64,000 nucleotides of DNA from an uncultured Chloroflexia bacterium. Lineage in GTDB: Bacteria > Chloroflexota > Anaerolineae > CG2-30-64-16. Position numbers and translations under genes: made by a program. The DNA lies in assembly GCA_963774265.1 (NCBI GenBank), contig CAVZDU010000010.1:96001-160000 (forward strand). The letters are read 5' to 3'. This document shows positions 1 through 64,000 of the stretch, in pieces. Position 1 is the stretch's first letter; each line of letters starts with the position of its first letter. The notes under the pieces were generated by a model that was not told where the DNA came from, made no database searches, and saw only the letters and a program-made list of their open reading frames with translations.

Positions 1-90
1 GTTGGCCGGCCTATTGCCTCTACAAGTGCTAAAATTATACACAGGAAATCCTTGGACGCAAGACGCATTATGCTGCAATCTGACCCCGCA

Positions 91-363
91 TTAAGGCTCA
101 TCAAGACAGAGCGCGGCGCGTTCAACATAGCGCCGGGCTGTCTCTACATCACCCGCCAGAAGATAGGAGGCCGCCAGCCGCGCCAGATCTCTTGCTTCCT
201 GCGGCCCACGTCCATCGCGGATCCGCGCGATGGTCGCGCGCAGCAGCATCTTTTCCGTCTGTGTCTTTCGCCCAGCGTCGCGCTGGATCACCTCGCCCTC
301 GTCTGTCACGTTATCCGGTAGCCCGCTGAGACGATGCCACTTCGCGACATCACTTTCCGTCAT
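91..363 (-). CDS. hypothetical protein (90 aa, helical, TPR-like C-terminus)
   Basis: ATG with upstream GGGGA. An extended -10 (TGcTATAAT) lies on the minus strand at about 420-428. The C-terminal ARLAASYLLAGDVETARRYVERA resembles a TPR helix pair. Confidence 0.55.
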   Translation of the reverse strand: MTESDVAKWHRLSGLPDNVTDEGEVIQRDAGRKTQTEKMLLRATIARIRDGRGPQEARDLARLAASYLLAGDVETARRYVERAALCLDEP

Positions 364-463
364 TGCTTATCCCCATCTGTTGGTCCAGGTCAGCCGCAAC
401 TGCAGCTTGCCTCTGACCCATTATAGCATCTGGCAGCAGGTCGACTGTGGTCAATAACTCGAA

Positions 464-492
464 TTGACAGCTTTCAGGCTTCCTGGTATGAA
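464..492 (+). promoter_or_regulatory. sigma70-type promoter for the uroD-like/galK-like genes
   Basis: TTGACA-17nt-TATGAA, followed by AGGAGG before the ATG at 515. Confidence 0.55.
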
Positions 493-514
493 TCGAGACC
501 AGGAGGTTTGACCC

Positions 515-1534
515 ATGGATCTGAACCACAAAGAGCGCACGCAAGTTGCGTTTCGTCATGAGCCTGTCGATCGACTCCCTACTCAGATCAACTACACACC
601 AGCAATGGGTGTGGCACTGGCCGCCCACTTTGGTGTTCCTGTGAGTGAGCTCGACATGTTGCTCGATAACCACCTGCTGCGCATTGACCTGTCATTCCCA
701 TCGCGTCTCAGCCCTGACAGGCAGGAGCGCTATGACTGGTGGGGCGTGGGCTATGACACCGCGGAAGAGGGCTACTTCATCCGTCACAGCCCTCTTGCCG
801 CCGCGCCTGATCTGGATACCTTCTGCTGGCCTGATCCCCACACCCCAGATCTGTTAGTCGATGCGCAGGCGGCGATTGCGCTCCGCGGACGCGAGTACTT
901 TGTCGCGCCGAACCTGGGCTTTGCGCTGTTCGAACGGGCATGGGCTTTGCGCGGGTTCGAGCAGTTCCTTATGGACATCGCCCTCGATCAGGTGTATGTC
1001 GGCGAACTCCTCGATCGGATCGTTTCGATCCAGCTCGTACTGATCGAGCGCTTCCTTGACCTCGGCGTAGACGGTGGCTATTTTGGCGACGACTACGGAG
1101 CACAGAAAGGATTGCTCATTTCGCCCGCCACCTGGCGCCGACTGATCAAGCCACGGCTTGCGCGCCTTTTTGCACCTTTTCGTGAACGCGACTTGCCTGT
1201 CATCATGCATTCCGACGGTCAGATCCAGGCGATCCTGGCGGATCTGGTTGAGATCGGCTTGACGGTCCTCAACCCGGTGCAACCCGAGGTGCTCGATCAT
1301 CGCAGCCTCCATGCGCAGTTTGAGGGCCGGCTGGCTTTTTACGGAGGCATTTCAACGCAAACGGTATTGCCTCATGGCGCGCCGCCTGATGTTCGTCGCG
1401 CCGTGGCGGCGTGCGCTGCAGATCTGGCGCCCAACGACACGGGCCTGATCCTGGCCCCTTCGCATCGACTGATGACCGACGTCCCTATGGCCAATGTTGA
1501 GGCTATGTTGGCCGCCTTTCGAGAGAGGAAATGA
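515..1534 (+). CDS. uroporphyrinogen decarboxylase (URO-D)/MtaA-CmuA family protein
   Basis: Motifs FERAW-LRG, GDDYG-Q-GLLISP, MHSDG, LNPVQPE, GGISTQ and APSH are typical of this family. Confidence 0.85.
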   Translation: MDLNHKERTQVAFRHEPVDRLPTQINYTPAMGVALAAHFGVPVSELDMLLDNHLLRIDLSFPSRLSPDRQERYDWWGVGYDTAEEGYFIRHSPLAAAPDLDTFCWPDPHTPDLLVDAQAAIALRGREYFVAPNLGFALFERAWALRGFEQFLMDIALDQVYVGELLDRIVSIQLVLIERFLDLGVDGGYFGDDYGAQKGLLISPATWRRLIKPRLARLFAPFRERDLPVIMHSDGQIQAILADLVEIGLTVLNPVQPEVLDHRSLHAQFEGRLAFYGGISTQTVLPHGAPPDVRRAVAACAADLAPNDTGLILAPSHRLMTDVPMANVEAMLAAFRERK

Positions 1535-2712
1535 CCATCATGGATGCCAGCGAACGTCGCGCCCTGATAGCTCGCGAGTTTGGAAAACGCTTTGGTGCAC
1601 AGGCTGATCTCTGGGTTCGTGCCCCCGGTCGTGTTGATTTGATGGGCAGCCACACCGATTACAACCTATGCCACGTGATGACCATGACGCTCAACCGCGA
1701 CACCTGGATGGCGTTGCGGCCCCGATCCGACAGGTGCGTCGCAGTCCAATCCCTTAATCTTCCGGGTCGCGCCTTGTTCAGCCTCGATGCGATCGATCAT
1801 GATCAAGTTACACCCTGGAGCAATTATGTCCGCGGAATGGCGTGGGCGTTGCAGACGGCTGGATATCGCCTGTGCGGCTTCGACGGACTGATCCACAGCA
1901 CCATTCCGTTTGGCAGTGGATTGAGTTCCTCCGCCGCCATCGAAATGGCGACCGGCATGGCATTTCAGGCGGCCTCTGATTTCAACATGGACCCGCTGGA
2001 ATTGGCCGTGCTCGGACAACGCGCCGAGAATGCGTTTGTGGGATTGAACTGCGGGATCCTGGACCAGTATAGTTCGGCCTTTGGCCAGGTGGACAGTGCG
2101 TTGTTGCTTGACTGTCGGGACCTCACGCACCGCATCGCCCCGATCTCGGCCGGGATCGCCGTGGTCATCTGTGACACCGCCGCGCCTCGTGATTTGGTCG
2201 GCACCGAATACGGCGAGCGTCGCGCCCAGTGCGAGCTTGGGGTGCAGCTGCTTGCACGCCACTATCCGCAGGCTGCATCGTTGCGGGACGTCACTCTGGA
2301 GATGCTTCTGGCGCATGCAGAGGAACTGCCACCGGTCGTCGCTAGGCGGTGCCGGTTTATCGTGGAGGAGAACCTGCGCGTTTTGGCGCTGGCCGATGCA
2401 TTGGAGGTCGGCCAGCGAGCGCGCTTGCATGACCTGTTCGCTGCTTCTTACATAGGCGCCCGTGACCTGTACGAGATCGGCGCACCCTCAATGTCCGCGA
2501 TGATGGACGCGATGCAGACTGCGCCTGGCGTCATTGCCGCCCGCCAGGCGGGGGCGGGCTTCGGCGGTTGCATGGTCGCGCTCGTAGAAGAGCAGCAGGT
2601 CGCCGCGTTCTGCGACGCTGTGAAGGCGCGATACGAGTCTGTCACGGGCATCGAACCCAACGTTTACCCGGTGCAGGCAGCAGCAGGCGCCGGCGCACTT
2701 GGCGCCGCCTGA
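1531..2712 (+). CDS. galK: galactokinase-like GHMP sugar kinase
   Basis: APGRVDLMGSHTDYN, PFGSGLSSSAA, CGILDQ and GAGFGG motifs. ATGA overlap with the upstream gene. Confidence 0.8.
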   Translation: MTIMDASERRALIAREFGKRFGAQADLWVRAPGRVDLMGSHTDYNLCHVMTMTLNRDTWMALRPRSDRCVAVQSLNLPGRALFSLDAIDHDQVTPWSNYVRGMAWALQTAGYRLCGFDGLIHSTIPFGSGLSSSAAIEMATGMAFQAASDFNMDPLELAVLGQRAENAFVGLNCGILDQYSSAFGQVDSALLLDCRDLTHRIAPISAGIAVVICDTAAPRDLVGTEYGERRAQCELGVQLLARHYPQAASLRDVTLEMLLAHAEELPPVVARRCRFIVEENLRVLALADALEVGQRARLHDLFAASYIGARDLYEIGAPSMSAMMDAMQTAPGVIAARQAGAGFGGCMVALVEEQQVAAFCDAVKARYESVTGIEPNVYPVQAAAGAGALGAA

Positions 2713-2778
2713 TAAGGAGATCCAGCCCTTGATCACATGAGCGCGACGGGACGCGACCAATAATACATATTAATATCC

Positions 2779-2807
2779 TTGCATTCTTGCGGTCGATCTG
2801 ATATAAT
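2779..2807 (+). promoter_or_regulatory. sigma70-type promoter of the LysM gene
   Basis: TTGCAT-17nt-TATAAT with an extended TG. Confidence 0.6.
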
Positions 2808-2853
2808 GATTGCATATAAGGCGTGTACCAGTCCGGCCTGTGAGGAGGGTCCG

Positions 2854-3438
2854 ATGAAGCGTGGCTTACTCGTGGTGGTGCTCGGGACGTTGCTCCTGTC
2901 GGTCTCGGCGCCCACGGTGATGGCGGACAGCGGGCCGGGCGCCATGCACGTGGTGCAGCCCGGGGAAACGCTTGCCAGCATCGCCAGGCGCTATTGCACG
3001 ACCTGGCAGGAGTTGTACAGCCTCAATGCTCCCACCCTGGTGAACCCGAACCAACTCTATCCCGGCATGACGCTGCGCGTAGCGAACCGCTGCGACGGCT
3101 GGGACGGCGGTGGAGGATGGTCCGGTGACCATGGGGGACCAGATGGAGGTCAGTGGGGTGGCGCGTACGATCGAGGGCCGCGTTTGCACGCACAGGGTGA
3201 CCTGCGTGGCAGCACCTATACGGTGGTGCGGGGTGACACGGCGTATTCCATCGCCTTGCGCTTCGGGATTAGCACCGACACGCTCGGCCAGGCGAATGGT
3301 ATCAATCCATGGCGCATCTACGCCGGACAGTGCTTGACCATCCCTGGGTTCGGTCAAGGGGAGCATCCGTTTGGGCAGCCGCGCCAGCCGTATGATGGTC
3401 AGGCCGGCCCGCCCAGACCCAATCCGCCGCGACCGTGA
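2854..3438 (+). CDS. secreted protein with two LysM domains
   Basis: GAGGAGG RBS before ATG 2854. Signal peptide MKRGLLVVVLG..., then LysM motifs HVVQPGETLASIA and YTVVRGDTAYSIA separated by a Gly-rich linker. Confidence 0.85.
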   Translation: MKRGLLVVVLGTLLLSVSAPTVMADSGPGAMHVVQPGETLASIARRYCTTWQELYSLNAPTLVNPNQLYPGMTLRVANRCDGWDGGGGWSGDHGGPDGGQWGGAYDRGPRLHAQGDLRGSTYTVVRGDTAYSIALRFGISTDTLGQANGINPWRIYAGQCLTIPGFGQGEHPFGQPRQPYDGQAGPPRPNPPRP

Positions 3439-3466
3439 TCCAGGGGTGCGGTACTGGTCCCTGCCG

Positions 3467-4186
3467 TCACGCCTCGCTCGTGAAATGACTATACGTCCCT
3501 TCCGTGAGTTTCCGCTTCCCTTCGGCAAGCAGATCGTCGGGAATGTCACGGAGGGTTTCCTCTTGCGCCCGGTCCTGTGGCGTGCGCGGCACCGCGCCCC
3601 GCTCGAAATAGCTGAGCGTCTCCGCCATCATTTCCCCTGCCAGCGCGGCTAGCTGGCCGTTGATCTTCTCATAAGTGTCACCGCGGTGCACCGGCAACTC
3701 CCGTCTCAGGATGATGTCGCCCTCGTCGATGTGCGTGTCGACGAAGTGGATCGAGACGCCCTGGGGCAGGTCCTTGTATAGCGCCCATCCTACGGGTGAA
3801 CTGCCGCGTAAGGTCGGCAGCAGGCCTGGGTGTGCGTTCACGGTGGCGATGCGCGGCACATCGAGGATCGTCTCGCGTGCGATGCGTGCGCCACCCATCA
3901 CCAACAGGTCGGGCGGGTCCGCGGCCAGCAGCTCGCCGCAGAAGTCGCTGTTGAGGTTGTGAACGTACCAAACCGGGATCACGCGCTCCCGCACCTGCTC
4001 GACGACGCGCGGCGCGATGCATTGGCCGCCCATGCGCGCCAGGAATTTCTCACGTTCGACCGCGGCAACCTCCGATATCTCCTGCACGATCAACTCGGGT
4101 TCGTAACCGCGCTCGATCAGCACGCGCAGCATCTCCCGGCCCCAAGGGTGCTCTTCAAGCAACAAGAACGCAAAAGACAGCGGCAT
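3467..4186 (-). CDS. formyltransferase family protein (Formyl_trans_N)
   Basis: NAHPGLLPTLRGSSPV and IDEGDI motifs; GGAGG RBS. Confidence 0.8.
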   Translation of the reverse strand: MPLSFAFLLLEEHPWGREMLRVLIERGYEPELIVQEISEVAAVEREKFLARMGGQCIAPRVVEQVRERVIPVWYVHNLNSDFCGELLAADPPDLLVMGGARIARETILDVPRIATVNAHPGLLPTLRGSSPVGWALYKDLPQGVSIHFVDTHIDEGDIILRRELPVHRGDTYEKINGQLAALAGEMMAETLSYFERGAVPRTPQDRAQEETLRDIPDDLLAEGKRKLTEGTYSHFTSEA

Positions 4187-4198
4187 ATGGATTCCTCC

Positions 4199-5443
4199 TT
4201 ATTTCATCAGCCGGTATGCCAACGGACCGACCAGTCCCTTGAACGATCGCCCGCGCAGGGCTTGATCCAGGTCCGCAATCAAGTCCTGTGGCGTCTCCAG
4301 ACCAACACTGGCGCGCACGATCCCATCTCCTGTCCATTCCCGGATTCTCGCCTTCTGAGCAGTCGTCAGGTAGGGCGCGGCGTCTACGTACAGATCGGTC
4401 GGGTAGTAGAACAGCAAGCTGTGTGCGTGCCCCAGCGATGTGGCGTACGACCACAGCCTGATCCGCTCGGCCAGGTTGATGGCTGCGCCCAGCCCACCTC
4501 GCAATTCGAACGTGATCATCCCGCCGCCCGCCGCCATCTGCCGCTCAGCTAATTCGTGGTGCGGGTGCGATGGCAGCGCCGGATAGAACACGCGCTTGAC
4601 CTTCGGGTGCGTCTCCAGGTAGCGGGCTACCTCCGCCGCGCTCTCGCAGTGCCTGCGCATCCGCAGGGGCAGGGTGGCCAGCCCGCGCAGGATCAGCCAT
4701 GCGTTGAAGGGACTGGCCGCGCCCCCCAGGTGCACCAGCCCGTCCTGGCGGATCTTGTGCAACGCGCTCGCCCGGCCGCATATCGCACCCCCCAGTGCGT
4801 CGCCGTGGCCGTTCAGGTACTTGGTCAGGGAGTGAATGACATAATCTGCGCCCATCGTCGCGGGCTGCTGCAGGGCCGGACCAGCCCATGTCGAGTCGAC
4901 CGCCAGCGCCGCGCCGTGCGCATGGGCAATCTGGGCGAGGCCGCGGATGTCGGCTATCCGCAAGATCGGGTTGGCCGGCGTCTCCACATAAACCAGCTTC
5001 GTATTCGGGCGCAACGCGGCCTGCACCTGTTCGGCGTCCGAAGTGTCCACCAGGCTGACGTCGATGCCGAAGCGGGGCAGGTGCAGCCCGAACAACTCCA
5101 CTGAACCGGCGTAGCAGACCTCGGACGCCACCAGGTGATCGCCCGCGGACAACAGGGTGAACACCAGCGCCGAGACCGCCGCCATCCCCGTGGCGGTCAC
5201 CAGGGCCGCTTCAGTTCCCTCCAGGGCGGCGAGCCGTTCTTCCAGCGCTCGCAGGGTCGGGTTGCTCCATCGCGTGTAGGCGTGGGGCGCCGCCGGCGAT
5301 CCGAGGGTCAGCGCCTCAAACAGCTTCCCTCCGAACGGCGGCAGCTTGAAGGTGGTTGCCATGTGCAGCGGCAGCCGCAGCGCTCCCGTCGTAGGGTCCG
5401 CTGCCTCGCCTGCATGTACTGCGAGTGTCTCGAAATCCGTCAT
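4199..5443 (-). CDS. Cys/Met metabolism PLP-dependent lyase (methionine gamma-lyase/cystathionine lyase family)
   Basis: YTRWSNPT, TGMAA, ETPANP, HSLTKYLNGHGD (PLP Lys) and RASVGLE motifs. Confidence 0.88.
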   Translation of the reverse strand: MTDFETLAVHAGEAADPTTGALRLPLHMATTFKLPPFGGKLFEALTLGSPAAPHAYTRWSNPTLRALEERLAALEGTEAALVTATGMAAVSALVFTLLSAGDHLVASEVCYAGSVELFGLHLPRFGIDVSLVDTSDAEQVQAALRPNTKLVYVETPANPILRIADIRGLAQIAHAHGAALAVDSTWAGPALQQPATMGADYVIHSLTKYLNGHGDALGGAICGRASALHKIRQDGLVHLGGAASPFNAWLILRGLATLPLRMRRHCESAAEVARYLETHPKVKRVFYPALPSHPHHELAERQMAAGGGMITFELRGGLGAAINLAERIRLWSYATSLGHAHSLLFYYPTDLYVDAAPYLTTAQKARIREWTGDGIVRASVGLETPQDLIADLDQALRGRSFKGLVGPLAYRLMK

Positions 5444-5454
5444 GGCTGATTCCG

Positions 5455-6834
5455 TTATCCGTTTCTGTCTGTTGCAGCCAATGACTGCACGAGTGCAGCG
5501 TGCTTCTCACGTGTGATCGGATATTTGTAGGCGAACACGATCGCCAGCACTAACAGCACCGCTGGAATTGGCCCGGTGAAGATGCGGATGGCCGTGATTG
5601 CGAGACCGGGCTGCACGGGTGCCGGGTTGGCCGCGCTCGGCGTGAGGTAGCCGGTCAGCGCCAGCGCCTGCCCCATCATCCACAGAGCAAGGCCCGTAGC
5701 CAGTTTCTGGAAGAACGATGCAAAGGCGTAGTACGAACCCTCACGACGCTGTCCGGTGACTGCCTGGTCCACCTCCACCACGTCCGGCACCATCGCCCAG
5801 GGGATGACATAAGCGGTCGCGATGCCAAAACCAGACAGCGCAGCCAGTATGTACGCCAAAAGCACCTGGTCCGGCGCGAGCGCCGATATCAGCAGCAGCA
5901 CGACGACCCACGAGAGTGAGCCAACGATGAATGCACGCCGTTTGTCCAACCGCCGCGCCAGCCACACGGTGATCGGGATGAACAGGATGGCCATGCCCTG
6001 AGCGACGAGCACGAAGTAGTTGGCCTGTTCAGGGATGCGCAGACGATAGGACGCGTAATAGATCAGGACCGCCGCAAGGATGCTGGCTGTTGTCCAGCTC
6101 AAGAGGTACAAGCCCATCACCAGGCGAAACGGCTGGTTGCTGAGGGTCGCAGTGAGCGCCCTCCGCCACGGCAGCGGCGGCGGCAACTCCTCCGCAGGTC
6201 TTTCGCGAGTCACCCGAAATACCACGAATGGCGGGATCATGGACACAATGCCAAGTCCGACGCCCAGGGTCGCGAAGAGGGTGCGTTTGTCGGCAATTAC
6301 CCAACCCAGGACGGTCGCCAGGATGATCGCGCCAAGCGTGCCGGCAATGGAGAACACCATCCGGTAGCCGTTCAGCGAAGAGCGCTCGTCATAATCGCTG
6401 GTCAACTCTGGTGTCAAGGCATTGTAGCCTACGTGAACAATCGTAAATGCTGTATCGAACAGGATGAACACCAAGGCGTAGTAGACGGTCAGCCCGAGCT
6501 GGGACAGCGGCGGCACAATCCACATCAGCATAAACGTCAAGCCCAAAGGGACCGCGCCGAACAGCAGCAACACCCGTCGCCGCCCCCAGCGCGTCCGGAT
6601 GCGATCGGAGATCAGCCCGAAGAGCGGATCGTTGATGGCATCCCAGATGCGGGGCAGGCCGACCGCCCATCCCGCCAGATCGGGGCGCAGCCGTGCCACA
6701 TCGGTCAGGAAGAAGAGCTGGAAGAACATCAGGATCGCCAGCGGAATGCTGGTCGACAGGTCACCTGTAGAGAAGGCGAGCTTCATGCTGCGCGGAAGCG
6801 CAGCAGGTCCCTTCTCCTGGGTGCCGGCGCTCAC
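5455..6834 (-). CDS. MFS transporter, glycoside-pentoside-hexuronide (MelB-like) family
   Basis: WDAINDPLFGLISDRIRTRWGRRR, ELTSDYDERSSL and QRREGSYYA motifs; about 12 TM segments. Confidence 0.88.
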   Translation of the reverse strand: MSAGTQEKGPAALPRSMKLAFSTGDLSTSIPLAILMFFQLFFLTDVARLRPDLAGWAVGLPRIWDAINDPLFGLISDRIRTRWGRRRVLLLFGAVPLGLTFMLMWIVPPLSQLGLTVYYALVFILFDTAFTIVHVGYNALTPELTSDYDERSSLNGYRMVFSIAGTLGAIILATVLGWVIADKRTLFATLGVGLGIVSMIPPFVVFRVTRERPAEELPPPLPWRRALTATLSNQPFRLVMGLYLLSWTTASILAAVLIYYASYRLRIPEQANYFVLVAQGMAILFIPITVWLARRLDKRRAFIVGSLSWVVVLLLISALAPDQVLLAYILAALSGFGIATAYVIPWAMVPDVVEVDQAVTGQRREGSYYAFASFFQKLATGLALWMMGQALALTGYLTPSAANPAPVQPGLAITAIRIFTGPIPAVLLVLAIVFAYKYPITREKHAALVQSLAATDRNG

Positions 6835-8322
6835 AGGGCCTCCAGATCCTGCATCTCTGGCGCCTCGTAGCTGTAGAACTCGTCCAGCGACCGGGCGGCC
6901 ACCGCCGCGCGAAACGCCCTGAGTTCTGCCTCGACTGCCGGATCCAATTCTCTCGGCCGATGCTTCGACAGGATATCTTTTGCCTTCGCTCGCGCGTTAT
7001 CGACTGCCGTGCGGCCGCCTCCCTTCTCCCAGCTATCCCAAGGATCGCGCACGAATAGCTTCGGCTGGTAGTGCTCCTTCCGGAAATGTGCCACTGTGTG
7101 CATCTCGGCGAGGTAATTCCCGGAGTAGTTGACCTGGCGGACAAGATCGAGCGCCAACGTTTCGTCATTCACCTCAATGCCGCTGCGCCAGGCGCAGCGC
7201 CGAGCCACACGCCTCATCATCCAGCACCAGCAAGGCGTGGTGTTCCAGGAGCGTGCTGTCCAGCGTGCCGCCGCAGGTGATCAGGTTCACGCCGGCCAGC
7301 ACCGCGGGCAGCAACGTCTGCATCCGCTCCAGTCCCGCCTGCACATCGGGCATCTTGCTTTCGGTCACACCGCCGACCGAGCGGATCGGCAGGCCATAGA
7401 ACCGTGCCATTTGCGCCGATGCGGCCGTGATCAGGCCTGTCTCGGCCGCGCCCAGCGCGACCGTGCCGTGACGCATGTTGGCAATGGTCGATACGGTGCC
7501 ATAGAGGACCGGCGTGCCCGGCCGGAAGAGTTGCGCCAGCGCGATGTGGGCGAGAATGGCTGCGTTTTCCTGTGCCAGCAGCCCGGCGAGGGTCACCGGT
7601 GCGGTGGCGCCCGCGATGGCCTCGGGCGACATGGCCAGCGGCTGGCCGTACTCTGCGCAGATGAGCAGGCCCTCCGCCTGCTGCTGAGCCATCTGCAGCG
7701 GGCTGACCACGGAGCAGATCGCCAGGAACCGCGGCCGCCGGCGAAGCTCTTCCTTGCCGCCTACCGCGATGGCCATCATCCGCATCATGTCCCACGTGGG
7801 CAAATAGCCGTAGCAGCCCATACCAAACGATTTGCGGCTGTGATGCGCCCAGTCCCAAATTGCCTCCGCATGGATCGTCGTCATTGGGATGTCGTCCGGC
7901 CAAACGTCCATCTGCGAGTTGTGGATATGATCCAGCCCGTCAATCAAAATGATATGCTCCAGCATATCAGCAGCGGTCACAGGGCGGATGCGGCCGGTAT
8001 CCATATCGACGATTCGCGTGGGCGTGCCTAGTCCGGCAAACAACGGCCCGGTCTGGTCGGGACCGATCGCATAACGCACTGCAGGATCGAGGCCATGTAG
8101 CGCAAACGAACTGGGAGCGCGTCCGATGGCATCCATGACAAGCTCCCGGGGGAGGCGCACCACCTGCCGTTGCTCGTCGACATCCGCACCGGCGTCGCGG
8201 AAAATGGCGCGAGCAATCGGATAGTCGACCCTGATGCCGATTTCTCCCAGGATGGCCATAGAACCCGCGTGAATGCGCTCGACTTCATCCGTGGATAACA
8301 CCTCAAAACAGGAGGTTCTCAC
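6831..8322 (-). CDS. trimethylamine methyltransferase (MttB) superfamily protein, non-pyrrolysine; frameshifted near 7184
   Basis: GATAPVTLAG, PGTPVLYG, ARFYGLP and GIEVNDETLAL motifs. ORFs 7174..8406 and 6831..7220 join as LARGIEV if one extra A near 7184 is removed. GTG start at 8322 with GAAGGAG RBS. Confidence 0.85.
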
Positions 8323-8507
8323 TTGCGGGGTTGCTCCTTCGGTTGTGGTGAGTTGGCATGGAAGGACGAAGGAGATTATACGCCGAAATTGGTGTTTGGA
8401 CCACATTGCTGACGGCAGAGGAATTGGAGAGCCAGTCGTGGACGGTTGATGTCTGGATGACCCGGATCGTGCCGGGGCACACGGAATAGATTAAGATCGT
8501 GGGAACC

Positions 8508-8545
8508 GTGGACCGCTGAAGCAAGCAGATGCTTCAGCGGCCCAC
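8508..8545. terminator. strong stem-loop downstream of the clostripain gene
   Basis: GTGGACCGCTGAAGCA pairs with TGCTTCAGCGGCCCAC; no clear U-tract. Confidence 0.5.
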
Positions 8546-8559
8546 AGGTGGTGTGCTGC

Positions 8560-11109
8560 TTACGGCAACACGGTCACCGTCGTATAAGCCTCGGTCGTGT
8601 TTCCTTCCAGATCCGCCACGATGAACCCGACGACGTATTCGCCCGCCGCCGCGTCCAGTTCCTCCCACTTGAACGGGTTGTTCACCTGGAAGGTCAGCGT
8701 GTCACCCGCTTCCTTAGCCAGCTGCATGCCGCCCTGGCCGTCTGATTCCAGCCACGTCTCGGTCACCGTGAACTTGTCGCCGGCCGTCACCGTGACCTCC
8801 CGCGGTGCGCCGGGTGTGCCATCTTCCTGCGTGAAGGCGAATACCTGCCTCAGCAAGCCGTCCCGGAAGTATGCCCGTGCATGCCGCTGCTCGCCGTCCT
8901 GGTACGTGTAGGTGCCATCCACCGTGTAGATGGTATCCTCATAGGTGGCGCCATACGTTTCGGGCATCAGCGCGGCCTGTGCGCGCGTCTGACCATCCGT
9001 GATGGCGTAAGCGATGGGTTCCCACTCGAACTCCAGCTTGAAATCGCCCTCACCCCAATCCGGGTAGTACACGCCGTTCGCTTCCTTTGTCGCAGGCGCC
9101 TCGAGATAATCCCGATCGAGGATAGCGATCGAGCTGGACTTCTTATCGAGGTAGCCGGTGAAGAAGTAGACGTACCCAATGTTTTCCCCGCTGACATTCG
9201 TGCTCAACAGGACGGTATCGCGGATCGCGACCTCGTTCTTGTCCTTCTGAACGGGAGACAGCGTAATCTTTCCCGCGCCGGGTGCACGTGTCACGCCGCC
9301 GGTCTGGGGCACCGTGACGCCACGCGTGTCCGCCTCAAACGTCCGGCCGCCGTAGTGGAACAGCAGGAACTCATCCCACAGCGAATCCTGGGCGAATCGG
9401 TTTGCGATCTTAGTATAGGATTGCGGCCCGGCGGCCGGCTGCTGATAAACCTGGCCCGTTGGGAAGTAAATCGAGATGCCTGTCGCGCCCGGTTTGTCCT
9501 GCCCGCTCTTCTCCGCGATCACTGTCTCTGTGATCACCTGGGCGACGTTCCTTGCGGCCGCGTTGACCCCCTGATCCTTGCTTGCCTGCGTCAACAGGAT
9601 GAGGAAGTGGCCCAGGTCGATGTAAGATGGCGGCACCTGTTGTCCGAAGATCGAAGTGAACGACTGAGTATACCGCCGTGCCTTGGCGACAGCGTTCTGG
9701 TCGATGTTCTGCATGGCATAGGCCAGTTTGTTCACGCTCTCGACCAGCGCCGTTGTCTTCTCCAGGTCGACGGCGGTCAGTGTGACCCCGCGACCCAACT
9801 GCTGGCGGATCTGCTGAGCCGAAGCGCCTCCCATTGTGCTGCTGCGGCCGACCCACTCACTGCGCGCCTGGTCATCCAGGATGCGCTCATCCTGGTCGAC
9901 ATAGCTGGTTACGATCTGCTGGCCGAGCTCTGCGCCGCTCATGTCCGGGTTCTTGACGAGTTGGCTGAGGAACGCGGTGTAAGCCCAGCCCAACGCGGGC
10001 TCGGTCTCTTGCGAAAAGACCGCGTAGCGGCCATGCGGTGCGAGCGCGCTCATCACCTCAATGTGCCCCATCAGGCACGCGTCCATGCCGATCAATTCGA
10101 ATTTGTCGATGCCTGCCTGCTGCCGGGCTGTTTCCAGCGCAGCATCCAGCTCATTCAGGTACAACTGATCGCCCAGAGACGACTCCAGCGGAATGCTCCG
10201 GTCGATGCTTTGCCCCTGCTGCCCCGGATCCGGATCCGACCAGCCGCCCGGCCACCCCATCCCGTGGTCCGACAGGATCAACACATAGTTGTCCGCCGGG
10301 TAATTCTTTGCGGTCCATGTGACGAAGTCGACCAGTGTCTCTCCCGCGGACATGTTGAGTTCGCCTTCGCCGATCAGCTTGGAGCCGACCCGCGTCAGAT
10401 CCTGGTCAGGCTCGATGACGTAGCGCCGGGTCGCCGTCCAGTTCCCATCCCCGTTGAACCCGCCGCGATAGCGGTCGATCTGGGCAACCATATGCACGCG
10501 GTCCGTAGGACCGACGCGCTCCACCTCGTTCAGGTCGATGTAGATGTCCTGCTCGAGTATTTTGTCGTCCGCATCCTGGTACAACATGATGGTCCAGGTT
10601 TGGCCGGCTTTCGTGGCGCTCTGACCTGCAGCACTCGATGCGGTTGTCGCGACCGCCGCCTTCGTTGCAACCGGTGCAGTCGTGGGGCGCCGGGTGGCCG
10701 TGGCGCGGGGCGCCGCGGTCGCCAATGGCCGCGGCGTCGCGGTCGGCTGCATCTGCAAACCGGGCAGCGTCTGCTCCTGGGTCGGCTCCGGCAGCGTCGT
10801 GGTCGTCTGATTGCTGTTGCACCGGCCCAACACCAAGAACGCGATGAGCGCGCAGATGAGGAGCAGCCCAATCCCACCGCCGGCAGCACCGCGCGTGCCG
10901 CCAGGGATCTGCAGCCCTCCGCCGCCACCGCTCGATGGCGTGAATCCGCCCCCTCCACCGCTCGACGGCGTGCCTCCTCCGCCTCCGCCGCTCGACGGCG
11001 TGCCGCCATCGTCCCGCTGTGGCGCTTCGGCGCGCTCGCGTTGCGACGGATCTTGATCGGTGCGCCGACGACGGCCTGCACGTACAGTGCGATCAGGGTC
11101 GTCAGCCAT
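8560..11109 (-). CDS. membrane-anchored clostripain-family (C11) cysteine peptidase
   Basis: WTIMLYQDADD, LILSDHGMGW (His) and GMDACLMG (Cys) motifs. Gly-rich N-terminus, one TM helix, Thr/Ala linker. The start is uncertain (11109 or further upstream). Confidence 0.85.
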   Translation of the reverse strand: MADDPDRTVRAGRRRRTDQDPSQRERAEAPQRDDGGTPSSGGGGGGTPSSGGGGGFTPSSGGGGGLQIPGGTRGAAGGGIGLLLICALIAFLVLGRCNSNQTTTTLPEPTQEQTLPGLQMQPTATPRPLATAAPRATATRRPTTAPVATKAAVATTASSAAGQSATKAGQTWTIMLYQDADDKILEQDIYIDLNEVERVGPTDRVHMVAQIDRYRGGFNGDGNWTATRRYVIEPDQDLTRVGSKLIGEGELNMSAGETLVDFVTWTAKNYPADNYVLILSDHGMGWPGGWSDPDPGQQGQSIDRSIPLESSLGDQLYLNELDAALETARQQAGIDKFELIGMDACLMGHIEVMSALAPHGRYAVFSQETEPALGWAYTAFLSQLVKNPDMSGAELGQQIVTSYVDQDERILDDQARSEWVGRSSTMGGASAQQIRQQLGRGVTLTAVDLEKTTALVESVNKLAYAMQNIDQNAVAKARRYTQSFTSIFGQQVPPSYIDLGHFLILLTQASKDQGVNAAARNVAQVITETVIAEKSGQDKPGATGISIYFPTGQVYQQPAAGPQSYTKIANRFAQDSLWDEFLLFHYGGRTFEADTRGVTVPQTGGVTRAPGAGKITLSPVQKDKNEVAIRDTVLLSTNVSGENIGYVYFFTGYLDKKSSSIAILDRDYLEAPATKEANGVYYPDWGEGDFKLEFEWEPIAYAITDGQTRAQAALMPETYGATYEDTIYTVDGTYTYQDGEQRHARAYFRDGLLRQVFAFTQEDGTPGAPREVTVTAGDKFTVTETWLESDGQGGMQLAKEAGDTLTFQVNNPFKWEELDAAAGEYVVGFIVADLEGNTTEAYTTVTVLP
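10916..11007. repeat. intragenic 30-bp tandem repeat x3 (GGTPSSGGGG)
   Basis: CCGCTCGAYGGCGTG recurs with a 30-nt period. Confidence 0.75.
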
Positions 11110-11445
11110 CAGCAGCCAGTTGCGCGGCGTTTCCTCCGATGCGCGCTGGCTGTGTCTCCCGCCAAGGGCAGTGGCGGACTCCAGTTTCGGGTATAACAGA
11201 TCAAACGGATTCTTCATCACTCCCAATGCCTTTCTGACGGACGCGACATGGTAGACCGTCGCGGAGGAATGTATGCGCATTCTGGCCGGCGGCGCAACTC
11301 AGGATTGCCAGACATGTTGCCCCGCCGCAAGTGGCGCGATAATGAGTCGATGCATATCGAATCCATCGGTACATTGTACCCTTATATCACGAATAGATTA
11401 AGAAACAAATCACAGAAAGGCGTGGATCGAAAGGAGGAGGTCGGG

Positions 11446-11793
11446 ATGGAACCCAGCTTTTTTGACCGGGCGTATGCCGTCATCCGCATGATCCCGCGCG
11501 GCCGAGTCGCCAGCTACGGACAGATTGCTGCGCTCCTCGGCCATCCGCAGGCCGCGCGCACGGTCGGATGGGCGCTGAACGCGCTCCGCGATAGCGATAT
11601 CGACGATGTGCCCTGGCAACGCGTCATAAACAGCCAGGGCCGCATCAGCATCTCCCGTGCTGACCTCGGCGCGGACTTGCAGCGCGCGCTGTTGGAGGAA
11701 GAGGGGGTCGAGTTCAACAGCCGCGGCTATGTGGATCTGGACCGGTTCGGTTGGGAGGGCATGGACGACGTCGAGCAACTTTGGCGAACATAG
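11446..11793 (+). CDS. alkyltransferase-like protein (Atl/YbaZ, MGMT family)
   Basis: IPRGRVASYGQIA, ARTVGWAL and PWQRV (Trp in place of the catalytic Cys). AGGAGGAGG RBS before ATG 11446. Confidence 0.85.
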   Translation: MEPSFFDRAYAVIRMIPRGRVASYGQIAALLGHPQAARTVGWALNALRDSDIDDVPWQRVINSQGRISISRADLGADLQRALLEEEGVEFNSRGYVDLDRFGWEGMDDVEQLWRT

Positions 11794-11864
11794 CGGCGCA
11801 CTGATTTGCGGTTTGCCAACAAATGTTCTAAAATGCGGTTACAATCTGTGACAGGAGCAGTCTG

Positions 11865-12677
11865 ATGCGAGAAGTCACCATCGCGTTGGCGCAAATGGCG
11901 CCAGTGCTGAATGACAACGAAGAGAACCTGCGCCGGATGGGTAGCTACATCCAGCGCATTTGTAGTGAGCAGCCCACGAATCTCATTGTCTTCCCTGAGC
12001 TGGCCCTCTCCGGATACGAGTGCGGACTCAACTTTACCCGTCTCGCGGAGCGCCTCACGGGGCACGCGGTGTCTTACGTCGCCGGCAAGGCGGCGGAGTT
12101 CAACGTCTACGTCGTCTTCGGTATGCCTGTCAAGGAGAAGGTGGAGAGCATCCTCTTCAATGCGGCGGTTGTGATCGGACCGGACGGTGAACTGCTGGGC
12201 GACTATCGTAAGTTGCACCTGCAAGGGGAGGAGCGCCTCGCATTCCGGCCGGGGTATCGCCTGCCCATCTTCGACACCGAGTTTGGCGGCCTGGGCGTTA
12301 TGATCGGCTGGGATATGGCGTTCCCCGAAGTTGCTCGCAGCCTTGCGCTCGACGGCGCGGATCTCATTGTGGCGCCCTCAGCCTGGACGTCTGATCAGAT
12401 GGAGGCCTGGCGCGCATACACGGTCTCTCGCGCATGCGAGAACGCCATGGTCATCGCCGCGGCCAACCGAGTGGGCCAGGAGCCGAGTTACACCTTTGGC
12501 GGCGAATCGATGCTTGTCGGCCCGCGCGGCCAGACGCATACCTTCCTGGACGCGGCCGTCGAAGGCTACGCCGTCGCAACCGTGGACCTGGATGAGATCC
12601 GCACGGTCCGTGAGGAATCACAGGCTTTTCAGTGCCGCCAGCCCGCGGCCTATCGCGCGCTCGTGAGGAAATACTAA
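11865..12677 (+). CDS. carbon-nitrogen hydrolase (nitrilase) family protein
   Basis: FPEL (Glu), YRKLHL (Lys), RACEN and NRVG motifs. The nucleophile site reads IGWD. Confidence 0.85.
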   Translation: MREVTIALAQMAPVLNDNEENLRRMGSYIQRICSEQPTNLIVFPELALSGYECGLNFTRLAERLTGHAVSYVAGKAAEFNVYVVFGMPVKEKVESILFNAAVVIGPDGELLGDYRKLHLQGEERLAFRPGYRLPIFDTEFGGLGVMIGWDMAFPEVARSLALDGADLIVAPSAWTSDQMEAWRAYTVSRACENAMVIAAANRVGQEPSYTFGGESMLVGPRGQTHTFLDAAVEGYAVATVDLDEIRTVREESQAFQCRQPAAYRALVRKY

Positions 12678-12680
12678 GCA

Positions 12681-13715
<1,035 letters not shown>

Positions 13716-13742
13716 GCTTTCACCACCAAGGCGCCAGGCAGC

Positions 13743-13773
13743 AAGGGCCCACCGAGTATCTTGGTGGGCCTTT
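13743..13773. terminator. hairpin terminator between convergent genes
   Basis: AAGGGCCCACCGAG pairs with CTTGGTGGGCCTTT. Confidence 0.65.
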
Positions 13774-13793
13774 GAGCCCTGGAGCCGTTGCGG

Positions 13794-15731
13794 TTACGTC
13801 AGGCTTTTGATCGATTGCTCGATCTGCTGCTTCAGGCCCTCGATCGCTGCTCGCAGCGCCGCGTCCGCGCGATCCAATTCGGCCAGCCGGTCCTCCTGCT
13901 CCGCCAGCGTGCGCGCATAGCGAGTGCGTAACTGCCCCTCTTCGCCGCTGTCTCGCAGGCTGGCCAGGTTGCCCTGGATCGTTTTTTGCTGCTCCAGCAC
14001 CTTCTGCCTGCTGGCAGCATTCTTTTGGATCTCCTGTTCGCGCGCCGCGATTTCGTCGTACAGCTTCAGGATGCCGGCCAGCCGGTCATAGGTGGCCTTG
14101 TCCAGCGCCTTATCGCGCAGCCAGGCGGCCAGTTGCGCCAGGTTCTGGTTCCGAATCTCCTCCCGCCGCGCCACGAGGCGCCGTTGTCTGACGACGAGAG
14201 TATTCGTCTTGGCTGCCGGAATGTCGAGGCTGTAACGATAGTGCTCTGCCGTCCGTTCCACAGGGTCCGGCGTGTCGTAAGGATTGAACCCGCCGAGCAC
14301 AGGGTGCTCCACCGTGACGCGCACGGCCTGCCGGGTGCGGTTCTCAAGCCGGTACGTCGTCGCCTGGGTATCCCACTCCTGCACCACCACCAGCCCCTCG
14401 TGAATGCGCACGCTCTCCAGCTTGCGCTCGGAGCTGTGTTCCTCGGTCACAGTGACGCTCAGGTCGACCGCGTACGCCAGGTAAATCTCGCCCTCGCTCG
14501 AGGTGAATGGCAGCATCGCCTCACCCGCATACTCGCCTGCTTCGATCACGGTCAGCGGACCCCGTTCGAGGGTCAGCCCGGTCAGGTTTTTGAAGCGCAT
14601 GGCGATGACCGGATGCTTGGGCTGCTTGCGGCCGTTGTAGAGACGTTCCTTCATCAGCGCCACTGTGCTTTGCAGGATGGGCGCCATGGCCGAGCGCCCG
14701 CGGCGTACGGTCACCGGGTTCGCGACCGCATAGCTGAAGAATTCTCCCTGGGCCTGGCCCGTGGCCGCGACCGTGGTCGACGCCGCGACATCCGCCATTG
14801 CCGCGCGCATCACGCCCCGCCTGGGTGCAGCGGCCACGGCTTCGCGCATCAGCCCCTTCGCCATGCGCCCCTCATCCATCGACAGGGGCGCGGCCGCTTC
14901 AAATGTCCCTGCGAACTCGACAGGCCCGGCAACCCCGCGCGCCTCCTCCTGAATCACCGGCCGCTCGGGCGTGAAGGGCGTGTACAGATCATAGATGAAG
15001 CTGACCGGCATGCCCGCCACGAAGGTGAGTTCGACGTTCTCCAGATCCTCGTCCAGCGTATTGTCGAACAGCGCCCACCCCTGCAGAAGTCCCTTGCCGC
15101 CCTTGAGCGCGTCGACCTCATCGGCCACCAGCCGGTAGCTCACGCGCCACACCGGGCTCGGCGCGATGTAACTGACGCTCACTGCCTCCGCGCCCGGCGA
15201 CAGCCGCACGGTCACCGCGCGCTTGTTCTCCTCGGTCAGGCTCGTCTCCAGGAAGTAACTCAGGTCCGCGGCCGCGCGCTCGTCGTCCAGCGTCACGCTC
15301 AGGATATCCGCGAGCCGCAGAGGGATGATTTCGCGCGTTACGGGCGCGAACAGCGACAGCACTGTCGCTCCCATCGGCTCTCGTTCGCCGGGCAGGTCCA
15401 CCCCCACGACAATGCCGCTGTGCGACGAGCCCGTGGTGGTCACCTGGATGCTCCGGCCCCGCACGTCGCGCAGCAAATCGCGCAAGCTGGCCTGATCGGA
15501 GAGCTGAATCGACGACCGCTGGAGTAGCTCTGCTTTATCCTCCGGCGTCTGATAATCCACGCCGAGCACCTGGCCGCCTGCGGCTACCGCGGTCAGGCTC
15601 TTCAGAACGTCATTCATCTGCTCCTTGCGAAAGTCCAGGCTGACAATCTCGCCCGGCCCATGCCCGTGGCGCTCGAAGAACCCAACACCATGCTTATATA
15701 ACGTCATCTTGACGATCGGTAAACCGGACAT
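13794..15731 (-). CDS. DUF4139/DUF4140-like protein with C-terminal coiled coil
   Basis: LYKHGVGFFE, DVLKSLT, SYIAPSPVWRVSYRL and LQGWALFDN motifs; GGAGG RBS. Confidence 0.7.
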   Translation of the reverse strand: MSGLPIVKMTLYKHGVGFFERHGHGPGEIVSLDFRKEQMNDVLKSLTAVAAGGQVLGVDYQTPEDKAELLQRSSIQLSDQASLRDLLRDVRGRSIQVTTTGSSHSGIVVGVDLPGEREPMGATVLSLFAPVTREIIPLRLADILSVTLDDERAAADLSYFLETSLTEENKRAVTVRLSPGAEAVSVSYIAPSPVWRVSYRLVADEVDALKGGKGLLQGWALFDNTLDEDLENVELTFVAGMPVSFIYDLYTPFTPERPVIQEEARGVAGPVEFAGTFEAAAPLSMDEGRMAKGLMREAVAAAPRRGVMRAAMADVAASTTVAATGQAQGEFFSYAVANPVTVRRGRSAMAPILQSTVALMKERLYNGRKQPKHPVIAMRFKNLTGLTLERGPLTVIEAGEYAGEAMLPFTSSEGEIYLAYAVDLSVTVTEEHSSERKLESVRIHEGLVVVQEWDTQATTYRLENRTRQAVRVTVEHPVLGGFNPYDTPDPVERTAEHYRYSLDIPAAKTNTLVVRQRRLVARREEIRNQNLAQLAAWLRDKALDKATYDRLAGILKLYDEIAAREQEIQKNAASRQKVLEQQKTIQGNLASLRDSGEEGQLRTRYARTLAEQEDRLAELDRADAALRAAIEGLKQQIEQSIKSLT

Positions 15732-15822
15732 CGCACTCCTCCATTCGGGGCTCGCTTTCCCTATTGTACTGCAGAATCGGTTGCTCCGCGCAACCCAATC
15801 GCCCCCGCGGCGTATGGTTCAT

Positions 15823-15881
15823 GTAGAGACGTTGCATGCAACGTCTCTACAACGGGACGCAACGTCTCTACAACGGGACGC
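15823..15881. repeat. GTAG-type REP-like perfect palindrome plus a 21-bp tandem duplication
   Basis: GTAGAGACGTTGCATGCAACGTCTCTAC (15823-15850) is self-complementary. GCAACGTCTCTACAACGGGAC occurs twice in tandem (15838-15879). Confidence 0.8.
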
Positions 15882-16008
15882 CGCGCGTGCGTCAGCCAAC
15901 CGTCAACCGGCAGACAGCCGCGCGTTCGGCAGGCTCAGGCAAACGTGTTACCATATAGTTGCATGAGCAAATCTATATTGCCCTTGCCCTTTCTATTCGG
16001 AGCATACC

Positions 16009-16959
16009 ATGACTCAGCCCATCGTCTCACTCTCCGGCCTCTGCAAGACCTTCGGCACGTTGCGCGCAGTGGACGAAGTCTCGTTCGAGGTCTACCCGGG
16101 TGAGATCTTCGGTCTCCTCGGCCCCAACGGCGCAGGCAAGACGACCACCATCCGCATGATGCTCGACATCTTCCGCCCCGACTGCGGCGAGGTCCGGCTC
16201 TTCGGCGGCCCCATGTCCGAGGACAAGAAGCGCCGCATCGGCTACATGCCCGAGGAGCGCGGCCTCTATCGCGATCAGAAGCTAGCGCCGACGCTGGAGT
16301 ATCTCGCCACGCTTAAGGGGCTGTCTGAGTCCGAGGCGGCGCGGCGGCTGGAGAAGTGGCTCAAGCGGCTCGACCTCTGGGGCGACCGCCAGAAGAAGGT
16401 CCAGGACCTGAGCCGCGGCATGCAGCAGAAGGCCCAACTCATCGCCACACTCGTGCACGAGCCGGACCTGATCGTGGTCGACGAGCCCTTCGCCAACCTC
16501 GACCCGATCAACACCCGGATGGCTATCGAGATGCTCACCGAACAGGCCGAGCGGGGCAAGGCGGTCATCATGTCCACCCACCTGATGTTCCAGGTCGAGG
16601 CCATGTGCCACCGCATCGTGCTCATTGATAAGGGCCGCACGGTGCTCTATGGCACAGTGGATCAGATCAAGCGCGATTTCTCCACCAACGCGGTGCTGGT
16701 GGAGGGGCAGGGCGATTTCCGTTCCCTGCCCGGCGTCCTTGAGGCGCGGCAGGAGAACAGCCACTGGCATCTCTCCCTCGCCCAAGGCGCTACACCCCAG
16801 GCTGTCTTCCGTGCGCTGGCCGGGCAAGAGGGTGCGCGCATCGAACGTTTCGAGCTGGCCGAGCCTTCCCTGGACGACATCTTCATCAACGTCGTGCAGG
16901 ACGGCGGCTCCGGCCGCAGCGGCGGCCGCAACGGCGGCAGGGAGGCCTCCGATGGATAA
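16009..16959 (+). CDS. ABC-2 type transporter ATP-binding protein (NatA/YhaQ-like)
   Basis: Walker A GPNGAGKTT, signature LSRGMQQK, Walker B VVDEP and a C-terminal PSLDDIF. Confidence 0.92.
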   Translation: MTQPIVSLSGLCKTFGTLRAVDEVSFEVYPGEIFGLLGPNGAGKTTTIRMMLDIFRPDCGEVRLFGGPMSEDKKRRIGYMPEERGLYRDQKLAPTLEYLATLKGLSESEAARRLEKWLKRLDLWGDRQKKVQDLSRGMQQKAQLIATLVHEPDLIVVDEPFANLDPINTRMAIEMLTEQAERGKAVIMSTHLMFQVEAMCHRIVLIDKGRTVLYGTVDQIKRDFSTNAVLVEGQGDFRSLPGVLEARQENSHWHLSLAQGATPQAVFRALAGQEGARIERFELAEPSLDDIFINVVQDGGSGRSGGRNGGREASDG

Positions 16960-18184
16960 CCTCTGGCGGATCGCGCGCGCCGAGTACCTGCGGCTCGCGG
17001 CGAAGCGCTCCTTCCTGCTCTCGCTCATCGGCATGCCGCTCCTGATCGGCGCGGTCATTGCCATCGCGATCCTCACCGCGTTGCCCAAGGGCGACGCCCG
17101 CCCCATCGGCTACGTCGATCTTGCCGGCGTCATGCAGGGTGCGCTGGTCTCGATCTACGAGCCCGCGGCGGACGCGCGGGCCATGGCCTCCTTCGCGGAC
17201 GAGGCCGCAGCACGTGCTGCGCTCGAGGCGGGCGACATCCAGGCCTACTACGTGGTGCCGGCGGACTACCTGGCGTCGCGCAGCCTATCCCTGTTCACCT
17301 GGGGAGAATCGCTCTCGCCCGGCGCGAGGGGGGCCTTCGAGGATCTGCTGGCGGCCCACCTCGTGGCGCAGGCGCCCCCGGAGTCACAGAAGGTCCTGCT
17401 CGAAGGCATAAACCTGATTTATCGAGGCGTCAACGACCGCCGCGAGCTTCCCGTCGAAGGTTTCCTCGTCGCCACGATTCTGCCGTTTGTCATCGGCTTC
17501 TTCTTCGTGATGGTCGTCATGAGTTCCGGCGGCTACCTGCTCCAGGCCGTGACCACCGAGAAGGAGAACCGCATGGTCGAGGTGATGATGACCTCGGTCT
17601 CGCCGTTGGCGCTCATCGGGGGCAAGGCCGTCGGCTTGATCGGCGTAGCCCTTACCCAGGTCCTGGTCTGGCTCATCGCCCTGGCCGTGGCGCTCGCGTT
17701 CGGCAGTCGCCAGGTGTCGTGGTTGAGCGATCTCCAGGTGCCTTGGACCACCCTGCTCCTCGCGGCCGTCTACTTCCTGCCCACGTACGTGTTGCTTGCG
17801 GGCATGATGATCACCGTCGGCAGCATGGTGACCGAGCTCCAGCACGGCCAGCAGATCGCCGGCTACTTCAACTTGCTTTTTGCCGTGCCCTTCTTTTTCA
17901 TCGTGCTTCTTTTCAGCAACCCCAACAGCCCGATCATGGTTGCGCTGACGCTCTTCCCCACAACCTCGATGATGACCCTCGCGATGCGCTGGGGCGTCAC
18001 GCAGGTGCCCGCGTGGCAGATCGCCCTCAGCTTCGCCCTGCTCCTCGCATCCGCCCTGGGGAGCATCTGGGTGGCCGCCAAGGTGTTCCGCCTGGGCATG
18101 CTGCGTTACGGTCAGCCCTTGAGCCTGGCCGGCCTGGTCAACCTGCTGCGCCCTGCCCGCGCGGCGAGCGGAGCGAGAAGATGA
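16952..18184 (+). CDS. ABC-2 transporter permease
   Basis: MDNLW start after GGAGG; EKENRMVEVM...GK motif; multiple TM helices. Confidence 0.88.
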   Translation: MDNLWRIARAEYLRLAAKRSFLLSLIGMPLLIGAVIAIAILTALPKGDARPIGYVDLAGVMQGALVSIYEPAADARAMASFADEAAARAALEAGDIQAYYVVPADYLASRSLSLFTWGESLSPGARGAFEDLLAAHLVAQAPPESQKVLLEGINLIYRGVNDRRELPVEGFLVATILPFVIGFFFVMVVMSSGGYLLQAVTTEKENRMVEVMMTSVSPLALIGGKAVGLIGVALTQVLVWLIALAVALAFGSRQVSWLSDLQVPWTTLLLAAVYFLPTYVLLAGMMITVGSMVTELQHGQQIAGYFNLLFAVPFFFIVLLFSNPNSPIMVALTLFPTTSMMTLAMRWGVTQVPAWQIALSFALLLASALGSIWVAAKVFRLGMLRYGQPLSLAGLVNLLRPARAASGARR

Positions 18185-19428
18185 ACATGCGCAACGTCGG
18201 CCTCGTCATCAAGTACGAAATCGTCAGCATGCTTCGGAAACCGTCGTTCTGGCTCTTCACGTTCGGTTTTCCGCTCATGATCCTGGCCTTCACGTTCTTC
18301 CCGCAGCTCGTCGCACAGCGCTCGATCTCCGAGGCACAGGCCACCATTCTCGCTGGCGCACGCGGCCCTGCCGTCCCCTACGTCGACCTTGCGGGGGTCA
18401 TCGTCACCGTGCCCGACGACCTGCGACCTGCCTTCAAACCCTTCGCGGATGAGGACGCGGCCGTGGCCGCGCTCCGCGCAGGAGAAATCGCCCAGTACTA
18501 CCTGATCCCTGCCGACTTCCGGGAGACGGGCCGCGTGATCGCGGTGACCGAGCATCCCTCCCCGCTGACCAACATGACCGGCTCCGACCAGCTCGAGGCC
18601 GTCCTGCGCCTCAATCTGGCCGGCTCCAGCCCTGTGGCAGCCGCGCTTGCCGACCCGATTGCGCGGGTCGAGGAGCGCAGCCTGGCGCCGTCAGAGGGTG
18701 CGGCAGAGGGTCCCCGCAGCGAGATGGAGGAGATGACCGACTTCCTGATCCCGTTCGCGGTGATGTTCATCCTCTTCTTCGTGATCACCATGAGCGCAGG
18801 TTACATGCTGCAAAGCGTGACGCGCGAGAAGGAGAATCGCACCGCCGAGCTCCTGCTGACCAGCCTCAGCCCACGCGAACTGATATTGGGCAAGGTCGTC
18901 GGCCTGGGCATCGTGGCGCTCGTACAGATGGGCATTTGGTTGGGTGGGGGTCAGCTCATTCTGGTCGGCGGAGCGGTGGTCGTCGCGGGCCTCGCGGGCA
19001 AGGGACTTTCGTTGGGGTTCTTCGCCTGGGCGGTGGTCTTCTTCCTCTTCGGCTACATCGTCTACGCCGCCGCGCTCGGTGCGCTCGGTGCGCTCGCGCC
19101 CACCATGCGCGAGGGCTCCCAATTCACCTTCGTCCTGCTGCTGCCCCTGATGATCCCTTTGTGGCTGAACAACGTCTTCGTCAACGATTCGAATGGCCCG
19201 ATCGCCACCGCGTTGAGCCTCTTTCCGCTGACCGCGCCAACTACCATGGTCACCCGGCTCGCAGGGGGCGGCGTCCCGGCCTGGCAGCCCTTCGTCGCGC
19301 TTGCCGGCGTCATCGTCGCCGCGTACCTTTTCGTCCTGCTCGCCGCCCGCTTCTTCCGCGCCGACACGCTGCTCTCATCCACCAGCATCAGTTGGGGCCG
19401 GATAGCCAGCGAGCTACGGGGGAAATGA
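18181..19428 (+). CDS. ABC-2 transporter permease (paralog)
   Basis: ATGA overlap with the previous gene; EKENRTAELLL...GKV motif. Confidence 0.88.
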   Translation: MNMRNVGLVIKYEIVSMLRKPSFWLFTFGFPLMILAFTFFPQLVAQRSISEAQATILAGARGPAVPYVDLAGVIVTVPDDLRPAFKPFADEDAAVAALRAGEIAQYYLIPADFRETGRVIAVTEHPSPLTNMTGSDQLEAVLRLNLAGSSPVAAALADPIARVEERSLAPSEGAAEGPRSEMEEMTDFLIPFAVMFILFFVITMSAGYMLQSVTREKENRTAELLLTSLSPRELILGKVVGLGIVALVQMGIWLGGGQLILVGGAVVVAGLAGKGLSLGFFAWAVVFFLFGYIVYAAALGALGALAPTMREGSQFTFVLLLPLMIPLWLNNVFVNDSNGPIATALSLFPLTAPTTMVTRLAGGGVPAWQPFVALAGVIVAAYLFVLLAARFFRADTLLSSTSISWGRIASELRGK

Positions 19429-19455
19429 CGTAACAGATGCCCACTTGAGGCCCAA

Positions 19456-19504
19456 CGGATCAACGGTTATGATCACGTACGTCGGTGATTCATCCGTTGA
19501 TCCG
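19456..19504. terminator. hairpin between convergent operons
   Basis: CGGATCAACGG pairs with CCGTTGATCCG, with an inner ATCAC/GTGAT stem. Confidence 0.5.
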
Positions 19505-19534
19505 CTCGATTATCCGCTGCGTTCGGTCGTTAGC

Positions 19535-20638
19535 CTATCCCCCATGTGTGCTACCCCGTGCCGTGATGCTTCGCAGCGCATCGACCAGCACGTCCACGCC
19601 CTGCATCCACTCGGCAATCTCGATGTGCTCTTCGGGCGTATGGTCCAGCCGGCTGTCTCCCGGCCCGTAGGCCAGGATCTGGCAGCCCCAGGCCGGCCCC
19701 ACCACGTTCATGTCGCTCGTACCCGTCTTGTTAAGGAAGACCGGGTCCCCACCGTGTGCGCGCACGGCGGACACGAACGCGCGCACCAGGGGTGTGTTCT
19801 TCTCCGCCCGGTACGCCTGCTCTTCGCCGCTGAAGCGAAACGCGCCGATTCCGTCCGCGCTGATGAGCAGTCGCTTCATCACGTCCGGCGCCAGGCTCGG
19901 CGGCAGGCGGAAGCCCATCCGCATCTCCGCCGTCTCCAGCATCCCGTCATCGCCGGAGCTGAACTGTCTCAGCGATGCCTGCACCTGGTCCCACGCCCGG
20001 CTGTAGCCCGTGTTGAGTTCCTCCACCAGCTCCTGCACCCGTCGCCAGTAGTTGAATGCCAGTTCCGGGGCCCCCGCTGCGGGCCCGGCTGTATGCGACA
20101 TCATCCGTTGGAACTCCACGTCGGCCAGCAGCCTGCCCTTATAGCCCAGGGCTACCCGCTCCCATCCGGTAGGTTCTCCGATGATGCATAAGTCGGGTCG
20201 CCTTCGCGCCGCCAGATGCCGCGCACCTTTCGAAGTCGTGCTCTCTTCCTCGACCGCGCCGGCCACCACGATGCGCCACCCTGGCTGCGGCCCGAGCAGC
20301 GCGGCAGCCGTAGCGAAGGCAGCTAGCGGCCCCTTGGCATCCACCGCGCCACGGCCATAGAGCCGGCCGTCGCGCTCCGCGATCTTGGGGAAGCCGCGCA
20401 CGGTGTCAATGTGTCCGAGGAGTATGATCTCGCGCACGGGCCCTGCGCCCGAGCATTCGAGCACGCCGACCGCATTACCTGCGCCATCACGATGGGCTGA
20501 GAAACCGTGCGCACCGAGCCAGGTGATGAGGTGACACACTGCGGGCATCTCCTGGCCGGAGGGCGAGCGGATCGCCAGTAGCTCGCGCAGCAGCGCCAGG
20601 CCGTTGTCCGTAGTTTCTTCGATAGAGGAAGAAGACAT
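19535..20638 (-). CDS. lysK: [LysW]-lysine hydrolase (M20 family)
   Basis: LLGHIDTV, GRGAVDAKGP, VEEE, GEP, TGTSDMN and DHTPEEH motifs; last gene of the lysW operon. Confidence 0.9.
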   Translation of the reverse strand: MSSSSIEETTDNGLALLRELLAIRSPSGQEMPAVCHLITWLGAHGFSAHRDGAGNAVGVLECSGAGPVREIILLGHIDTVRGFPKIAERDGRLYGRGAVDAKGPLAAFATAAALLGPQPGWRIVVAGAVEEESTTSKGARHLAARRRPDLCIIGEPTGWERVALGYKGRLLADVEFQRMMSHTAGPAAGAPELAFNYWRRVQELVEELNTGYSRAWDQVQASLRQFSSGDDGMLETAEMRMGFRLPPSLAPDVMKRLLISADGIGAFRFSGEEQAYRAEKNTPLVRAFVSAVRAHGGDPVFLNKTGTSDMNVVGPAWGCQILAYGPGDSRLDHTPEEHIEIAEWMQGVDVLVDALRSITARGSTHGG

Positions 20639-20651
20639 GCTGACCTCGCTC

Positions 20652-21827
20652 CTAATCTGCGAACACTGCCTCGGCATGGCTGCGGCCTTCGTCTCGCGCC
20701 GCAGTCGCCCGAACGATATCGCATACTGCTGCCGTCACCTGGGCGGTCGTCGCCATGCCACCCAGGTCGGGCGTGGTCAATCCCGCCTTTACCGTTGCCC
20801 GCACGGCTTTGCGCATCAATGCCGCCGCCCGGGGTTCACCGACGTGCTCCAGCAGCATCGCCGCGCTGACGATCGCGCCCATCGGGTTGGCCACCCCGCG
20901 GCCGGCAATATCGGGGGCGCTCCCGTGAACCGGCTCGAAGACCCCCACCCGGCCATCGCCGACATTGGCCGACGGTGCGACGCCCAATCCTCCCACCAAC
21001 CCGGCTGCCAGGTCCGATAGGATGTCACCGAACAGGTTGGTCGTGACGATCACGTCGAAACGGCTTGGATCCCGAACCAGCCACATGGCGGCCGCATCCA
21101 CGAGCACTTCATCGACCTCGACGTCGGGATAACCTTTCGAGACGGCCAGGCAGCTCTCCCGAAACAGCCCATCGGTCACCTTGAGCACGTTTGCCTTGTG
21201 CACGATGGTGACTCGCGGACTTGCTCTGCGTCCTCGCGAACCAGCCCCGGGTCCGCTTTGCGTGGTTTCACGTAGCATGGCCCGCCTGCGTGCCTGCTCG
21301 AAGGCTACCTGGGCGATGCGCTCGCTGGCCTGCCGGGTGATCACCCGCTCGGCAATGGCGGTGTCACCTTCCCTGCGCTCGCGGCCAGAGTACAGGCCTT
21401 CGGTGTTCTCGCGCACGATCAGGAGGTCGATCGGGCAGCCGTTGGGGGCCAGAGGCGACGCGGGACGCAGGTTGGCGTAGAGATCGAACTCCTTACGGAG
21501 CGTGAGGATAGGGCTGCGGTAGATCGCGGGCCTGCCGCCGCTTTGAGGGGATAATCCACGTGGGTGCCCGCTATCGCCATCGCGCAGCGTCCGTGTGGGA
21601 CTGCCGGTTGTCGGCGACTGCGTTGCGCCGAAAAGCGTCGCATCAGTCCCACGCACGGCCTCAACCGTCTCCTGGGGCAGGGCGGTTCCGCTGCGGATGA
21701 AGCAATCCCACCCGGCCTGTGCAGTGACAAAGCGCGTGCCTGGTAAGGCGGTGGCAATCACCTGTGCCGCCGCCGGCACCACCTCCCGGCCAACGCCATC
21801 GCCGGGTATCAGACAAATCGTATTCAT
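20652..21827 (-). CDS. homoisocitrate dehydrogenase (IDH/IPMDH family)
   Basis: [29 protein letters not shown] and [12 protein letters not shown] motifs; lysine operon context. Confidence 0.85.
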
Positions 21828-21835
21828 CTCAGGCC

Positions 21836-21870
21836 TCCGCCATCCTCAATCTGCAATCTTCAATCTTCCA
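21836..21870. repeat. heptamer tandem array (TCTTCAA-like x5)
   Basis: tccgcca|tcctcaa|tctgcaa|tcttcaa|tcttcca. Confidence 0.7.
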
Positions 21871-22423
21871 TCGCTGATCCGGTCGCGGCCAGGCCCTTGA
21901 GCATGGGCAGCAGACCGCCAGCCTGGAAAATGGCAGCAACCGATGGCGTGAGCGGCGGAAAGGGGAATTCGCCGGCAGCGCAGCTTATGACGCCACGGTC
22001 CAGGTCGACGGTAACGGGCTCTCCGGGTCGGATCACCGTAACCGCCTCCGGACAAATCACCGGCAGGAGGCCGTTGTTGACGGCATTACGGAAGTAAATT
22101 CTCGCGAAAGATTGCGCAATGATAACCCGGATTCCCGCAGCGCGCAAGCTCGTCACAGCCTGCTCGCGGCTGCTACCGCACCCCCAATTCCGCCCTGCGA
22201 CAATGACATCGCCCGCTTGCACCCCTCGCGCAAAAGCCGGATCCAAGTCCTCCAGCGCATGTTGCGCCATTTCCGCCTCATCCTTGATGGTGTAAGTATA
22301 TTTGCCCGGGAAAATCACGTCCGTGTTGACATCATCCCCGTAAACCCAAGCCTGTCCCACCATCGAAGATTGCAGATCGAAAATTGAAGATTGGCCTTCC
22401 GCAGGATTCTCATGGTCGTTCAT
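21860..22423 (-). CDS. lysU: homoaconitase small subunit (LeuD-like)
   Basis: [21 protein letters not shown] and [15 protein letters not shown] motifs. Start at 22423 (ATGA overlap) or 22363. Confidence 0.85.
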
Positions 22424-22478
22424 AGCGCTTCCTCGCCACCTGATCTTCCTTCTTCCATCTTTCTTCCTCCTTCTTCCA
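22363..22478. repeat. two inverted heptamer arrays at the lysT/lysU junction
   Basis: tcgaaga|ttgcaga|tcgaaaa|ttgaaga (22363-22390) and tcttcct|tcttcca|tctttct|tcctcct|tcttcca (22444-22478). Confidence 0.7.
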
Positions 22479-23790
22479 TCAACTCCTCCGGTCCCCCGAT
22501 CCTGCCGAGCACCGCACTCGCAGCGACCACCTGGGGGCTGGCCAGGTAGATGTTCGCCTCCGGGTTTCCCATTCGGCCCCTGAAATTGCGGTTGGCCGTG
22601 CTGATCACCGTCTCGCCCGCAGCAGGCACACCGAGGTGGTTGCCCATGCACGGCCCGCATCCGGGAGTCCCCAACATCGCCCCCGCTGCCAGGAACGTCT
22701 CCACGTAGCCGGCAGCCAGGCCGGTTTGCAGTACCTCGCTGGATGCAGGGATGACGATGAGCCGGACACCCTGCGCCACCTTGCGCACCGCGCCATTCCC
22801 TCGCCGCAACACGGCCGCCGCTGCTGCCAGATCCTCCAGACGGCCGTTCGTGCAGGTGCCGATGAACGCCTGGTGCACGGGCGTCCCCGCCACCTCGGAA
22901 AGCGGTGCGACATGGGCCGGGTGATGGGGTATGGCGACTGCCGGCTCCAGCGCTCCCAGGTCAACAGCCAGACGCTGCGAGTAGGGTGCATCCTCGTCAG
23001 GATAGAGCGCTCCTGCCGCCAACCATTGAGAGCATTCTTCTTGCGATCTCCCGGTGCGCTCTCGGTTGTCGAGCCTCTCCGCCAGCCACGCGAACACCGC
23101 CTGGTCCGGCTCCAGGTATGCGTTTTTCGCACCCGACTCGGCCATCAAGTTAGGCAGGACCATCCGACCCTCGACGCTCAGCGATCTCAGCCCGGGCCCG
23201 CCGAACTCCAACGCCCGGTAGATCCCCGCCTCAGGACCCAGACGCTGGAGCAACCATAGCCCCAGGTCCTTTGTGGTGACCCACTGGCCCAGCGCGCCGG
23301 CCAGATCGACGCGGATCGTTTCAGGCACGCGCAGCCAGAGCTCGCCGGTCGCCCACAATGCGGCCACCTCGCTCCGTCCGATGCCTGCGCCGAATGCGCC
23401 CAGCCAACCGAAATGAGTCGTATGGCTGTCGGCGCCCAGGATCATTTGACCCGGCAGCACCAGCGCCTCTTCGCTCACCACCTGGTGGCAGATGCCTCGA
23501 CCCGCATCGTAAAAGTGCGCAATCTCCTGGCTGGCCACAAAACGACGAGCCTCGGCGTGATTGGCCGCGTGCTCGGCGGTTGGCGGGGGCACGGCATGGT
23601 CCAGTGCGATGGCCAGCCTCTCAGGGTGCTTCACCCGTTCGATCCCAAGGCTCGCGAACAGGCGGGCAATGGCTGCCGTATTGTCGTGGCTCAGCACCAC
23701 GTCCGGCCGTGCATCCACGATCTGTCCGACCTCGACGTGCGGCAAACCGGCCGCCCTGGCCAGCGCTTTCTGCGCAAAAGTTGATCCCAT
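22420..23790 (-). CDS. lysT: homoaconitase large subunit (LeuC-like, 4Fe-4S)
   Basis: GICHQ, GADSHT, GTCTNGR, GCGPCMG and NRNFRGRMG motifs. Confidence 0.88.
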
Positions 23791-23841
23791 CCCGCTGCTC
23801 CGTTTGCCCTATTTTTCGTGCGCCTTGGTGATCCTGATATC

Positions 23842-24999
23842 TTAGTGGTTCCCGTTTCCGTTCCCGTTGCCCCAGTTGCGCAACAGGTTGTCGACGTCGT
23901 CCAGGCTCAGGGCCCGCTCGTCGGCCAGCACCTTGATGTGCTGCGTGAGCGCCTTCACATGCGTATCGGACAGCGTCAAGCCGAGTTGATCTGCCCTGGC
24001 CCGGACCGCGTTCCAGCCGGTCAGCCTGTGCGCGATTGAGATATAGCGGGTGAGACCGAAGTCGTGTGGATCGAGCGCCTCGTAAGTCTCGGGCGCGTTC
24101 AGGATCGCCTTCGCGTGAATGCCCGCCTTGTGAGTGAATGCACTGAAGCCCGTGATGCAGTTGTTGAACGGGATGTCGACGTTGATCATCTCGCCGACCA
24201 TCAGCTCGAGCTTACGCAGTCGGTCGAGCCGATACTTGGCCGCCGTCGCCTCGCGATCGAGCGTGACCATGCGGGCAACGAATCCGCCCAGGGGGGTAAT
24301 GCCGTTCCGTTCCCCAATGCCTAACACCGTCGTGTCTATGTGAGTCGCGCCGGCTTCCAGGGCTGCGTGGGCATTTGCGATGGCGCAGCCAGCGTCGTTG
24401 TGCCCATGGAACTCGATGTCGCAGTGGGTAAGCCGCCGTAGCGTTCCCACGAGCCGTCCTACCTGTCCCGGCGTTGCGATGCCCACCGTGTCCGCAATGC
24501 CAAGCCGGTTCACCACGCCCAGCCGGTCGACTGCCAGGTACACCCGCAAGAGCTCGGCTTCTTCGCTGCGGAACGAGTCCTCAGTGCTGAACCTCAGCTC
24601 CACGTCGGGCGCTTGTTCCCGAATCCACGGCAGGACTTCTGATGCCAGGTCGATGATCTCGTCGATACTTTTGCCGTGACTAAACTGGCGGAGTTTGGAC
24701 GAGGTTCCAATCACGACGTCAACGCCATTGACCCCGGCATCAAGCGCCACTTTTGCATCGTCGCGGTGGCATCGGATGTGGGTCAGGATGCGCGCCCGCA
24801 GCCCCAGTCCGGCGATCGTCTGCAAGTCGGCCAGGCTTCCCGGCGACGCCTGGGGCGAGGTCAGCTCCAGGTATTCGACGCCGAACTCATCGAGCGCCCG
24901 CGCGATCGCGATCTTCTGCCCGGTCGAGAATTGCGCATTGATGAACTGCTCCCCCTCGCGGAGGGTGGAGTCGATAATCGCATAGTTGTCGAGTGACAC
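23842..24999 (-). CDS. homocitrate synthase
   Basis: [37 protein letters not shown] and HKAGIHAKA motifs; GTG start after AGGAGAGG. Confidence 0.92.
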
Positions 25000-25025
25000 A
25001 AGAACCTCTCCTCTCGAAGCCAGTT

Positions 25026-26331
25026 TCAATTAGAAGGAAGAAGGGAAAAGGAAGAAGCAAGATCTTCCATTTTTCTTTTTTCTTCTTCCGTTTTTCGTAC
25101 GGGCGCCAGCGCCTCCGCCAGTGCGGCGACAACCCTCTCCAGGTCTTCTTCCCCGATCACCAGCGGAGGCAGCAACCGCAAGACCGTCATCCCGGCCGGC
25201 AGCGCCAGCACCCCCAGGGCCTGCAGTCGCTGCAACACAGGGGTCACCTTTACCTTCAACTCCACGCCGACCATCAGCCCCAACCCGCGCACCTCGCGCA
25301 CGAGCGGCACACGGAGCGCCGCGAATCTCGTCCATCAGGTGTTCGCCCAACCGCGCTGCCCGACCTGGCAACGTTTCGCCCGACCCTGGGGCCGGGTATT
25401 CGCTTGTCAGTGCATCCAATGCGGCCAGTGCGGCCGCGCACGCCAGCGGATTCCCGCCGAAGGTGCTGCCGTGGCTCATCGGCGCCAGAGTGCCCACGCG
25501 CGGCCCGATCATGCACGCGCCCATCGGTAGGCCGCCCGCCATTGATTTCGCGACGCAGAGCAAGTCCGGGACCACGTCGAAATGCTCGCACGCGAATAAC
25601 CGCCCCGTCCGCCCGAATCCCGTTTGCACCTCGTCCAGGACGAGCAGCGCCCCGCGTTGCCGGCATAGTTCTGCCGCCGTTTGCAGATACTCCCGCCGCG
25701 CAACATGCACGCCGCCCTCGCCTTGCACCGGCTCCAGCAAAACGGCAGCCGTTTCAGCCGTCACAGCCGCCTCCAGGGCGGAGAGATCGTTGAACGGAAC
25801 GTGGCTGAAACCCGGAGTGAGCGGTGCAAAAGGCCGCCGGTACTCCTCTTTCCACGTGGCCGACAGCGCGCCCATCGTTCTCCCGTGGAACCCGCGGTTT
25901 GCCGCTATGATCCCGGGCCGGCCAGTCGAAGCCCGCGCGAATTTGATCGCTGCCTCGACCGCCTCGGTCCCCGAATTGCACAGGAAGGTTCGGTCCAATC
26001 CTGGCGGTGCGACCTGCGCCAGCCGGTGCAGCAAGGCCACGCGCACGTCGTTATGAAAGGTTTCCGGGCAGGTGATGAGTTGGCCGGCCTGTTCGGTGAT
26101 CGCGGCCACGACCGCGGGGTGACAATGGCCCAGGTTTGCCGAACCCTGCCCTGCCACGCAGTCGATGTACTCGCGCCCTTCGGCATCCCATACGTGCGCG
26201 CCCTGTCCGCGCACGATGGCCACCTGGCGCTTCGGATACACGCCGGAGGTGTGGCTGGCCTCGGTCTGGATGATCTCCGCTTGACTCCAAACGACCTCGC
26301 TGGTTTGTGCGAAAGTCTGTGCGAGCATCAT
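25026..26331 (-). CDS. lysJ: [LysW]-aminoadipate semialdehyde transaminase; frameshifted near 25323
   Basis: [36 protein letters not shown] and HGSTFGGNP motifs. The C-terminus (VRGLGLM...RLLPPL) is in another frame; removing one base gives [14 protein letters not shown]. Confidence 0.88.
25035..25090. repeat. abutting inverted heptamer arrays (4+4) at the lysJ/hcs junction
   Basis: aggaaga|agggaaa|aggaaga|agcaaga then tcttcca|tttttct|tttttct|tcttccg. Confidence 0.75.
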
Positions 26332-27200
26332 CGGACCTCCACGAGGGCGGTCGCCATGCGTGCTGTGATTTCGGCCATCTCAAACCCGAGCTCGCCGATC
26401 ACCGTTCCCTCGCCCGCAAGCGCAGCCCGAACGGGCGTGGCCCGCCGCGAATCGGCCAAAATCACGCTGCGCACGTTTCGGTCCAGCGCCTCGCGCGCGG
26501 CCAGCACCTTCTTTTTCATCCGTCCCTGCGCCAACAACTCCACAGCCCTCAGGTGGGCCGGGTCCACGTGGCGCAACAGGCTGCTCTCGTCCGGGAAGTC
26601 GGCCAGCAGTCCCGGCACGTTGCTGAGGATGACCAGTGCATCCGCGTTGAGCGCCCCAGCAAGCATTGCCGCCGCCCGGTCGCCATCCACGTTGAGCCGT
26701 TCGCCGCCCAGACCCAGGGCTAGTGGTGCGACCACAGGCGTGTACCCGGCGCGGAGCAGCATGTCGAGCAGGGCGCCATTCGCCGCTTCGATTTGCCCGG
26801 TGTAGTCATCGCGAATGATGCGTTGGCGACCGTTCTCGACGGCTCGCACCGCGTCCTTTCGCCTGGCCACCAGCAACCGTCCGTCTACGCCAGACAGCCC
26901 GAGTGCGTTGCATCCCATCCGCTGCAACTCGGCGACCAACCCTTTATTCACCCCACCCGCGGCGGCCATCACATAGATATCGAGCATCGATGGATCGGTG
27001 TACCGACTGACGTGTCCCGATGGGGACGTGATATGCCGCACCGGTGCACCCAGGCGCTGCGCCAGCCCATCCGCAGCCGCCGATGTCCCGTGCACCAGCA
27101 CCAGGGGCCACCCCTCAGCAGCCAACTCCGCCACATCCGCGAGGACGGGCGCGGGTGTCACCCCGGCTGCTCCGCCCAATTTCACAACGATCGGATTCAT
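26328..27200 (-). CDS. lysZ: [LysW]-aminoadipate kinase
   Basis: VVKLGG, VHG, SRYTD, NVDGDRAA and GRMKKK motifs. Confidence 0.9.
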   Translation of the reverse strand: MNPIVVKLGGAAGVTPAPVLADVAELAAEGWPLVLVHGTSAAADGLAQRLGAPVRHITSPSGHVSRYTDPSMLDIYVMAAAGGVNKGLVAELQRMGCNALGLSGVDGRLLVARRKDAVRAVENGRQRIIRDDYTGQIEAANGALLDMLLRAGYTPVVAPLALGLGGERLNVDGDRAAAMLAGALNADALVILSNVPGLLADFPDESSLLRHVDPAHLRAVELLAQGRMKKKVLAAREALDRNVRSVILADSRRATPVRAALAGEGTVIGELGFEMAEITARMATALVEVR

Positions 27201-27212
27201 CGAAAGCCTCCT

Positions 27213-28265
27213 CTAGACCGGATGGATCCCCGGGAAACCTAGGCCCAACGTTTCATCCCATCCAAGCATCAAGTTCATGCACTGCACGCCTGACCCCGCC
27301 GCGCCCTTGCCCAGGTTGTCGATGGCGGCCAGCGCCACCAGGCGTCCGGTCGCTGCGTCCAACTCCCACCCGACATCGGCCAGGTTCGTTCCGGCCAACA
27401 GCTTGGGCTCCGGGTGTCGATAGATGCCCCCGCGCTCGTGGACGATCCGCACGAAGGGTTCCTGCCCGTACGCCGCCCGGTACGCACGCCAGACGTCCTT
27501 GTCGGTCAGACCTGGGCCAACCCACGCGTGTGCTGTGGCCAACACCCCGCGCACCAGTTCGATGGACGTCACCGATAGATACACATCCTCTCGCCCCATC
27601 ACCTGTCGCACTTCGGCCTCGTGCCGGTGCCCTGTCGGCGCGAAGGATCGGACCACGCCCGCGCGTTCCGGATGATGCGATGCCGCGCTGTGCGTGGCCC
27701 CTCCTTCCGACGAACCCGCTTTGACGTCGATCACAAGGGGGAGGTCCGTGCGCAGCAGCCCTGCCCTCGCCAGTGGCAGCAGGGCCAGATTTGCCGCCGT
27801 CGCGTTGCACCCCACCCCGCTCACGAACGTCGCGCCGCGGATCGCTTCGCGATTGATCTCCGGCAGACCGTAGGCGAAGCGCGGAAGGAAGTCGAGAGCC
27901 GCGTGGTCTGCTCCGTAAGTGCGGCGATACAGTTCTGGATCAGTGATGCGGAAGTCTGCGGAGAGGTCGATGATGCGAGGAGCTAGTGAGGTTAGTTGCA
28001 CGATCCGGCGCTGCGCTTCCCCATGTGGTAAGGCCAGGAAGAGCACATCGCACGGCGCCAGTTCGCTGAGTGAGGTGAAGCGTTGGGGTGGGCGGCCGCC
28101 GGTCGGCCGCAGGTTCGGATGCACGCTGTGAACGAGGTCACCCGCGTGAGATTCCGATGTGACCTGCCCGATCTCGATGTGCGGGTGTGCGGACAGGAGC
28201 CGGATCAACTCACCGCCGCCGTATCCCGATCCGCCAACGATAGAGACAGTGGTGCGGTCGCTCAT
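27213..28265 (-). CDS. lysY: [LysW]-aminoadipate-phosphate reductase (ArgC-like)
   Basis: [28 protein letters not shown] and DNLGKGAAG motifs. Confidence 0.9.
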
Positions 28266-29116
28266 TCTGAACCCTCCACCATCCTCAGTACATACCGCAC
28301 CACGTGGGCGGGGATATCCACGCCAGTCGTGTGGATGCTGTTGCGGAACTCCATCGTATGGTTAATCTCATTCACCAGGAATCCTCGCTGCGGGTCTTCC
28401 AGTACATCGATCGCCAGGACGCCCCCGCCCACAGCTTGCGCCGCGTCCCGACACAAAGCATCCAGTTCGGGCGTTACCGGGCAATTGCTCGCCTCGCCGC
28501 CTTTCGCCGTGTTTGTGATCCAGTGTGAAGACGCCCGGTAGATTGCACAGATCGTCTCGTCACCCACCACAAACGCCCGGATGTCCCGGCCGGGCTTGGC
28601 GATGTACTCCTGGATGTAGAAAATGCTGTGCTGGTACGACCCGAGGACGTCCTTATGCTCCAGCACGGCCTCAGCTGCGTCGCGATCGTTGATTCGCGCC
28701 AGCAGCCGTCCCCACGAGCCGACCACCGGTTTCAGCACCACGGGGTAGCCCATTTCCTCGATGGCCTGGATCGCCGATTCTGGCGTGAATGCCACGCGCG
28801 TCTCCGGCTGCGGCACCACGGCCTGGGCCAGCGCCGCGGTCGTCAACAGCTTGTCCCAGCAGGTGGCCGCGGTCTCGTAGCGGTTTACCGTAGGGATGCC
28901 CGCTGCGCCGAGCAACCGCAGCGCATAGATGCCACGTGCTGCGCTCAGCGAGCGTTCCAGCACCACGTCGGCCTGCACAGCACGGGGACCCCCAGGTCTG
29001 AAGATCAGCTCCTCGTCATTGACCAGCGTCACATCCGCGCCGGCCGCCTCGAGCGCGGCCAACAGCAGCTTTTCTTCCACGCGGATGCGCGAGGCGATCA
29101 GGGCAACGCGCGTCAT
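28262..29116 (-). CDS. lysX: alpha-aminoadipate--LysW ligase (ATP-grasp)
   Basis: [31 protein letters not shown] and NEINHTMEF motifs. Confidence 0.92.
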
Positions 29117-29283
29117 TCTCCCCAATCCTCCTGTTCTTCAGGTGCAAGTTCGAGCGTCAGTGGATCGAGCGCAATCACTTCCAGATCAGCGCCGCACGCC
29201 GCGCACGGCACAATTTCGCCCTGCAGCGGATCACGCAGGACGACCGGGCCTTCACATTCAGGACAGAGTGCTTCGAGTACCAT
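29113..29283 (-). CDS. lysW: amino-group carrier protein LysW
   Basis: CPEC...CAAC zinc ribbon and the C-terminal EDWGE; GGAGG RBS. Confidence 0.95.
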
Positions 29284-29303
29284 GATTGAATCCTCCGAAT
29301 TTG

Positions 29304-29325
29304 GTAGGGGCGACGAGACGTCGCC
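29304..29325. repeat. GTAG-type REP-like hairpin
   Basis: GTAGG-GGCGACG-AGA-CGTCGCC, lying between attenuator 2 and the lysW RBS. Confidence 0.45.
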
Positions 29326-29336
29326 TGTTTCCACCT

Positions 29337-29374
29337 AACAAAAAGCCCCCTCCGCCAACCGGGCGGAGGGGGCT
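29337..29374 (-). terminator. attenuator terminator 2
   Basis: Minus strand AGCCCCCTCCGCC-cggtt-GGCGGAGGGGGCT-TTTTGTT. Confidence 0.9.
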
Positions 29375-29404
29375 GCAAACGACTTAGGGGTGCGCGCAAG
29401 CGGC

Positions 29405-29470
29405 CTATCCAGACCTCCAGTCCGGCAAGCTGATCATCTTCTTGACCGTGCGCTTTGTCTTGAGCAGCAT
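29405..29470 (-). CDS. Lys-rich leader peptide 2 (MLLKTKRTVKKMISLPDWRSG)
   Basis: GAGGAG RBS; four AAG codons within codons 4-11; followed by a terminator. Translated by hand. Confidence 0.85.
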   Translation of the reverse strand: MLLKTKRTVKKMISLPDWRSG

Positions 29471-29485
29471 GTGTTTCTCCTCGGC

Positions 29486-29524
29486 AAACAAAAAGCCCCG
29501 CCTGGCGTTGGCCTGGCAGGGCTT
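29486..29524 (-). terminator. attenuator terminator 1
   Basis: Minus strand AAGCCCTGCCAGGC-caac-GCCAGGCGGGGCTT-TTTGTTT. Confidence 0.8.
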
Positions 29525-29549
29525 CTGGTTCTTTAGGGTTCTGTCTGGA

Positions 29550-29627
29550 CTACCCCAAGCGCCAGTGGCCGTCCCTGCAGGCCAGGGAAAGCTTCTTGGA
29601 CTTGGAGCGCTTGGACAGAGTCATCAT
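29550..29627 (-). CDS. Lys-rich leader peptide 1 (MMTLSKRSKSKKLSLACRDGHWRLG)
   Basis: GGAG RBS; four AAG codons within codons 6-12; directly downstream of the promoter. Translated by hand. Confidence 0.8.
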   Translation of the reverse strand: MMTLSKRSKSKKLSLACRDGHWRLG

Positions 29628-29643
29628 GTGAGCTTGTTCTCCG

Positions 29644-31672
29644 TTACGATGGCGGCATTATACCGGCATCTCTCAGTAAGTCAAATCGCGAATAGGCGGG
29701 AAGGCGTTGCGCCACCAGGGCGATCAGCGTATCTCTGTAGCGAACCCCTTGCTCCCATTGCATGCCCGGCGACGTAGTCCGGCGCTCCAACTCATTGCGT
29801 CCGAAGATCGCGCTCGACACTCAGGCCCAAATCCTGGAGCAACCCGGCCAGTAAGTCGGCCGCAGCATTCATCTGCGCTTCCGTCGGCGCGGCCAGATCA
29901 AAATCCCCCGCGAGCGCCACTGCCACCCCATCTGCATCCACCGCAGCCAGCCGGGATTGGTTGACCCTCGCTTCAAGCCCCTGCGTCTGGTATGTCATTC
30001 CGTTGCCGGCGATCAGGTAGTGGTAGGCGATGCCCGTTCGACCACGCCTGATCTGCCGTCGGGCCAGCTGGGCAGGCGTCACATCTGCGGGTGTCGCAGT
30101 GTGGTGGATGATGATGCGGCGGATGTCACTCAGGGGCCGTTTTGGAGCGACTTTCGTCGCCAGCCGATCCATCTCCTCGCGAACATCCTGCAGGGTAGTG
30201 GCTTCGAATTCCCGCTCGATCGCCACTGACTCCACGCCGCCACCGGTCTCGGTTTCGAGGTTGTTGGCCTGCACCAACACCTGTGCTACCGCCTGTTTCG
30301 CCTTCGCCGCCTCGGCCCTCCGCCCTTCCAGCGATGCCAAACGTCCCTGTGCGCTGGCGATGTTCGCGCGTAGCGCATCCAGACCCTGAACCGTCGCCAG
30401 CAGGATGGTAACCTGTTGACGTAACGCAGAGATCTGGTTGCGCACCTGGGCCGCGTCGACGTTCGTCCCGGGCGACGGGTCGTTCAGCGCGGTCTCCAAC
30501 CCCAGCAGCCGGTCGAGCAGGCCTCGAACCTCCTGTGCCGTCGGTCCTGGCGCGGCAGTCTGGCCCGCGGCTGCCAGAGCGGCGCGCGCCTTCTGCAAAT
30601 CGCCGGTAAATGCGTCTGCCTGGCCGGCGGCCGTTCTCATTGCCGCCTGCACTGCAGCCACCCGGGCCCGCAGGTCTGTCTGTGGGTCTGAGGATGTCGG
30701 CGTGGGCAGCGGGGTCGGGGACGGCGTGCTTGACTCGCGCAGCGTTGCGATCTTGTCTATCAACAGGATTGGCTTTTGATCGTTGTCCTTCCCCAGGTGA
30801 CGGAACGTCTCCCACAACCCCGAGTGGCCCACCTGGTACAGGCACGCGCCCATCAGGTAGTCATCTACTGTCATCTGTGCGTTGTACCACTGCAGCGACT
30901 CCCAATACTGGGTCTCGGAGATGGCCTCTCCCGGGTATAACCAACCCACATCACCCGCCGGGTCGTTAGAATGGCGATACATGCGTGCCAGGCCAGCTTC
31001 TGTGATGATCACCTTGTGTTTGTTTCCGTGGCGTTCCCGGATGCCCTCGAGCAGGGTGCGATATAGCAGTGCGGCTGTGGCCGTCTCTGCCTTGGACATG
31101 AGCGTCGGCCACCCGTACTCGTGGAAGCCCAGGTAGGTGTAGGCCGCGAGGGAGCGAGGGAAATGGGCGACGACCTGATCTTTCGCGACGAAGTTGCCGG
31201 CCGCGAAGTTGAATGCCACACCCTCCAGGCCATCCGATCGCATCCGTTCGAGGAATGCGACTTGAAAGCGATCGAGCGCATCGTAGCGCGCCAGCGTTTC
31301 GGCGTCCGGCTTCCAGTCAAGAAAGCTTGCCGGCCCCCTGACTGGCTCATTCAGACTCATCCACGCGTCAATCAGCAGCCGGCCGTTGGCGCCCTTCTCC
31401 TTGGCGAGCTGGAAGTCGTGGTTGATGACGTTCTCGGCCAGTGTGCGGCCTGCGCCTTCCGGGTCGCCGCCGGTCAACCAGGCCGTCTGCTGGGGCAGGT
31501 CAACAAACATACGGCCAATAACGAAAGTGTCGGGCGAAAGCGTATTGCGGATATCACGCAGTAATCCCCGATCCCCCACATGGATGAGCAGCACCGGCGG
31601 CTTAACCTTGGCGAACGCTTCGCGCAGGAATTGGACGGTCGTGTTTTCGACATAGAATCCCAGCTTATTCAC
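29644..31672 (-). CDS. GH-A-like domain + coiled coil + Amidase_2-like domain protein; frameshift near 29812
   Basis: GTG start VNKLGFY; SLNEP, FHEYG and ITEAG motifs; IIIHHT...YHYLI amidase fold. Removing one base near 29812 restores AIFGRNELERRTTSPGMQW, homologous to the upstream paralog. The 3' end is uncertain. Confidence 0.75.
29657..29684 (-). promoter_or_regulatory. sigma70-type promoter of the lysine operon
   Basis: Minus strand TTGACT-16nt-TATAAT, about 30 nt upstream of leader 1. Confidence 0.75.
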
Positions 31673-34600
31673 GGACCTCACCCCTTTCTGCGCTCGGCTC
31701 CGGCACGAAAACCTTCGGCGGCGCTCCGTCACCCCCCGGCATCTGCCCGGGACCCCACATCTGCTCCCGTAGTGATGCTGAGTGGGAGGTGCTGGGTCCT
31801 CCTTCTTCCTTTTCCCTTCTTCCCTTATCATCGGGCGTCTGCCAGTCCTCAGGCATCGTCCATTCATCCGGGAAGATAACCTCATCTAGCCCTTCGTAGA
31901 CCTCAAGGATCTCTTTCGGCGCCATGCTCGCGGGCTGGGCCGGCGCACCGGGCCACGGAGTGCCCTTCGCTGCCAGTTCATCGAGCATGCGCTTCGTATC
32001 CTCCTCATCCTTGCCCTCCAGCCGGTATACATCGATGCCCGCCGCACTCAGACGCGCCTCGTCCTGGCCCGACACGCCTGCTGTCCCACCGACGATCACG
32101 ACATGTTCTGCCAGAAACGCATCGCTAAGGGCGAAGCCCGCCGTTGGACGGAAGCGGGCAATGTAGCCCTGTGCGCTACGCCAATCTGCCTCAGCCCACG
32201 CATCGCCGTGATCCCAGAACAGCAGATACAGTTCCTTTCGCTGCCCGATGCCCCCAGTCCCGGCTGCTGTCTGCGCCGATTTCACTTCTTCGAGCAATTG
32301 GGGATGCCAGGTAAGGCCCGTCTTCCAGTGCTCGCCCGGACACACAGTCGCCTGAGGCCAGACGTCCCGATGTCCCTTGATCTGCTCGATCGGGATCTGG
32401 TACTCCTGCATCAACCAGGCAGCCAGTTGTCCCGCGCTCCGCAACTGTTGCGGCGTAGGAACTTGATCCTCGGGTGCGCGGTCCGTGCCATCGTAGTTCT
32501 TTCGCATGAACCGGCCGATCAGGCTGATGGCGACCGAATAATCATTCGGATCGCCACCCACGTGGTAAGAGCGGGTCGTTTCGCGCTGTCCCTGGTAGAT
32601 CACGCCATCCGGGCCGACCATGAAGTGATAGCCCACACCGGGCCATTGCGCCTTGACGATGTTGCCGCTTGCGTCCTTCCGCTCACCATAGACATGATAT
32701 TCGGCGATCTTCTGCACCATCATCGTCTTGGGAGTGTCTGTGTGATGGATCACGATCATCGAAATGGGCCGTGTGCGTGCGCCGTAGGGCGGCAGTGTGG
32801 GATGCTGGGGCAGTTTGTCGACCATGTCCACGATGGCCGGCCTGGCCACCCGACCAGTCGTGTTGTCGGCCAGCAGCGCACGCAGGCGTTCGACCTCCGC
32901 CGTCTGGCTGGCAAGGGTCTGGTCCAGTTCGGAGATGTGGGTTTGAAGTGCCGCAACCTCGGCGACCTCTGCAGTCAGGCCAGGGGCCTGGCCATTCAAA
33001 GTCGCAATCTGCGCGTTGAGCGCGGCAACCTGTATCTCCAGCTCCGCGATTCGTTTCTGCAACTGCTCCGGCGCCGATTCATCCTTCGGCTTCAACAACA
33101 AGGCAACTTTTGCCAGCAGGCTGGTCTTGTACTGCGCGCCGCCGAGCCACTGATCGCCGGGCGATGCCGTGGTGTCGACCTCCCGCCGCCCAATTACGGC
33201 TTCTGTTGTCAGGCCGTACCTCTCCAGCAACTGTGCGACCAACCGGGCTGCGCTGGTCATCTGTGTATCGGTCGGAACAGCCGTGGTGAAATCTCCGGCC
33301 AGCGCAACGCCGACTGCCACACCGTTCACCGTCACAGCGTTGGTTTGTCCGGTGACGACGTCAAGCGCTTGCGTTTCAAATATCGTGCCGTCTGCTGCAA
33401 TCAGGTAGTGATAGGTGATCCCGGGAAGACCCCGCGCAACCATTGCCTGCGCCACTCTTTCAGGTGAGATATCGCCTGGCGTGACCGTATGGTGGATCAC
33501 GATACGTCGTATGACGGCTGGATCGCGACGGGGGTATGGCGTGCCGGTGCCGGCCGGCAGGTGACCGATCCTATCGACAATCTGAAGCCCGCTCGGTGCG
33601 GGTTGATGGCCCAGAAGACCCTCCAAATCCTTGATCTGGGCGCTTAGCGTCTCGAATTGGCTGCGCAGGTCAGCAGGCCTGGCGGCAATCGCCTGGGCGG
33701 AGTACCCTTCGGCCTCCTTTGTTAGCGCCGCGGCATCCCCGGCCACTTTCTTCAGCGCATCGAGGGTGGTTTTCTGGGCTGCTGTTGCCTGCTCTAGCTC
33801 AGTCACCCGGCGTGTCAAAGCGGCCCAGGGGGCTTCCGTCGCCGTCCATTGGTATCGTGGACCGAATGCCTGGCGGAAATCATCGATGACGCCCGCCTTG
33901 CCTTCGATGCCCCAGCGGTCATTGGGAACCTGAGGCCAACGATAGAGAAGCAGTGAGCGGATCTTCTGGGCGTTGGCTCGGTTCCACGCGTCGATCTCGG
34001 CATAGGCGGCGCGAACCCAGCCGGTGTTGGCGTTGTCCCACGCCTGATCCCCCTGATTGCTCTCCGTGATATAGACGGGCAGGCCGCGCATGGCCTGGGG
34101 AATCGCCGCCATGAAGTCCTGGTAGGCCCGGAAGTGATAGCGTAAATGTTTGAAGCGGGCATCCCCCATGCGCTCGTCAGATGTGATCAGCGCTGGCGCC
34201 CCGCCGTGAGTATAAGTGTGCAGTGTGATGCCATCCAGGTTGCCGGCGCCAATGGCGGTCAGGATATCCGTGAAGTACTTGACCCAGTCGCCGTTCGGGT
34301 TGGCAGGGTAGGTGAGCAGGATATTCCATGGCGCTGGTGCGCTGACGAGAACCTGGTCCTGGCCGTGGCCCGCCACGGCCCTAATCGCCGTGCGGCACTG
34401 CTTGTAGCACGAGGCGTAACGCGCCGGCGTGATCTCCTCGCCGCGCTTGTCGGGGCTGACCGGAGCCGGCCATCCCGGCCCCCAGTTCCACTCAGCCCCT
34501 GGCCACTCGATGGGGTGATTCGTCTCGTTACCGAGGATCCAGATGTGCGCGCCGTGTGAGGCCGCCACAAAGTTCGCACAGCGGCCGGCAAAGTCGGCAT

Positions 34601-34838
34601 AGTCGCGCTCGAAGGAGATCGTGCCCCCCGGGTTGTAGGCGTTGTTGAGGCGGACAATGACACCCAGGTCCCGATCCGAGAAACGCCTGTAGTCGGCGCC
34701 CGAACGGTCATTGGGGTCGTGCCCGATCGCCTCGGTCACCAGCACCCAACCGGGTGTGCCCACATCGAGCATAGTCTGCTCGCCGCCCGAATCGTGTAAA
34801 CCGTAGATAAACGGCGAGTCGCATAACGGACGAGGCAT
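31665..34838 (-). CDS. GH-A-like domain + two N-acetylmuramoyl-L-alanine amidase (Amidase_2) domains joined by coiled coils
   Basis: LGNETN, LHTY and YITE motifs; two IVIHHT...YH domains, the second with GHRD...CPG; a C-terminal VVIVGG...RLEG segment resembling cell-wall-binding repeat 2. Confidence 0.8.
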   Translation of the reverse strand: MPRPLCDSPFIYGLHDSGGEQTMLDVGTPGWVLVTEAIGHDPNDRSGADYRRFSDRDLGVIVRLNNAYNPGGTISFERDYADFAGRCANFVAASHGAHIWILGNETNHPIEWPGAEWNWGPGWPAPVSPDKRGEEITPARYASCYKQCRTAIRAVAGHGQDQVLVSAPAPWNILLTYPANPNGDWVKYFTDILTAIGAGNLDGITLHTYTHGGAPALITSDERMGDARFKHLRYHFRAYQDFMAAIPQAMRGLPVYITESNQGDQAWDNANTGWVRAAYAEIDAWNRANAQKIRSLLLYRWPQVPNDRWGIEGKAGVIDDFRQAFGPRYQWTATEAPWAALTRRVTELEQATAAQKTTLDALKKVAGDAAALTKEAEGYSAQAIAARPADLRSQFETLSAQIKDLEGLLGHQPAPSGLQIVDRIGHLPAGTGTPYPRRDPAVIRRIVIHHTVTPGDISPERVAQAMVARGLPGITYHYLIAADGTIFETQALDVVTGQTNAVTVNGVAVGVALAGDFTTAVPTDTQMTSAARLVAQLLERYGLTTEAVIGRREVDTTASPGDQWLGGAQYKTSLLAKVALLLKPKDESAPEQLQKRIAELEIQVAALNAQIATLNGQAPGLTAEVAEVAALQTHISELDQTLASQTAEVERLRALLADNTTGRVARPAIVDMVDKLPQHPTLPPYGARTRPISMIVIHHTDTPKTMMVQKIAEYHVYGERKDASGNIVKAQWPGVGYHFMVGPDGVIYQGQRETTRSYHVGGDPNDYSVAISLIGRFMRKNYDGTDRAPEDQVPTPQQLRSAGQLAAWLMQEYQIPIEQIKGHRDVWPQATVCPGEHWKTGLTWHPQLLEEVKSAQTAAGTGGIGQRKELYLLFWDHGDAWAEADWRSAQGYIARFRPTAGFALSDAFLAEHVVIVGGTAGVSGQDEARLSAAGIDVYRLEGKDEEDTKRMLDELAAKGTPWPGAPAQPASMAPKEILEVYEGLDEVIFPDEWTMPEDWQTPDDKGRREKEEGGPSTSHSASLREQMWGPGQMPGGDGAPPKVFVPEPSAERGEVRE
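31797..31824. repeat. heptamer tandem array inside the 3' end of the amidase gene
   Basis: tcctcct|tcttcct|tttccct|tcttccc. Confidence 0.55.
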
Positions 34839-34938
34839 GTTCGCACCTTCCCTATTTCGGTTGAAGCAATAACGGAACTATTATAGCACAACCACAGTGA
34901 TGAGGGAAGCGGGATGCGAAGCTCGGCCTAATGTGTTC

Positions 34939-36210
34939 TCAGGGCGATCGTTGGCTCCCCCAGAAGTAAATGAGCATGTCGTCCAACACTCCGCGCCAGT
35001 TGCCCCAGGAGTGGCCGTCGTTGGTCTCGACATATTTGAACGGATAACCCTTGGCCCTCAGCACACCGAGCAGATGGTGCGTGTTCTTTACATCCAAGTC
35101 AAAGGCTCCCTGGCTGACGAACAGTTTGATGTCCTGCCGCTTACTTTTTTCGAACTCAGCCAGGACCGCGGGCTTGGCACTGTAATAGGGTGACAAGAGG
35201 CCGATATATGCGAACCATTGGGGCTGACGCGTAGCAGAGTAGGTGGCGTGCAGTCCCCCCAGGGACATTCCCACCAGGCCGCGCGCTTCGCGCAGGGGCC
35301 GGGTGGGATAGTGGCTGTCGACCCAGGGGATGAGCTCCTTCGTGATAAAACCCTGGAAATTGGGATTAGTGAGCAACTCTGGGCCGCGACGGTTGTCGCC
35401 CGTGTCACTCAGGCGCGGGTCGATAAACACTGCCATGACCGGTTGGATCTCCCCGTCCGCGATGAGGTTGTCGAGTATCACAGGCAGAGAGCCCATGGCC
35501 GGGTTGGCATACTCATGACCATCAGTCACGTAGAGCACGGGAAGATTCTTGAGCTTTTCGTAGCCTGCCGGCGTATAGACCTGGACGCGCTTGGCATAAC
35601 CCAGGTACTTGCTGTTGAGTACAAATGGTGTGCTAAACGTTCCTTTAGGTGTCTCCTTGCGTGACACTGTGGCCCCTGGATAGACATAATCGGGCATGGT
35701 CAAGACCGAATTCGGCCCATAGCCGCCGAGCTGGGTGAGCGGGTTCAGTGGATCATTACGTTGCCGGCCGTCGACTCGCACTGTGTAATCGAAGCGAGCG
35801 TCAAGCGGGAAACGGCGCTGCGCGGTCCAGATGTCGGTCTTGCCCACTCGCTGTCCGGCTAGCGGCTTGCCAGCCTGCCAGATCGTGAAGTCGCCGATCC
35901 AATCCACAACAGCAGCCTGTCCTCGATAAAGGAATACCGCCGTGTCACCAAAGACGAGCGGCATCTGACCGAGGGCGACGACCTGGCGCCACAAGACATC
36001 GGCCTGCGCATCGGTCGTCGCGCCCCCCAGGCGGGTTTGTAGATCCGTGAGAGTTGGGAAGGGCAGTTCTTTCAGTTTCCCCGTGCGGTCGAAGAAGACA
36101 GCCGCCGGGAGGATTTCAGAGCTCGCCTGCAGGGGCGACAGCAGCATCCCACACAGCAATGTGCTGCACACCAGCACCGTGAGGGTGTGCAGGGTTCGAG
36201 ATTGTAACAA
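34939..36210 (-). CDS. secreted esterase (enterochelin esterase-like alpha/beta hydrolase)
   Basis: Signal peptide; DPLNP, VYTPAGY, GMSLGG nucleophile and GHSW motifs. The TTG start is inferred. Confidence 0.8.
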   Translation of the reverse strand: MLQSRTLHTLTVLVCSTLLCGMLLSPLQASSEILPAAVFFDRTGKLKELPFPTLTDLQTRLGGATTDAQADVLWRQVVALGQMPLVFGDTAVFLYRGQAAVVDWIGDFTIWQAGKPLAGQRVGKTDIWTAQRRFPLDARFDYTVRVDGRQRNDPLNPLTQLGGYGPNSVLTMPDYVYPGATVSRKETPKGTFSTPFVLNSKYLGYAKRVQVYTPAGYEKLKNLPVLYVTDGHEYANPAMGSLPVILDNLIADGEIQPVMAVFIDPRLSDTGDNRRGPELLTNPNFQGFITKELIPWVDSHYPTRPLREARGLVGMSLGGLHATYSATRQPQWFAYIGLLSPYYSAKPAVLAEFEKSKRQDIKLFVSQGAFDLDVKNTHHLLGVLRAKGYPFKYVETNDGHSWGNWRGVLDDMLIYFWGSQRSP

Positions 36211-36281
36211 GCCTTCACCTTTACTAGCGATAGAAGTCGATCCACCTGAGCGAGAAATGATCTGGAGCCTCGTCCATGACT

Positions 36282-36563
36282 CTACTCCTTGGCTGGCTTT
36301 TCCCCGCGTCCGCGCAGGGCCGAATTTAGCTCCTTGCGGCCAAACACCTCGGGTTTTGCAGGCGCATCCCCAGTCGGGCCTGCAGACGCACCTGAAGCAT
36401 CCCGAGCCGCGCCTGCAGAGCGCACGGCCGGCGCGGAGATGCGTTTCTGAACGTCCACGCCCTCGCATTGCGGACAGGCGACAGGCGTCGTGTCACTCAT
36501 GGATGAATGCCAGTGCTCGAAGGACTCGCCGCACGCGCGGCAGGTGTACTCGTAAATGGGCAT
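36282..36563 (-). CDS. FmdB-family zinc-ribbon protein
   Basis: MPIYEYTCRACG...CPQC...KRIS. Confidence 0.85.
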   Translation of the reverse strand: MPIYEYTCRACGESFEHWHSSMSDTTPVACPQCEGVDVQKRISAPAVRSAGAARDASGASAGPTGDAPAKPEVFGRKELNSALRGRGEKPAKE

Positions 36564-36608
36564 GGACCTCTCCGCTCCTATGAAGATGATTGCACTAGAG
36601 TAAACGCG

Positions 36609-38204
36609 TTATCGCCCCATCACTGCAGTCGCGAACCTTCCCAACTCCCGGATGCGGAGCACGATGCACACGCCCAAGTAAACCAGAATCCCTGCCGTTC
36701 CTGCGGCCGCCAGCGTAAGCAGATTGCCCAGCCCGGAGCGCTCTCCCATAACCGACACGCCCATGACCGCAAGAACCATAATTGCCGTTGCGCCCAGCAC
36801 CCGAACCAATTGGGCCAGCGTCTCTCGTCCCTCCACGCCGCCCCAGCGGTTGCGCAGGATAAGCAGCAATGCCAACACCTCGAGCGTAATGGCGATCGAG
36901 TTTGCCAGCGCCAAGCCGGCGTGACCGAGAGGCCGCATGAGGACGAGGGCAAGGATGATGTTGAGAGCTGCTGACCCCGCTGCCAGCAGCAGGGGGGTGA
37001 TGGTGTCCTTTTGAGCGAAATAGGCGCGCGCAGCCAGCTCCAGGCAGGTGTGTCCAGCCAACCCCAAGGCGTACATACGCAACGCCTGGTACACTTCCTC
37101 TGTCGCTGCCGCGTCGAACGCGCCGCGCTGATACAGCACCGCCAGCAGCGGTCGTCCCAGTAACACGAGCGCTGCCGCAGCCGGGACGGCAAGCGCAAGT
37201 ACTGTTCGCAACGACTCGCCAAGCGTGCTCCGCAGCCCGTCTCGGTCACCACGAGCGGCCAATTCGGCGAGCGTAGGGAATGCCACCAGCCCGAATGCTG
37301 TGCCAATGATCGTTTCGGGCAATTGCATGGCATCCCAGCCCCATTCCAACGCACTAACGCTGCCGTTCCCAAGGCGCGAAGCGAGATTGGTTGTTGCCAG
37401 CAGGGTCAGGTGGAACACGCCCAGGTCAAGCACGCGAGGGCCCATGAGAATCGCGACCCGCCGCAGGCTTCCATCTCCCAGGCGCAAGATCGGCGACCAC
37501 CGGAACCCGTACTTGACCAGTGCCGGCACCTTGATCAATAGGTGTAACACGGAGCCGATCACTGCACCGACGGCCATGCCACGGACACCCATTGTGGGGG
37601 CCAGCCACAGCGCACCCGCCGCGATGCCCAGCGGATAGACGGCAGGAGCGAGGGCCGGCAGAAAGAAGTGCTTGAGCCCGTTCAGCGCGCTGCCAAGAAC
37701 GGCTGAGACGCCAAAGACGACCGTGGAGACAAGGACGATGCGCATCACGGCGGTGGTTTCGGCCTGCTGACCGGGGTCGAAGCCCGGTGCGATCACGTGG
37801 CGGACGATGAGCGGTGCCAGGAGAGCTGCGAGGAGCGCAAGCGAGCTGACGATCAGCACGACCCAGTTCAGGACCGCAGCGGTGAATCGCCATGCAGCTC
37901 GCCGGTCCGCGCCTGTGTTCACAGGACTGCTTGGCGTGTCCTGTTGATCTCGGCTCGCAACGGTATCGGCGAACACGGGGATGAACGCCGTAGCGAGTGC
38001 TCCGCCTGCTACGACGGTGAACAGCAGATCGGGAAGCTTAAAGGCTGCGTAGTATGCGTCGAGCTGCGTTCCGATGCCGAACGAAGACGCGATCACGGCG
38101 TTACGGAACAGTCCAGCCGCAGCCGCCAACCCAAACGAAGCCGCCACAATCAACACGTTGCGCGCGATGTGGCGGCGGGTATCGGAGCTACTTAACTTTG
38201 TCAA
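36609..38204 (-). CDS. murJ: MurJ/MviN-family flippase (copy 1)
   Basis: LDAYYAAFKLPDLL, GALATAFIPVF, QLPE, RGAF and DTITP motifs. Confidence 0.88.
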   Translation of the reverse strand: MTKLSSSDTRRHIARNVLIVAASFGLAAAAGLFRNAVIASSFGIGTQLDAYYAAFKLPDLLFTVVAGGALATAFIPVFADTVASRDQQDTPSSPVNTGADRRAAWRFTAAVLNWVVLIVSSLALLAALLAPLIVRHVIAPGFDPGQQAETTAVMRIVLVSTVVFGVSAVLGSALNGLKHFFLPALAPAVYPLGIAAGALWLAPTMGVRGMAVGAVIGSVLHLLIKVPALVKYGFRWSPILRLGDGSLRRVAILMGPRVLDLGVFHLTLLATTNLASRLGNGSVSALEWGWDAMQLPETIIGTAFGLVAFPTLAELAARGDRDGLRSTLGESLRTVLALAVPAAAALVLLGRPLLAVLYQRGAFDAAATEEVYQALRMYALGLAGHTCLELAARAYFAQKDTITPLLLAAGSAALNIILALVLMRPLGHAGLALANSIAITLEVLALLLILRNRWGGVEGRETLAQLVRVLGATAIMVLAVMGVSVMGERSGLGNLLTLAAAGTAGILVYLGVCIVLRIRELGRFATAVMGR

Positions 38205-39600
38205 GCTCGTCCTGAGCGTCTTGGTAGCTGGGGCGGAGCTTTACAGCTTGTTGTAGCGAGGCCTTCGCACCCGCCAGGTCCCCGAGAGCTTTCTGAGAGA
38301 GACCCTTCCAGAAGAAGAGCTCCTCATCGTTTTTGGCCGTCTTGATGGTCGCGTCGGCCAGGCTGATGACCTCCTTGTGGCGGCCAACCTCGTAGTAGGC
38401 GCGGAAGGGTCCGAACTGGTACCAGAGCATACGCCAGGGCAACCTGATACGCCGAGCCGTGTCATATGCCTGTGCAGCAGCCTTGAAGTCGCCCAGCGCC
38501 ACGTAGTCTGTTCCCAGGTTGAACCAGGCGAAGGGATCCTTGGGGCTCGCCTGCACTTCGATGAGATCCTCGGCCAGCCCACGCTGCCACATTGCCGAGT
38601 CGCCCACGTCGGTGCCGAGGGCGGCCTCCACTGCTGCCGCCCGCGCCTCATCGTAGATGACTATGTATGTGCGACCGAACACCTTCCACAGCTTCTCGAA
38701 GCTGTCGTAGGGCAGCCTGACGCCGGCGTATGGCTCCCCCTTCTTGATGCCGTGTGAGTCGTAGGAATCGTAGGCGATCCAGGTTTTCGCCGCATCATCA
38801 TACCCGACGATCAGGCGGTAGTGGCCCATGCCATCGTTGGGCTTCGGCTCGTACCAGGTCTCGACCAATACGGGGATGCCCGCGGCGAGCAGCGCCTTAA
38901 GTCGAAGGGCATCGCCGTTGACCCGGACGAGAGCCCGCAACCCTTGGGAGGCCGCGAACTCAGCCAATTCGTCCGGGCTGACATTTTTGTCGTCCTTTTC
39001 GGGCCGCAGTGCCGCACCGATCTTGTCTTGCCCGACTTTGATGCCGTAATAGCTGAGGTGCATGGACAAGGTGGCTGGACCGCAATTGTTCCAGGTCTGC
39101 CAGGTGTGGGCTAGGCCGTCCAGGAGCTTTGTAGGCGGAAAGACGGGAGTCGGGGTCGCGGTCGGCGCGGGCGTTGCGGTGGGGGCAACCTGGGCGCCCG
39201 CCACAACGACGGACCGTTCCGCATCAGTCGGTTCGACCAGGGCTGCGAGTTGAGTCCGGCCTCTCGCGCGAGACGGGTTGGCAGGTCCCGCCGCGACGAT
39301 GAGATGGTTGATGTCGGCTGGGGATGCTTCGTCACCGTCATTATGCGTCGCCCCAGTGGGCAGGGGCAGGGCGCCTGCGAGCGCGCCAAAATCGACGTCA
39401 CCTGACGGCGAGGAGGCCAGGTCCTCGGGCGTTGGGACGTATTCGGGGTGCGGCTGTTCGACCGCAAACTCTGCCCGCACCCGGCGGACTAAGCCATCTG
39501 GCCCACCGTAGCGATGCAGGGCCAGGGTCGTGATCACGACGCCGGAAGCTATGACCAATATCACCAGGCTGCCGGCGACGAGCAGTGTTCTTCTGCGCAA
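38188..39600 (-). CDS. membrane-anchored C39-like peptidase with C-terminal TPRs
   Basis: N-terminal TM helix, QTWNNCGPA (Cys), GHYRLIVGYD (His) and TPR motifs. Confidence 0.8.
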   Translation of the reverse strand: MRRRTLLVAGSLVILVIASGVVITTLALHRYGGPDGLVRRVRAEFAVEQPHPEYVPTPEDLASSPSGDVDFGALAGALPLPTGATHNDGDEASPADINHLIVAAGPANPSRARGRTQLAALVEPTDAERSVVVAGAQVAPTATPAPTATPTPVFPPTKLLDGLAHTWQTWNNCGPATLSMHLSYYGIKVGQDKIGAALRPEKDDKNVSPDELAEFAASQGLRALVRVNGDALRLKALLAAGIPVLVETWYEPKPNDGMGHYRLIVGYDDAAKTWIAYDSYDSHGIKKGEPYAGVRLPYDSFEKLWKVFGRTYIVIYDEARAAAVEAALGTDVGDSAMWQRGLAEDLIEVQASPKDPFAWFNLGTDYVALGDFKAAAQAYDTARRIRLPWRMLWYQFGPFRAYYEVGRHKEVISLADATIKTAKNDEELFFWKGLSQKALGDLAGAKASLQQAVKLRPSYQDAQDELDKVK

Positions 39601-39894
39601 TTGTTGTTTACCTGATATCCACGGATTTGTCGGCAGGTTTGTGACGTTTAGTGCAGCACCATAGTTCCTGTGAGCCCTCGAAGATCATCTGAAGCCAAGG
39701 ATAACACCTTGAGACCATTCGCGCAACCGGACCGGGCGCTTCCCGTAACTTTCGTTACTGAAGCGGCCATTGCGCCACACCCCTCAATTACGGCTCTGAC
39801 GCATATTGTGCTACAATCTCCCTACAAGGCTCTGGCTTTTGCGCCCGAGCCTGTTTTGCGCGAGTCAAGATCGTCGTTCCCAGGAGACACATTC

Positions 39895-40443
39895 ATGTCC
39901 CAAGATTTCTACCCTGTTGATATCTGTGGAGTGAAGCGGAATTTGCCGTTGTTCGAGGTTGCGCCCAAGGTGCGCATCGCGTTGTTCAATATGCTTGGTG
40001 ACTACGAGGTGGTCGAGGCGCTTGCTGGATGGCTGGCGGAGCGCGTGCCGGCCGACGCTGATGCCATTATGACGGCAGAAGTGAAAAGCATCCCGCTGGC
40101 GCATGCACTTGCGGTACGGATGAAGATGCCCTACGTCGTCGCTCGTAAGACCCGGAAGCCATACATGTTGGGTTCCGTGAGTGTCGAGGTACTCTCCATC
40201 ACGACCGGCGCGCCCCAGACCCTGTGGCTTGACGGCAAGGATCTGCACCTGGTCAAGGGAAAGCGCATCATCCTGGTCGACGATGTGATTTCCACGGGCA
40301 GCACGCTGGTGGGGATGCGTACGCTCGTGAATGAGGCCGGAGGCGAGGTGATCGCCGAGGCAGCCGCCTTCACCGAGGGTAACGATCCCGAGAAGTGGAA
40401 GCACATTATCGCAGTGGCGAATTTGCCGGTTTTCGAAGGTTAA
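39895..40443 (+). CDS. purine (adenine-type) phosphoribosyltransferase family protein
   Basis: ARK and LVDDVISTGST (PRPP-binding) motifs; AGGAG RBS. Confidence 0.82.
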   Translation: MSQDFYPVDICGVKRNLPLFEVAPKVRIALFNMLGDYEVVEALAGWLAERVPADADAIMTAEVKSIPLAHALAVRMKMPYVVARKTRKPYMLGSVSVEVLSITTGAPQTLWLDGKDLHLVKGKRIILVDDVISTGSTLVGMRTLVNEAGGEVIAEAAAFTEGNDPEKWKHIIAVANLPVFEG

Positions 40444-41520
40444 ATGGTCATAGAGAAGGTTGCGGCCATCAACCGCCGCTACGATGAACTAAATGAAATG
40501 ATGGCAGATTCGGCCGTGGCCACGGACCCGGGGCGGCTATCTGAGTTGGCGCGTGAACAATCCGAGATCGAACCGGTCGTCACTGAGTTTCGCGCGTATC
40601 TGGCAGCCCAGGCCGAACTGGATGGTGCCAGAGAGCTCGTTGCAGATGGGAGCGACGAGGAGATGGCCGAGCTGGCGCAGGCCGAAATCGAGCGACTGGA
40701 AGCGGAGCAATCTGGCCGCGAGGAACGTTTGCGTCTGCTGCTATTGCCGAAGGATCCGGCCGACGACAGGAACGTCATCGTCGAAGTCCGGGCAGGCACG
40801 GGCGGTGACGAAGCCGCCCTTTTTGCCGGCGATCTTCTCCGCATGTACGCGCGTTGGGCCGAACAACACGGGCTCAAGACGGACATCTTGAGCCAGTCAG
40901 AGACAGGTATTGGCGGCTTCAAGGAAGTTATCTTCCAGGTGAAAGGCCATGGTGCCTATTCCCGTCTCAAATTCGAAAGCGGGGTCCACCGTGTTCAGCG
41001 TGTGCCGGTGACCGAGGCCCAAGGCCGCATTCACACCTCCACAGCGACCGTGGCGGTGCTTCCCGAGGCCACCGAAGTGGATGTGCAGATCGCGGCTCAA
41101 GATGTGCGCGTGGATGTGTTTCGGGCCACCGGACCAGGCGGCCAGAGCGTCAATACCACTGACTCGGCCATCCGGGTGACCCACCTGCCGACGGGGCTGG
41201 TTGTAAGTTGCCAGGATGAGAAGTCGCAGCTCCAGAACCGGACCAAAGCGATGGCGATCCTGAGGGCACGGCTTTACCAGATGGAGCTGGAGCGGTTGGC
41301 AAGTGAACGCAGCGAGGCGCGGCGGAGCCAGGTGGGAAGTGGGGAGCGAAGTGAGAAGATCCGTACTTACAATTTCCCACAGAATCGGGTCACCGACCAT
41401 CGCATCGGCAAGACGACACATAACCTGATCGGATTCCTGGATGGTGATCTGGACGATTTCATCGAAGAGCTGGCGACAACAGATCAGACCGATCGGTTAG
41501 AAGCTATCGGCGAGGAATGA
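40444..41520 (+). CDS. prfA: peptide chain release factor 1
   Basis: [21 protein letters not shown] (PxT), GGQ and RTYNFPQNR motifs. Confidence 0.97.
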
Positions 41521-41529
41521 GAAACACAA

Positions 41530-42549
41530 GTGAAGACAAACCCCATGTCGGAGACGCCCCGTTGGAGGGGTGTTCACGGCAACGATGCCGGCGAGCTCGC
41601 AGCCAGCACGGTTGGCTTGCGTGGAAGCCCATGCGTAGAGGACAAACGGTTTCAGATTTTGTGGTCTCTGGATCGCTCCAGCGACGTGGGCAGGGCGCTG
41701 TTGGCTGCGAAACGCCGCTTGGGTGAGGTCGAAATCGAGACCGCCCAGCTTGATGCGGCGGTTTTGCTTTCATCGGTTCTGGGCGTCAATAAGGCGTGGC
41801 TTTACGCCCATCCAACCCGACAGTTATCCGAAGGGGAGATCGTTCGTTACGAGGAACTGGTTCGCCGGCGCATGTGTTACGAACCGGTGGCCTACCTGGT
41901 AGGGTATAAGCCTTTCTATGGGCTAGACATAACCGTAGACAACCGGGTTCTCATTCCTCGGCCAGAGACCGAGCTTCTTGTTGAACGGGCGCTGGCGCAC
42001 GCGCAGCGGCTCATTCGCGAGGGACAGCCACCGGTTGTAGCGGATATCGGCACGGGCAGCGGCGCCATCGCCATCGCGCTAGCAGTCAATGCGCCCGAAG
42101 TGATGGTGTATGCCACGGACGTGTCACCCGCTTGTATTGAGGTGGCTGAGAAAAATATCTGGCGCTACGGAGTGGCGGAGCAGGTGCATTTGGTGCCTGG
42201 GCACCTTATGGAGTGCCTCCCGGAGCCAGTGGACATCGTTGTAGCGAACTTGCCTTATATCGCAACATCCGACTTGGCGAACCTTCCGCCGCAGGTGCGT
42301 GATTACGAGCCTGTGCTGGCTTTGGATGGCGGGCATGACGGATGTGATGTGTTGCGAAGCCTTGTCCAGAGCCTCGCGTCCCCGCAGGGACGGGCGAAAC
42401 TGAAGCCCGGCGCGGCTGTGTTTCTTGAGATCGGTGCAGACGAAGGCGCGACGATGCGCACCGTTGTCACCCAGGATTTGCCTGGCTGTGGCTGCAACGT
42501 CCTGGTCGACTACACTGGTCTGGATCGAGTTGTCGTTATCACAACCTGA
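41530..42549 (+). CDS. prmC: release factor glutamine methyltransferase
   Basis: LIPRPETE, DIGTGSG and NLPY motifs; follows prfA. The start is uncertain. Confidence 0.9.
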   Translation: MKTNPMSETPRWRGVHGNDAGELAASTVGLRGSPCVEDKRFQILWSLDRSSDVGRALLAAKRRLGEVEIETAQLDAAVLLSSVLGVNKAWLYAHPTRQLSEGEIVRYEELVRRRMCYEPVAYLVGYKPFYGLDITVDNRVLIPRPETELLVERALAHAQRLIREGQPPVVADIGTGSGAIAIALAVNAPEVMVYATDVSPACIEVAEKNIWRYGVAEQVHLVPGHLMECLPEPVDIVVANLPYIATSDLANLPPQVRDYEPVLALDGGHDGCDVLRSLVQSLASPQGRAKLKPGAAVFLEIGADEGATMRTVVTQDLPGCGCNVLVDYTGLDRVVVITT

Positions 42550-42574
42550 ATGAAGCTTCAACAGAAGGATTCTC

Positions 42575-43402
42575 TTGTACAAGCTGCTTGCGTTTGACTA
42601 TGATGGTACAGCTGCAGTCGATGGGAAACTGCCGACGGAACGAGTACGCCAGGCCGTAGCCGCAGCACGCACCCAGGGCGCGATTCTCGTCTTGGCCACC
42701 GGTCGGCCGTACGAGTCCGCGGCGCGTTATGCGCATGCACTGGATCTCGATGCGCCCGTAATCTGCTTCCAGGGTGCGATGGTGCGGGAGATTCGCGGCG
42801 AGAAACGCTCACTCTTCGTGGAGCCGGCCCCAGTTGACGCCATGTGCGAGATTTTGACGTTAGCCGACGAACGCGGGCTGGAACTGAACCTCTACAGCGA
42901 AGACCGTATGTATGTGGTTGATAGGGGCCGTTCGGCATCGTTCTATGAGCGGTGGTTCGGCATGGAGATCCAGTTTGTCAAGAGCTACCCCGAAATGTGC
43001 GACCTTTTTGCAGCGATGGGTAGATCGCCACTCAAGGGGCTCTTCATCGGCGCGTCTGAGACCAATGGCGCTTTTCGCGATGAATTGAGCGAGCGATTCG
43101 CCGGACGGCTCGCTGCTGTTCGCTCCCACGATATGTTTGTCGAAGTACATTCGACAGAGGCATCCAAGGGGCACGGTCTGCGCTTTCTTGCGCAACACTT
43201 TGGTGTGTCGCAGGGCGAAACAATCGCTGTGGGCGACTCGGGCAACGACTGCTCCATGATTGAGTGGGCGGGCTTAGGCGTGGCCATGTCCAACGCGTCG
43301 CCTGAGGTGCTCGCCATCGCCGATGTGATAGCCCCTTCGGTGACTGAAGACGGGCTGGCCGATGTTATCGAGCACTATATTCTCTCCAACGGCCGGGTTT
43401 GA
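42575..43402 (+). CDS. Cof-type HAD hydrolase (IIB)
   Basis: DYDGT, ATGR, SKG and GDSGND motifs. Confidence 0.88.
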   Translation: MYKLLAFDYDGTAAVDGKLPTERVRQAVAAARTQGAILVLATGRPYESAARYAHALDLDAPVICFQGAMVREIRGEKRSLFVEPAPVDAMCEILTLADERGLELNLYSEDRMYVVDRGRSASFYERWFGMEIQFVKSYPEMCDLFAAMGRSPLKGLFIGASETNGAFRDELSERFAGRLAAVRSHDMFVEVHSTEASKGHGLRFLAQHFGVSQGETIAVGDSGNDCSMIEWAGLGVAMSNASPEVLAIADVIAPSVTEDGLADVIEHYILSNGRV

Positions 43403-43980
43403 GCGCGCTGTCGCATTATTGCGCGGCAGGCGAATTGGTCGCGTTTCCAACGGACACCGTATACGGTGTCGGCGCATTGTGTTGGGAGGATGCGGCCGTC
43501 GCCAGGCTCTATGTTGCCAAACTACGCGCACTGGATAAAGCCATTCCTATTCTCTTGGCTGATATGAGCGATCTTGCGCTGGTGGCTGCGGAGTTGTCTC
43601 CTCTGTGCCTGAGGCTGGCCGAACGCTTCTGGCCAGGGCCCCTCACTCTGGTCGTCCCTAAGGCGGCGCGCGTGTCCTCCGCAGTGACTGCCGGTGGTGA
43701 GACTGTGGCAGTCCGGATTCCAGACCTGGCGTTGACGCGCGCTTTGATTCGCGCCGTGGGCGCGCCCCTGGCAACCACCAGCGCGAACCTGTCGGGTGCA
43801 CCGTCACCGGTCGCCGCTGAAGAAGTCGCGGAGCAATTGGGTCGGGGCGTTGCGATGATACTCGATGGCGGGAGATGCCCGGGCGGCACTGCCTCCACAG
43901 TGGTCGACGTCACCGGCCCGGCGCCGCGCATCCTGCGCGCTGGTCCCCTCACCTGCGAACAGATTCAGTCCGTGTTATAA
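43399..43980 (+). CDS. tsaC: L-threonylcarbamoyladenylate synthase (TsaC/YrdC)
   Basis: FPTDTVYG, FWPGPLT, AVRIP, TSANLSG and STVVD motifs. Confidence 0.9.
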   Translation: MSALSHYCAAGELVAFPTDTVYGVGALCWEDAAVARLYVAKLRALDKAIPILLADMSDLALVAAELSPLCLRLAERFWPGPLTLVVPKAARVSSAVTAGGETVAVRIPDLALTRALIRAVGAPLATTSANLSGAPSPVAAEEVAEQLGRGVAMILDGGRCPGGTASTVVDVTGPAPRILRAGPLTCEQIQSVL

Positions 43981-43987
43981 TCAGCAC

Positions 43988-45112
43988 ATGCTGATCGGGA
44001 TCGACGCCAGTCGCGCTGCGATCAAACACCGGACGGGGACCGAGACATACTCGGTGCACGTCATTCGCGAGTTACTGCGGTTGGGTCAACGGCATCAGTT
44101 CCGGCTCTACACGAACGGCGCCCTGCCGGTTGGGCTGTTGTGGTCAGGCGCCGCGCCCGCACACGCCGAAGTTCGCTCCATCCCGTTCCGGCGCCTGTGG
44201 ACGCACGTCCGTTTGAGTCTGGAGACTTTGGTGCGTGAGCCCGATGTACTGTTCGTCCCGGCGCATGTCCTGCCGTTGCTTCATCCACGGCGCAGTGTCG
44301 TAACAATCCATGATCTGGGCTATCTGCATTATCCTGACGCGGATACCGCCCGCGCCCGTGACTATCTGGACTGGTCCACCCGTTGGAGCGCACAACAGGC
44401 GACCGCCGTCCTGGCAGATTCCGAAGCCACGAAAGTTGATCTCGTGCGCTTTTATGGCGCCGAAATTGAGAAGGTCCACGTCGTCTACCTGGGACGGGAT
44501 GCCGGGCTGACACGGGTCACCGAATCACTCCACCTGGCGGAGGTGCGAGCGCGGTATGGTTTGGCACAGGAGTATCTGCTCTTTGTCGGCACGCTTCAGC
44601 CCCGTAAAAACCTTGAACGGATCGTTCATGCCTTTGAGCGCATCTGTGGTCGTTCGGATCTGGCCGAGACACAATTGGTCCTGGCAGGGAAGCGAGGCTG
44701 GCTTTATGAGACGCTGTTTAGCCAGGTGGCGCGAGCCGGGTTGCAGGGCCGCGTAGTCTTCCCGGGGTATGTGGCGGATGAAGACCTTGGCGCGCTCCTG
44801 AGTGGCGCAACGGCGTTCGTCTTTCCATCTCTTTACGAAGGGTTTGGCATCCCTGTGCTGGAAGCAGGAGGTTGCGGCGTGCCTGTCATCACTTCAAATA
44901 CATCTTCCTTGCCTGAGGTCGCTGGCGATGCCGCGCTGCTTGTCGATCCGCACGACGTCGATGCGATTGCCGACGCGATGTATCGACTGGTCACGGATGA
45001 ATCCTTGCGCGCTGAACTGGCCCGCCGTGGGTTGGAGAACGTCAAGCGGTTCTCCTGGGACAAGTGTGCGCGTGAGACGCTGGCAGTCCTGGAGAGCGTG
45101 GCAAAGAAGTGA
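43988..45112 (+). CDS. GT4 family glycosyltransferase
   Basis: TIHDL, GTLQPRKN and FPSLYEGFGIPVLEA motifs. Confidence 0.9.
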   Translation: MLIGIDASRAAIKHRTGTETYSVHVIRELLRLGQRHQFRLYTNGALPVGLLWSGAAPAHAEVRSIPFRRLWTHVRLSLETLVREPDVLFVPAHVLPLLHPRRSVVTIHDLGYLHYPDADTARARDYLDWSTRWSAQQATAVLADSEATKVDLVRFYGAEIEKVHVVYLGRDAGLTRVTESLHLAEVRARYGLAQEYLLFVGTLQPRKNLERIVHAFERICGRSDLAETQLVLAGKRGWLYETLFSQVARAGLQGRVVFPGYVADEDLGALLSGATAFVFPSLYEGFGIPVLEAGGCGVPVITSNTSSLPEVAGDAALLVDPHDVDAIADAMYRLVTDESLRAELARRGLENVKRFSWDKCARETLAVLESVAKK

Positions 45113-45858
45113 ATCGCGGGTCTGTTCGCATTCTTGGTGTGCGCGTCGATGCCGTTACCTTCGACGGAATGCTCGATCGAATCGGGGCGTGGATCCTAGA
45201 GAGCGGTTCGCATCAGGTCTGCACTGTCAATCCCGAGTTTGTCATGGAAGCGCGTCGGAACGCTGCCTTTGCTGCGGTGTTGGAGGCGGCCGATCTGTGC
45301 ATCCCTGACGGCGTGGGGTTGCTCTGGGCAGCCAAACACTTGGGACACCGGCTGCCGGAGCGGGTGACGGGCTCCGACGGTGTGCCGATGATTGCGGCGC
45401 GTGCAGCCAAACAGGGCTGGCGGCTGTTCCTGCTGGGTGCGGCGCCTGGCGTGGCAGCCCGGGCAGGCGAACGGCTGGCAGAACTCCATCCCAGTCTTCA
45501 AGTCGTTGGCGCCTACTCCGGCACTCCGGCGGATGCTGATGCACCGGAAATCATTGCTCGCATCGCGGCCGTCCGTCCTGACATCCTGTTCGTTGCGTAC
45601 GGTGCGCCAAAGCAGGATCTCTGGATTGCCAGGCATTCTGCAGCCCTGGGGGTGCCGGTTATGATGGGGGTCGGCGGATCGCTGGATTTTGTTGTTGGTG
45701 CTCAGAAGCGCGCGCCAAAGTGGTTGCAGCAACTGAATTTGGAGTGGCTCTACCGGCTGATCGTTCAGCCGTGGCGCTGGCGGCGCCAGATGGCATTACC
45801 CAGGTTTGTGCTGGCCGTGATCAAGGAGAAGTATCTTGGGCCTCGTCTTGAGCCTTAG
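45109..45858 (+). CDS. WecB/TagA/CpsF family glycosyltransferase
   Basis: TVNPE, PDG, ERVTGSD, GAPKQD, GVGGSLD and EWLYRL motifs. Confidence 0.92.
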   Translation: MNRGSVRILGVRVDAVTFDGMLDRIGAWILESGSHQVCTVNPEFVMEARRNAAFAAVLEAADLCIPDGVGLLWAAKHLGHRLPERVTGSDGVPMIAARAAKQGWRLFLLGAAPGVAARAGERLAELHPSLQVVGAYSGTPADADAPEIIARIAAVRPDILFVAYGAPKQDLWIARHSAALGVPVMMGVGGSLDFVVGAQKRAPKWLQQLNLEWLYRLIVQPWRWRRQMALPRFVLAVIKEKYLGPRLEP

Positions 45859-46315
45859 CGAAGCCGTTGCGTGGCGGCGTGGGCAGTCCGGCGTGGTGGT
45901 ATTCACCAACGGCCATTTCGACCTGTTGCACATCGGGCATGTGCGCTATCTTCAGGCGGCACGTGCGCTGGGCGACGCCCTTATCATCGGTCTGAATAGC
46001 GACGCATCGTGTGCAGCCCGAAAGCCGGGCCGGCCCCTGGTCCCCGAAGCGGATCGGGCAGAACTGCTGGCAGCATTGGGGTGCGTCGACGCGGTTGTGA
46101 TCTTCGACGACTTGACTGCTATCGGGTTGGTCGAGGCGCTTCAGCCGACGATTTACGTGAAGGGAGGGGACTGGGGGCGGCCCGGCGGACCTTATCCACC
46201 CGAAGCCGCCATTGTGGAAGCCTATGGGGGACGGGTGGCTTACCTGCCTTATGTTCCCGACCGGTCCACCACGCTGATCATTCAACGGATTCGTTCGTTG
46301 CCCGAACCGGCATAG
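45836..46315 (+). CDS. cytidylyltransferase (RfaE domain II/TagD-like)
   Basis: TNGHFDLLHIGH, GLNSD, KGGD and STT motifs. Confidence 0.85.
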   Translation: MGLVLSLSEAVAWRRGQSGVVVFTNGHFDLLHIGHVRYLQAARALGDALIIGLNSDASCAARKPGRPLVPEADRAELLAALGCVDAVVIFDDLTAIGLVEALQPTIYVKGGDWGRPGGPYPPEAAIVEAYGGRVAYLPYVPDRSTTLIIQRIRSLPEPA

Positions 46316-46336
46316 CCGCCTCGTCAGAATGCTGCG

Positions 46337-47947
46337 ATGAGTCCCTCAGCCTTGGAAGGCACGCAAAGCAACCGTAGCACCGCGAGCGGGGGCTTGGCGC
46401 GCTCTGCAGGCATCCTCGGCTTGGGAAACATCGCCAGTCGCGTCATAGGTCTGGCGCGCGAGTCGGTCATCTCCGGTTTCTTTGGCGCAAGTGGGCAACT
46501 GGATGCGTTTCGCCTTGCCGCCCGCCTGCCTACGATGGTCTACGACCTACTGGTCGGTGGCATGCTGAGCGCGGCGCTCGTTCCTGTCTTCAGCGAATAC
46601 GGCCGGACCGATCGGCGCGATGAGCTAGCCAAGGTGGCCAGCGCGGTCTTCAGCCTCATCGCCCTGGCCATGGGTATTGTAGTTCTCCTCATTGAGGTTT
46701 TCGCGGGCCCGTTGGCAGGCGTGCTCGGCAACTTCGAAAATCCCGAGCTCCAGCAGGTTCTGGAGAACTGCCTGCGCATCATTGCGCCAGCCGTGCTCTT
46801 GTTCGGCATTACCGGGGGCGTCACTGGCCTGCTCTACGCGCTGCGAAGGTTTAGCTACACGGCCATCAGCGGAGCTGTGTTCAACCTCGGCATCGTCGTC
46901 CTGACGCCTTTGCTCGCCCGGCGTTTCGGCATCTACGTGTTGCCACTGGGTATCGTGGCTGGCAGCCTGATGCAGCTGGCTGTCACGGCGCCGGGGCTGC
47001 GTGATCTGCGCATCCGATTGGGTGCGACGTGGGGCCACCCTGCTGTGCGGCGGATCGGGCGGCTCTATATACCCATCGCACTAGGGCTCGTCGTCACTCA
47101 ATTCCAAATCATTGTTGACGGCCGATGGGCGTCGGCCGCGGGCGAGCAGAGCGTAAGCTGGATGGGGTTTGCCACCACGCTGATCCAATTGCCGCTGGGA
47201 TTGGTGCCCGTGGCGGTGTCACTGGCGGCCCTCCCGAGCCTTTCGCAGTTCGCGGTCGAGCGGGACTGGGACGGCTTCCGAGATATATTCGGTAGAGGGT
47301 TGCGACTTGTCTTGGTGTTGCTCATCCCGGCAACCGTTGGCCTGTGGGTGATGGCTGAGCCGGTCCTCCGGTTGCTGTTTCAGCACGGTGATTTCTCGAG
47401 CCATGACACGGTGATGACGGCGCGTGCTCTGCGCTATTACCTTATCGGATTGCCGTTTGCAGGTGTCGACTTTCTTCTGAACTACACCTTCTACGCGCGT
47501 CAAAACACACGCACGCCAGCCACTGTTGGTGTCATTTCCGTGGGCTTCTACTTTGCTACGGCGCTTCTTTTGAAGGGTCCCCTCGGATTTCTGGGGCTAG
47601 TCCTGGCGGATTCAGCCAAGCAAGCCGGACATGCCGTCATTATGAGCATTCTGCTTCTGCGCAGCGTTGGCCGGCTCCACCGGCAGGATATCCTTCGTAC
47701 GCTGGGAACGGCTGGCGGCGTTGCGCTTCTCATGGGCATTGGTGTCTCGATTCTGGTACAGGGCCTGGGCCCTGTCATTCCCAACGGCAAGCTCGGAGCA
47801 CTGCTCACTGTTGCCGTTGGCGGTGGGCTGGGCGGCGTCTTCTATCTGGGTGCGCTGCGACTGCTGGGCATTCACGAAGTCACCCGGCTGGTCGATGGAA
47901 TCCTTGGGAAGGTGCTGAGGCGCAAGAACAATTCTAACGGAAATTGA
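46337..47947 (+). CDS. murJ: MurJ/MviN-family flippase (copy 2)
   Basis: SRVIGLARE, GGMLSAALVPVF, QLPLG and FYARQNTRTP motifs. Confidence 0.88.
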   Translation: MSPSALEGTQSNRSTASGGLARSAGILGLGNIASRVIGLARESVISGFFGASGQLDAFRLAARLPTMVYDLLVGGMLSAALVPVFSEYGRTDRRDELAKVASAVFSLIALAMGIVVLLIEVFAGPLAGVLGNFENPELQQVLENCLRIIAPAVLLFGITGGVTGLLYALRRFSYTAISGAVFNLGIVVLTPLLARRFGIYVLPLGIVAGSLMQLAVTAPGLRDLRIRLGATWGHPAVRRIGRLYIPIALGLVVTQFQIIVDGRWASAAGEQSVSWMGFATTLIQLPLGLVPVAVSLAALPSLSQFAVERDWDGFRDIFGRGLRLVLVLLIPATVGLWVMAEPVLRLLFQHGDFSSHDTVMTARALRYYLIGLPFAGVDFLLNYTFYARQNTRTPATVGVISVGFYFATALLLKGPLGFLGLVLADSAKQAGHAVIMSILLLRSVGRLHRQDILRTLGTAGGVALLMGIGVSILVQGLGPVIPNGKLGALLTVAVGGGLGGVFYLGALRLLGIHEVTRLVDGILGKVLRRKNNSNGN

Positions 47948-47972
47948 CGATCTTGGGCTGCATGACTATAAT
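47944..47972 (+). promoter_or_regulatory. near-consensus sigma70 promoter
   Basis: TTGACG-17nt-TATAAT. Confidence 0.7.
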
Positions 47973-48013
47973 GACACAGTTTGAAATCATTCATCCGCAA
48001 GAGGTTATCTCGA

Positions 48014-48361
48014 ATGGCCAAGCAGAAAAAGGTTCAGTCTCGCCGTGTGCCGCGTGCATCGAATCCACGTATGTATGGTGACGGCAAGTCGTCTGAGACT
48101 ACGGATAACACACAGGCAGCGACCCAGCCAACGACGTCTGGCATCCGAACCGCAGGTTCGGGCGGCGCCAGCGTCACTCCGGCTGTGCGCAGTGCAGGCA
48201 CGACGCCTCGCACCTCGACCGGTGCTGGCGGTTCCTACGCGCTGCGGGGCTTGAGTATGACCACCGATTACACCTATGTCCGGCAGGACTTGCGCCGGCT
48301 GGGCGTTGTGGCTGCGTCCATTCTCGGCCTTCTCGTGGTTCTTTCGATCGTTATCCCTTGA
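48014..48361 (+). CDS. small tail-anchored hypothetical protein
   Basis: GAGG RBS; basic, disordered N-terminus; DYTYVRQDLRR followed by one C-terminal TM helix; has its own promoter and terminator. Confidence 0.7.
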   Translation: MAKQKKVQSRRVPRASNPRMYGDGKSSETTDNTQAATQPTTSGIRTAGSGGASVTPAVRSAGTTPRTSTGAGGSYALRGLSMTTDYTYVRQDLRRLGVVAASILGLLVVLSIVIP

Positions 48362-48378
48362 TCGAATAGCAGCGCAGG

Positions 48379-48416
48379 AAAGGGGCCTTGGCTGGTCGAC
48401 CAGCCAGGCCCTTTTT
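48379..48416. terminator. intrinsic (bidirectional) terminator
   Basis: AAAGGGGCCTTGGCTGG-tcga-CCAGCCAGGCCC-TTTTT. Confidence 0.8.
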
Positions 48417-48419
48417 GAT

Positions 48420-49202
48420 TTAATCCTCTTGGGCCGGAGACGGTTCGATCGGCAAAGGGAACCAACCTGTCATCAGCGTTTCAACTGCGATATGGACGAT
48501 CAGGCATAACCACAGGTTGCGCGTCATCACGAACAGGCCGGTGGTGGTTACAGCGAGAGTCACTCGACGGAGCAGGGCCTGAGCATCGCCTGTTCGACCC
48601 AGCGTCGAACGGCTGAAAGGATCAAGCACCCATTCCGTTCCGGCCACCGCCAGCCCCAACCACGCACCCCAGTACAAGGGCTGGTCGTGGAACGCGCCGG
48701 TCAGGCGTGTTAGCGCGGGGAACTCCGGCGCGGTAAGTGGTGCAAGCATCAACCATTCGGCCACGGCGGCGCGGTAGAATGTCCAGTGCCACTGGTGCAG
48801 TGCACCTTCGACCGGTGCGCGCAAGGCCGGAATGATCCGCGCCATGCCGCGGGGAAGAGGGCCCTCGGGCAATGAACGACGATAAATCAGCCAGCCGAAC
48901 ACCATTCCGCCTACAATGATTCCGGACAGCGCCATCCCATCCGACAGGGTGGTGGGCCAGTTGACTTCCGTAAGGCCGAGTGTATACGGAGACAGGATGC
49001 CCTCTCGCATTGCGAGGTACGGTGGCAGCAGATAGATCAGCGCCAGGATCAGCCAGCCCAGCGGCGCCAAGGGTCCGTGGCGAAACCTGGACTGTACGGA
49101 GCGACCGCGAACCGCAAGCCAGGTCAGGTTCGTTGCAGCGATGATCAACAGGAAACTGCCGGTCAGCCAGGCGGCGGGGTTGGACGGATCGGTTAAGCCC
49201 AT
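48420..49202 (-). CDS. hypothetical integral membrane protein (distant CPBP/Abi-like)
   Basis: Several TM helices; HWTFYRA and TRNLWLCLIVH motifs. Confidence 0.6.
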   Translation of the reverse strand: MGLTDPSNPAAWLTGSFLLIIAATNLTWLAVRGRSVQSRFRHGPLAPLGWLILALIYLLPPYLAMREGILSPYTLGLTEVNWPTTLSDGMALSGIIVGGMVFGWLIYRRSLPEGPLPRGMARIIPALRAPVEGALHQWHWTFYRAAVAEWLMLAPLTAPEFPALTRLTGAFHDQPLYWGAWLGLAVAGTEWVLDPFSRSTLGRTGDAQALLRRVTLAVTTTGLFVMTRNLWLCLIVHIAVETLMTGWFPLPIEPSPAQED

Positions 49203-49383
49203 GCCTCGATTGTAGCGCAGATCGCACCTCAGGCCAAAGTAAATAGGAAGAGGATGAATATTCCTGGCTTCGTGAATCCGATGGCGTAAGGACGTGTCGG
49301 AGGACACCTCGAAGGACGGGGTCCTGGTAAGATCATGTCATAAAAGTCGATCAGACGAAAACATTTACTTGAGGAGACAACCA

Positions 49384-49935
49384 ATGTCCTGGAAAATTGA
49401 TACTTCGCACACCACGATAGAATTTGGTGTAAAGCATATGATGGTCACGACCGTGCGCGGTCGGTTTAACAAGTTCGACGGGGTAGTTACTGAAGATCCC
49501 AGCAACCTGTTGAATTCGAAGATTGAAGGATGGGTGGATCTGACCAGTGTGGACACCCATGATGCAAATCGTGACGCTCATCTGCGCTCTCCAGATTTCT
49601 TTGACGCTGAGAAATTCCCCCGCATGACCTTTGTTAGCAAACGCATCGAGAAGACCGGCGGGGATCAATACAAGGTCACGGGCGAATTGACCGTCAAAGG
49701 GGTCACGCGCGAAATCGTGTTTGACGTCTCCAACGAGGGCCAGTACAAGAACCCGTGGGGTGGCACAGTTTGGGGTCTGACCGCCAATGCCGCCTTGAAT
49801 CGCAAAGATTTCGGTTTGAATTGGAACGTTGCTCTCGAAACCGGCGGGTTGCTGGTCGGCGAGCAGGTTAAAATCCGGGTGGAGATGGAACTGGTGCAGG
49901 TCGTCGACGAACCAGCAGTGGCAGTCGCCGCCTGA
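49384..49935 (+). CDS. YceI family protein
   Basis: WKIDTSHT, RDAHLRSPDFFD, GELTVKGVTR and RKDFGLNWN motifs. Confidence 0.92.
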   Translation: MSWKIDTSHTTIEFGVKHMMVTTVRGRFNKFDGVVTEDPSNLLNSKIEGWVDLTSVDTHDANRDAHLRSPDFFDAEKFPRMTFVSKRIEKTGGDQYKVTGELTVKGVTREIVFDVSNEGQYKNPWGGTVWGLTANAALNRKDFGLNWNVALETGGLLVGEQVKIRVEMELVQVVDEPAVAVAA

Positions 49936-49957
49936 GCGAAACGCTCTTCGGCATTCG

Positions 49958-49997
49958 GACGCGAGGTCACACAAGATGTTCTTTGTGACCTCGTGTC
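49958..49997. other. intergenic 14-bp stem-loop after yceI
   Basis: GACGCGAGGTCACA pairs with TGTGACCTCGTGTC; no U-tract. Confidence 0.55.
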
Positions 49998-50010
49998 GTC
50001 GCGTTAAGAG

Positions 50011-50646
50011 GTGTCTATGGCTCTACAATTGCATGGCGAAGGGCCCGTGCTGACCTCCGGCGAACCGTTGGCAACTGCCCGCGCGGCCATGATCATGCTG
50101 CACGGACGGGGCGCGACGGCAGAGAGCATCCTCGCGTTGGCTCCCATGTTCCACGCGGACGGCGTAGCCTACCTGGCCCCACAGGCAACCCACAGCACAT
50201 GGTATCCGCACCCGTTTACTGCTTCCCTGGAGCTCAATGAGCCCTGGCTGTCGTCTGCGTTGACACGCGTGGGGCAGTTGCTCACAATTGTGGCGGATGC
50301 CGCCATTCCAATGGAGCGCACCTATCTTCTCGGCTTCTCCCAGGGTGCCTGCCTGGTCTTGGAGTACGCTGCGCGACATGCGCAACGCTATGGCGGCATA
50401 ATAGGATTGAGTGGCGGGTTGATCGGTCCTGACGGCACGCCGCGCAACTATAGCGGTGGCATGGCAGGCGCTCCCGTCTTTCTTGGTTGCAGTGACGTTG
50501 ACTTTCATATCTCCAAGGATCGGGTTATTGAGTCGGCATCCGTCTTCCGCCGCCTCGGCGCCGATGTCACTCTACGGTTCTACCCCAACATGGGACATAC
50601 CGTGAACGATGACGAGATCGCTTTTGTGAAGGATATTCTGAAGTAG
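50011..50646 (+). CDS. phospholipase/carboxylesterase (alpha/beta hydrolase)
   Basis: LHGRG, GFSQG, SDVDFHI and MGHTV motifs. Confidence 0.88.
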   Translation: MSMALQLHGEGPVLTSGEPLATARAAMIMLHGRGATAESILALAPMFHADGVAYLAPQATHSTWYPHPFTASLELNEPWLSSALTRVGQLLTIVADAAIPMERTYLLGFSQGACLVLEYAARHAQRYGGIIGLSGGLIGPDGTPRNYSGGMAGAPVFLGCSDVDFHISKDRVIESASVFRRLGADVTLRFYPNMGHTVNDDEIAFVKDILK

Positions 50647-50703
50647 TAGCGAAAGCGGCGGTGGTTACTCGTCTGGAGGGCAATCCCCGATTATAATACC
50701 GTC

Positions 50704-53700
50704 ATGACGGTCAATTTGAGTTTGCTTGGTCGGCCGCGTGTATCTGGGGAAACGGCCGATTTGCCGGCGAAGGCCATCGCACTGCTAGGCTATCTGGCCA
50801 TCGCAGACGAAGCTCAACCTCGCGAGCGGATCTTGGGTCTCCTCTGGGGTGAGAGCACCGAGGAAGCAGCACGCAAGAACCTGCGCAACGCGTTGTGGGC
50901 CGTACGCAAAAGCGTGGGTGACACGGGGGTTGTGGCGGTAGGGGACCGGTTGGCGCTGGGACCCCGGTTTGAAGTCGATGTGCGCCGCCTCCTGGCGATG
51001 CAAACCTCCCTGGATCCCCGAACACTTCTTGAACTCTATACCGGTCCATATCTGGATGGCGTGCGATTGGCCGATGCACCGGAGTTTGAGCTCTGGCTGA
51101 CCGCTGCACGAGAACGCCTTTCACAAGTCTTTTTAGGACGCATCGTTGAGGGATTGAGCACGTTAGCGCAGGCAGGCGCATGGCGGGAAGTCGCCGACTT
51201 TGCTCGTTCGGCGCTAAGTCACGAACCACTTCAGGAGGAGCTTCACCGCTTGCTCATGGAAGCGCTGGCCAATCTAGGGGAGCGCGGCGGGGCAATCCGG
51301 CAGTTTGAGGCTCTGAGGGCAGCCCTCGCACTTGATCTCGAGGTGGAACCTTCTCCCGAGACACTGGCCTTGCGCGACGCTATTGCGGCGGGCCCGTTGC
51401 CTCGTTCCCCGGCGCCTCGGCCGCATGTGGACACCCGGCGACCCCGCGATCTGGCTCAGCCTCAACCACAAACCGGCCCGCCATTCGTTGGAAGGAAGGC
51501 CGAACGCGTCGGTTTAACTGACGAGCTGGCGGCCACCACACGGGGCCAGGCGCGCGTGGTCCTTATTACGGGCGAGCTAGGTATTGGGAAGTCGCGGCTG
51601 TGGCGTGAGTGGAGGGCAAAAGACGCTGGCGATTGCACGATTCTGGAAGCGCGCTGCGTCGAGGCGACCAGCAGTCTGCCATTTGCGCCGCTCGTCGAGC
51701 TGCTTTCCGATCATCCACGGACGCATGAACTTCTTCATATCCCAGGGTTGGTGCCTCCGGCTTGGGTGGCCGAGGTTGCGCGCCTGCTGCCGGAACTCCG
51801 TGATGCTCTCCCAACTCTGCCACCGCCCGCCGTTTTGCCGCCCGGGGAAGAGCGGCATCGGGTTTTCGAGGCCTTCGTGCAGGTGTTGTTGGCGCTGGAT
51901 GCGCGCCCGCTGTTGATCTTTCTTGATGATGTTCACTGGGCGGATCGGACGACGCTGGACTGGCTCCCTTACCTGGTCCACCGGATGCGCAATCGTCCGC
52001 TGTTGCTGGTGCTAACCTATCGCTCCGGGGAAGCGCCGTCAGTTCTGGTTCATCAGGTTGCTGCATGGGCGCGCGAGGGTGTGTTGCGGCGATTGCCACT
52101 CGCTCGCTTTGACCCTGACGAGACCGCGCAGTTGATCGGAGGCTTGGGCGTCGATTCAGCGCTGGCCCACCAATTACAGGCTAAGAGCGCAGGCAACCCC
52201 TATGTCCTGATTGAACTGAGCCAGAATGCAGATATCGCGACATCTGACGCAGTCCCTCCCGCGCTGGCAGACCTTGTGCGGTCGCGGGTTGAACGGTTAG
52301 GAGAGTCGGCGCGTGCCGTATTGCAGGCGGCGGCGGTATTGGAGCCGGAGTTTGACTTACCCCTACTCGCGCTTACGGTAGCCCGTGATGAAGAAGAGAT
52401 GCTGGATACGCTGGACATCCTGCTCGGATCCGGGGTGTTAATTGAGCGAGGCAAATGGTTCGCGTTCAATCATCCTTTGATTTCGAGTGTCGTGCGGGAA
52501 GAACTAAGCGCCGCGCGACGGGGCGTGTTGAACCGGCGCGCGGCTCAAGCTCTGGAGGTGATGTACGCCGGCAGGGTGGAACCGGTGGCGGGGTTGATCG
52601 CAAATCACTACGAACATGCAGGCGAAGCCACCTCAGCGGCCCACTATGCTGACTTAGCGGCGGAACACGCCTTGTCCCTGGCGGCGCCCGCAGAGGCGGT
52701 AGCGTTTCGACGGCGGGCGCTTTCGCTCGATCCAACCTCGCAACGACAGTTGGGTTTGGCCCAGGCGCTGTACCGTTCCGGCGCCCTTGCGGAGGCGCGC
52801 CAAGCCTACGCCGCAACCTTGGAGGACGCGGAGCGCAGCAGTGATGCCGCGACGGCCGCTCGCGCCTGCCTGGGCATGGGGGACACGTACTTGCTGACTG
52901 GCTGGGCCGACGAAGTTGTGCAGTGGGCCGAACGAAGCCTCCGATATCTGGATGCGGAGTCGGATCACGCTGCACATGCACACGCACTCTTTCTTCTCGG
53001 AGCCGGTCGGCTGCGGGCAGGTGGCAAGGATTTGGTGGAGGCCGAACGCAATTTGGACGATTCTGTGCAGCTAGCCGAGACCCATAACCTGCGCGATACG
53101 GCAGTCATCAGTCGCTTTGAGCTCGGCAATGTGTTGGCCGAACGCGGAGATCTGCATGCGGCGGTCGCGGCCTATCGCCAGGCCGCCGACCTGGCGCGCA
53201 CGGCAAGTGACCCTAACCAGCAGGTGCTGGCGCTGAACAACCTCGCCTACCACACCATGTTGCTGGGTGAGTATGAGGCGGCCCTCGGCCATATCGGCGC
53301 GGCGCTGGAACTGGCGGAGGCGTACGGTCTGCGTCTCATGTTGGAGTATCTGTTCAGCACGCGCGGTGAGATTGCGCTCGCCGAAGGGAAGTGGGATGAG
53401 GCCGAGGTGTGGATCGTACGGAGCCTGGATGTGGCTCGGGAACACAACAATGTGGCGCACGTGGCAAAATGCCAGGCCAATCTTGGGCTGATAGCGCGCG
53501 GTCGCGGGGATCTTGACACCGCGCTGCTCCAGCTGGAGGAGGCCGTGACACTCGCGGCCCCGTTGACAGCGCGCTATATGCAGACGCAGATTGACCTGTG
53601 GCTGGGTGAGGTCTACGAGGCCCGTGGTGAACGCGCAGCCGCGGTCGAGGCTGTAAGCCGGGCCGAAGATCGGCTGGCCAACAACCACTACGGCCGGCTC

Positions 53701-53748
53701 ATGCAGCAGGCAGCGGCGTTGCGTGCATTGCTAGGGGGGCGCAAATAG
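50704..53748 (+). CDS. SARP/BTAD + AAA ATPase + TPR transcriptional regulator
   Basis: N-terminal wHTH/BTAD (EFELWL, EPLQEELHRLLM), GELGIGKS, LDDVHWAD, GNP and a TPR tail. Confidence 0.88.
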   Translation: MTVNLSLLGRPRVSGETADLPAKAIALLGYLAIADEAQPRERILGLLWGESTEEAARKNLRNALWAVRKSVGDTGVVAVGDRLALGPRFEVDVRRLLAMQTSLDPRTLLELYTGPYLDGVRLADAPEFELWLTAARERLSQVFLGRIVEGLSTLAQAGAWREVADFARSALSHEPLQEELHRLLMEALANLGERGGAIRQFEALRAALALDLEVEPSPETLALRDAIAAGPLPRSPAPRPHVDTRRPRDLAQPQPQTGPPFVGRKAERVGLTDELAATTRGQARVVLITGELGIGKSRLWREWRAKDAGDCTILEARCVEATSSLPFAPLVELLSDHPRTHELLHIPGLVPPAWVAEVARLLPELRDALPTLPPPAVLPPGEERHRVFEAFVQVLLALDARPLLIFLDDVHWADRTTLDWLPYLVHRMRNRPLLLVLTYRSGEAPSVLVHQVAAWAREGVLRRLPLARFDPDETAQLIGGLGVDSALAHQLQAKSAGNPYVLIELSQNADIATSDAVPPALADLVRSRVERLGESARAVLQAAAVLEPEFDLPLLALTVARDEEEMLDTLDILLGSGVLIERGKWFAFNHPLISSVVREELSAARRGVLNRRAAQALEVMYAGRVEPVAGLIANHYEHAGEATSAAHYADLAAEHALSLAAPAEAVAFRRRALSLDPTSQRQLGLAQALYRSGALAEARQAYAATLEDAERSSDAATAARACLGMGDTYLLTGWADEVVQWAERSLRYLDAESDHAAHAHALFLLGAGRLRAGGKDLVEAERNLDDSVQLAETHNLRDTAVISRFELGNVLAERGDLHAAVAAYRQAADLARTASDPNQQVLALNNLAYHTMLLGEYEAALGHIGAALELAEAYGLRLMLEYLFSTRGEIALAEGKWDEAEVWIVRSLDVAREHNNVAHVAKCQANLGLIARGRGDLDTALLQLEEAVTLAAPLTARYMQTQIDLWLGEVYEARGERAAAVEAVSRAEDRLANNHYGRLMQQAAALRALLGGRK

Positions 53749-53775
53749 CGCCCCCGGTCGCTCAGAATCTGGGGA

Positions 53776-55491
53776 CTACTTCGGGTCCATCAGCACCGAT
53801 ACACTATTCCCGAGTCGATTGGCGACGTACACACGATTGGTCCCCGTGTCGATCGCCAGGCCGAAGGGATTATCGCCCACGCTGAATGTACTCAGCAATT
53901 GATTGGTCGCACCGTCGATGACGCTCACATTGTCGTTGTCAGAGTTGCTGACGAATACGCTCCCCGTTCCTGGATTTGCGGCGATGCCGCCGCGGCCATC
54001 CTCGCCTTGCGGCACATCTCGACCTGCGCTTCCCACAATTACCTCGGCCACAGCAGTCAGCCCTTCGCCGCCAGGCCGGTGGACAATCACCCGATCGTCC
54101 ACTTGCCCCTCAACATCACAAACCGTGTACAACCGGTTGAGGACCGGGTTGAAATCCAACTCGAACGGTTCGCACGTCCCGCTATACCCGGCAGACACGA
54201 TCCAACGCTCCGTGTAGGAGCTATCCAGCACAGTGATGGTCTTCGAGTCTCGACTGCTAACATAGGTGTGACCCAGGCTCGCGTTATAGGCCAGGCCCCA
54301 GGCGCCCACGGTGCGGCCCAGGTGCTGGCTCTTGACGACCGTGTCAGTGATGGGGTCAATGACCACGAGGCTATTCGTTCCATAGGTGATCAGATGGATG
54401 CGGTTGCCGGCGGTCTCGACCCAGGTCGGATTCGGGCCGACGGGGATCGTCTTGATTGGTTCCAAGGTAGTCGCGTCGAGCACCGTGACTGTCCCCATGC
54501 TCCAGCTCCCCACGTATACCTTGTTTCCTGGCGCGTAGTAAGCGATACCCCAGGGCTGGTCGGGCACGATCGTGCTGTTGACCACATCCAGGCTCGTGCC
54601 GTCCAGTTGATAGACGCGATCGTTGTCCCGACTTGCAACGTAGATCAGATGGCGGGCGCTATCCACGGCCACAGCCTGCGGATAACGCATTCCGGTGTCT
54701 CGTGGGGTGGCAGTCGGCGTCGGCGAGGGACCGTAAGTTGGCGATGGTGTTAGGGTCGGCGTCTGCGTCGGGGTCGCGGTTTTGGTCGGAGTTGGCGTGG
54801 GTGTACTGGTAGGCGTCGATGTAGCGGTAGGCGTAGGGGTGGGTGTCAGTGTCGGCTGGAATATGACAAGCGGAAGATAACGGCCGAAGCGGATCGCCTG
54901 AATCTGATATGTGGGGCAGTCGCAAGCCGCAAAACTGAGCGAGCGAACAAGCAGGAAATAAGGCCCACTAGTAGTCGGCCCCCAGGTTATTGTAGAACCG
55001 CAGTATTCCTGATCGACAGAACAAAGGACCCCATCTCGATCATCATTCGATTTGATTATATTTCCTAGCTGATCGTAAAGAATCATATAGGTGTCGATGT
55101 CACCCTTCAAATCAAAGGTCGACACCTCGTAGGTCTGCCCGGGATGCAGCCCATCGACGCGATACCAATCCACATTGCCGGCGAGATGAAACGAGTGTTG
55201 TTGCGCGGGAGCTCCCGGTATTAGCGGGCTGGCCTGTGGCTGCTCGTCGTCTGGCTCGTACGCATCCTCGCTGCAGGAGCAAGGGGTGGGCGACGGTGTC
55301 ACTGAGGGTGTCGGCGTGAGTGTGGGCGTGTCTTCTACCTGGAGAGCCGGCGCCGCAGCCGTGCTCTCGGGAACACCACCCCATAAAAAGCCTCCCGTCA
55401 CCAGAACGGCAGCCACGATGACGGTTGCCAGTATGACGCGTTTGAAGGCCTGTCCGGAATGTCGCGATTCATCGGTCTTGTTCTTCTCCAT
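53776..55491 (-). CDS. exported protein: PPC-like domain + Pro/Thr linker + YncE/YVTN beta-propeller
   Basis: N-terminal TM/signal, DAYEPDD, DWY, YLPLV, (TP)n and VSVIDGATN...VGDNPFGLAI repeats. Confidence 0.8.
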   Translation of the reverse strand: MEKNKTDESRHSGQAFKRVILATVIVAAVLVTGGFLWGGVPESTAAAPALQVEDTPTLTPTPSVTPSPTPCSCSEDAYEPDDEQPQASPLIPGAPAQQHSFHLAGNVDWYRVDGLHPGQTYEVSTFDLKGDIDTYMILYDQLGNIIKSNDDRDGVLCSVDQEYCGSTITWGPTTSGPYFLLVRSLSFAACDCPTYQIQAIRFGRYLPLVIFQPTLTPTPTPTATSTPTSTPTPTPTKTATPTQTPTLTPSPTYGPSPTPTATPRDTGMRYPQAVAVDSARHLIYVASRDNDRVYQLDGTSLDVVNSTIVPDQPWGIAYYAPGNKVYVGSWSMGTVTVLDATTLEPIKTIPVGPNPTWVETAGNRIHLITYGTNSLVVIDPITDTVVKSQHLGRTVGAWGLAYNASLGHTYVSSRDSKTITVLDSSYTERWIVSAGYSGTCEPFELDFNPVLNRLYTVCDVEGQVDDRVIVHRPGGEGLTAVAEVIVGSAGRDVPQGEDGRGGIAANPGTGSVFVSNSDNDNVSVIDGATNQLLSTFSVGDNPFGLAIDTGTNRVYVANRLGNSVSVLMDPK

Positions 55492-55520
55492 GGGCTGTCT
55501 CCTGCAGGCAACGTAATCAT

Positions 55521-55580
55521 ATCATACGACAAATTAATGATATTTGCAATCTTGACAGAGTGCGCGACTTGGGGTATGCT
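55521..55580. promoter_or_regulatory. divergent sigma70-type promoters
   Basis: Plus strand TTGACA-17-TATGCT (55552-55580); minus strand TTGCAA-17-TATGAT (55549-55521). Confidence 0.6.
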
Positions 55581-55635
55581 AGGCGTTGGACAACATGTTG
55601 ACATGCTCAGTACAAATACCCATGTGAGGGACTAT

Positions 55636-56913
55636 ATGGCTGCGAAAAGGCAACCGGTGGTCAGGTTCGGTTTGGCGTTGTTGTTGGGGTGCGTGCTTAT
55701 CCTCACGGCGCAAACCGGTCGGGTCTCGGCTGTGCCGAATGGCGACGGCACTGTCTATGTGGTTCAGGCGGGTGATCGTCTGGTCGATATCGCAGCGCGA
55801 TATGGCGTTACAGCCAGCGCCCTGGTGCAGGCCAACGATCTTGCCAACGCTGACACTATCTTTGTTGGGCAGCGCCTGATCATTCCAGGCAGCAGTGTGA
55901 GTGCGCCCACGCCGAGTGGAAGCACAAACGACACCTCTGGTACTGGGCAGAGTGCGACATACGCCGTGCGGCGCGGCGATACGTTGGCGGCAATTGCGCG
56001 GAAGTATGGCGTGAGTATGGCAGCCCTGCAGCGAGCCAATGATCTCAGCAACCCGAACATCATTTGGGTGGGTCAGAAGCTCGTGATCCCGGGCGCATCA
56101 GCCGTGGCCACCCAAACACCGACGCCCACCTCCCAGCCAACGGCGGCGTATTCCTTACCGTCACAGCCCACGATAGAGCCACCCGCAACGGTGCAGCCCA
56201 CGACCGAGCCACCTGCAACGGCACAGCCCACGGCGGTAACTCCTGCAACGGCGCCGCCGACGACGGAGACTCCCGCAACGGCCCAGCCCGCTGCGGTGAA
56301 GCCCCCAACAGCCCAGCCCACCCCAAAGCCGGCGAGCCCGAAGACCCACACTGTGCAAGCGGGCGAGACATTGTCGCAGATCGCTCGTCAGTATGGCGTG
56401 TCTGTAGACGCGTTGGTAGCAAGCAATGGCCTGGCCAGCGCTGACTTGATCCATGTGGGAATGCGTCTGGTGATCCCAGGCAAAGGTAGCAGCGGTACGA
56501 CAAGTACGGCTACTACGGCTATTACGGGTAAGGCGACGAAGTTCGTCGCAAGCATTTCCGAGCAGCGCTGTTGGCTCTATAACGGCACGACGGTTATCGC
56601 AAAATGGGTCTGCTCTACCGGCCGTCGGGGCGCGGGTACGAGGGTCGGCACATTCAGGATTCAATCCAAGATGGCTAAGGCTTACGGCTCGACCTGGAAT
56701 ATCTGGATGCCCTTCTGGCTTGGCATCTATTGGGCAGGGGGCAGTGAGAACGGCATTCACGGTCTGCCCTGGAACGCGAGTACCGGCGTGCAGATCTGGA
56801 GTGGGAACGTCGGCATGCCAATAACCTACGGTTGCATCATGTTGAACAACGTCAATGCCAAGACGCTGTATGATGTGGCGTATATCGGCATGCCGGTTGT
56901 GATACGTCCGTAA
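55636..56913 (+). CDS. LysM x3 + YkuD L,D-transpeptidase
   Basis: Signal peptide, three LysM motifs and NGIHG...TYGCI (His/Cys). Confidence 0.9.
   Translation: MAAKRQPVVRFGLALLLGCVLILTAQTGRVSAVPNGDGTVYVVQAGDRLVDIAARYGVTASALVQANDLANADTIFVGQRLIIPGSSVSAPTPSGSTNDTSGTGQSATYAVRRGDTLAAIARKYGVSMAALQRANDLSNPNIIWVGQKLVIPGASAVATQTPTPTSQPTAAYSLPSQPTIEPPATVQPTTEPPATAQPTAVTPATAPPTTETPATAQPAAVKPPTAQPTPKPASPKTHTVQAGETLSQIARQYGVSVDALVASNGLASADLIHVGMRLVIPGKGSSGTTSTATTAITGKATKFVASISEQRCWLYNGTTVIAKWVCSTGRRGAGTRVGTFRIQSKMAKAYGSTWNIWMPFWLGIYWAGGSENGIHGLPWNASTGVQIWSGNVGMPITYGCIMLNNVNAKTLYDVAYIGMPVVIRP
56158..56325 (+). repeat. intragenic ~30-bp repeats encoding a PATxQPT linker
   Basis: CCYGCAACGG recurs every 30 nt. 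Confidence 0.65.
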
Positions 56914-56935
56914 CAGGTTGTTGTTACGAAAAAGT

Positions 56936-56967
56936 GGGGTGTTGGCGTGCCAGCGCCCCTTTTTGTT
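56936..56967 (+). terminator. intrinsic terminator
   Basis: GGGGTGTTGG-cgtg-CCAGCGCCCC-TTTTTGTT. Confidence 0.75.
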
Positions 56968-56981
56968 GAAAGGCATCCATC

Positions 56982-57434
56982 GTGGCCACAATCCGAGGGT
57001 TCGAGCTACCAGACGACCTCTACTACGTGATCGACACGCACGTGTGGGCGCGTCGCCACCTGGACGGTGTGGTGCGCGTTGGGATGACGCCGGTTGCATA
57101 TCAGCTCTTGCGTCATTCCCTGGTCGCGATCAGCGTGAAGTCGAGTGTCCTGGGCAAAGAGGTGGCCAGGGGCAAGACCATCGCGATGGTGGAGAGCCTC
57201 AAGTATATTGGCCCCTTGCCAGCGCCATTCACGGGTGTGGTTATCCGGGCGAATCCGTTATTGGCCGACGATCCGTCGATCGCCGAGCAAGACCCTTACG
57301 GCGAGGGCTGGATTGTCGAGATGACAACCCCTGATTGGGCTGGGGCAGCGACAAACCTGGTCACCGGCGAAGCCGCGCTGCTTGCATACCGGGCGCTATT
57401 GGAATCGCAAGCCATAGACGCAAACAACCCCTAG
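56982..57434 (+). CDS. GcvH-like lipoyl carrier protein
   Basis: PDDLYY, HVWAR, VESLK (lipoyl Lys) and DPYGEGW motifs. Confidence 0.82.
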   Translation: MATIRGFELPDDLYYVIDTHVWARRHLDGVVRVGMTPVAYQLLRHSLVAISVKSSVLGKEVARGKTIAMVESLKYIGPLPAPFTGVVIRANPLLADDPSIAEQDPYGEGWIVEMTTPDWAGAATNLVTGEAALLAYRALLESQAIDANNP

Positions 57435-57817
57435 CCCCTCTTGTCCCGGAAGACCAGATCAAAGTCGAGTACATGTATGTCGAGTTCAGCCTCGTTCCGA
57501 GACAGCGCGAACGTCAGGTGATAACGCTCACCGGCGCGCGGCTCTTGGCGGAGGTGCAGGGTCAGCGATTGGTATGCCTCGCGCACCTCGACGATGAACA
57601 TACTGCTCACGACCTGGTTGTCAGAGTCGGTCAGCGTCAATTCCAAATTGGGAAACGCTGCGAAGGAACTGGTCTCCAATCGCACCCAAAGACGCCGCAG
57701 GTCCGGATAAGGCCAGACCTCGGCGCGCTGGATGACGGGAGGGTGCTCCTCGATTCGCGGAGGCGCATTGCCAAGCGAATCTTGCCAGATTTCTTCCGGA
57801 TCTTGCATCTGCGTCAT
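57431..57817 (-). CDS. hypothetical protein
   Basis: ATGA overlap with the DMT gene; plausible beta-rich sequence PYPDLRRLWV...TLHLR. Confidence 0.6.
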   Translation of the reverse strand: MTQMQDPEEIWQDSLGNAPPRIEEHPPVIQRAEVWPYPDLRRLWVRLETSSFAAFPNLELTLTDSDNQVVSSMFIVEVREAYQSLTLHLRQEPRAGERYHLTFALSRNEAELDIHVLDFDLVFRDKRG

Positions 57818-58770
57818 GGCTTGAGTCGCTGAACCGCTAAGACACTGGCCAGGACCAGCACCGAGCCAAGCACCAATAGCAGGGTCATGGGCTCGTGCAG
57901 GAAGGTCACTGACAGACTGGCCGAGATAACTGGAATGAAGAAGAGCACCAGGGCTGCCCGGGAAGCCGTGGTCCTGGCCAACAACTCCATCCACCACAGG
58001 TTTGCCAGCGCGCCCGTGCCAATGCCGAGAAGCACGATGGCCACCCAGGCTGAAAATGGCAGGTCAAGACGGAGGCCTTCGATCAGGGCAAGAGGCAACA
58101 AGAAGAGGGCGCCAACCACCGCCACGGCGGTGGTGACGGCTGCCGCCGGGTAGCGCTCGGAGAGGCTTTTGCCGCCGATACTGTAGACTGCCGCGAAAAC
58201 GGCGGCCACAACCATAAGCAGGTCACCGATCAAACCCGGTCCCCCGAGTGCCAGGTGTCCTGCGCCCTGGCTGACGAGTACGGAACCCGTGAATGCTGCC
58301 CCTAATGCCAGCCACTCGATGCGCGCCAGGCGCTCGCGCAGCAGCAAGGCGCCGATGAGCACCATGAAAACTGATGTCAGATTGGCCAGCACACCAGCAT
58401 TTGTGGCAGTCGTGTAGCGTAACGCGAGGTTCTCGAAGAAATAGAACAGGGTGATGCCGATCAGGGCAACCCATGCCACCGTTCGCCACCGTGCAGCCAG
58501 CAGTTCTTTCATTGTCTTGAGGCCGAGCGCCGGCGATTTGCGGCCAGCAACCGCCAACCATACAACCAGAAACAAGGCGGAGATTATCCACCGAAGAAAG
58601 GCGATGGCCGTGGGTCCGGTATAATTCAGCGCTGCCTTGGTGAGGGGGAAGCTGGCGCCCCACAGAGTGACCGTTCCCAATGCCATGACATAAGTGCCCA
58701 GCCTGGACCCTGTGCGGCGGGCAGGCGTTGCGGTGGCCGTTCGGGGCGCGTCGGCTGCGGGAACGCTCAT
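57814..58770 (-). CDS. DMT/EamA family transporter
   Basis: LWGASF, about 10 TM helices, LLRERL, GDLL and FLHEP motifs. Confidence 0.88.
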   Translation of the reverse strand: MSVPAADAPRTATATPARRTGSRLGTYVMALGTVTLWGASFPLTKAALNYTGPTAIAFLRWIISALFLVVWLAVAGRKSPALGLKTMKELLAARWRTVAWVALIGITLFYFFENLALRYTTATNAGVLANLTSVFMVLIGALLLRERLARIEWLALGAAFTGSVLVSQGAGHLALGGPGLIGDLLMVVAAVFAAVYSIGGKSLSERYPAAAVTTAVAVVGALFLLPLALIEGLRLDLPFSAWVAIVLLGIGTGALANLWWMELLARTTASRAALVLFFIPVISASLSVTFLHEPMTLLLVLGSVLVLASVLAVQRLKP

Positions 58771-61700
58771 GCCTCGATCGCCGCTGCAGTCACCAACTCC
58801 TTACCCTCCAGCTTGAGTGAAAGCGTGGTAGAGGTTTGGTCACTGCCCATGGAAATGCCGTAGATCGTATCAGCCACCTCGATGGTGCCGCGGTTGTGAG
58901 TCACCAGGATAAACTGCGTTTCATGGCCGAGCGTCTTGATCGCATCCCGGAAACGCCCAACGTTTGCCTCGTCCAGGGCCGCGTCCACTTCATCCAGTAC
59001 GCAGAACGGCGTCGGGTGAGTCTTGAGGATGCTAAAGATCAGTGCGGCGGCTGTCAGCGCGCGCTCGCCGCCCGAGAGCAGCGCGAGTCCCTGTTCGCGT
59101 TTGCCGGGTGGGCGCGCGATGATTTCGATTCCGGTGTTGGTGGGGCTTTCGGGGTCGGTCATCACCAATTTGGCTGAGCCACCGCCGAAAAGGTTGACGA
59201 ATTCGTCCTTGAACTTGGCGGCTACAGCCTTGAAGGTTGCGACAAATTCCCGCTCCATCACTCGGTCCAACTCCGCGATCACCTCTTGCAGTGTGGCGAC
59301 AGCGCGCTCGAGATCATCGGACTGTGTGATAAGAAAGTTGTAGCGCGTCTCGACCTCCTGATATTCGGCAAGAGCGTCGAGGTTTACGGGGCCAAGTCGG
59401 GCGATCTGAGCGCGCAGATTACGCACGTCTGCATCCAGCCCCTCGGGCAGTTCCACCACGACAGGAAGCCGGGTGACCATGCCGTTGAGAGGCAGGGGTG
59501 GTTGGGTGTCGACCAGGTCTTCGGAGAGTGACTCTTGCGCACTGCCCGCATCGTCGACGAAATGGGTCAACTCTACCAGTCCCAGGTCCTTCTCGATCTC
59601 CCCCCGGAGGTGCGCGAGTTCATCTTGCGCGCGCTGTGCAGTCAGGTCCGCCTGATTCTGGCGGGCCTGGGCAAGGCGAAGTTGCTCACGAAGCGCTCGC
59701 TCCTGCGCCTCGGATTGTCGGGCATGAGTTTCAAGCTGGGCGAGGCGAGCCTCGGCCGGTTCGATCTGACCCGCGAGTGCTGCGATCTCCATCGCGAGTT
59801 TTTTGGCGACGACTGATTGGGCGTCGATTGCCTGGCTGGCATCGGCTTGTTGTGCAGCGAGCGAGGCATGGCGGGACTTCTTGGCCGCAATCTCCTGCTC
59901 GCGCGAGGTCCGCGCTTGCGTGAGCTCCCGCACGCGATCTTCGAGGCCGCGTAACTGGCCAGCGCTAACAGCTGCCTCCGCCTTGATGCGCGCCAGCTCG
60001 GCCACGAAGTCATCGGCTGCCAACTCGTTCAGGCGCCGCCGCGCGGCGTCGACTGCAGACTCACGCTGCTCCAACTGGCTTACGAGATCCGAGATAGAGG
60101 TTTTGAGCTCCTCTTCCCGACGGTTAAGGTCTCCTGACTCTCGCTCCAGTCCTTTACGCCGCTCCTCGTGCCAGGCCACCGTCTGGCGAGCACGCTCAGC
60201 GGCAAGCTGAGTCTTGGACATCTCGGCATTGAGGCGCGTTTGGCTGGTATTCAGCTCCTCGCGTCGCACTCGGAGTGCATTGAGTGCTGTCCGTGCGTGT
60301 TCCTGGGCTTGGCGGGTGCCGGCGACCTGTTTCTCCTGCTCCGCCGCGACTGCTGCTGCGGTCTTGATCTGCCCGGGTAACTCCCGCAATTGGCGGGCTC
60401 GGGTCAGAAGACCCCCATCGCGTTGCCCTCTATCGCTGCCGCCGGTCACACTCCCGGAAGGGCGCACGATTTCGCCGTCGAGGGTGACCAACGTCGCGCC
60501 CCGACCTCGGGCCACCATGTTGCGGGCAGTGGGCAAATCTTCGACAACAAGAGTGTGATTGAGGGCAAGCTCGACCGCGGGACGAATGGCGGGATCGAAG
60601 TGGATGAGTTCGCTGGCAAGACCCACAATCCCGGGACCTTGGGGAACATCTGAGGCGCGGCCGGGGCGCAGAGTGTCCAATGGCAGGAAGGTTGCGCGAC
60701 CGGCCTGGTTGCGCTTGAGAAATTCCACGGCGGCCTTGGCATCATCCCAACCGCGCACAACAATGTCCTGCACGCGGCCGCCGAGTGCGGCATCTATGGC
60801 GCGCTCATACTCTGGCGCAACCTGGATGAGCTCACCGAGAGTCCCAAGGACGCCGCTCAGAGTTTCACCCCTTTGAGGGGATCGATCTCTGAACTGCTCC
60901 TTGCTGTGCACCGATCGGTTTCCGCCCGCGCTGCCTTCTCGCGCAGCCACCATTACAGCGCGTACCCCGCCGCTCAAGCCCGCACCCTCATCGTGCAGAC
61001 GTTCCAGCAAATCGTGCTGGTCTTGCAGCCGTGCGACGGCGCGCTGAGCCACGTTTAGTTGTTCCTGGGCCTTGCGCTCGGCATCCTGGGCGAGGGCGAG
61101 GGCCTGTCCCTGAAGCTGCCGATCATGGTCGATGGCGGCCAGGATCTTGATAAAGTCATCGGCCTTTGTGTGCAAGGAGCCTAGTTGCGTTTCGTACTCT
61201 GCCAACTGGCCGCCGGCAGTCTTGGCTCCTGCTGCTTGCTCACCGTCGCTGTTAGCAAGCTCGAGACGCCTGTCGGCAATCTGAGCCAGGCGAGAACGTT
61301 GTTCGGCGATTTGGGTCCTCAGCGCGAGCGCGCTATCCTGCGTTCGGGCAAGCACACTCGCCTGTGCACCATGCTCACGCTCACGAGCCTGGAGTTGGTG
61401 CTGCGCTTCTTCAACACGGCGAGCATGTGTTGCGTGCTCACGCTGGGCCTCGGATAGCTCCGCCTTCGCTGCTCGAAGTCGCTCTGCACCGTCGTCCAGA
61501 GCCGCCCGCAGATAGGTTATTTCTCGTTCCAGATCGTCCGCTTGTTCGCGCCAGAGTCGGACCTGTTCGCCCCGGACGGCCAGCTCGCGCTGCGCGGTTT
61601 CCGCCTGCCGGTGCAGGGTGCTGGAGACGCGATGCCACTCACCCAGTTGATCGCGCAGTCGCCCCCGCTCTTCGCGGCGTGCCGCGACCTGGTCGAGCAA

Positions 61701-62495
61701 CACATTAAGCTCGGCGGTTTCTTCCTGGGCTGCGTTGGTGGCATCTTCTGCACGGTTTTTGGCTCCCGCCAATCCGAGCAATGCCTGCCGCCAGCGGTAG
61801 CCGTACCACGTCTTCAGATGAGCTTCAAGATCAGTCCTGAGTTGTTGGTACTCGTGCGCGCGGCGTGCCTGCCCCTTAAGGTAGCGCAAGCGCGGCGTGA
61901 GTTCGCTGATGATGTCGCGAGCGCGCATCAGGTTGTTGGACGCATCGGCGAGTTTCTGGCTTGACTGCTCGCGCTTGGCTTGGTGGACTGTGATGCCGGC
62001 GGCTTCCTCGAAAAGCTTGCGGCGTTCCTCGGGTCGCTGCGAGAGCGCCTGGTCCACGAGGCCCTGACCGATGACACTGTAGGTGCGCTCGCTGAGGCCC
62101 GAGCTGCCAAGCAACTCCGTGATGTCGCGCAGTCGGACGCGGTTGCCGTTCAGATAATACTCATTTTCGCCGGAGCGATAGGCACGGCGAGCTATCTCGA
62201 CCTCAGCGAAGTCAACAGGGAGCCAGCCGGAGGAGTTGTCGAGGACAAGCGATACGCTGGCCATGCCCATGCGCGCGCGTTGCTCGGATCCCGAGAAGAT
62301 CATATCCTCGGTCCGCTTTCCGCGGAGCGCAGAGAAGCTTTGTTCGCCGAGCACCCAGCGCAGTGCGTCAGCCACATTGGATTTGCCGCTGCCGTTCGGG
62401 CCGACCACCGCTGTCACACCGGCGTCGAAGAGGAACTCGGTGCGAGTAGCGAAGGTCTTGTAGCCCTGGAGCGTGAGTTGCTTTAGGTATCGCAC
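58767..62495 (-). CDS. smc: chromosome segregation protein SMC
   Basis: GPNGSGKSN, coiled coils, hinge GRATFLPL, LSGGE and LDEVDAALD motifs. Confidence 0.96.
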   Translation of the reverse strand: MRYLKQLTLQGYKTFATRTEFLFDAGVTAVVGPNGSGKSNVADALRWVLGEQSFSALRGKRTEDMIFSGSEQRARMGMASVSLVLDNSSGWLPVDFAEVEIARRAYRSGENEYYLNGNRVRLRDITELLGSSGLSERTYSVIGQGLVDQALSQRPEERRKLFEEAAGITVHQAKREQSSQKLADASNNLMRARDIISELTPRLRYLKGQARRAHEYQQLRTDLEAHLKTWYGYRWRQALLGLAGAKNRAEDATNAAQEETAELNVLLDQVAARREERGRLRDQLGEWHRVSSTLHRQAETAQRELAVRGEQVRLWREQADDLEREITYLRAALDDGAERLRAAKAELSEAQREHATHARRVEEAQHQLQAREREHGAQASVLARTQDSALALRTQIAEQRSRLAQIADRRLELANSDGEQAAGAKTAGGQLAEYETQLGSLHTKADDFIKILAAIDHDRQLQGQALALAQDAERKAQEQLNVAQRAVARLQDQHDLLERLHDEGAGLSGGVRAVMVAAREGSAGGNRSVHSKEQFRDRSPQRGETLSGVLGTLGELIQVAPEYERAIDAALGGRVQDIVVRGWDDAKAAVEFLKRNQAGRATFLPLDTLRPGRASDVPQGPGIVGLASELIHFDPAIRPAVELALNHTLVVEDLPTARNMVARGRGATLVTLDGEIVRPSGSVTGGSDRGQRDGGLLTRARQLRELPGQIKTAAAVAAEQEKQVAGTRQAQEHARTALNALRVRREELNTSQTRLNAEMSKTQLAAERARQTVAWHEERRKGLERESGDLNRREEELKTSISDLVSQLEQRESAVDAARRRLNELAADDFVAELARIKAEAAVSAGQLRGLEDRVRELTQARTSREQEIAAKKSRHASLAAQQADASQAIDAQSVVAKKLAMEIAALAGQIEPAEARLAQLETHARQSEAQERALREQLRLAQARQNQADLTAQRAQDELAHLRGEIEKDLGLVELTHFVDDAGSAQESLSEDLVDTQPPLPLNGMVTRLPVVVELPEGLDADVRNLRAQIARLGPVNLDALAEYQEVETRYNFLITQSDDLERAVATLQEVIAELDRVMEREFVATFKAVAAKFKDEFVNLFGGGSAKLVMTDPESPTNTGIEIIARPPGKREQGLALLSGGERALTAAALIFSILKTHPTPFCVLDEVDAALDEANVGRFRDAIKTLGHETQFILVTHNRGTIEVADTIYGISMGSDQTSTTLSLKLEGKELVTAAAIEA

Positions 62496-62502
62496 CGAGA
62501 GT

Positions 62503-63628
62503 CTATACCTTTTCAGCAGTGCCAGTATCGAGCAGACCCACCTGATCCTTCAGCCAGGCTTCGATGAAGAGATCGATTTCGCCATCGAGAACGGCATTCG
62601 TATTGCCCGTCTCAGCGTCGGTGCGCAGGTCTTTGACCATCTGGTAGGGCTGCAGGACGTAAGAGCGGATCTGGTTGCCCCAGCCGGCCTCAACGTGTTT
62701 GCCTCGCAAACGTGCGGCTTGCTCTTCCTGCCTCTGCAGTTCGAGGTCGTATAGCTTGCCGCGGAGAACTCGCATGGCCGATTCGCGGTTCTGCAATTGG
62801 CTGCGCTCGTTTTGACATGTAACAACGATGCCGGTTGGCCCATGGGTGATGCGTACAGCCGTCGAGTTCTTTTGCATATGCTGACCGCCCGCGCCTCCCG
62901 AGCGGTAAACGTCCAACTTGATATCGTCAGGCTTGATCTCGATTTCGATATCCTCGTCAAAGATCGGCATGACTTCAACCAACGCAAACGATGTGTGACG
63001 CCGCGCGGATGAATCGAATGGGCTGATGCGGACGAGTCGGTGTACCCCGCGCTCAGCTTTGAGATAGCCATAGGCGTAGGGACCAATGACTTCGACTGTC
63101 ACGGTCTTGATTCCGGCTTCTTCGCCTTCGAGCTGATCGGTGATCTCCGCATCGAAGTCGCGACGCTCGGCCCAGCGCAGATACATTCTCAGGAGCATTG
63201 AAGCCCAATCCTGCGCCTCCGTACCGCCCGCGCCCGCGTGGATTGAGAGGATGGCGCCTTTCCGGTCGTAGCGACCGCTCATGGCGAGTTGAAATTCCAG
63301 AGATTCCAATTTCTTCTGGATTTCAATGGTCTGCGCGGCGGCCTCAGCGGCGGTTTCCTCGTCGCCGGCCTCTTCGGCCAGGTCCAGCAGCGCGAGCCCG
63401 TCTTCCACGTCGCGCGTCAAGCCTTCCCACACCCGAACCTGGTCGCGCAGGGCAGCCAGATCGCGCATGACTGCCTTGGCGCGGTTTTGGTCATTCCAGA
63501 TCTCAGCGCTGGCGGACTCTTCCTCCAGCCGGGTTATCTCAGCGGCCTTTCCCGCTAAGTCAAAGACGCCTCCGCATCCCGTCGATCTGGTCTGCCAGCG
63601 ACTGAAGTTGCGCGCGTGTCTCTTCCAT
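62503..63628 (-). CDS. prfB: peptide chain release factor 2 (programmed +1 frameshift)
   Basis: MEETRAQ...RRRL, then CTT TGA C. SPF and GGQ motifs lie in the +1 frame. Confidence 0.96.
63559..63573 (-). promoter_or_regulatory. prfB frameshift site (internal SD + CTT TGA C)
   Basis: Minus strand GGAGG-CGT-CTT-TGA-C. Confidence 0.95.
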
Positions 63629-63650
63629 GCGTGCTGTGTCCTCTCGTGAA

Positions 63651-64000
63651 TTACCCCAGGATGCCGTCTACAAAGGCGTGGGGGTCAAACTCTGCAAAGT
63701 CCTCTGCTTTTTCGCCCGTACCTACAAAGCGTACAGGAATGCCCAGTTCTTCCTGAATAGCGAACACAATCCCACCCTTGGCAGTCCCGTCAAGCTTGGT
63801 CAGGATAATGCCGCTGATTTGCACCGCCTCTTTGAAGTGCTTGGCCTGGCTGATCGCGTTTTGTCCCGTGGTCGCATCCAGAACCAGCAGAGTCTCATGG
63901 GGTGCATCGTGCACCTGGCGCGCACACACCGCACGCACCTTCTCGAGTTCCTTCATCAGGTTGAACTTAGTGTGAAGGCGCCCTGCTGTGTCGATCACGA
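63651..64000 (-). CDS. ftsY: SRP receptor FtsY (C-terminal part; runs off the window)
   Basis: [24 protein letters not shown] and GTGE motifs. Confidence 0.95.

Follow-up and report, generated by a model that had tools for sequence, protein, structure and literature searches.

What controls the lysine biosynthesis operon that begins with lysW in this bacterium, given that two short lysine-rich open reading frames (ORFs) and two intrinsic terminators stand between its promoter and its first gene? Textbooks describe leader-peptide attenuation, but nearly all known cases are single units, and the question is whether this leader carries two of them. The locus lies in a 64 000-nucleotide stretch of contig CAVZDU010000010.1 from an uncultured Chloroflexia bacterium, analysed as a whole and referred to below as the window. 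The reading that we favour, with a probability of about 0.75, is that one transcript carries two trp-type Lys-codon attenuators in series before the alpha-aminoadipate operon lysWXYZJ-hcs. This was also the core of a first-pass annotation of the window, and it is supported above all by conservation in the family and recurrence in distant lineages, as well as by specificity for lysine and covarying helices.

Organization of the leader region

All elements are encoded on the minus strand in the order one sigma-70-like promoter, leader ORF 1, terminator T1, leader ORF 2, terminator T2 and lysW-lysX-lysY-lysZ-lysJ-hcs (Table 1). The promoter, both leaders and both terminators were recovered at the positions that the first-pass annotation had assigned to them. 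The promoter, TTGACT-16-TATAAT, matches the consensus at 11 of 12 positions and is the only promoter-like site in the interval 29000-30000, in which 0.2 would be expected; transcription is predicted to start at about 29650. In the family loci with upstream sequence a TTGACA-N17-TATAAT promoter aligns with that of the window. The same scan of 29000-30000 covered the possibility, raised in the first-pass annotation, of an independent promoter between the two modules, and found no promoter-like site there. The U tract of T1 is separated from the ribosome-binding site (RBS) of leader 2 by about 6 nt. No Rfam family, the lysine riboswitch and the T-box included, reaches its gathering score in the region 28800-30200, where the best match is NsiR1 with 27.9 bits against a cutoff of 39. 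A repeat search of the whole window returned nothing relevant. Among RNA sequencing runs none was listed as containing the stretch, the best shares of words being 0.17 or less.

Table 1. Features of the leader region and of the operon downstream (positions in the window).
Feature	Position	Strand	Remarks
Sigma-70-like promoter	29657..29684	-	-35 TTGACT 29684-29679, 16-nt spacer, -10 TATAAT 29662-29657
Leader ORF 1	29550..29627	-	25 codons + stop; 4 Lys codons, all AAG
Leader 1 AAG codons	29612-29610, 29603-29601, 29597-29595, 29594-29592	-	
Module 1 antiterminator strand (candidate)	29572..29585	-	Within leader ORF 1, codons 15-19; complementary to T1 5' arm
Leader hairpin closing segment	29555..29562	-	Just before leader 1 stop; pairs with CCAAG repeats of Lys-codon run
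Intrinsic terminator T1	29486..29523	-	Stem 29523-29495, then U tract to 29486
RBS and leader ORF 2	29405..29482	-	GAGGAG 29482-29477; ORF 29470-29405, 21 codons + stop, 4 AAG
Leader 2 AAG codons	29461-29459, 29455-29453, 29443-29441, 29440-29438	-	
Leader 2 3'-end hairpin	29408..29430	-	Reaches stop codon; 5' arm is candidate T2 antiterminator strand
Intrinsic terminator T2	29337..29374	-	Stem 29374-29344, then U tract
Regulated operon (predicted)	23842..29283	-	lysW, lysX, lysY, lysZ, lysJ, homocitrate synthase
lysW	29283-29113	-	Pfam Zn_ribbon_LysW
lysX	29125-28262	-	Pfam LysX
lysY (argC family)	28265-27213	-	NCBIfam argC, 347.5 bits
lysZ	27200-26328	-	NCBIfam [LysW]-aminoadipate kinase, 352.2 bits
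lysJ	26331-25030	-	Split over two frames; NCBIfam LysJ in two pieces
Homocitrate synthase (hcs)	25029-23842	-	NCBIfam homocitrate synthase, 447.4 bits

DNA matches to this region occur in 22 of the 24 other family genomes compared and in none of 16 genomes representing 16 other families of the class. All 20 family loci that were fetched contain two terminator hairpins between promoter and lysW (the equivalent of T1, and T2). Both leader ORFs are conserved in frame in the family, and two complete Lys-rich ORF-plus-terminator modules are found in 17 of the 20 loci. The C-terminal parts of both leader peptides are well conserved. The near invariance of the family sequences leaves little room for covariation among them, and the related genomes do not count as independent.

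Module 1

A GGAG motif at 29642-29639 is positioned 11 nt before the ATG of leader 1. The four AAG codons are invariant in all 19 aligned family sequences, in which the Ser codon between Lys codons varies synonymously (TCC, TCG or TCA). The segment of the leader that could act as the antiterminator strand shows no variation at third codon positions. Its duplex with the 5' arm of T1 has a calculated energy of -24.4 kcal/mol, compared with -17.6 +/- 2.8 kcal/mol for shuffled sequences, of which eight out of 500 are as good. The antiterminator of this module is above chance in the window. In the family alignment 99.5% of the cells are paired (19 sequences), with one compensatory pair, and in the single-sequence test the z-score for complementarity is negative in 20 of 20 family loci.

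A second helix is formed within the leader itself, where the segment preceding the stop codon folds back onto the Lys-codon run (-29.8 kcal/mol). This hairpin is part of the RNAalifold consensus and is 86.8% paired in the family, with wobble changes only. It would act as an anti-antiterminator and is possibly a pause hairpin. T1 has an RNAfold energy of -21.7 to -23.1 kcal/mol; a simple terminator scanner overlooked it because of an internal mismatch in the stem.

Module 2

The GAGGAG motif is located 6 nt before the ATG of leader 2, and an ORF with a strong RBS, an ATG and three or four Lys codons is kept in 17 of the 20 family loci. In the other three (L012, L017 and L020) T2 is kept while leader 2 is degenerate or missing. 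The leader folds with -24.5 kcal/mol. The stem of T2 contains 13 pairs, 11 of them G-C, and has an energy of -28.8 to -30.2 kcal/mol.

The antiterminator is less straightforward here. The first-pass annotation had paired GGAGG and CCGG segments of leader and terminator. In the window alone the complementarity between leader 2 and the 5' arm of T2 is not above chance (-19.6 kcal/mol, against -18.3 +/- 3.0 kcal/mol for the shuffles, with 159 of 500 as good), and the family keeps a different pairing, of the leader segment GCCAGACUGG with the apex of T2. For this pairing 84.7% of the cells are paired in the family and six are compensated, a number reached by three of 500 shuffles; one pair alternates between AU and GC, compensated in six sequences. 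The pairing is shorter in the genus of the window (L001-L008) than in the other genera. The single-sequence test underestimates it, because T2 was cut inside the apex that the candidate antiterminator contacts, and it carries little weight for module 2.

Ribosome-position modelling

The first-pass annotation had suggested folding each module with RNAfold with a ribosome footprint imposed. The terminators do fold, but full-length equilibrium folding reveals no switch: with the footprint placed at each codon in turn, both terminators form with P >= 0.97 in every state. Since the terminators always win at full-length equilibrium, any switching must be kinetic. Nascent RNA, cut before the 3' arm of the terminator, was modelled in place of the full-length transcript.

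When the ribosome occupies the Lys codons of leader 1, the 5' arm of T1 is predicted to be sequestered with P of about 0.6-0.9 in 20 of 20 loci. Only about half of these loci show a clear blocked state, which corresponds to a ribosome covering codons 15-21. At the stop codon the antiterminator is unmasked and its predicted probability is high again. Because a ribosome at the stop codon would leave the antiterminator unmasked, module 1 departs from the classical model in these simulations, and termination in lysine excess needs a timing argument. For module 2 the predicted antiterminator probability is high at the Lys codons and low at the stop codon in about nine of 18 loci. In the window the corresponding values are about 0.5-0.65 and about 0.3.

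Recurrence in distant Chloroflexota

A further 70 lysW loci from named Chloroflexota metagenome-assembled genomes (MAGs) form the distant set, which brings the total to 90 loci. By a strict call both modules are present in nine of the 70, and in 11 if the terminator threshold is relaxed. A search upstream of lysW for one or two modules had been proposed in the first-pass annotation. Lineages with a single module, of either type, also exist. For 55 of the 70 loci no module is found by the criteria used. Distances to the upstream gene, taken to see whether lysW comes first in the loci without a module, are blurred by the noise of stop-to-stop ORFs in G+C-rich DNA, but in many of these loci a same-strand ORF ends within about 150 nt, so that the call leaves room for a leader further upstream. 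Rfam gave no gathering-score match for 20 lysW loci lacking modules, so no alternative known riboswitch is found there. One more tandem locus, L101, comes from a class-level genome. Scanning 401 genomes of the phylum with a hallmark pattern of module 2, which is too strict for measuring distribution, produced two matches, L101 and L102. The latter was rejected as a tandem locus: neither a leader nor a terminator accompanies the match, which appears to have arisen by chance.

Covariation, also proposed as a check in the first-pass annotation and thin in the family, is seen for antiterminator and terminator pairings in the distant lineages. In their module 1 the helix that joins the Lys-codon region to a segment after the stop codon is 85.7% paired, and the antiterminator is 98% paired with two compensated pairs. 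Module 2 has an antiterminator that is 98.8% paired with seven doubly changed cells and a terminator that is 98.1% paired, values that none of 500 shuffles reaches in either case. One column of module 2 covaries with both of its partners. Judged by their sequences, both modules of the distant lineages look like canonical trp-type attenuators.

These data bear on the alternative that survives best, namely that only module 1 senses lysine in this bacterium and that module 2 has degenerated to a terminator that is partly constitutive, or to a weak one that lowers output, so that a single attenuator and a relic remain. The chance-level complementarity and small modelling contrast of module 2 in the window agree with such a decay, as do the shortened apex pairing in its genus and the three family loci that keep T2 behind a defective or absent leader 2. 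Against this, the RBS, ATG and Lys codons of leader 2 are retained in most of the family. Module 2 is furthermore the better conserved of the two modules across lineages, the distant module 2 profile matching 12 of 18 family module 2 sequences, and shows the strongest covariation. We consider the decay of module 2 unlikely, and two working attenuators in series remain the preferred description.

Specificity for lysine

At least two terminators, each preceded by a K-rich ORF, are found on the sense strand of 26 of the 90 loci and on the antisense strand of none of the 90. Lysine is the only amino acid enriched before both terminators. The next amino acid is Ser, in seven loci and in the same ORFs, and Ser and Arg are the next most enriched. 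In AT-richer lineages Lys is retained while AAG and AAA replace each other as its codon. Genome-wide, a short ORF that is K-rich by a loose definition precedes 34 of 1,280 terminator-like sites, and an adjacent pair of such sites occurs only at this locus.

Within the family Ser is abundant in leader 1 as well (S-K-x-S-K-S-K-K), and a K-R pair is kept in leader 2. Along with the secondary enrichment of Ser and Arg, this could indicate that the modules sense different inputs, for example Lys and Ser in module 1 and Lys and Arg, or general translation speed, in module 2, integrated as in the Salmonella mgtCBR leader. The Ser and Arg positions are not kept in the distant lineages, however, where Lys alone is common to both leaders, and the enrichment of S and R stems from the same family ORFs. 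Two different inputs thus appear improbable, more so than the decay of module 2.

That the elements are not attenuators at all, the ORFs encoding small basic peptides that have an independent function or the RNA of about 165 nt ending at T1 being a small RNA, with ordinary terminators, would fit the conserved C-terminal parts of both peptides and the action in trans of attenuated leader RNAs and peptides in other bacteria (trpL; described in parts of PMC7298713 and PMC12612679), but it is very improbable given that neither peptide matches a Pfam or NCBIfam protein family, that the elements always lie between promoter and lysW, and that conservation of the ORFs tracks the RNA pairing, the antiterminator segment with its invariant third positions covarying with the terminator.

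Proposed mechanism

On the reading of two Lys-codon attenuators in series, the single promoter would give rise to a leader RNA about 370 nt long with both attenuators on it, both tuned to lysyl-tRNA. Each module would combine a short translated ORF with three or four Lys codons, an intrinsic terminator and an antiterminator, a leader segment able to form an alternative helix with a portion of this terminator. In the presence of ample lysine, the ribosome would pass through the leader and cover the antiterminator strand as the terminator emerges. With this strand covered, the terminator would form. Transcription would then stop at T1, and polymerases that get past T1 would stop at T2. If lysyl-tRNA runs short, the ribosome would stall on the AAG codons upstream of the antiterminator strand. 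The freed strand could then capture the 5' arm of T1 in module 1 or the apex of T2 in module 2, resulting in read-through. A pause of the polymerase at the leader hairpin would probably determine the timing. Since a transcript must pass both checkpoints, overall read-through would be approximately the product of the two, which would be expected to lower the leak and to make the response wider and steeper. The operon is thus probably on only when lysine is short.

Origin of the tandem

The first-pass annotation had attributed the two modules to an old duplication, citing the shared GGGGCTTTTTGTT and a CCCTAA that precedes each stem by 9 nt. Both motifs are present in the window, but they are peculiar to it; the CCCTAA spacing is not conserved in relatives. 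The likeness between the modules is real and modest. In the window their alignment scores 84, against 47.5 +/- 7.3 for shuffles, of which none of 300 scores as high, and the leader parts of the two modules have z > 2 in 19 of 28 tandem loci, a likeness that comes partly from the shared Lys run and terminator composition. Cross-hits between the profiles of the two module types are weak. A common origin of the modules is plausible from these comparisons.

Module 2 is recognizably the same element across lineages in which LysX is only about 61-82% identical. We regard the chances as evenly balanced that the double attenuator, as a two-stage sensor, is ancient and conserved in Chloroflexota and not the product of a recent local duplication. 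It would then be the first natural series of leader-peptide attenuators for one signal, working as a kinetic AND gate on lysyl-tRNA charging with a lower leak and an ultrasensitive response, and module 1 of the family would have moved to a timing-dependent design. On such an old sensor, there would be two non-identical types of module, the order of which is kept across lineages. In the timing-dependent design the ribosome would have to sit on the antiterminator at the right moment.

Comparison with known systems

Classical attenuators of the trp/his type share with the present modules a short ORF, a cluster of codons for the end product, an intrinsic terminator and, as predicted for the present modules, a mutually exclusive antiterminator and the position of the ribosome as the sensor (as outlined in portions of PMC3641672). 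Both modules have an ORF with ATG and RBS, a Lys-codon cluster and an intrinsic terminator. The antiterminator is likewise supported in module 1; that of module 2, at chance level in the window, is supported in the family and strongly so in the distant lineages, the modules of which follow the trp/his-type plan almost exactly. The present leader differs in that one amino acid is served by two complete units, one after the other. Within the family, moreover, the antiterminator strand of module 1 is located in the ORF itself, about 20 nt upstream of the stop codon, where a ribosome at the stop codon is predicted to leave the strand unmasked. According to the part of PMC2965389 considered here, leader-peptide systems had, to its authors' knowledge, been demonstrated only in Proteobacteria and Actinobacteria, to which that paper adds Firmicutes. 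Our literature search, outside which lay the supplementary files of PMC2965389 and PMC4833913 with their possible lists of predicted leaders, found no account of leader-peptide attenuation in Chloroflexota, lysine leaders included, and no tandem leader-peptide attenuators for the same signal.

For the same pathway, Tsubouchi et al. (J Biol Chem, 2005) are said to have described a Lys leader-peptide attenuator in the alpha-aminoadipate lysine cluster of Thermus thermophilus. Signal (Lys codons) and kind of mechanism are reportedly the same as here, whereas that leader reportedly has a single module, stands before another first gene and comes from a different phylum.

The nearest precedent for tandem leader-ORF attenuators is the mgtCBR leader of Salmonella, in which the tandem attenuators mgtM and mgtP respond to ATP and proline, a case that its authors call singular in the sections of PMC3641672 drawn on here. 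As in our locus, two short ORFs in one leader each govern alternative stem-loops and, independently, transcription into the coding region. The mgtCBR leader has two signals and stem-loops unlike intrinsic terminators (same sections of PMC3641672), while here both ORFs are Lys-rich and the terminators are canonical. The first-pass annotation knew of no described tandem. This holds for one and the same signal, for which no case was found in our literature search, but not for two signals, given the mgtCBR precedent (PMC3641672, in part). In erm translational attenuation two leader ORFs also precede one gene and stalling remodels the RNA, but control is translational, stalling is induced by antibiotics, and neither intrinsic terminators nor amino-acid sensing are involved, as far as the text of PMC8274638 used here goes.

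For annotation, the two small ORFs provide a regulatory signature of the LysW-type lysine operon. They are unannotated, and gene callers will miss both or label them hypothetical.

Tandems that respond to the same ligand, for example tandem T-boxes, are thought to sharpen or enlarge the response. In tandem riboswitches and T-boxes, too, complete sensor-terminator units follow each other on one leader, but sensing is done there by an RNA aptamer or an RNA that binds tRNA and not by a translating ribosome. An example of a tandem riboswitch is B. clausii metE (mentioned in part of PMC3641672). A conserved tandem for the same signal would be the ribosome-sensing counterpart of these systems. It would offer a natural setting in which to ask what a second checkpoint gains, be it less leak, dynamic range or steepness, and tandem loci, single modules of either type and the three family members that have T2 without a leader 2 provide natural variants for comparison.

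Architecture of the lysW leader

On the minus strand of the window, two modules stand in series ahead of lysW, each consisting of a Lys-rich leader ORF and its own intrinsic terminator (T1 and T2). All parts of the tandem anatomy proposed in the first-pass annotation (promoter, leader 1, T1, GAGGAG, leader 2, T2 and lysW) are present, and the promoter, both leaders and both terminators are conserved in the family. The promoter-like site is the only one between 29000 and 30000, so that, as had been supposed, no second promoter-like site separates the modules. The genes downstream, from lysW to homocitrate synthase, therefore identify the regulated unit as the LysW-dependent alpha-aminoadipate lysine pathway. 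In 28800-30200 no Rfam match attains its family's threshold, and neither small leader ORF has a match in Pfam or NCBIfam.

Features of the leader and of the operon that follows it
Feature	Position	Strand	Evidence
Promoter-like site, TTGACT-16-TATAAT	5' end of the 29684-29337 interval	minus	score 11/12
Leader ORF 1, 25 codons, four AAG	29627-29550	minus	ORF reading
T1, G+C-rich hairpin and U tract	29523-29486	minus	-21.7 to -23.1 kcal/mol
GAGGAG motif	six bases ahead of leader ORF 2	minus	
Leader ORF 2, 21 codons, four AAG	29470-29405	minus	ORF reading
T2, 13 pairs, stronger than T1	29374-29337	minus	
lysW, lysX	downstream of T2	minus	Pfam
argC-family reductase (lysY), [LysW]-aminoadipate kinase, LysJ-type transaminase, homocitrate synthase	after lysX	minus	NCBIfam

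Within the operon, lysJ (25030-26331, minus) is broken across two reading frames. One frame (26331-25420) matches positions 4-288 of the NCBIfam LysJ profile and the other (25310-25029) positions 318-386, and the long lysJ ORF closes with low-complexity sequence that is out of frame; the split reflects a frameshift or else a mistake in the assembly. An imperfect purine-rich/pyrimidine-rich hairpin lies between lysJ and hcs (~25035-25095). By eye, an ∼22 nt run of its pyrimidine arm apparently recurs as the reverse complement ∼6.7 kb off (~31812-31835), and the two copies bracket lysJ-lysW, the leader and a 697-codon ORF; a search for repeats of at least 40 nt did not return this pair. That ORF (29792-31885) and one of 1057 codons (31665-34838) lie upstream of the leader on the minus strand, and repeats of similar wording occur in the translations of both. 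NCBIfam gives nothing for the 697-codon product at an E value of 1e-5 or better.

Conservation and lysine specificity

DNA matches to a 417 nt region spanning the leader occur in 22/24 further genomes of the family and in none of 16 genomes drawn one each from 16 other families of the class. In all 20 family loci analysed lysW comes next after this region, and the two hexamers of the promoter align in register, as do the ORFs and terminators of both modules. Two terminator-like hairpins lie between promoter and lysW in 20/20 loci, with an extra one in L005 and L012. With ATG, GTG or TTG accepted as starts, two complete modules are found in 17/20; L012, L017 and L020 keep module 1 and T2 with leader 2 degenerate or missing. 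T2 stands without a leader 2 ORF in L017 and L020, and in L012 the modules are separated by an insertion that brings a terminator-like hairpin of its own, while leader 2 there has only two Lys codons. The four Lys codons of leader 1 are invariant in 19/19 family sequences, while the Ser codon among them varies synonymously. In L009, L011 and L014 the stretch from T2 to the start of lysW is filled by short tandem repeats (units of ∼8 nt in L009, AACC-type in the other two), which add 60-110 nt.

At least two terminators preceded by a Lys-rich short ORF are found in 26/90 loci, a count that is conservation and not 26 separate events, related genomes being non-independent. The runner-up residue, Ser, reaches 7/90 with the same ORFs, and the antisense strand gives 0/90 for Lys. 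Among 1,280 terminator-like sites scored in the window's genome, 34 have a K-rich ORF, loosely defined, ahead of them; most of these ORFs look like the C-termini of real genes, and two such sites stand side by side nowhere but in the lysW leader.

Distribution and origin of the two modules

A LysX-based scan using one genome per species gave 80 loci, nearly all titled Chloroflexota MAGs; lysW is present in 72, and removal of two that duplicate loci already in the set leaves 70 distant loci. Comparing one with two modules upstream of Chloroflexota lysW, as the first-pass annotation had suggested, we find both arrangements. Two modules are called strictly in 9/70 and, with a relaxed terminator threshold that adds L074 and L078, in 11/70. 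One convincing module is present in L029 and L034 (only a module 2-like unit) and in L089 (only a module 1-like unit), and these lineages are natural controls for the contribution of the second module. No module is found by these criteria in 55/70, and a class-level genome provides a further tandem locus (L101).

Across distant lineages the leader peptides are highly divergent apart from the Lys run and the final few codons of leader 2; AAA replaces AAG in AT-richer lineages. A profile of distant module 2 sequences matches 12/18 family module 2 sequences, and module 1 and module 2 profiles show no cross-matches when the family set is compared with the distant one (A1 vs A4, A2 vs A3). Module 2 is thus one element shared by these lineages, and the order of the two modules is probably old.

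The two modules of the window align collinearly with a score of 84 (47.5 ± 7.3 in shuffles), and the leader parts are more alike than shuffles (z above 2) in 19/28 tandem loci, which makes a common origin plausible. The CCCTAA spacing and the cacATG start, on which an old duplication had been argued, are not conserved in relatives. Cross-profile matches between the modules are weak, and convergence on the same parts list could also have produced the resemblance.

Alternative RNA structures

In the family, ORF 1 is longer than in distant module 1, and the CCAAG repeats of its Lys run pair with the segment directly ahead of the stop codon and so close an extended hairpin, which in the window scores -29.8 kcal/mol. 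A strand in the apex of this hairpin can pair with the T1 5' arm (11 pairs, one bulge). This antiterminator, a leader segment able to replace the terminator stem by pairing with part of it, is 99.5% paired in 19 sequences and near-invariant, with one compensated pair. The invariant third codon positions across this stretch point to a constraint on RNA rather than peptide. In module 2, the 5' arm of a hairpin at the end of ORF 2 is complementary to the T2 apex (84.7% paired); six sequences show an A-U/G-C exchange, a level reached by 3/500 shuffles. This helix is shorter in the window's genus. Complementarity of each leader to its own terminator, as originally drawn, holds in the window for module 1 (-24.4 kcal/mol against -17.6 ± 2.8 in shuffles, 8/500 as good) and is no better than chance for module 2 (159/500 shuffles equal).

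In the distant sets of ten sequences per module, both modules read like the textbook attenuator design. The module 1 Lys-codon segment pairs with a U-rich segment that immediately follows the stop codon; 85.7% of cells in this helix are paired, and three sequences carry a compensatory change at one pair. An adjoining segment beside the stop codon forms a helix with the T1 5' arm (98% paired) in which two pairs are compensated. The last codons and stop codon of leader 2 pair with the T2 5' arm (98.8% paired; slid controls at most 45%). The stem covariation that had been proposed as a check is seen here, with seven doubly changed cells, reached by 0/500 shuffles. T2 itself is 98.1% paired (again 0/500), and one of its positions changes jointly with both its antiterminator and its terminator partner, the pattern predicted by mutually exclusive helices.

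Ribosome-position modelling

In full-length folding the terminators win in every case, so any switch must be kinetic. Nascent RNA was therefore folded up to the terminator loop, with a 28 nt ribosome footprint blocked at each A-site codon (energy parameters for 37 °C, no pseudoknots). With the ribosome on any Lys codon of leader 1, the T1 5' arm is predicted to be sequestered (P ∼0.6-0.9) in 20/20 loci, as a stalling attenuator would have it. Over codons 15-21 it is predicted to be free in about half of the 20 loci, including the window (P ∼0.1-0.2), and with the ribosome at the stop codon it is predicted to be sequestered once more. For module 2, a classical contrast is predicted in ∼9/18 loci, with high values while the ribosome is on Lys codons and low ones once it has entered the final third of the ORF, the stop codon included; this contrast is weak in the window (∼0.5-0.65 vs ∼0.3).

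Proposed mechanism

Our proposal builds on the observed order of parts, the single promoter, the conserved Lys codons and terminators, and the alternative pairings with their conservation and some covariation. Both leader ORFs are probably translated. When lysyl-tRNA is scarce, ribosomes would stall on the AAG codons, and the antiterminator strand, left uncovered, could capture the terminator; with ample lysine, the ribosome would be sitting on that strand while the terminator emerges. In family module 1 the lysine-replete state would depend on timing. The long leader 1 hairpin may pause polymerase just past the stop codon until the ribosome melts it, after which both would advance ∼45 nt together, placing the ribosome on codons 15-21 as the T1 5' arm appears. 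Such timing fits the modelled codon 15-21 window. As every transcript has to get past both T1 and T2, in that order, output would approximate the product of two read-through probabilities. The tandem arrangement is a real, conserved feature and the first-pass reading of it is essentially right; its lysine dependence and two-stage gain we infer.

Comparison with known systems

The units here would operate like trp/his-type attenuators. Thermus reportedly has one single Lys leader. Our literature search returned nothing on lysW leaders, Chloroflexota leader-peptide attenuators or same-signal tandem leader-peptide attenuators. Among the tandem arrangements described elsewhere, Salmonella mgtCBR has tandem leader-ORF attenuators, a case that its authors term singular, with ATP and proline as signals and, by that account, stem-loops unlike intrinsic terminators (PMC3641672). 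A tandem terminator pair is described in the rimP leader of some Gammaproteobacteria (PMC2965389), and two leader peptides in erm translational attenuation (PMC8274638).
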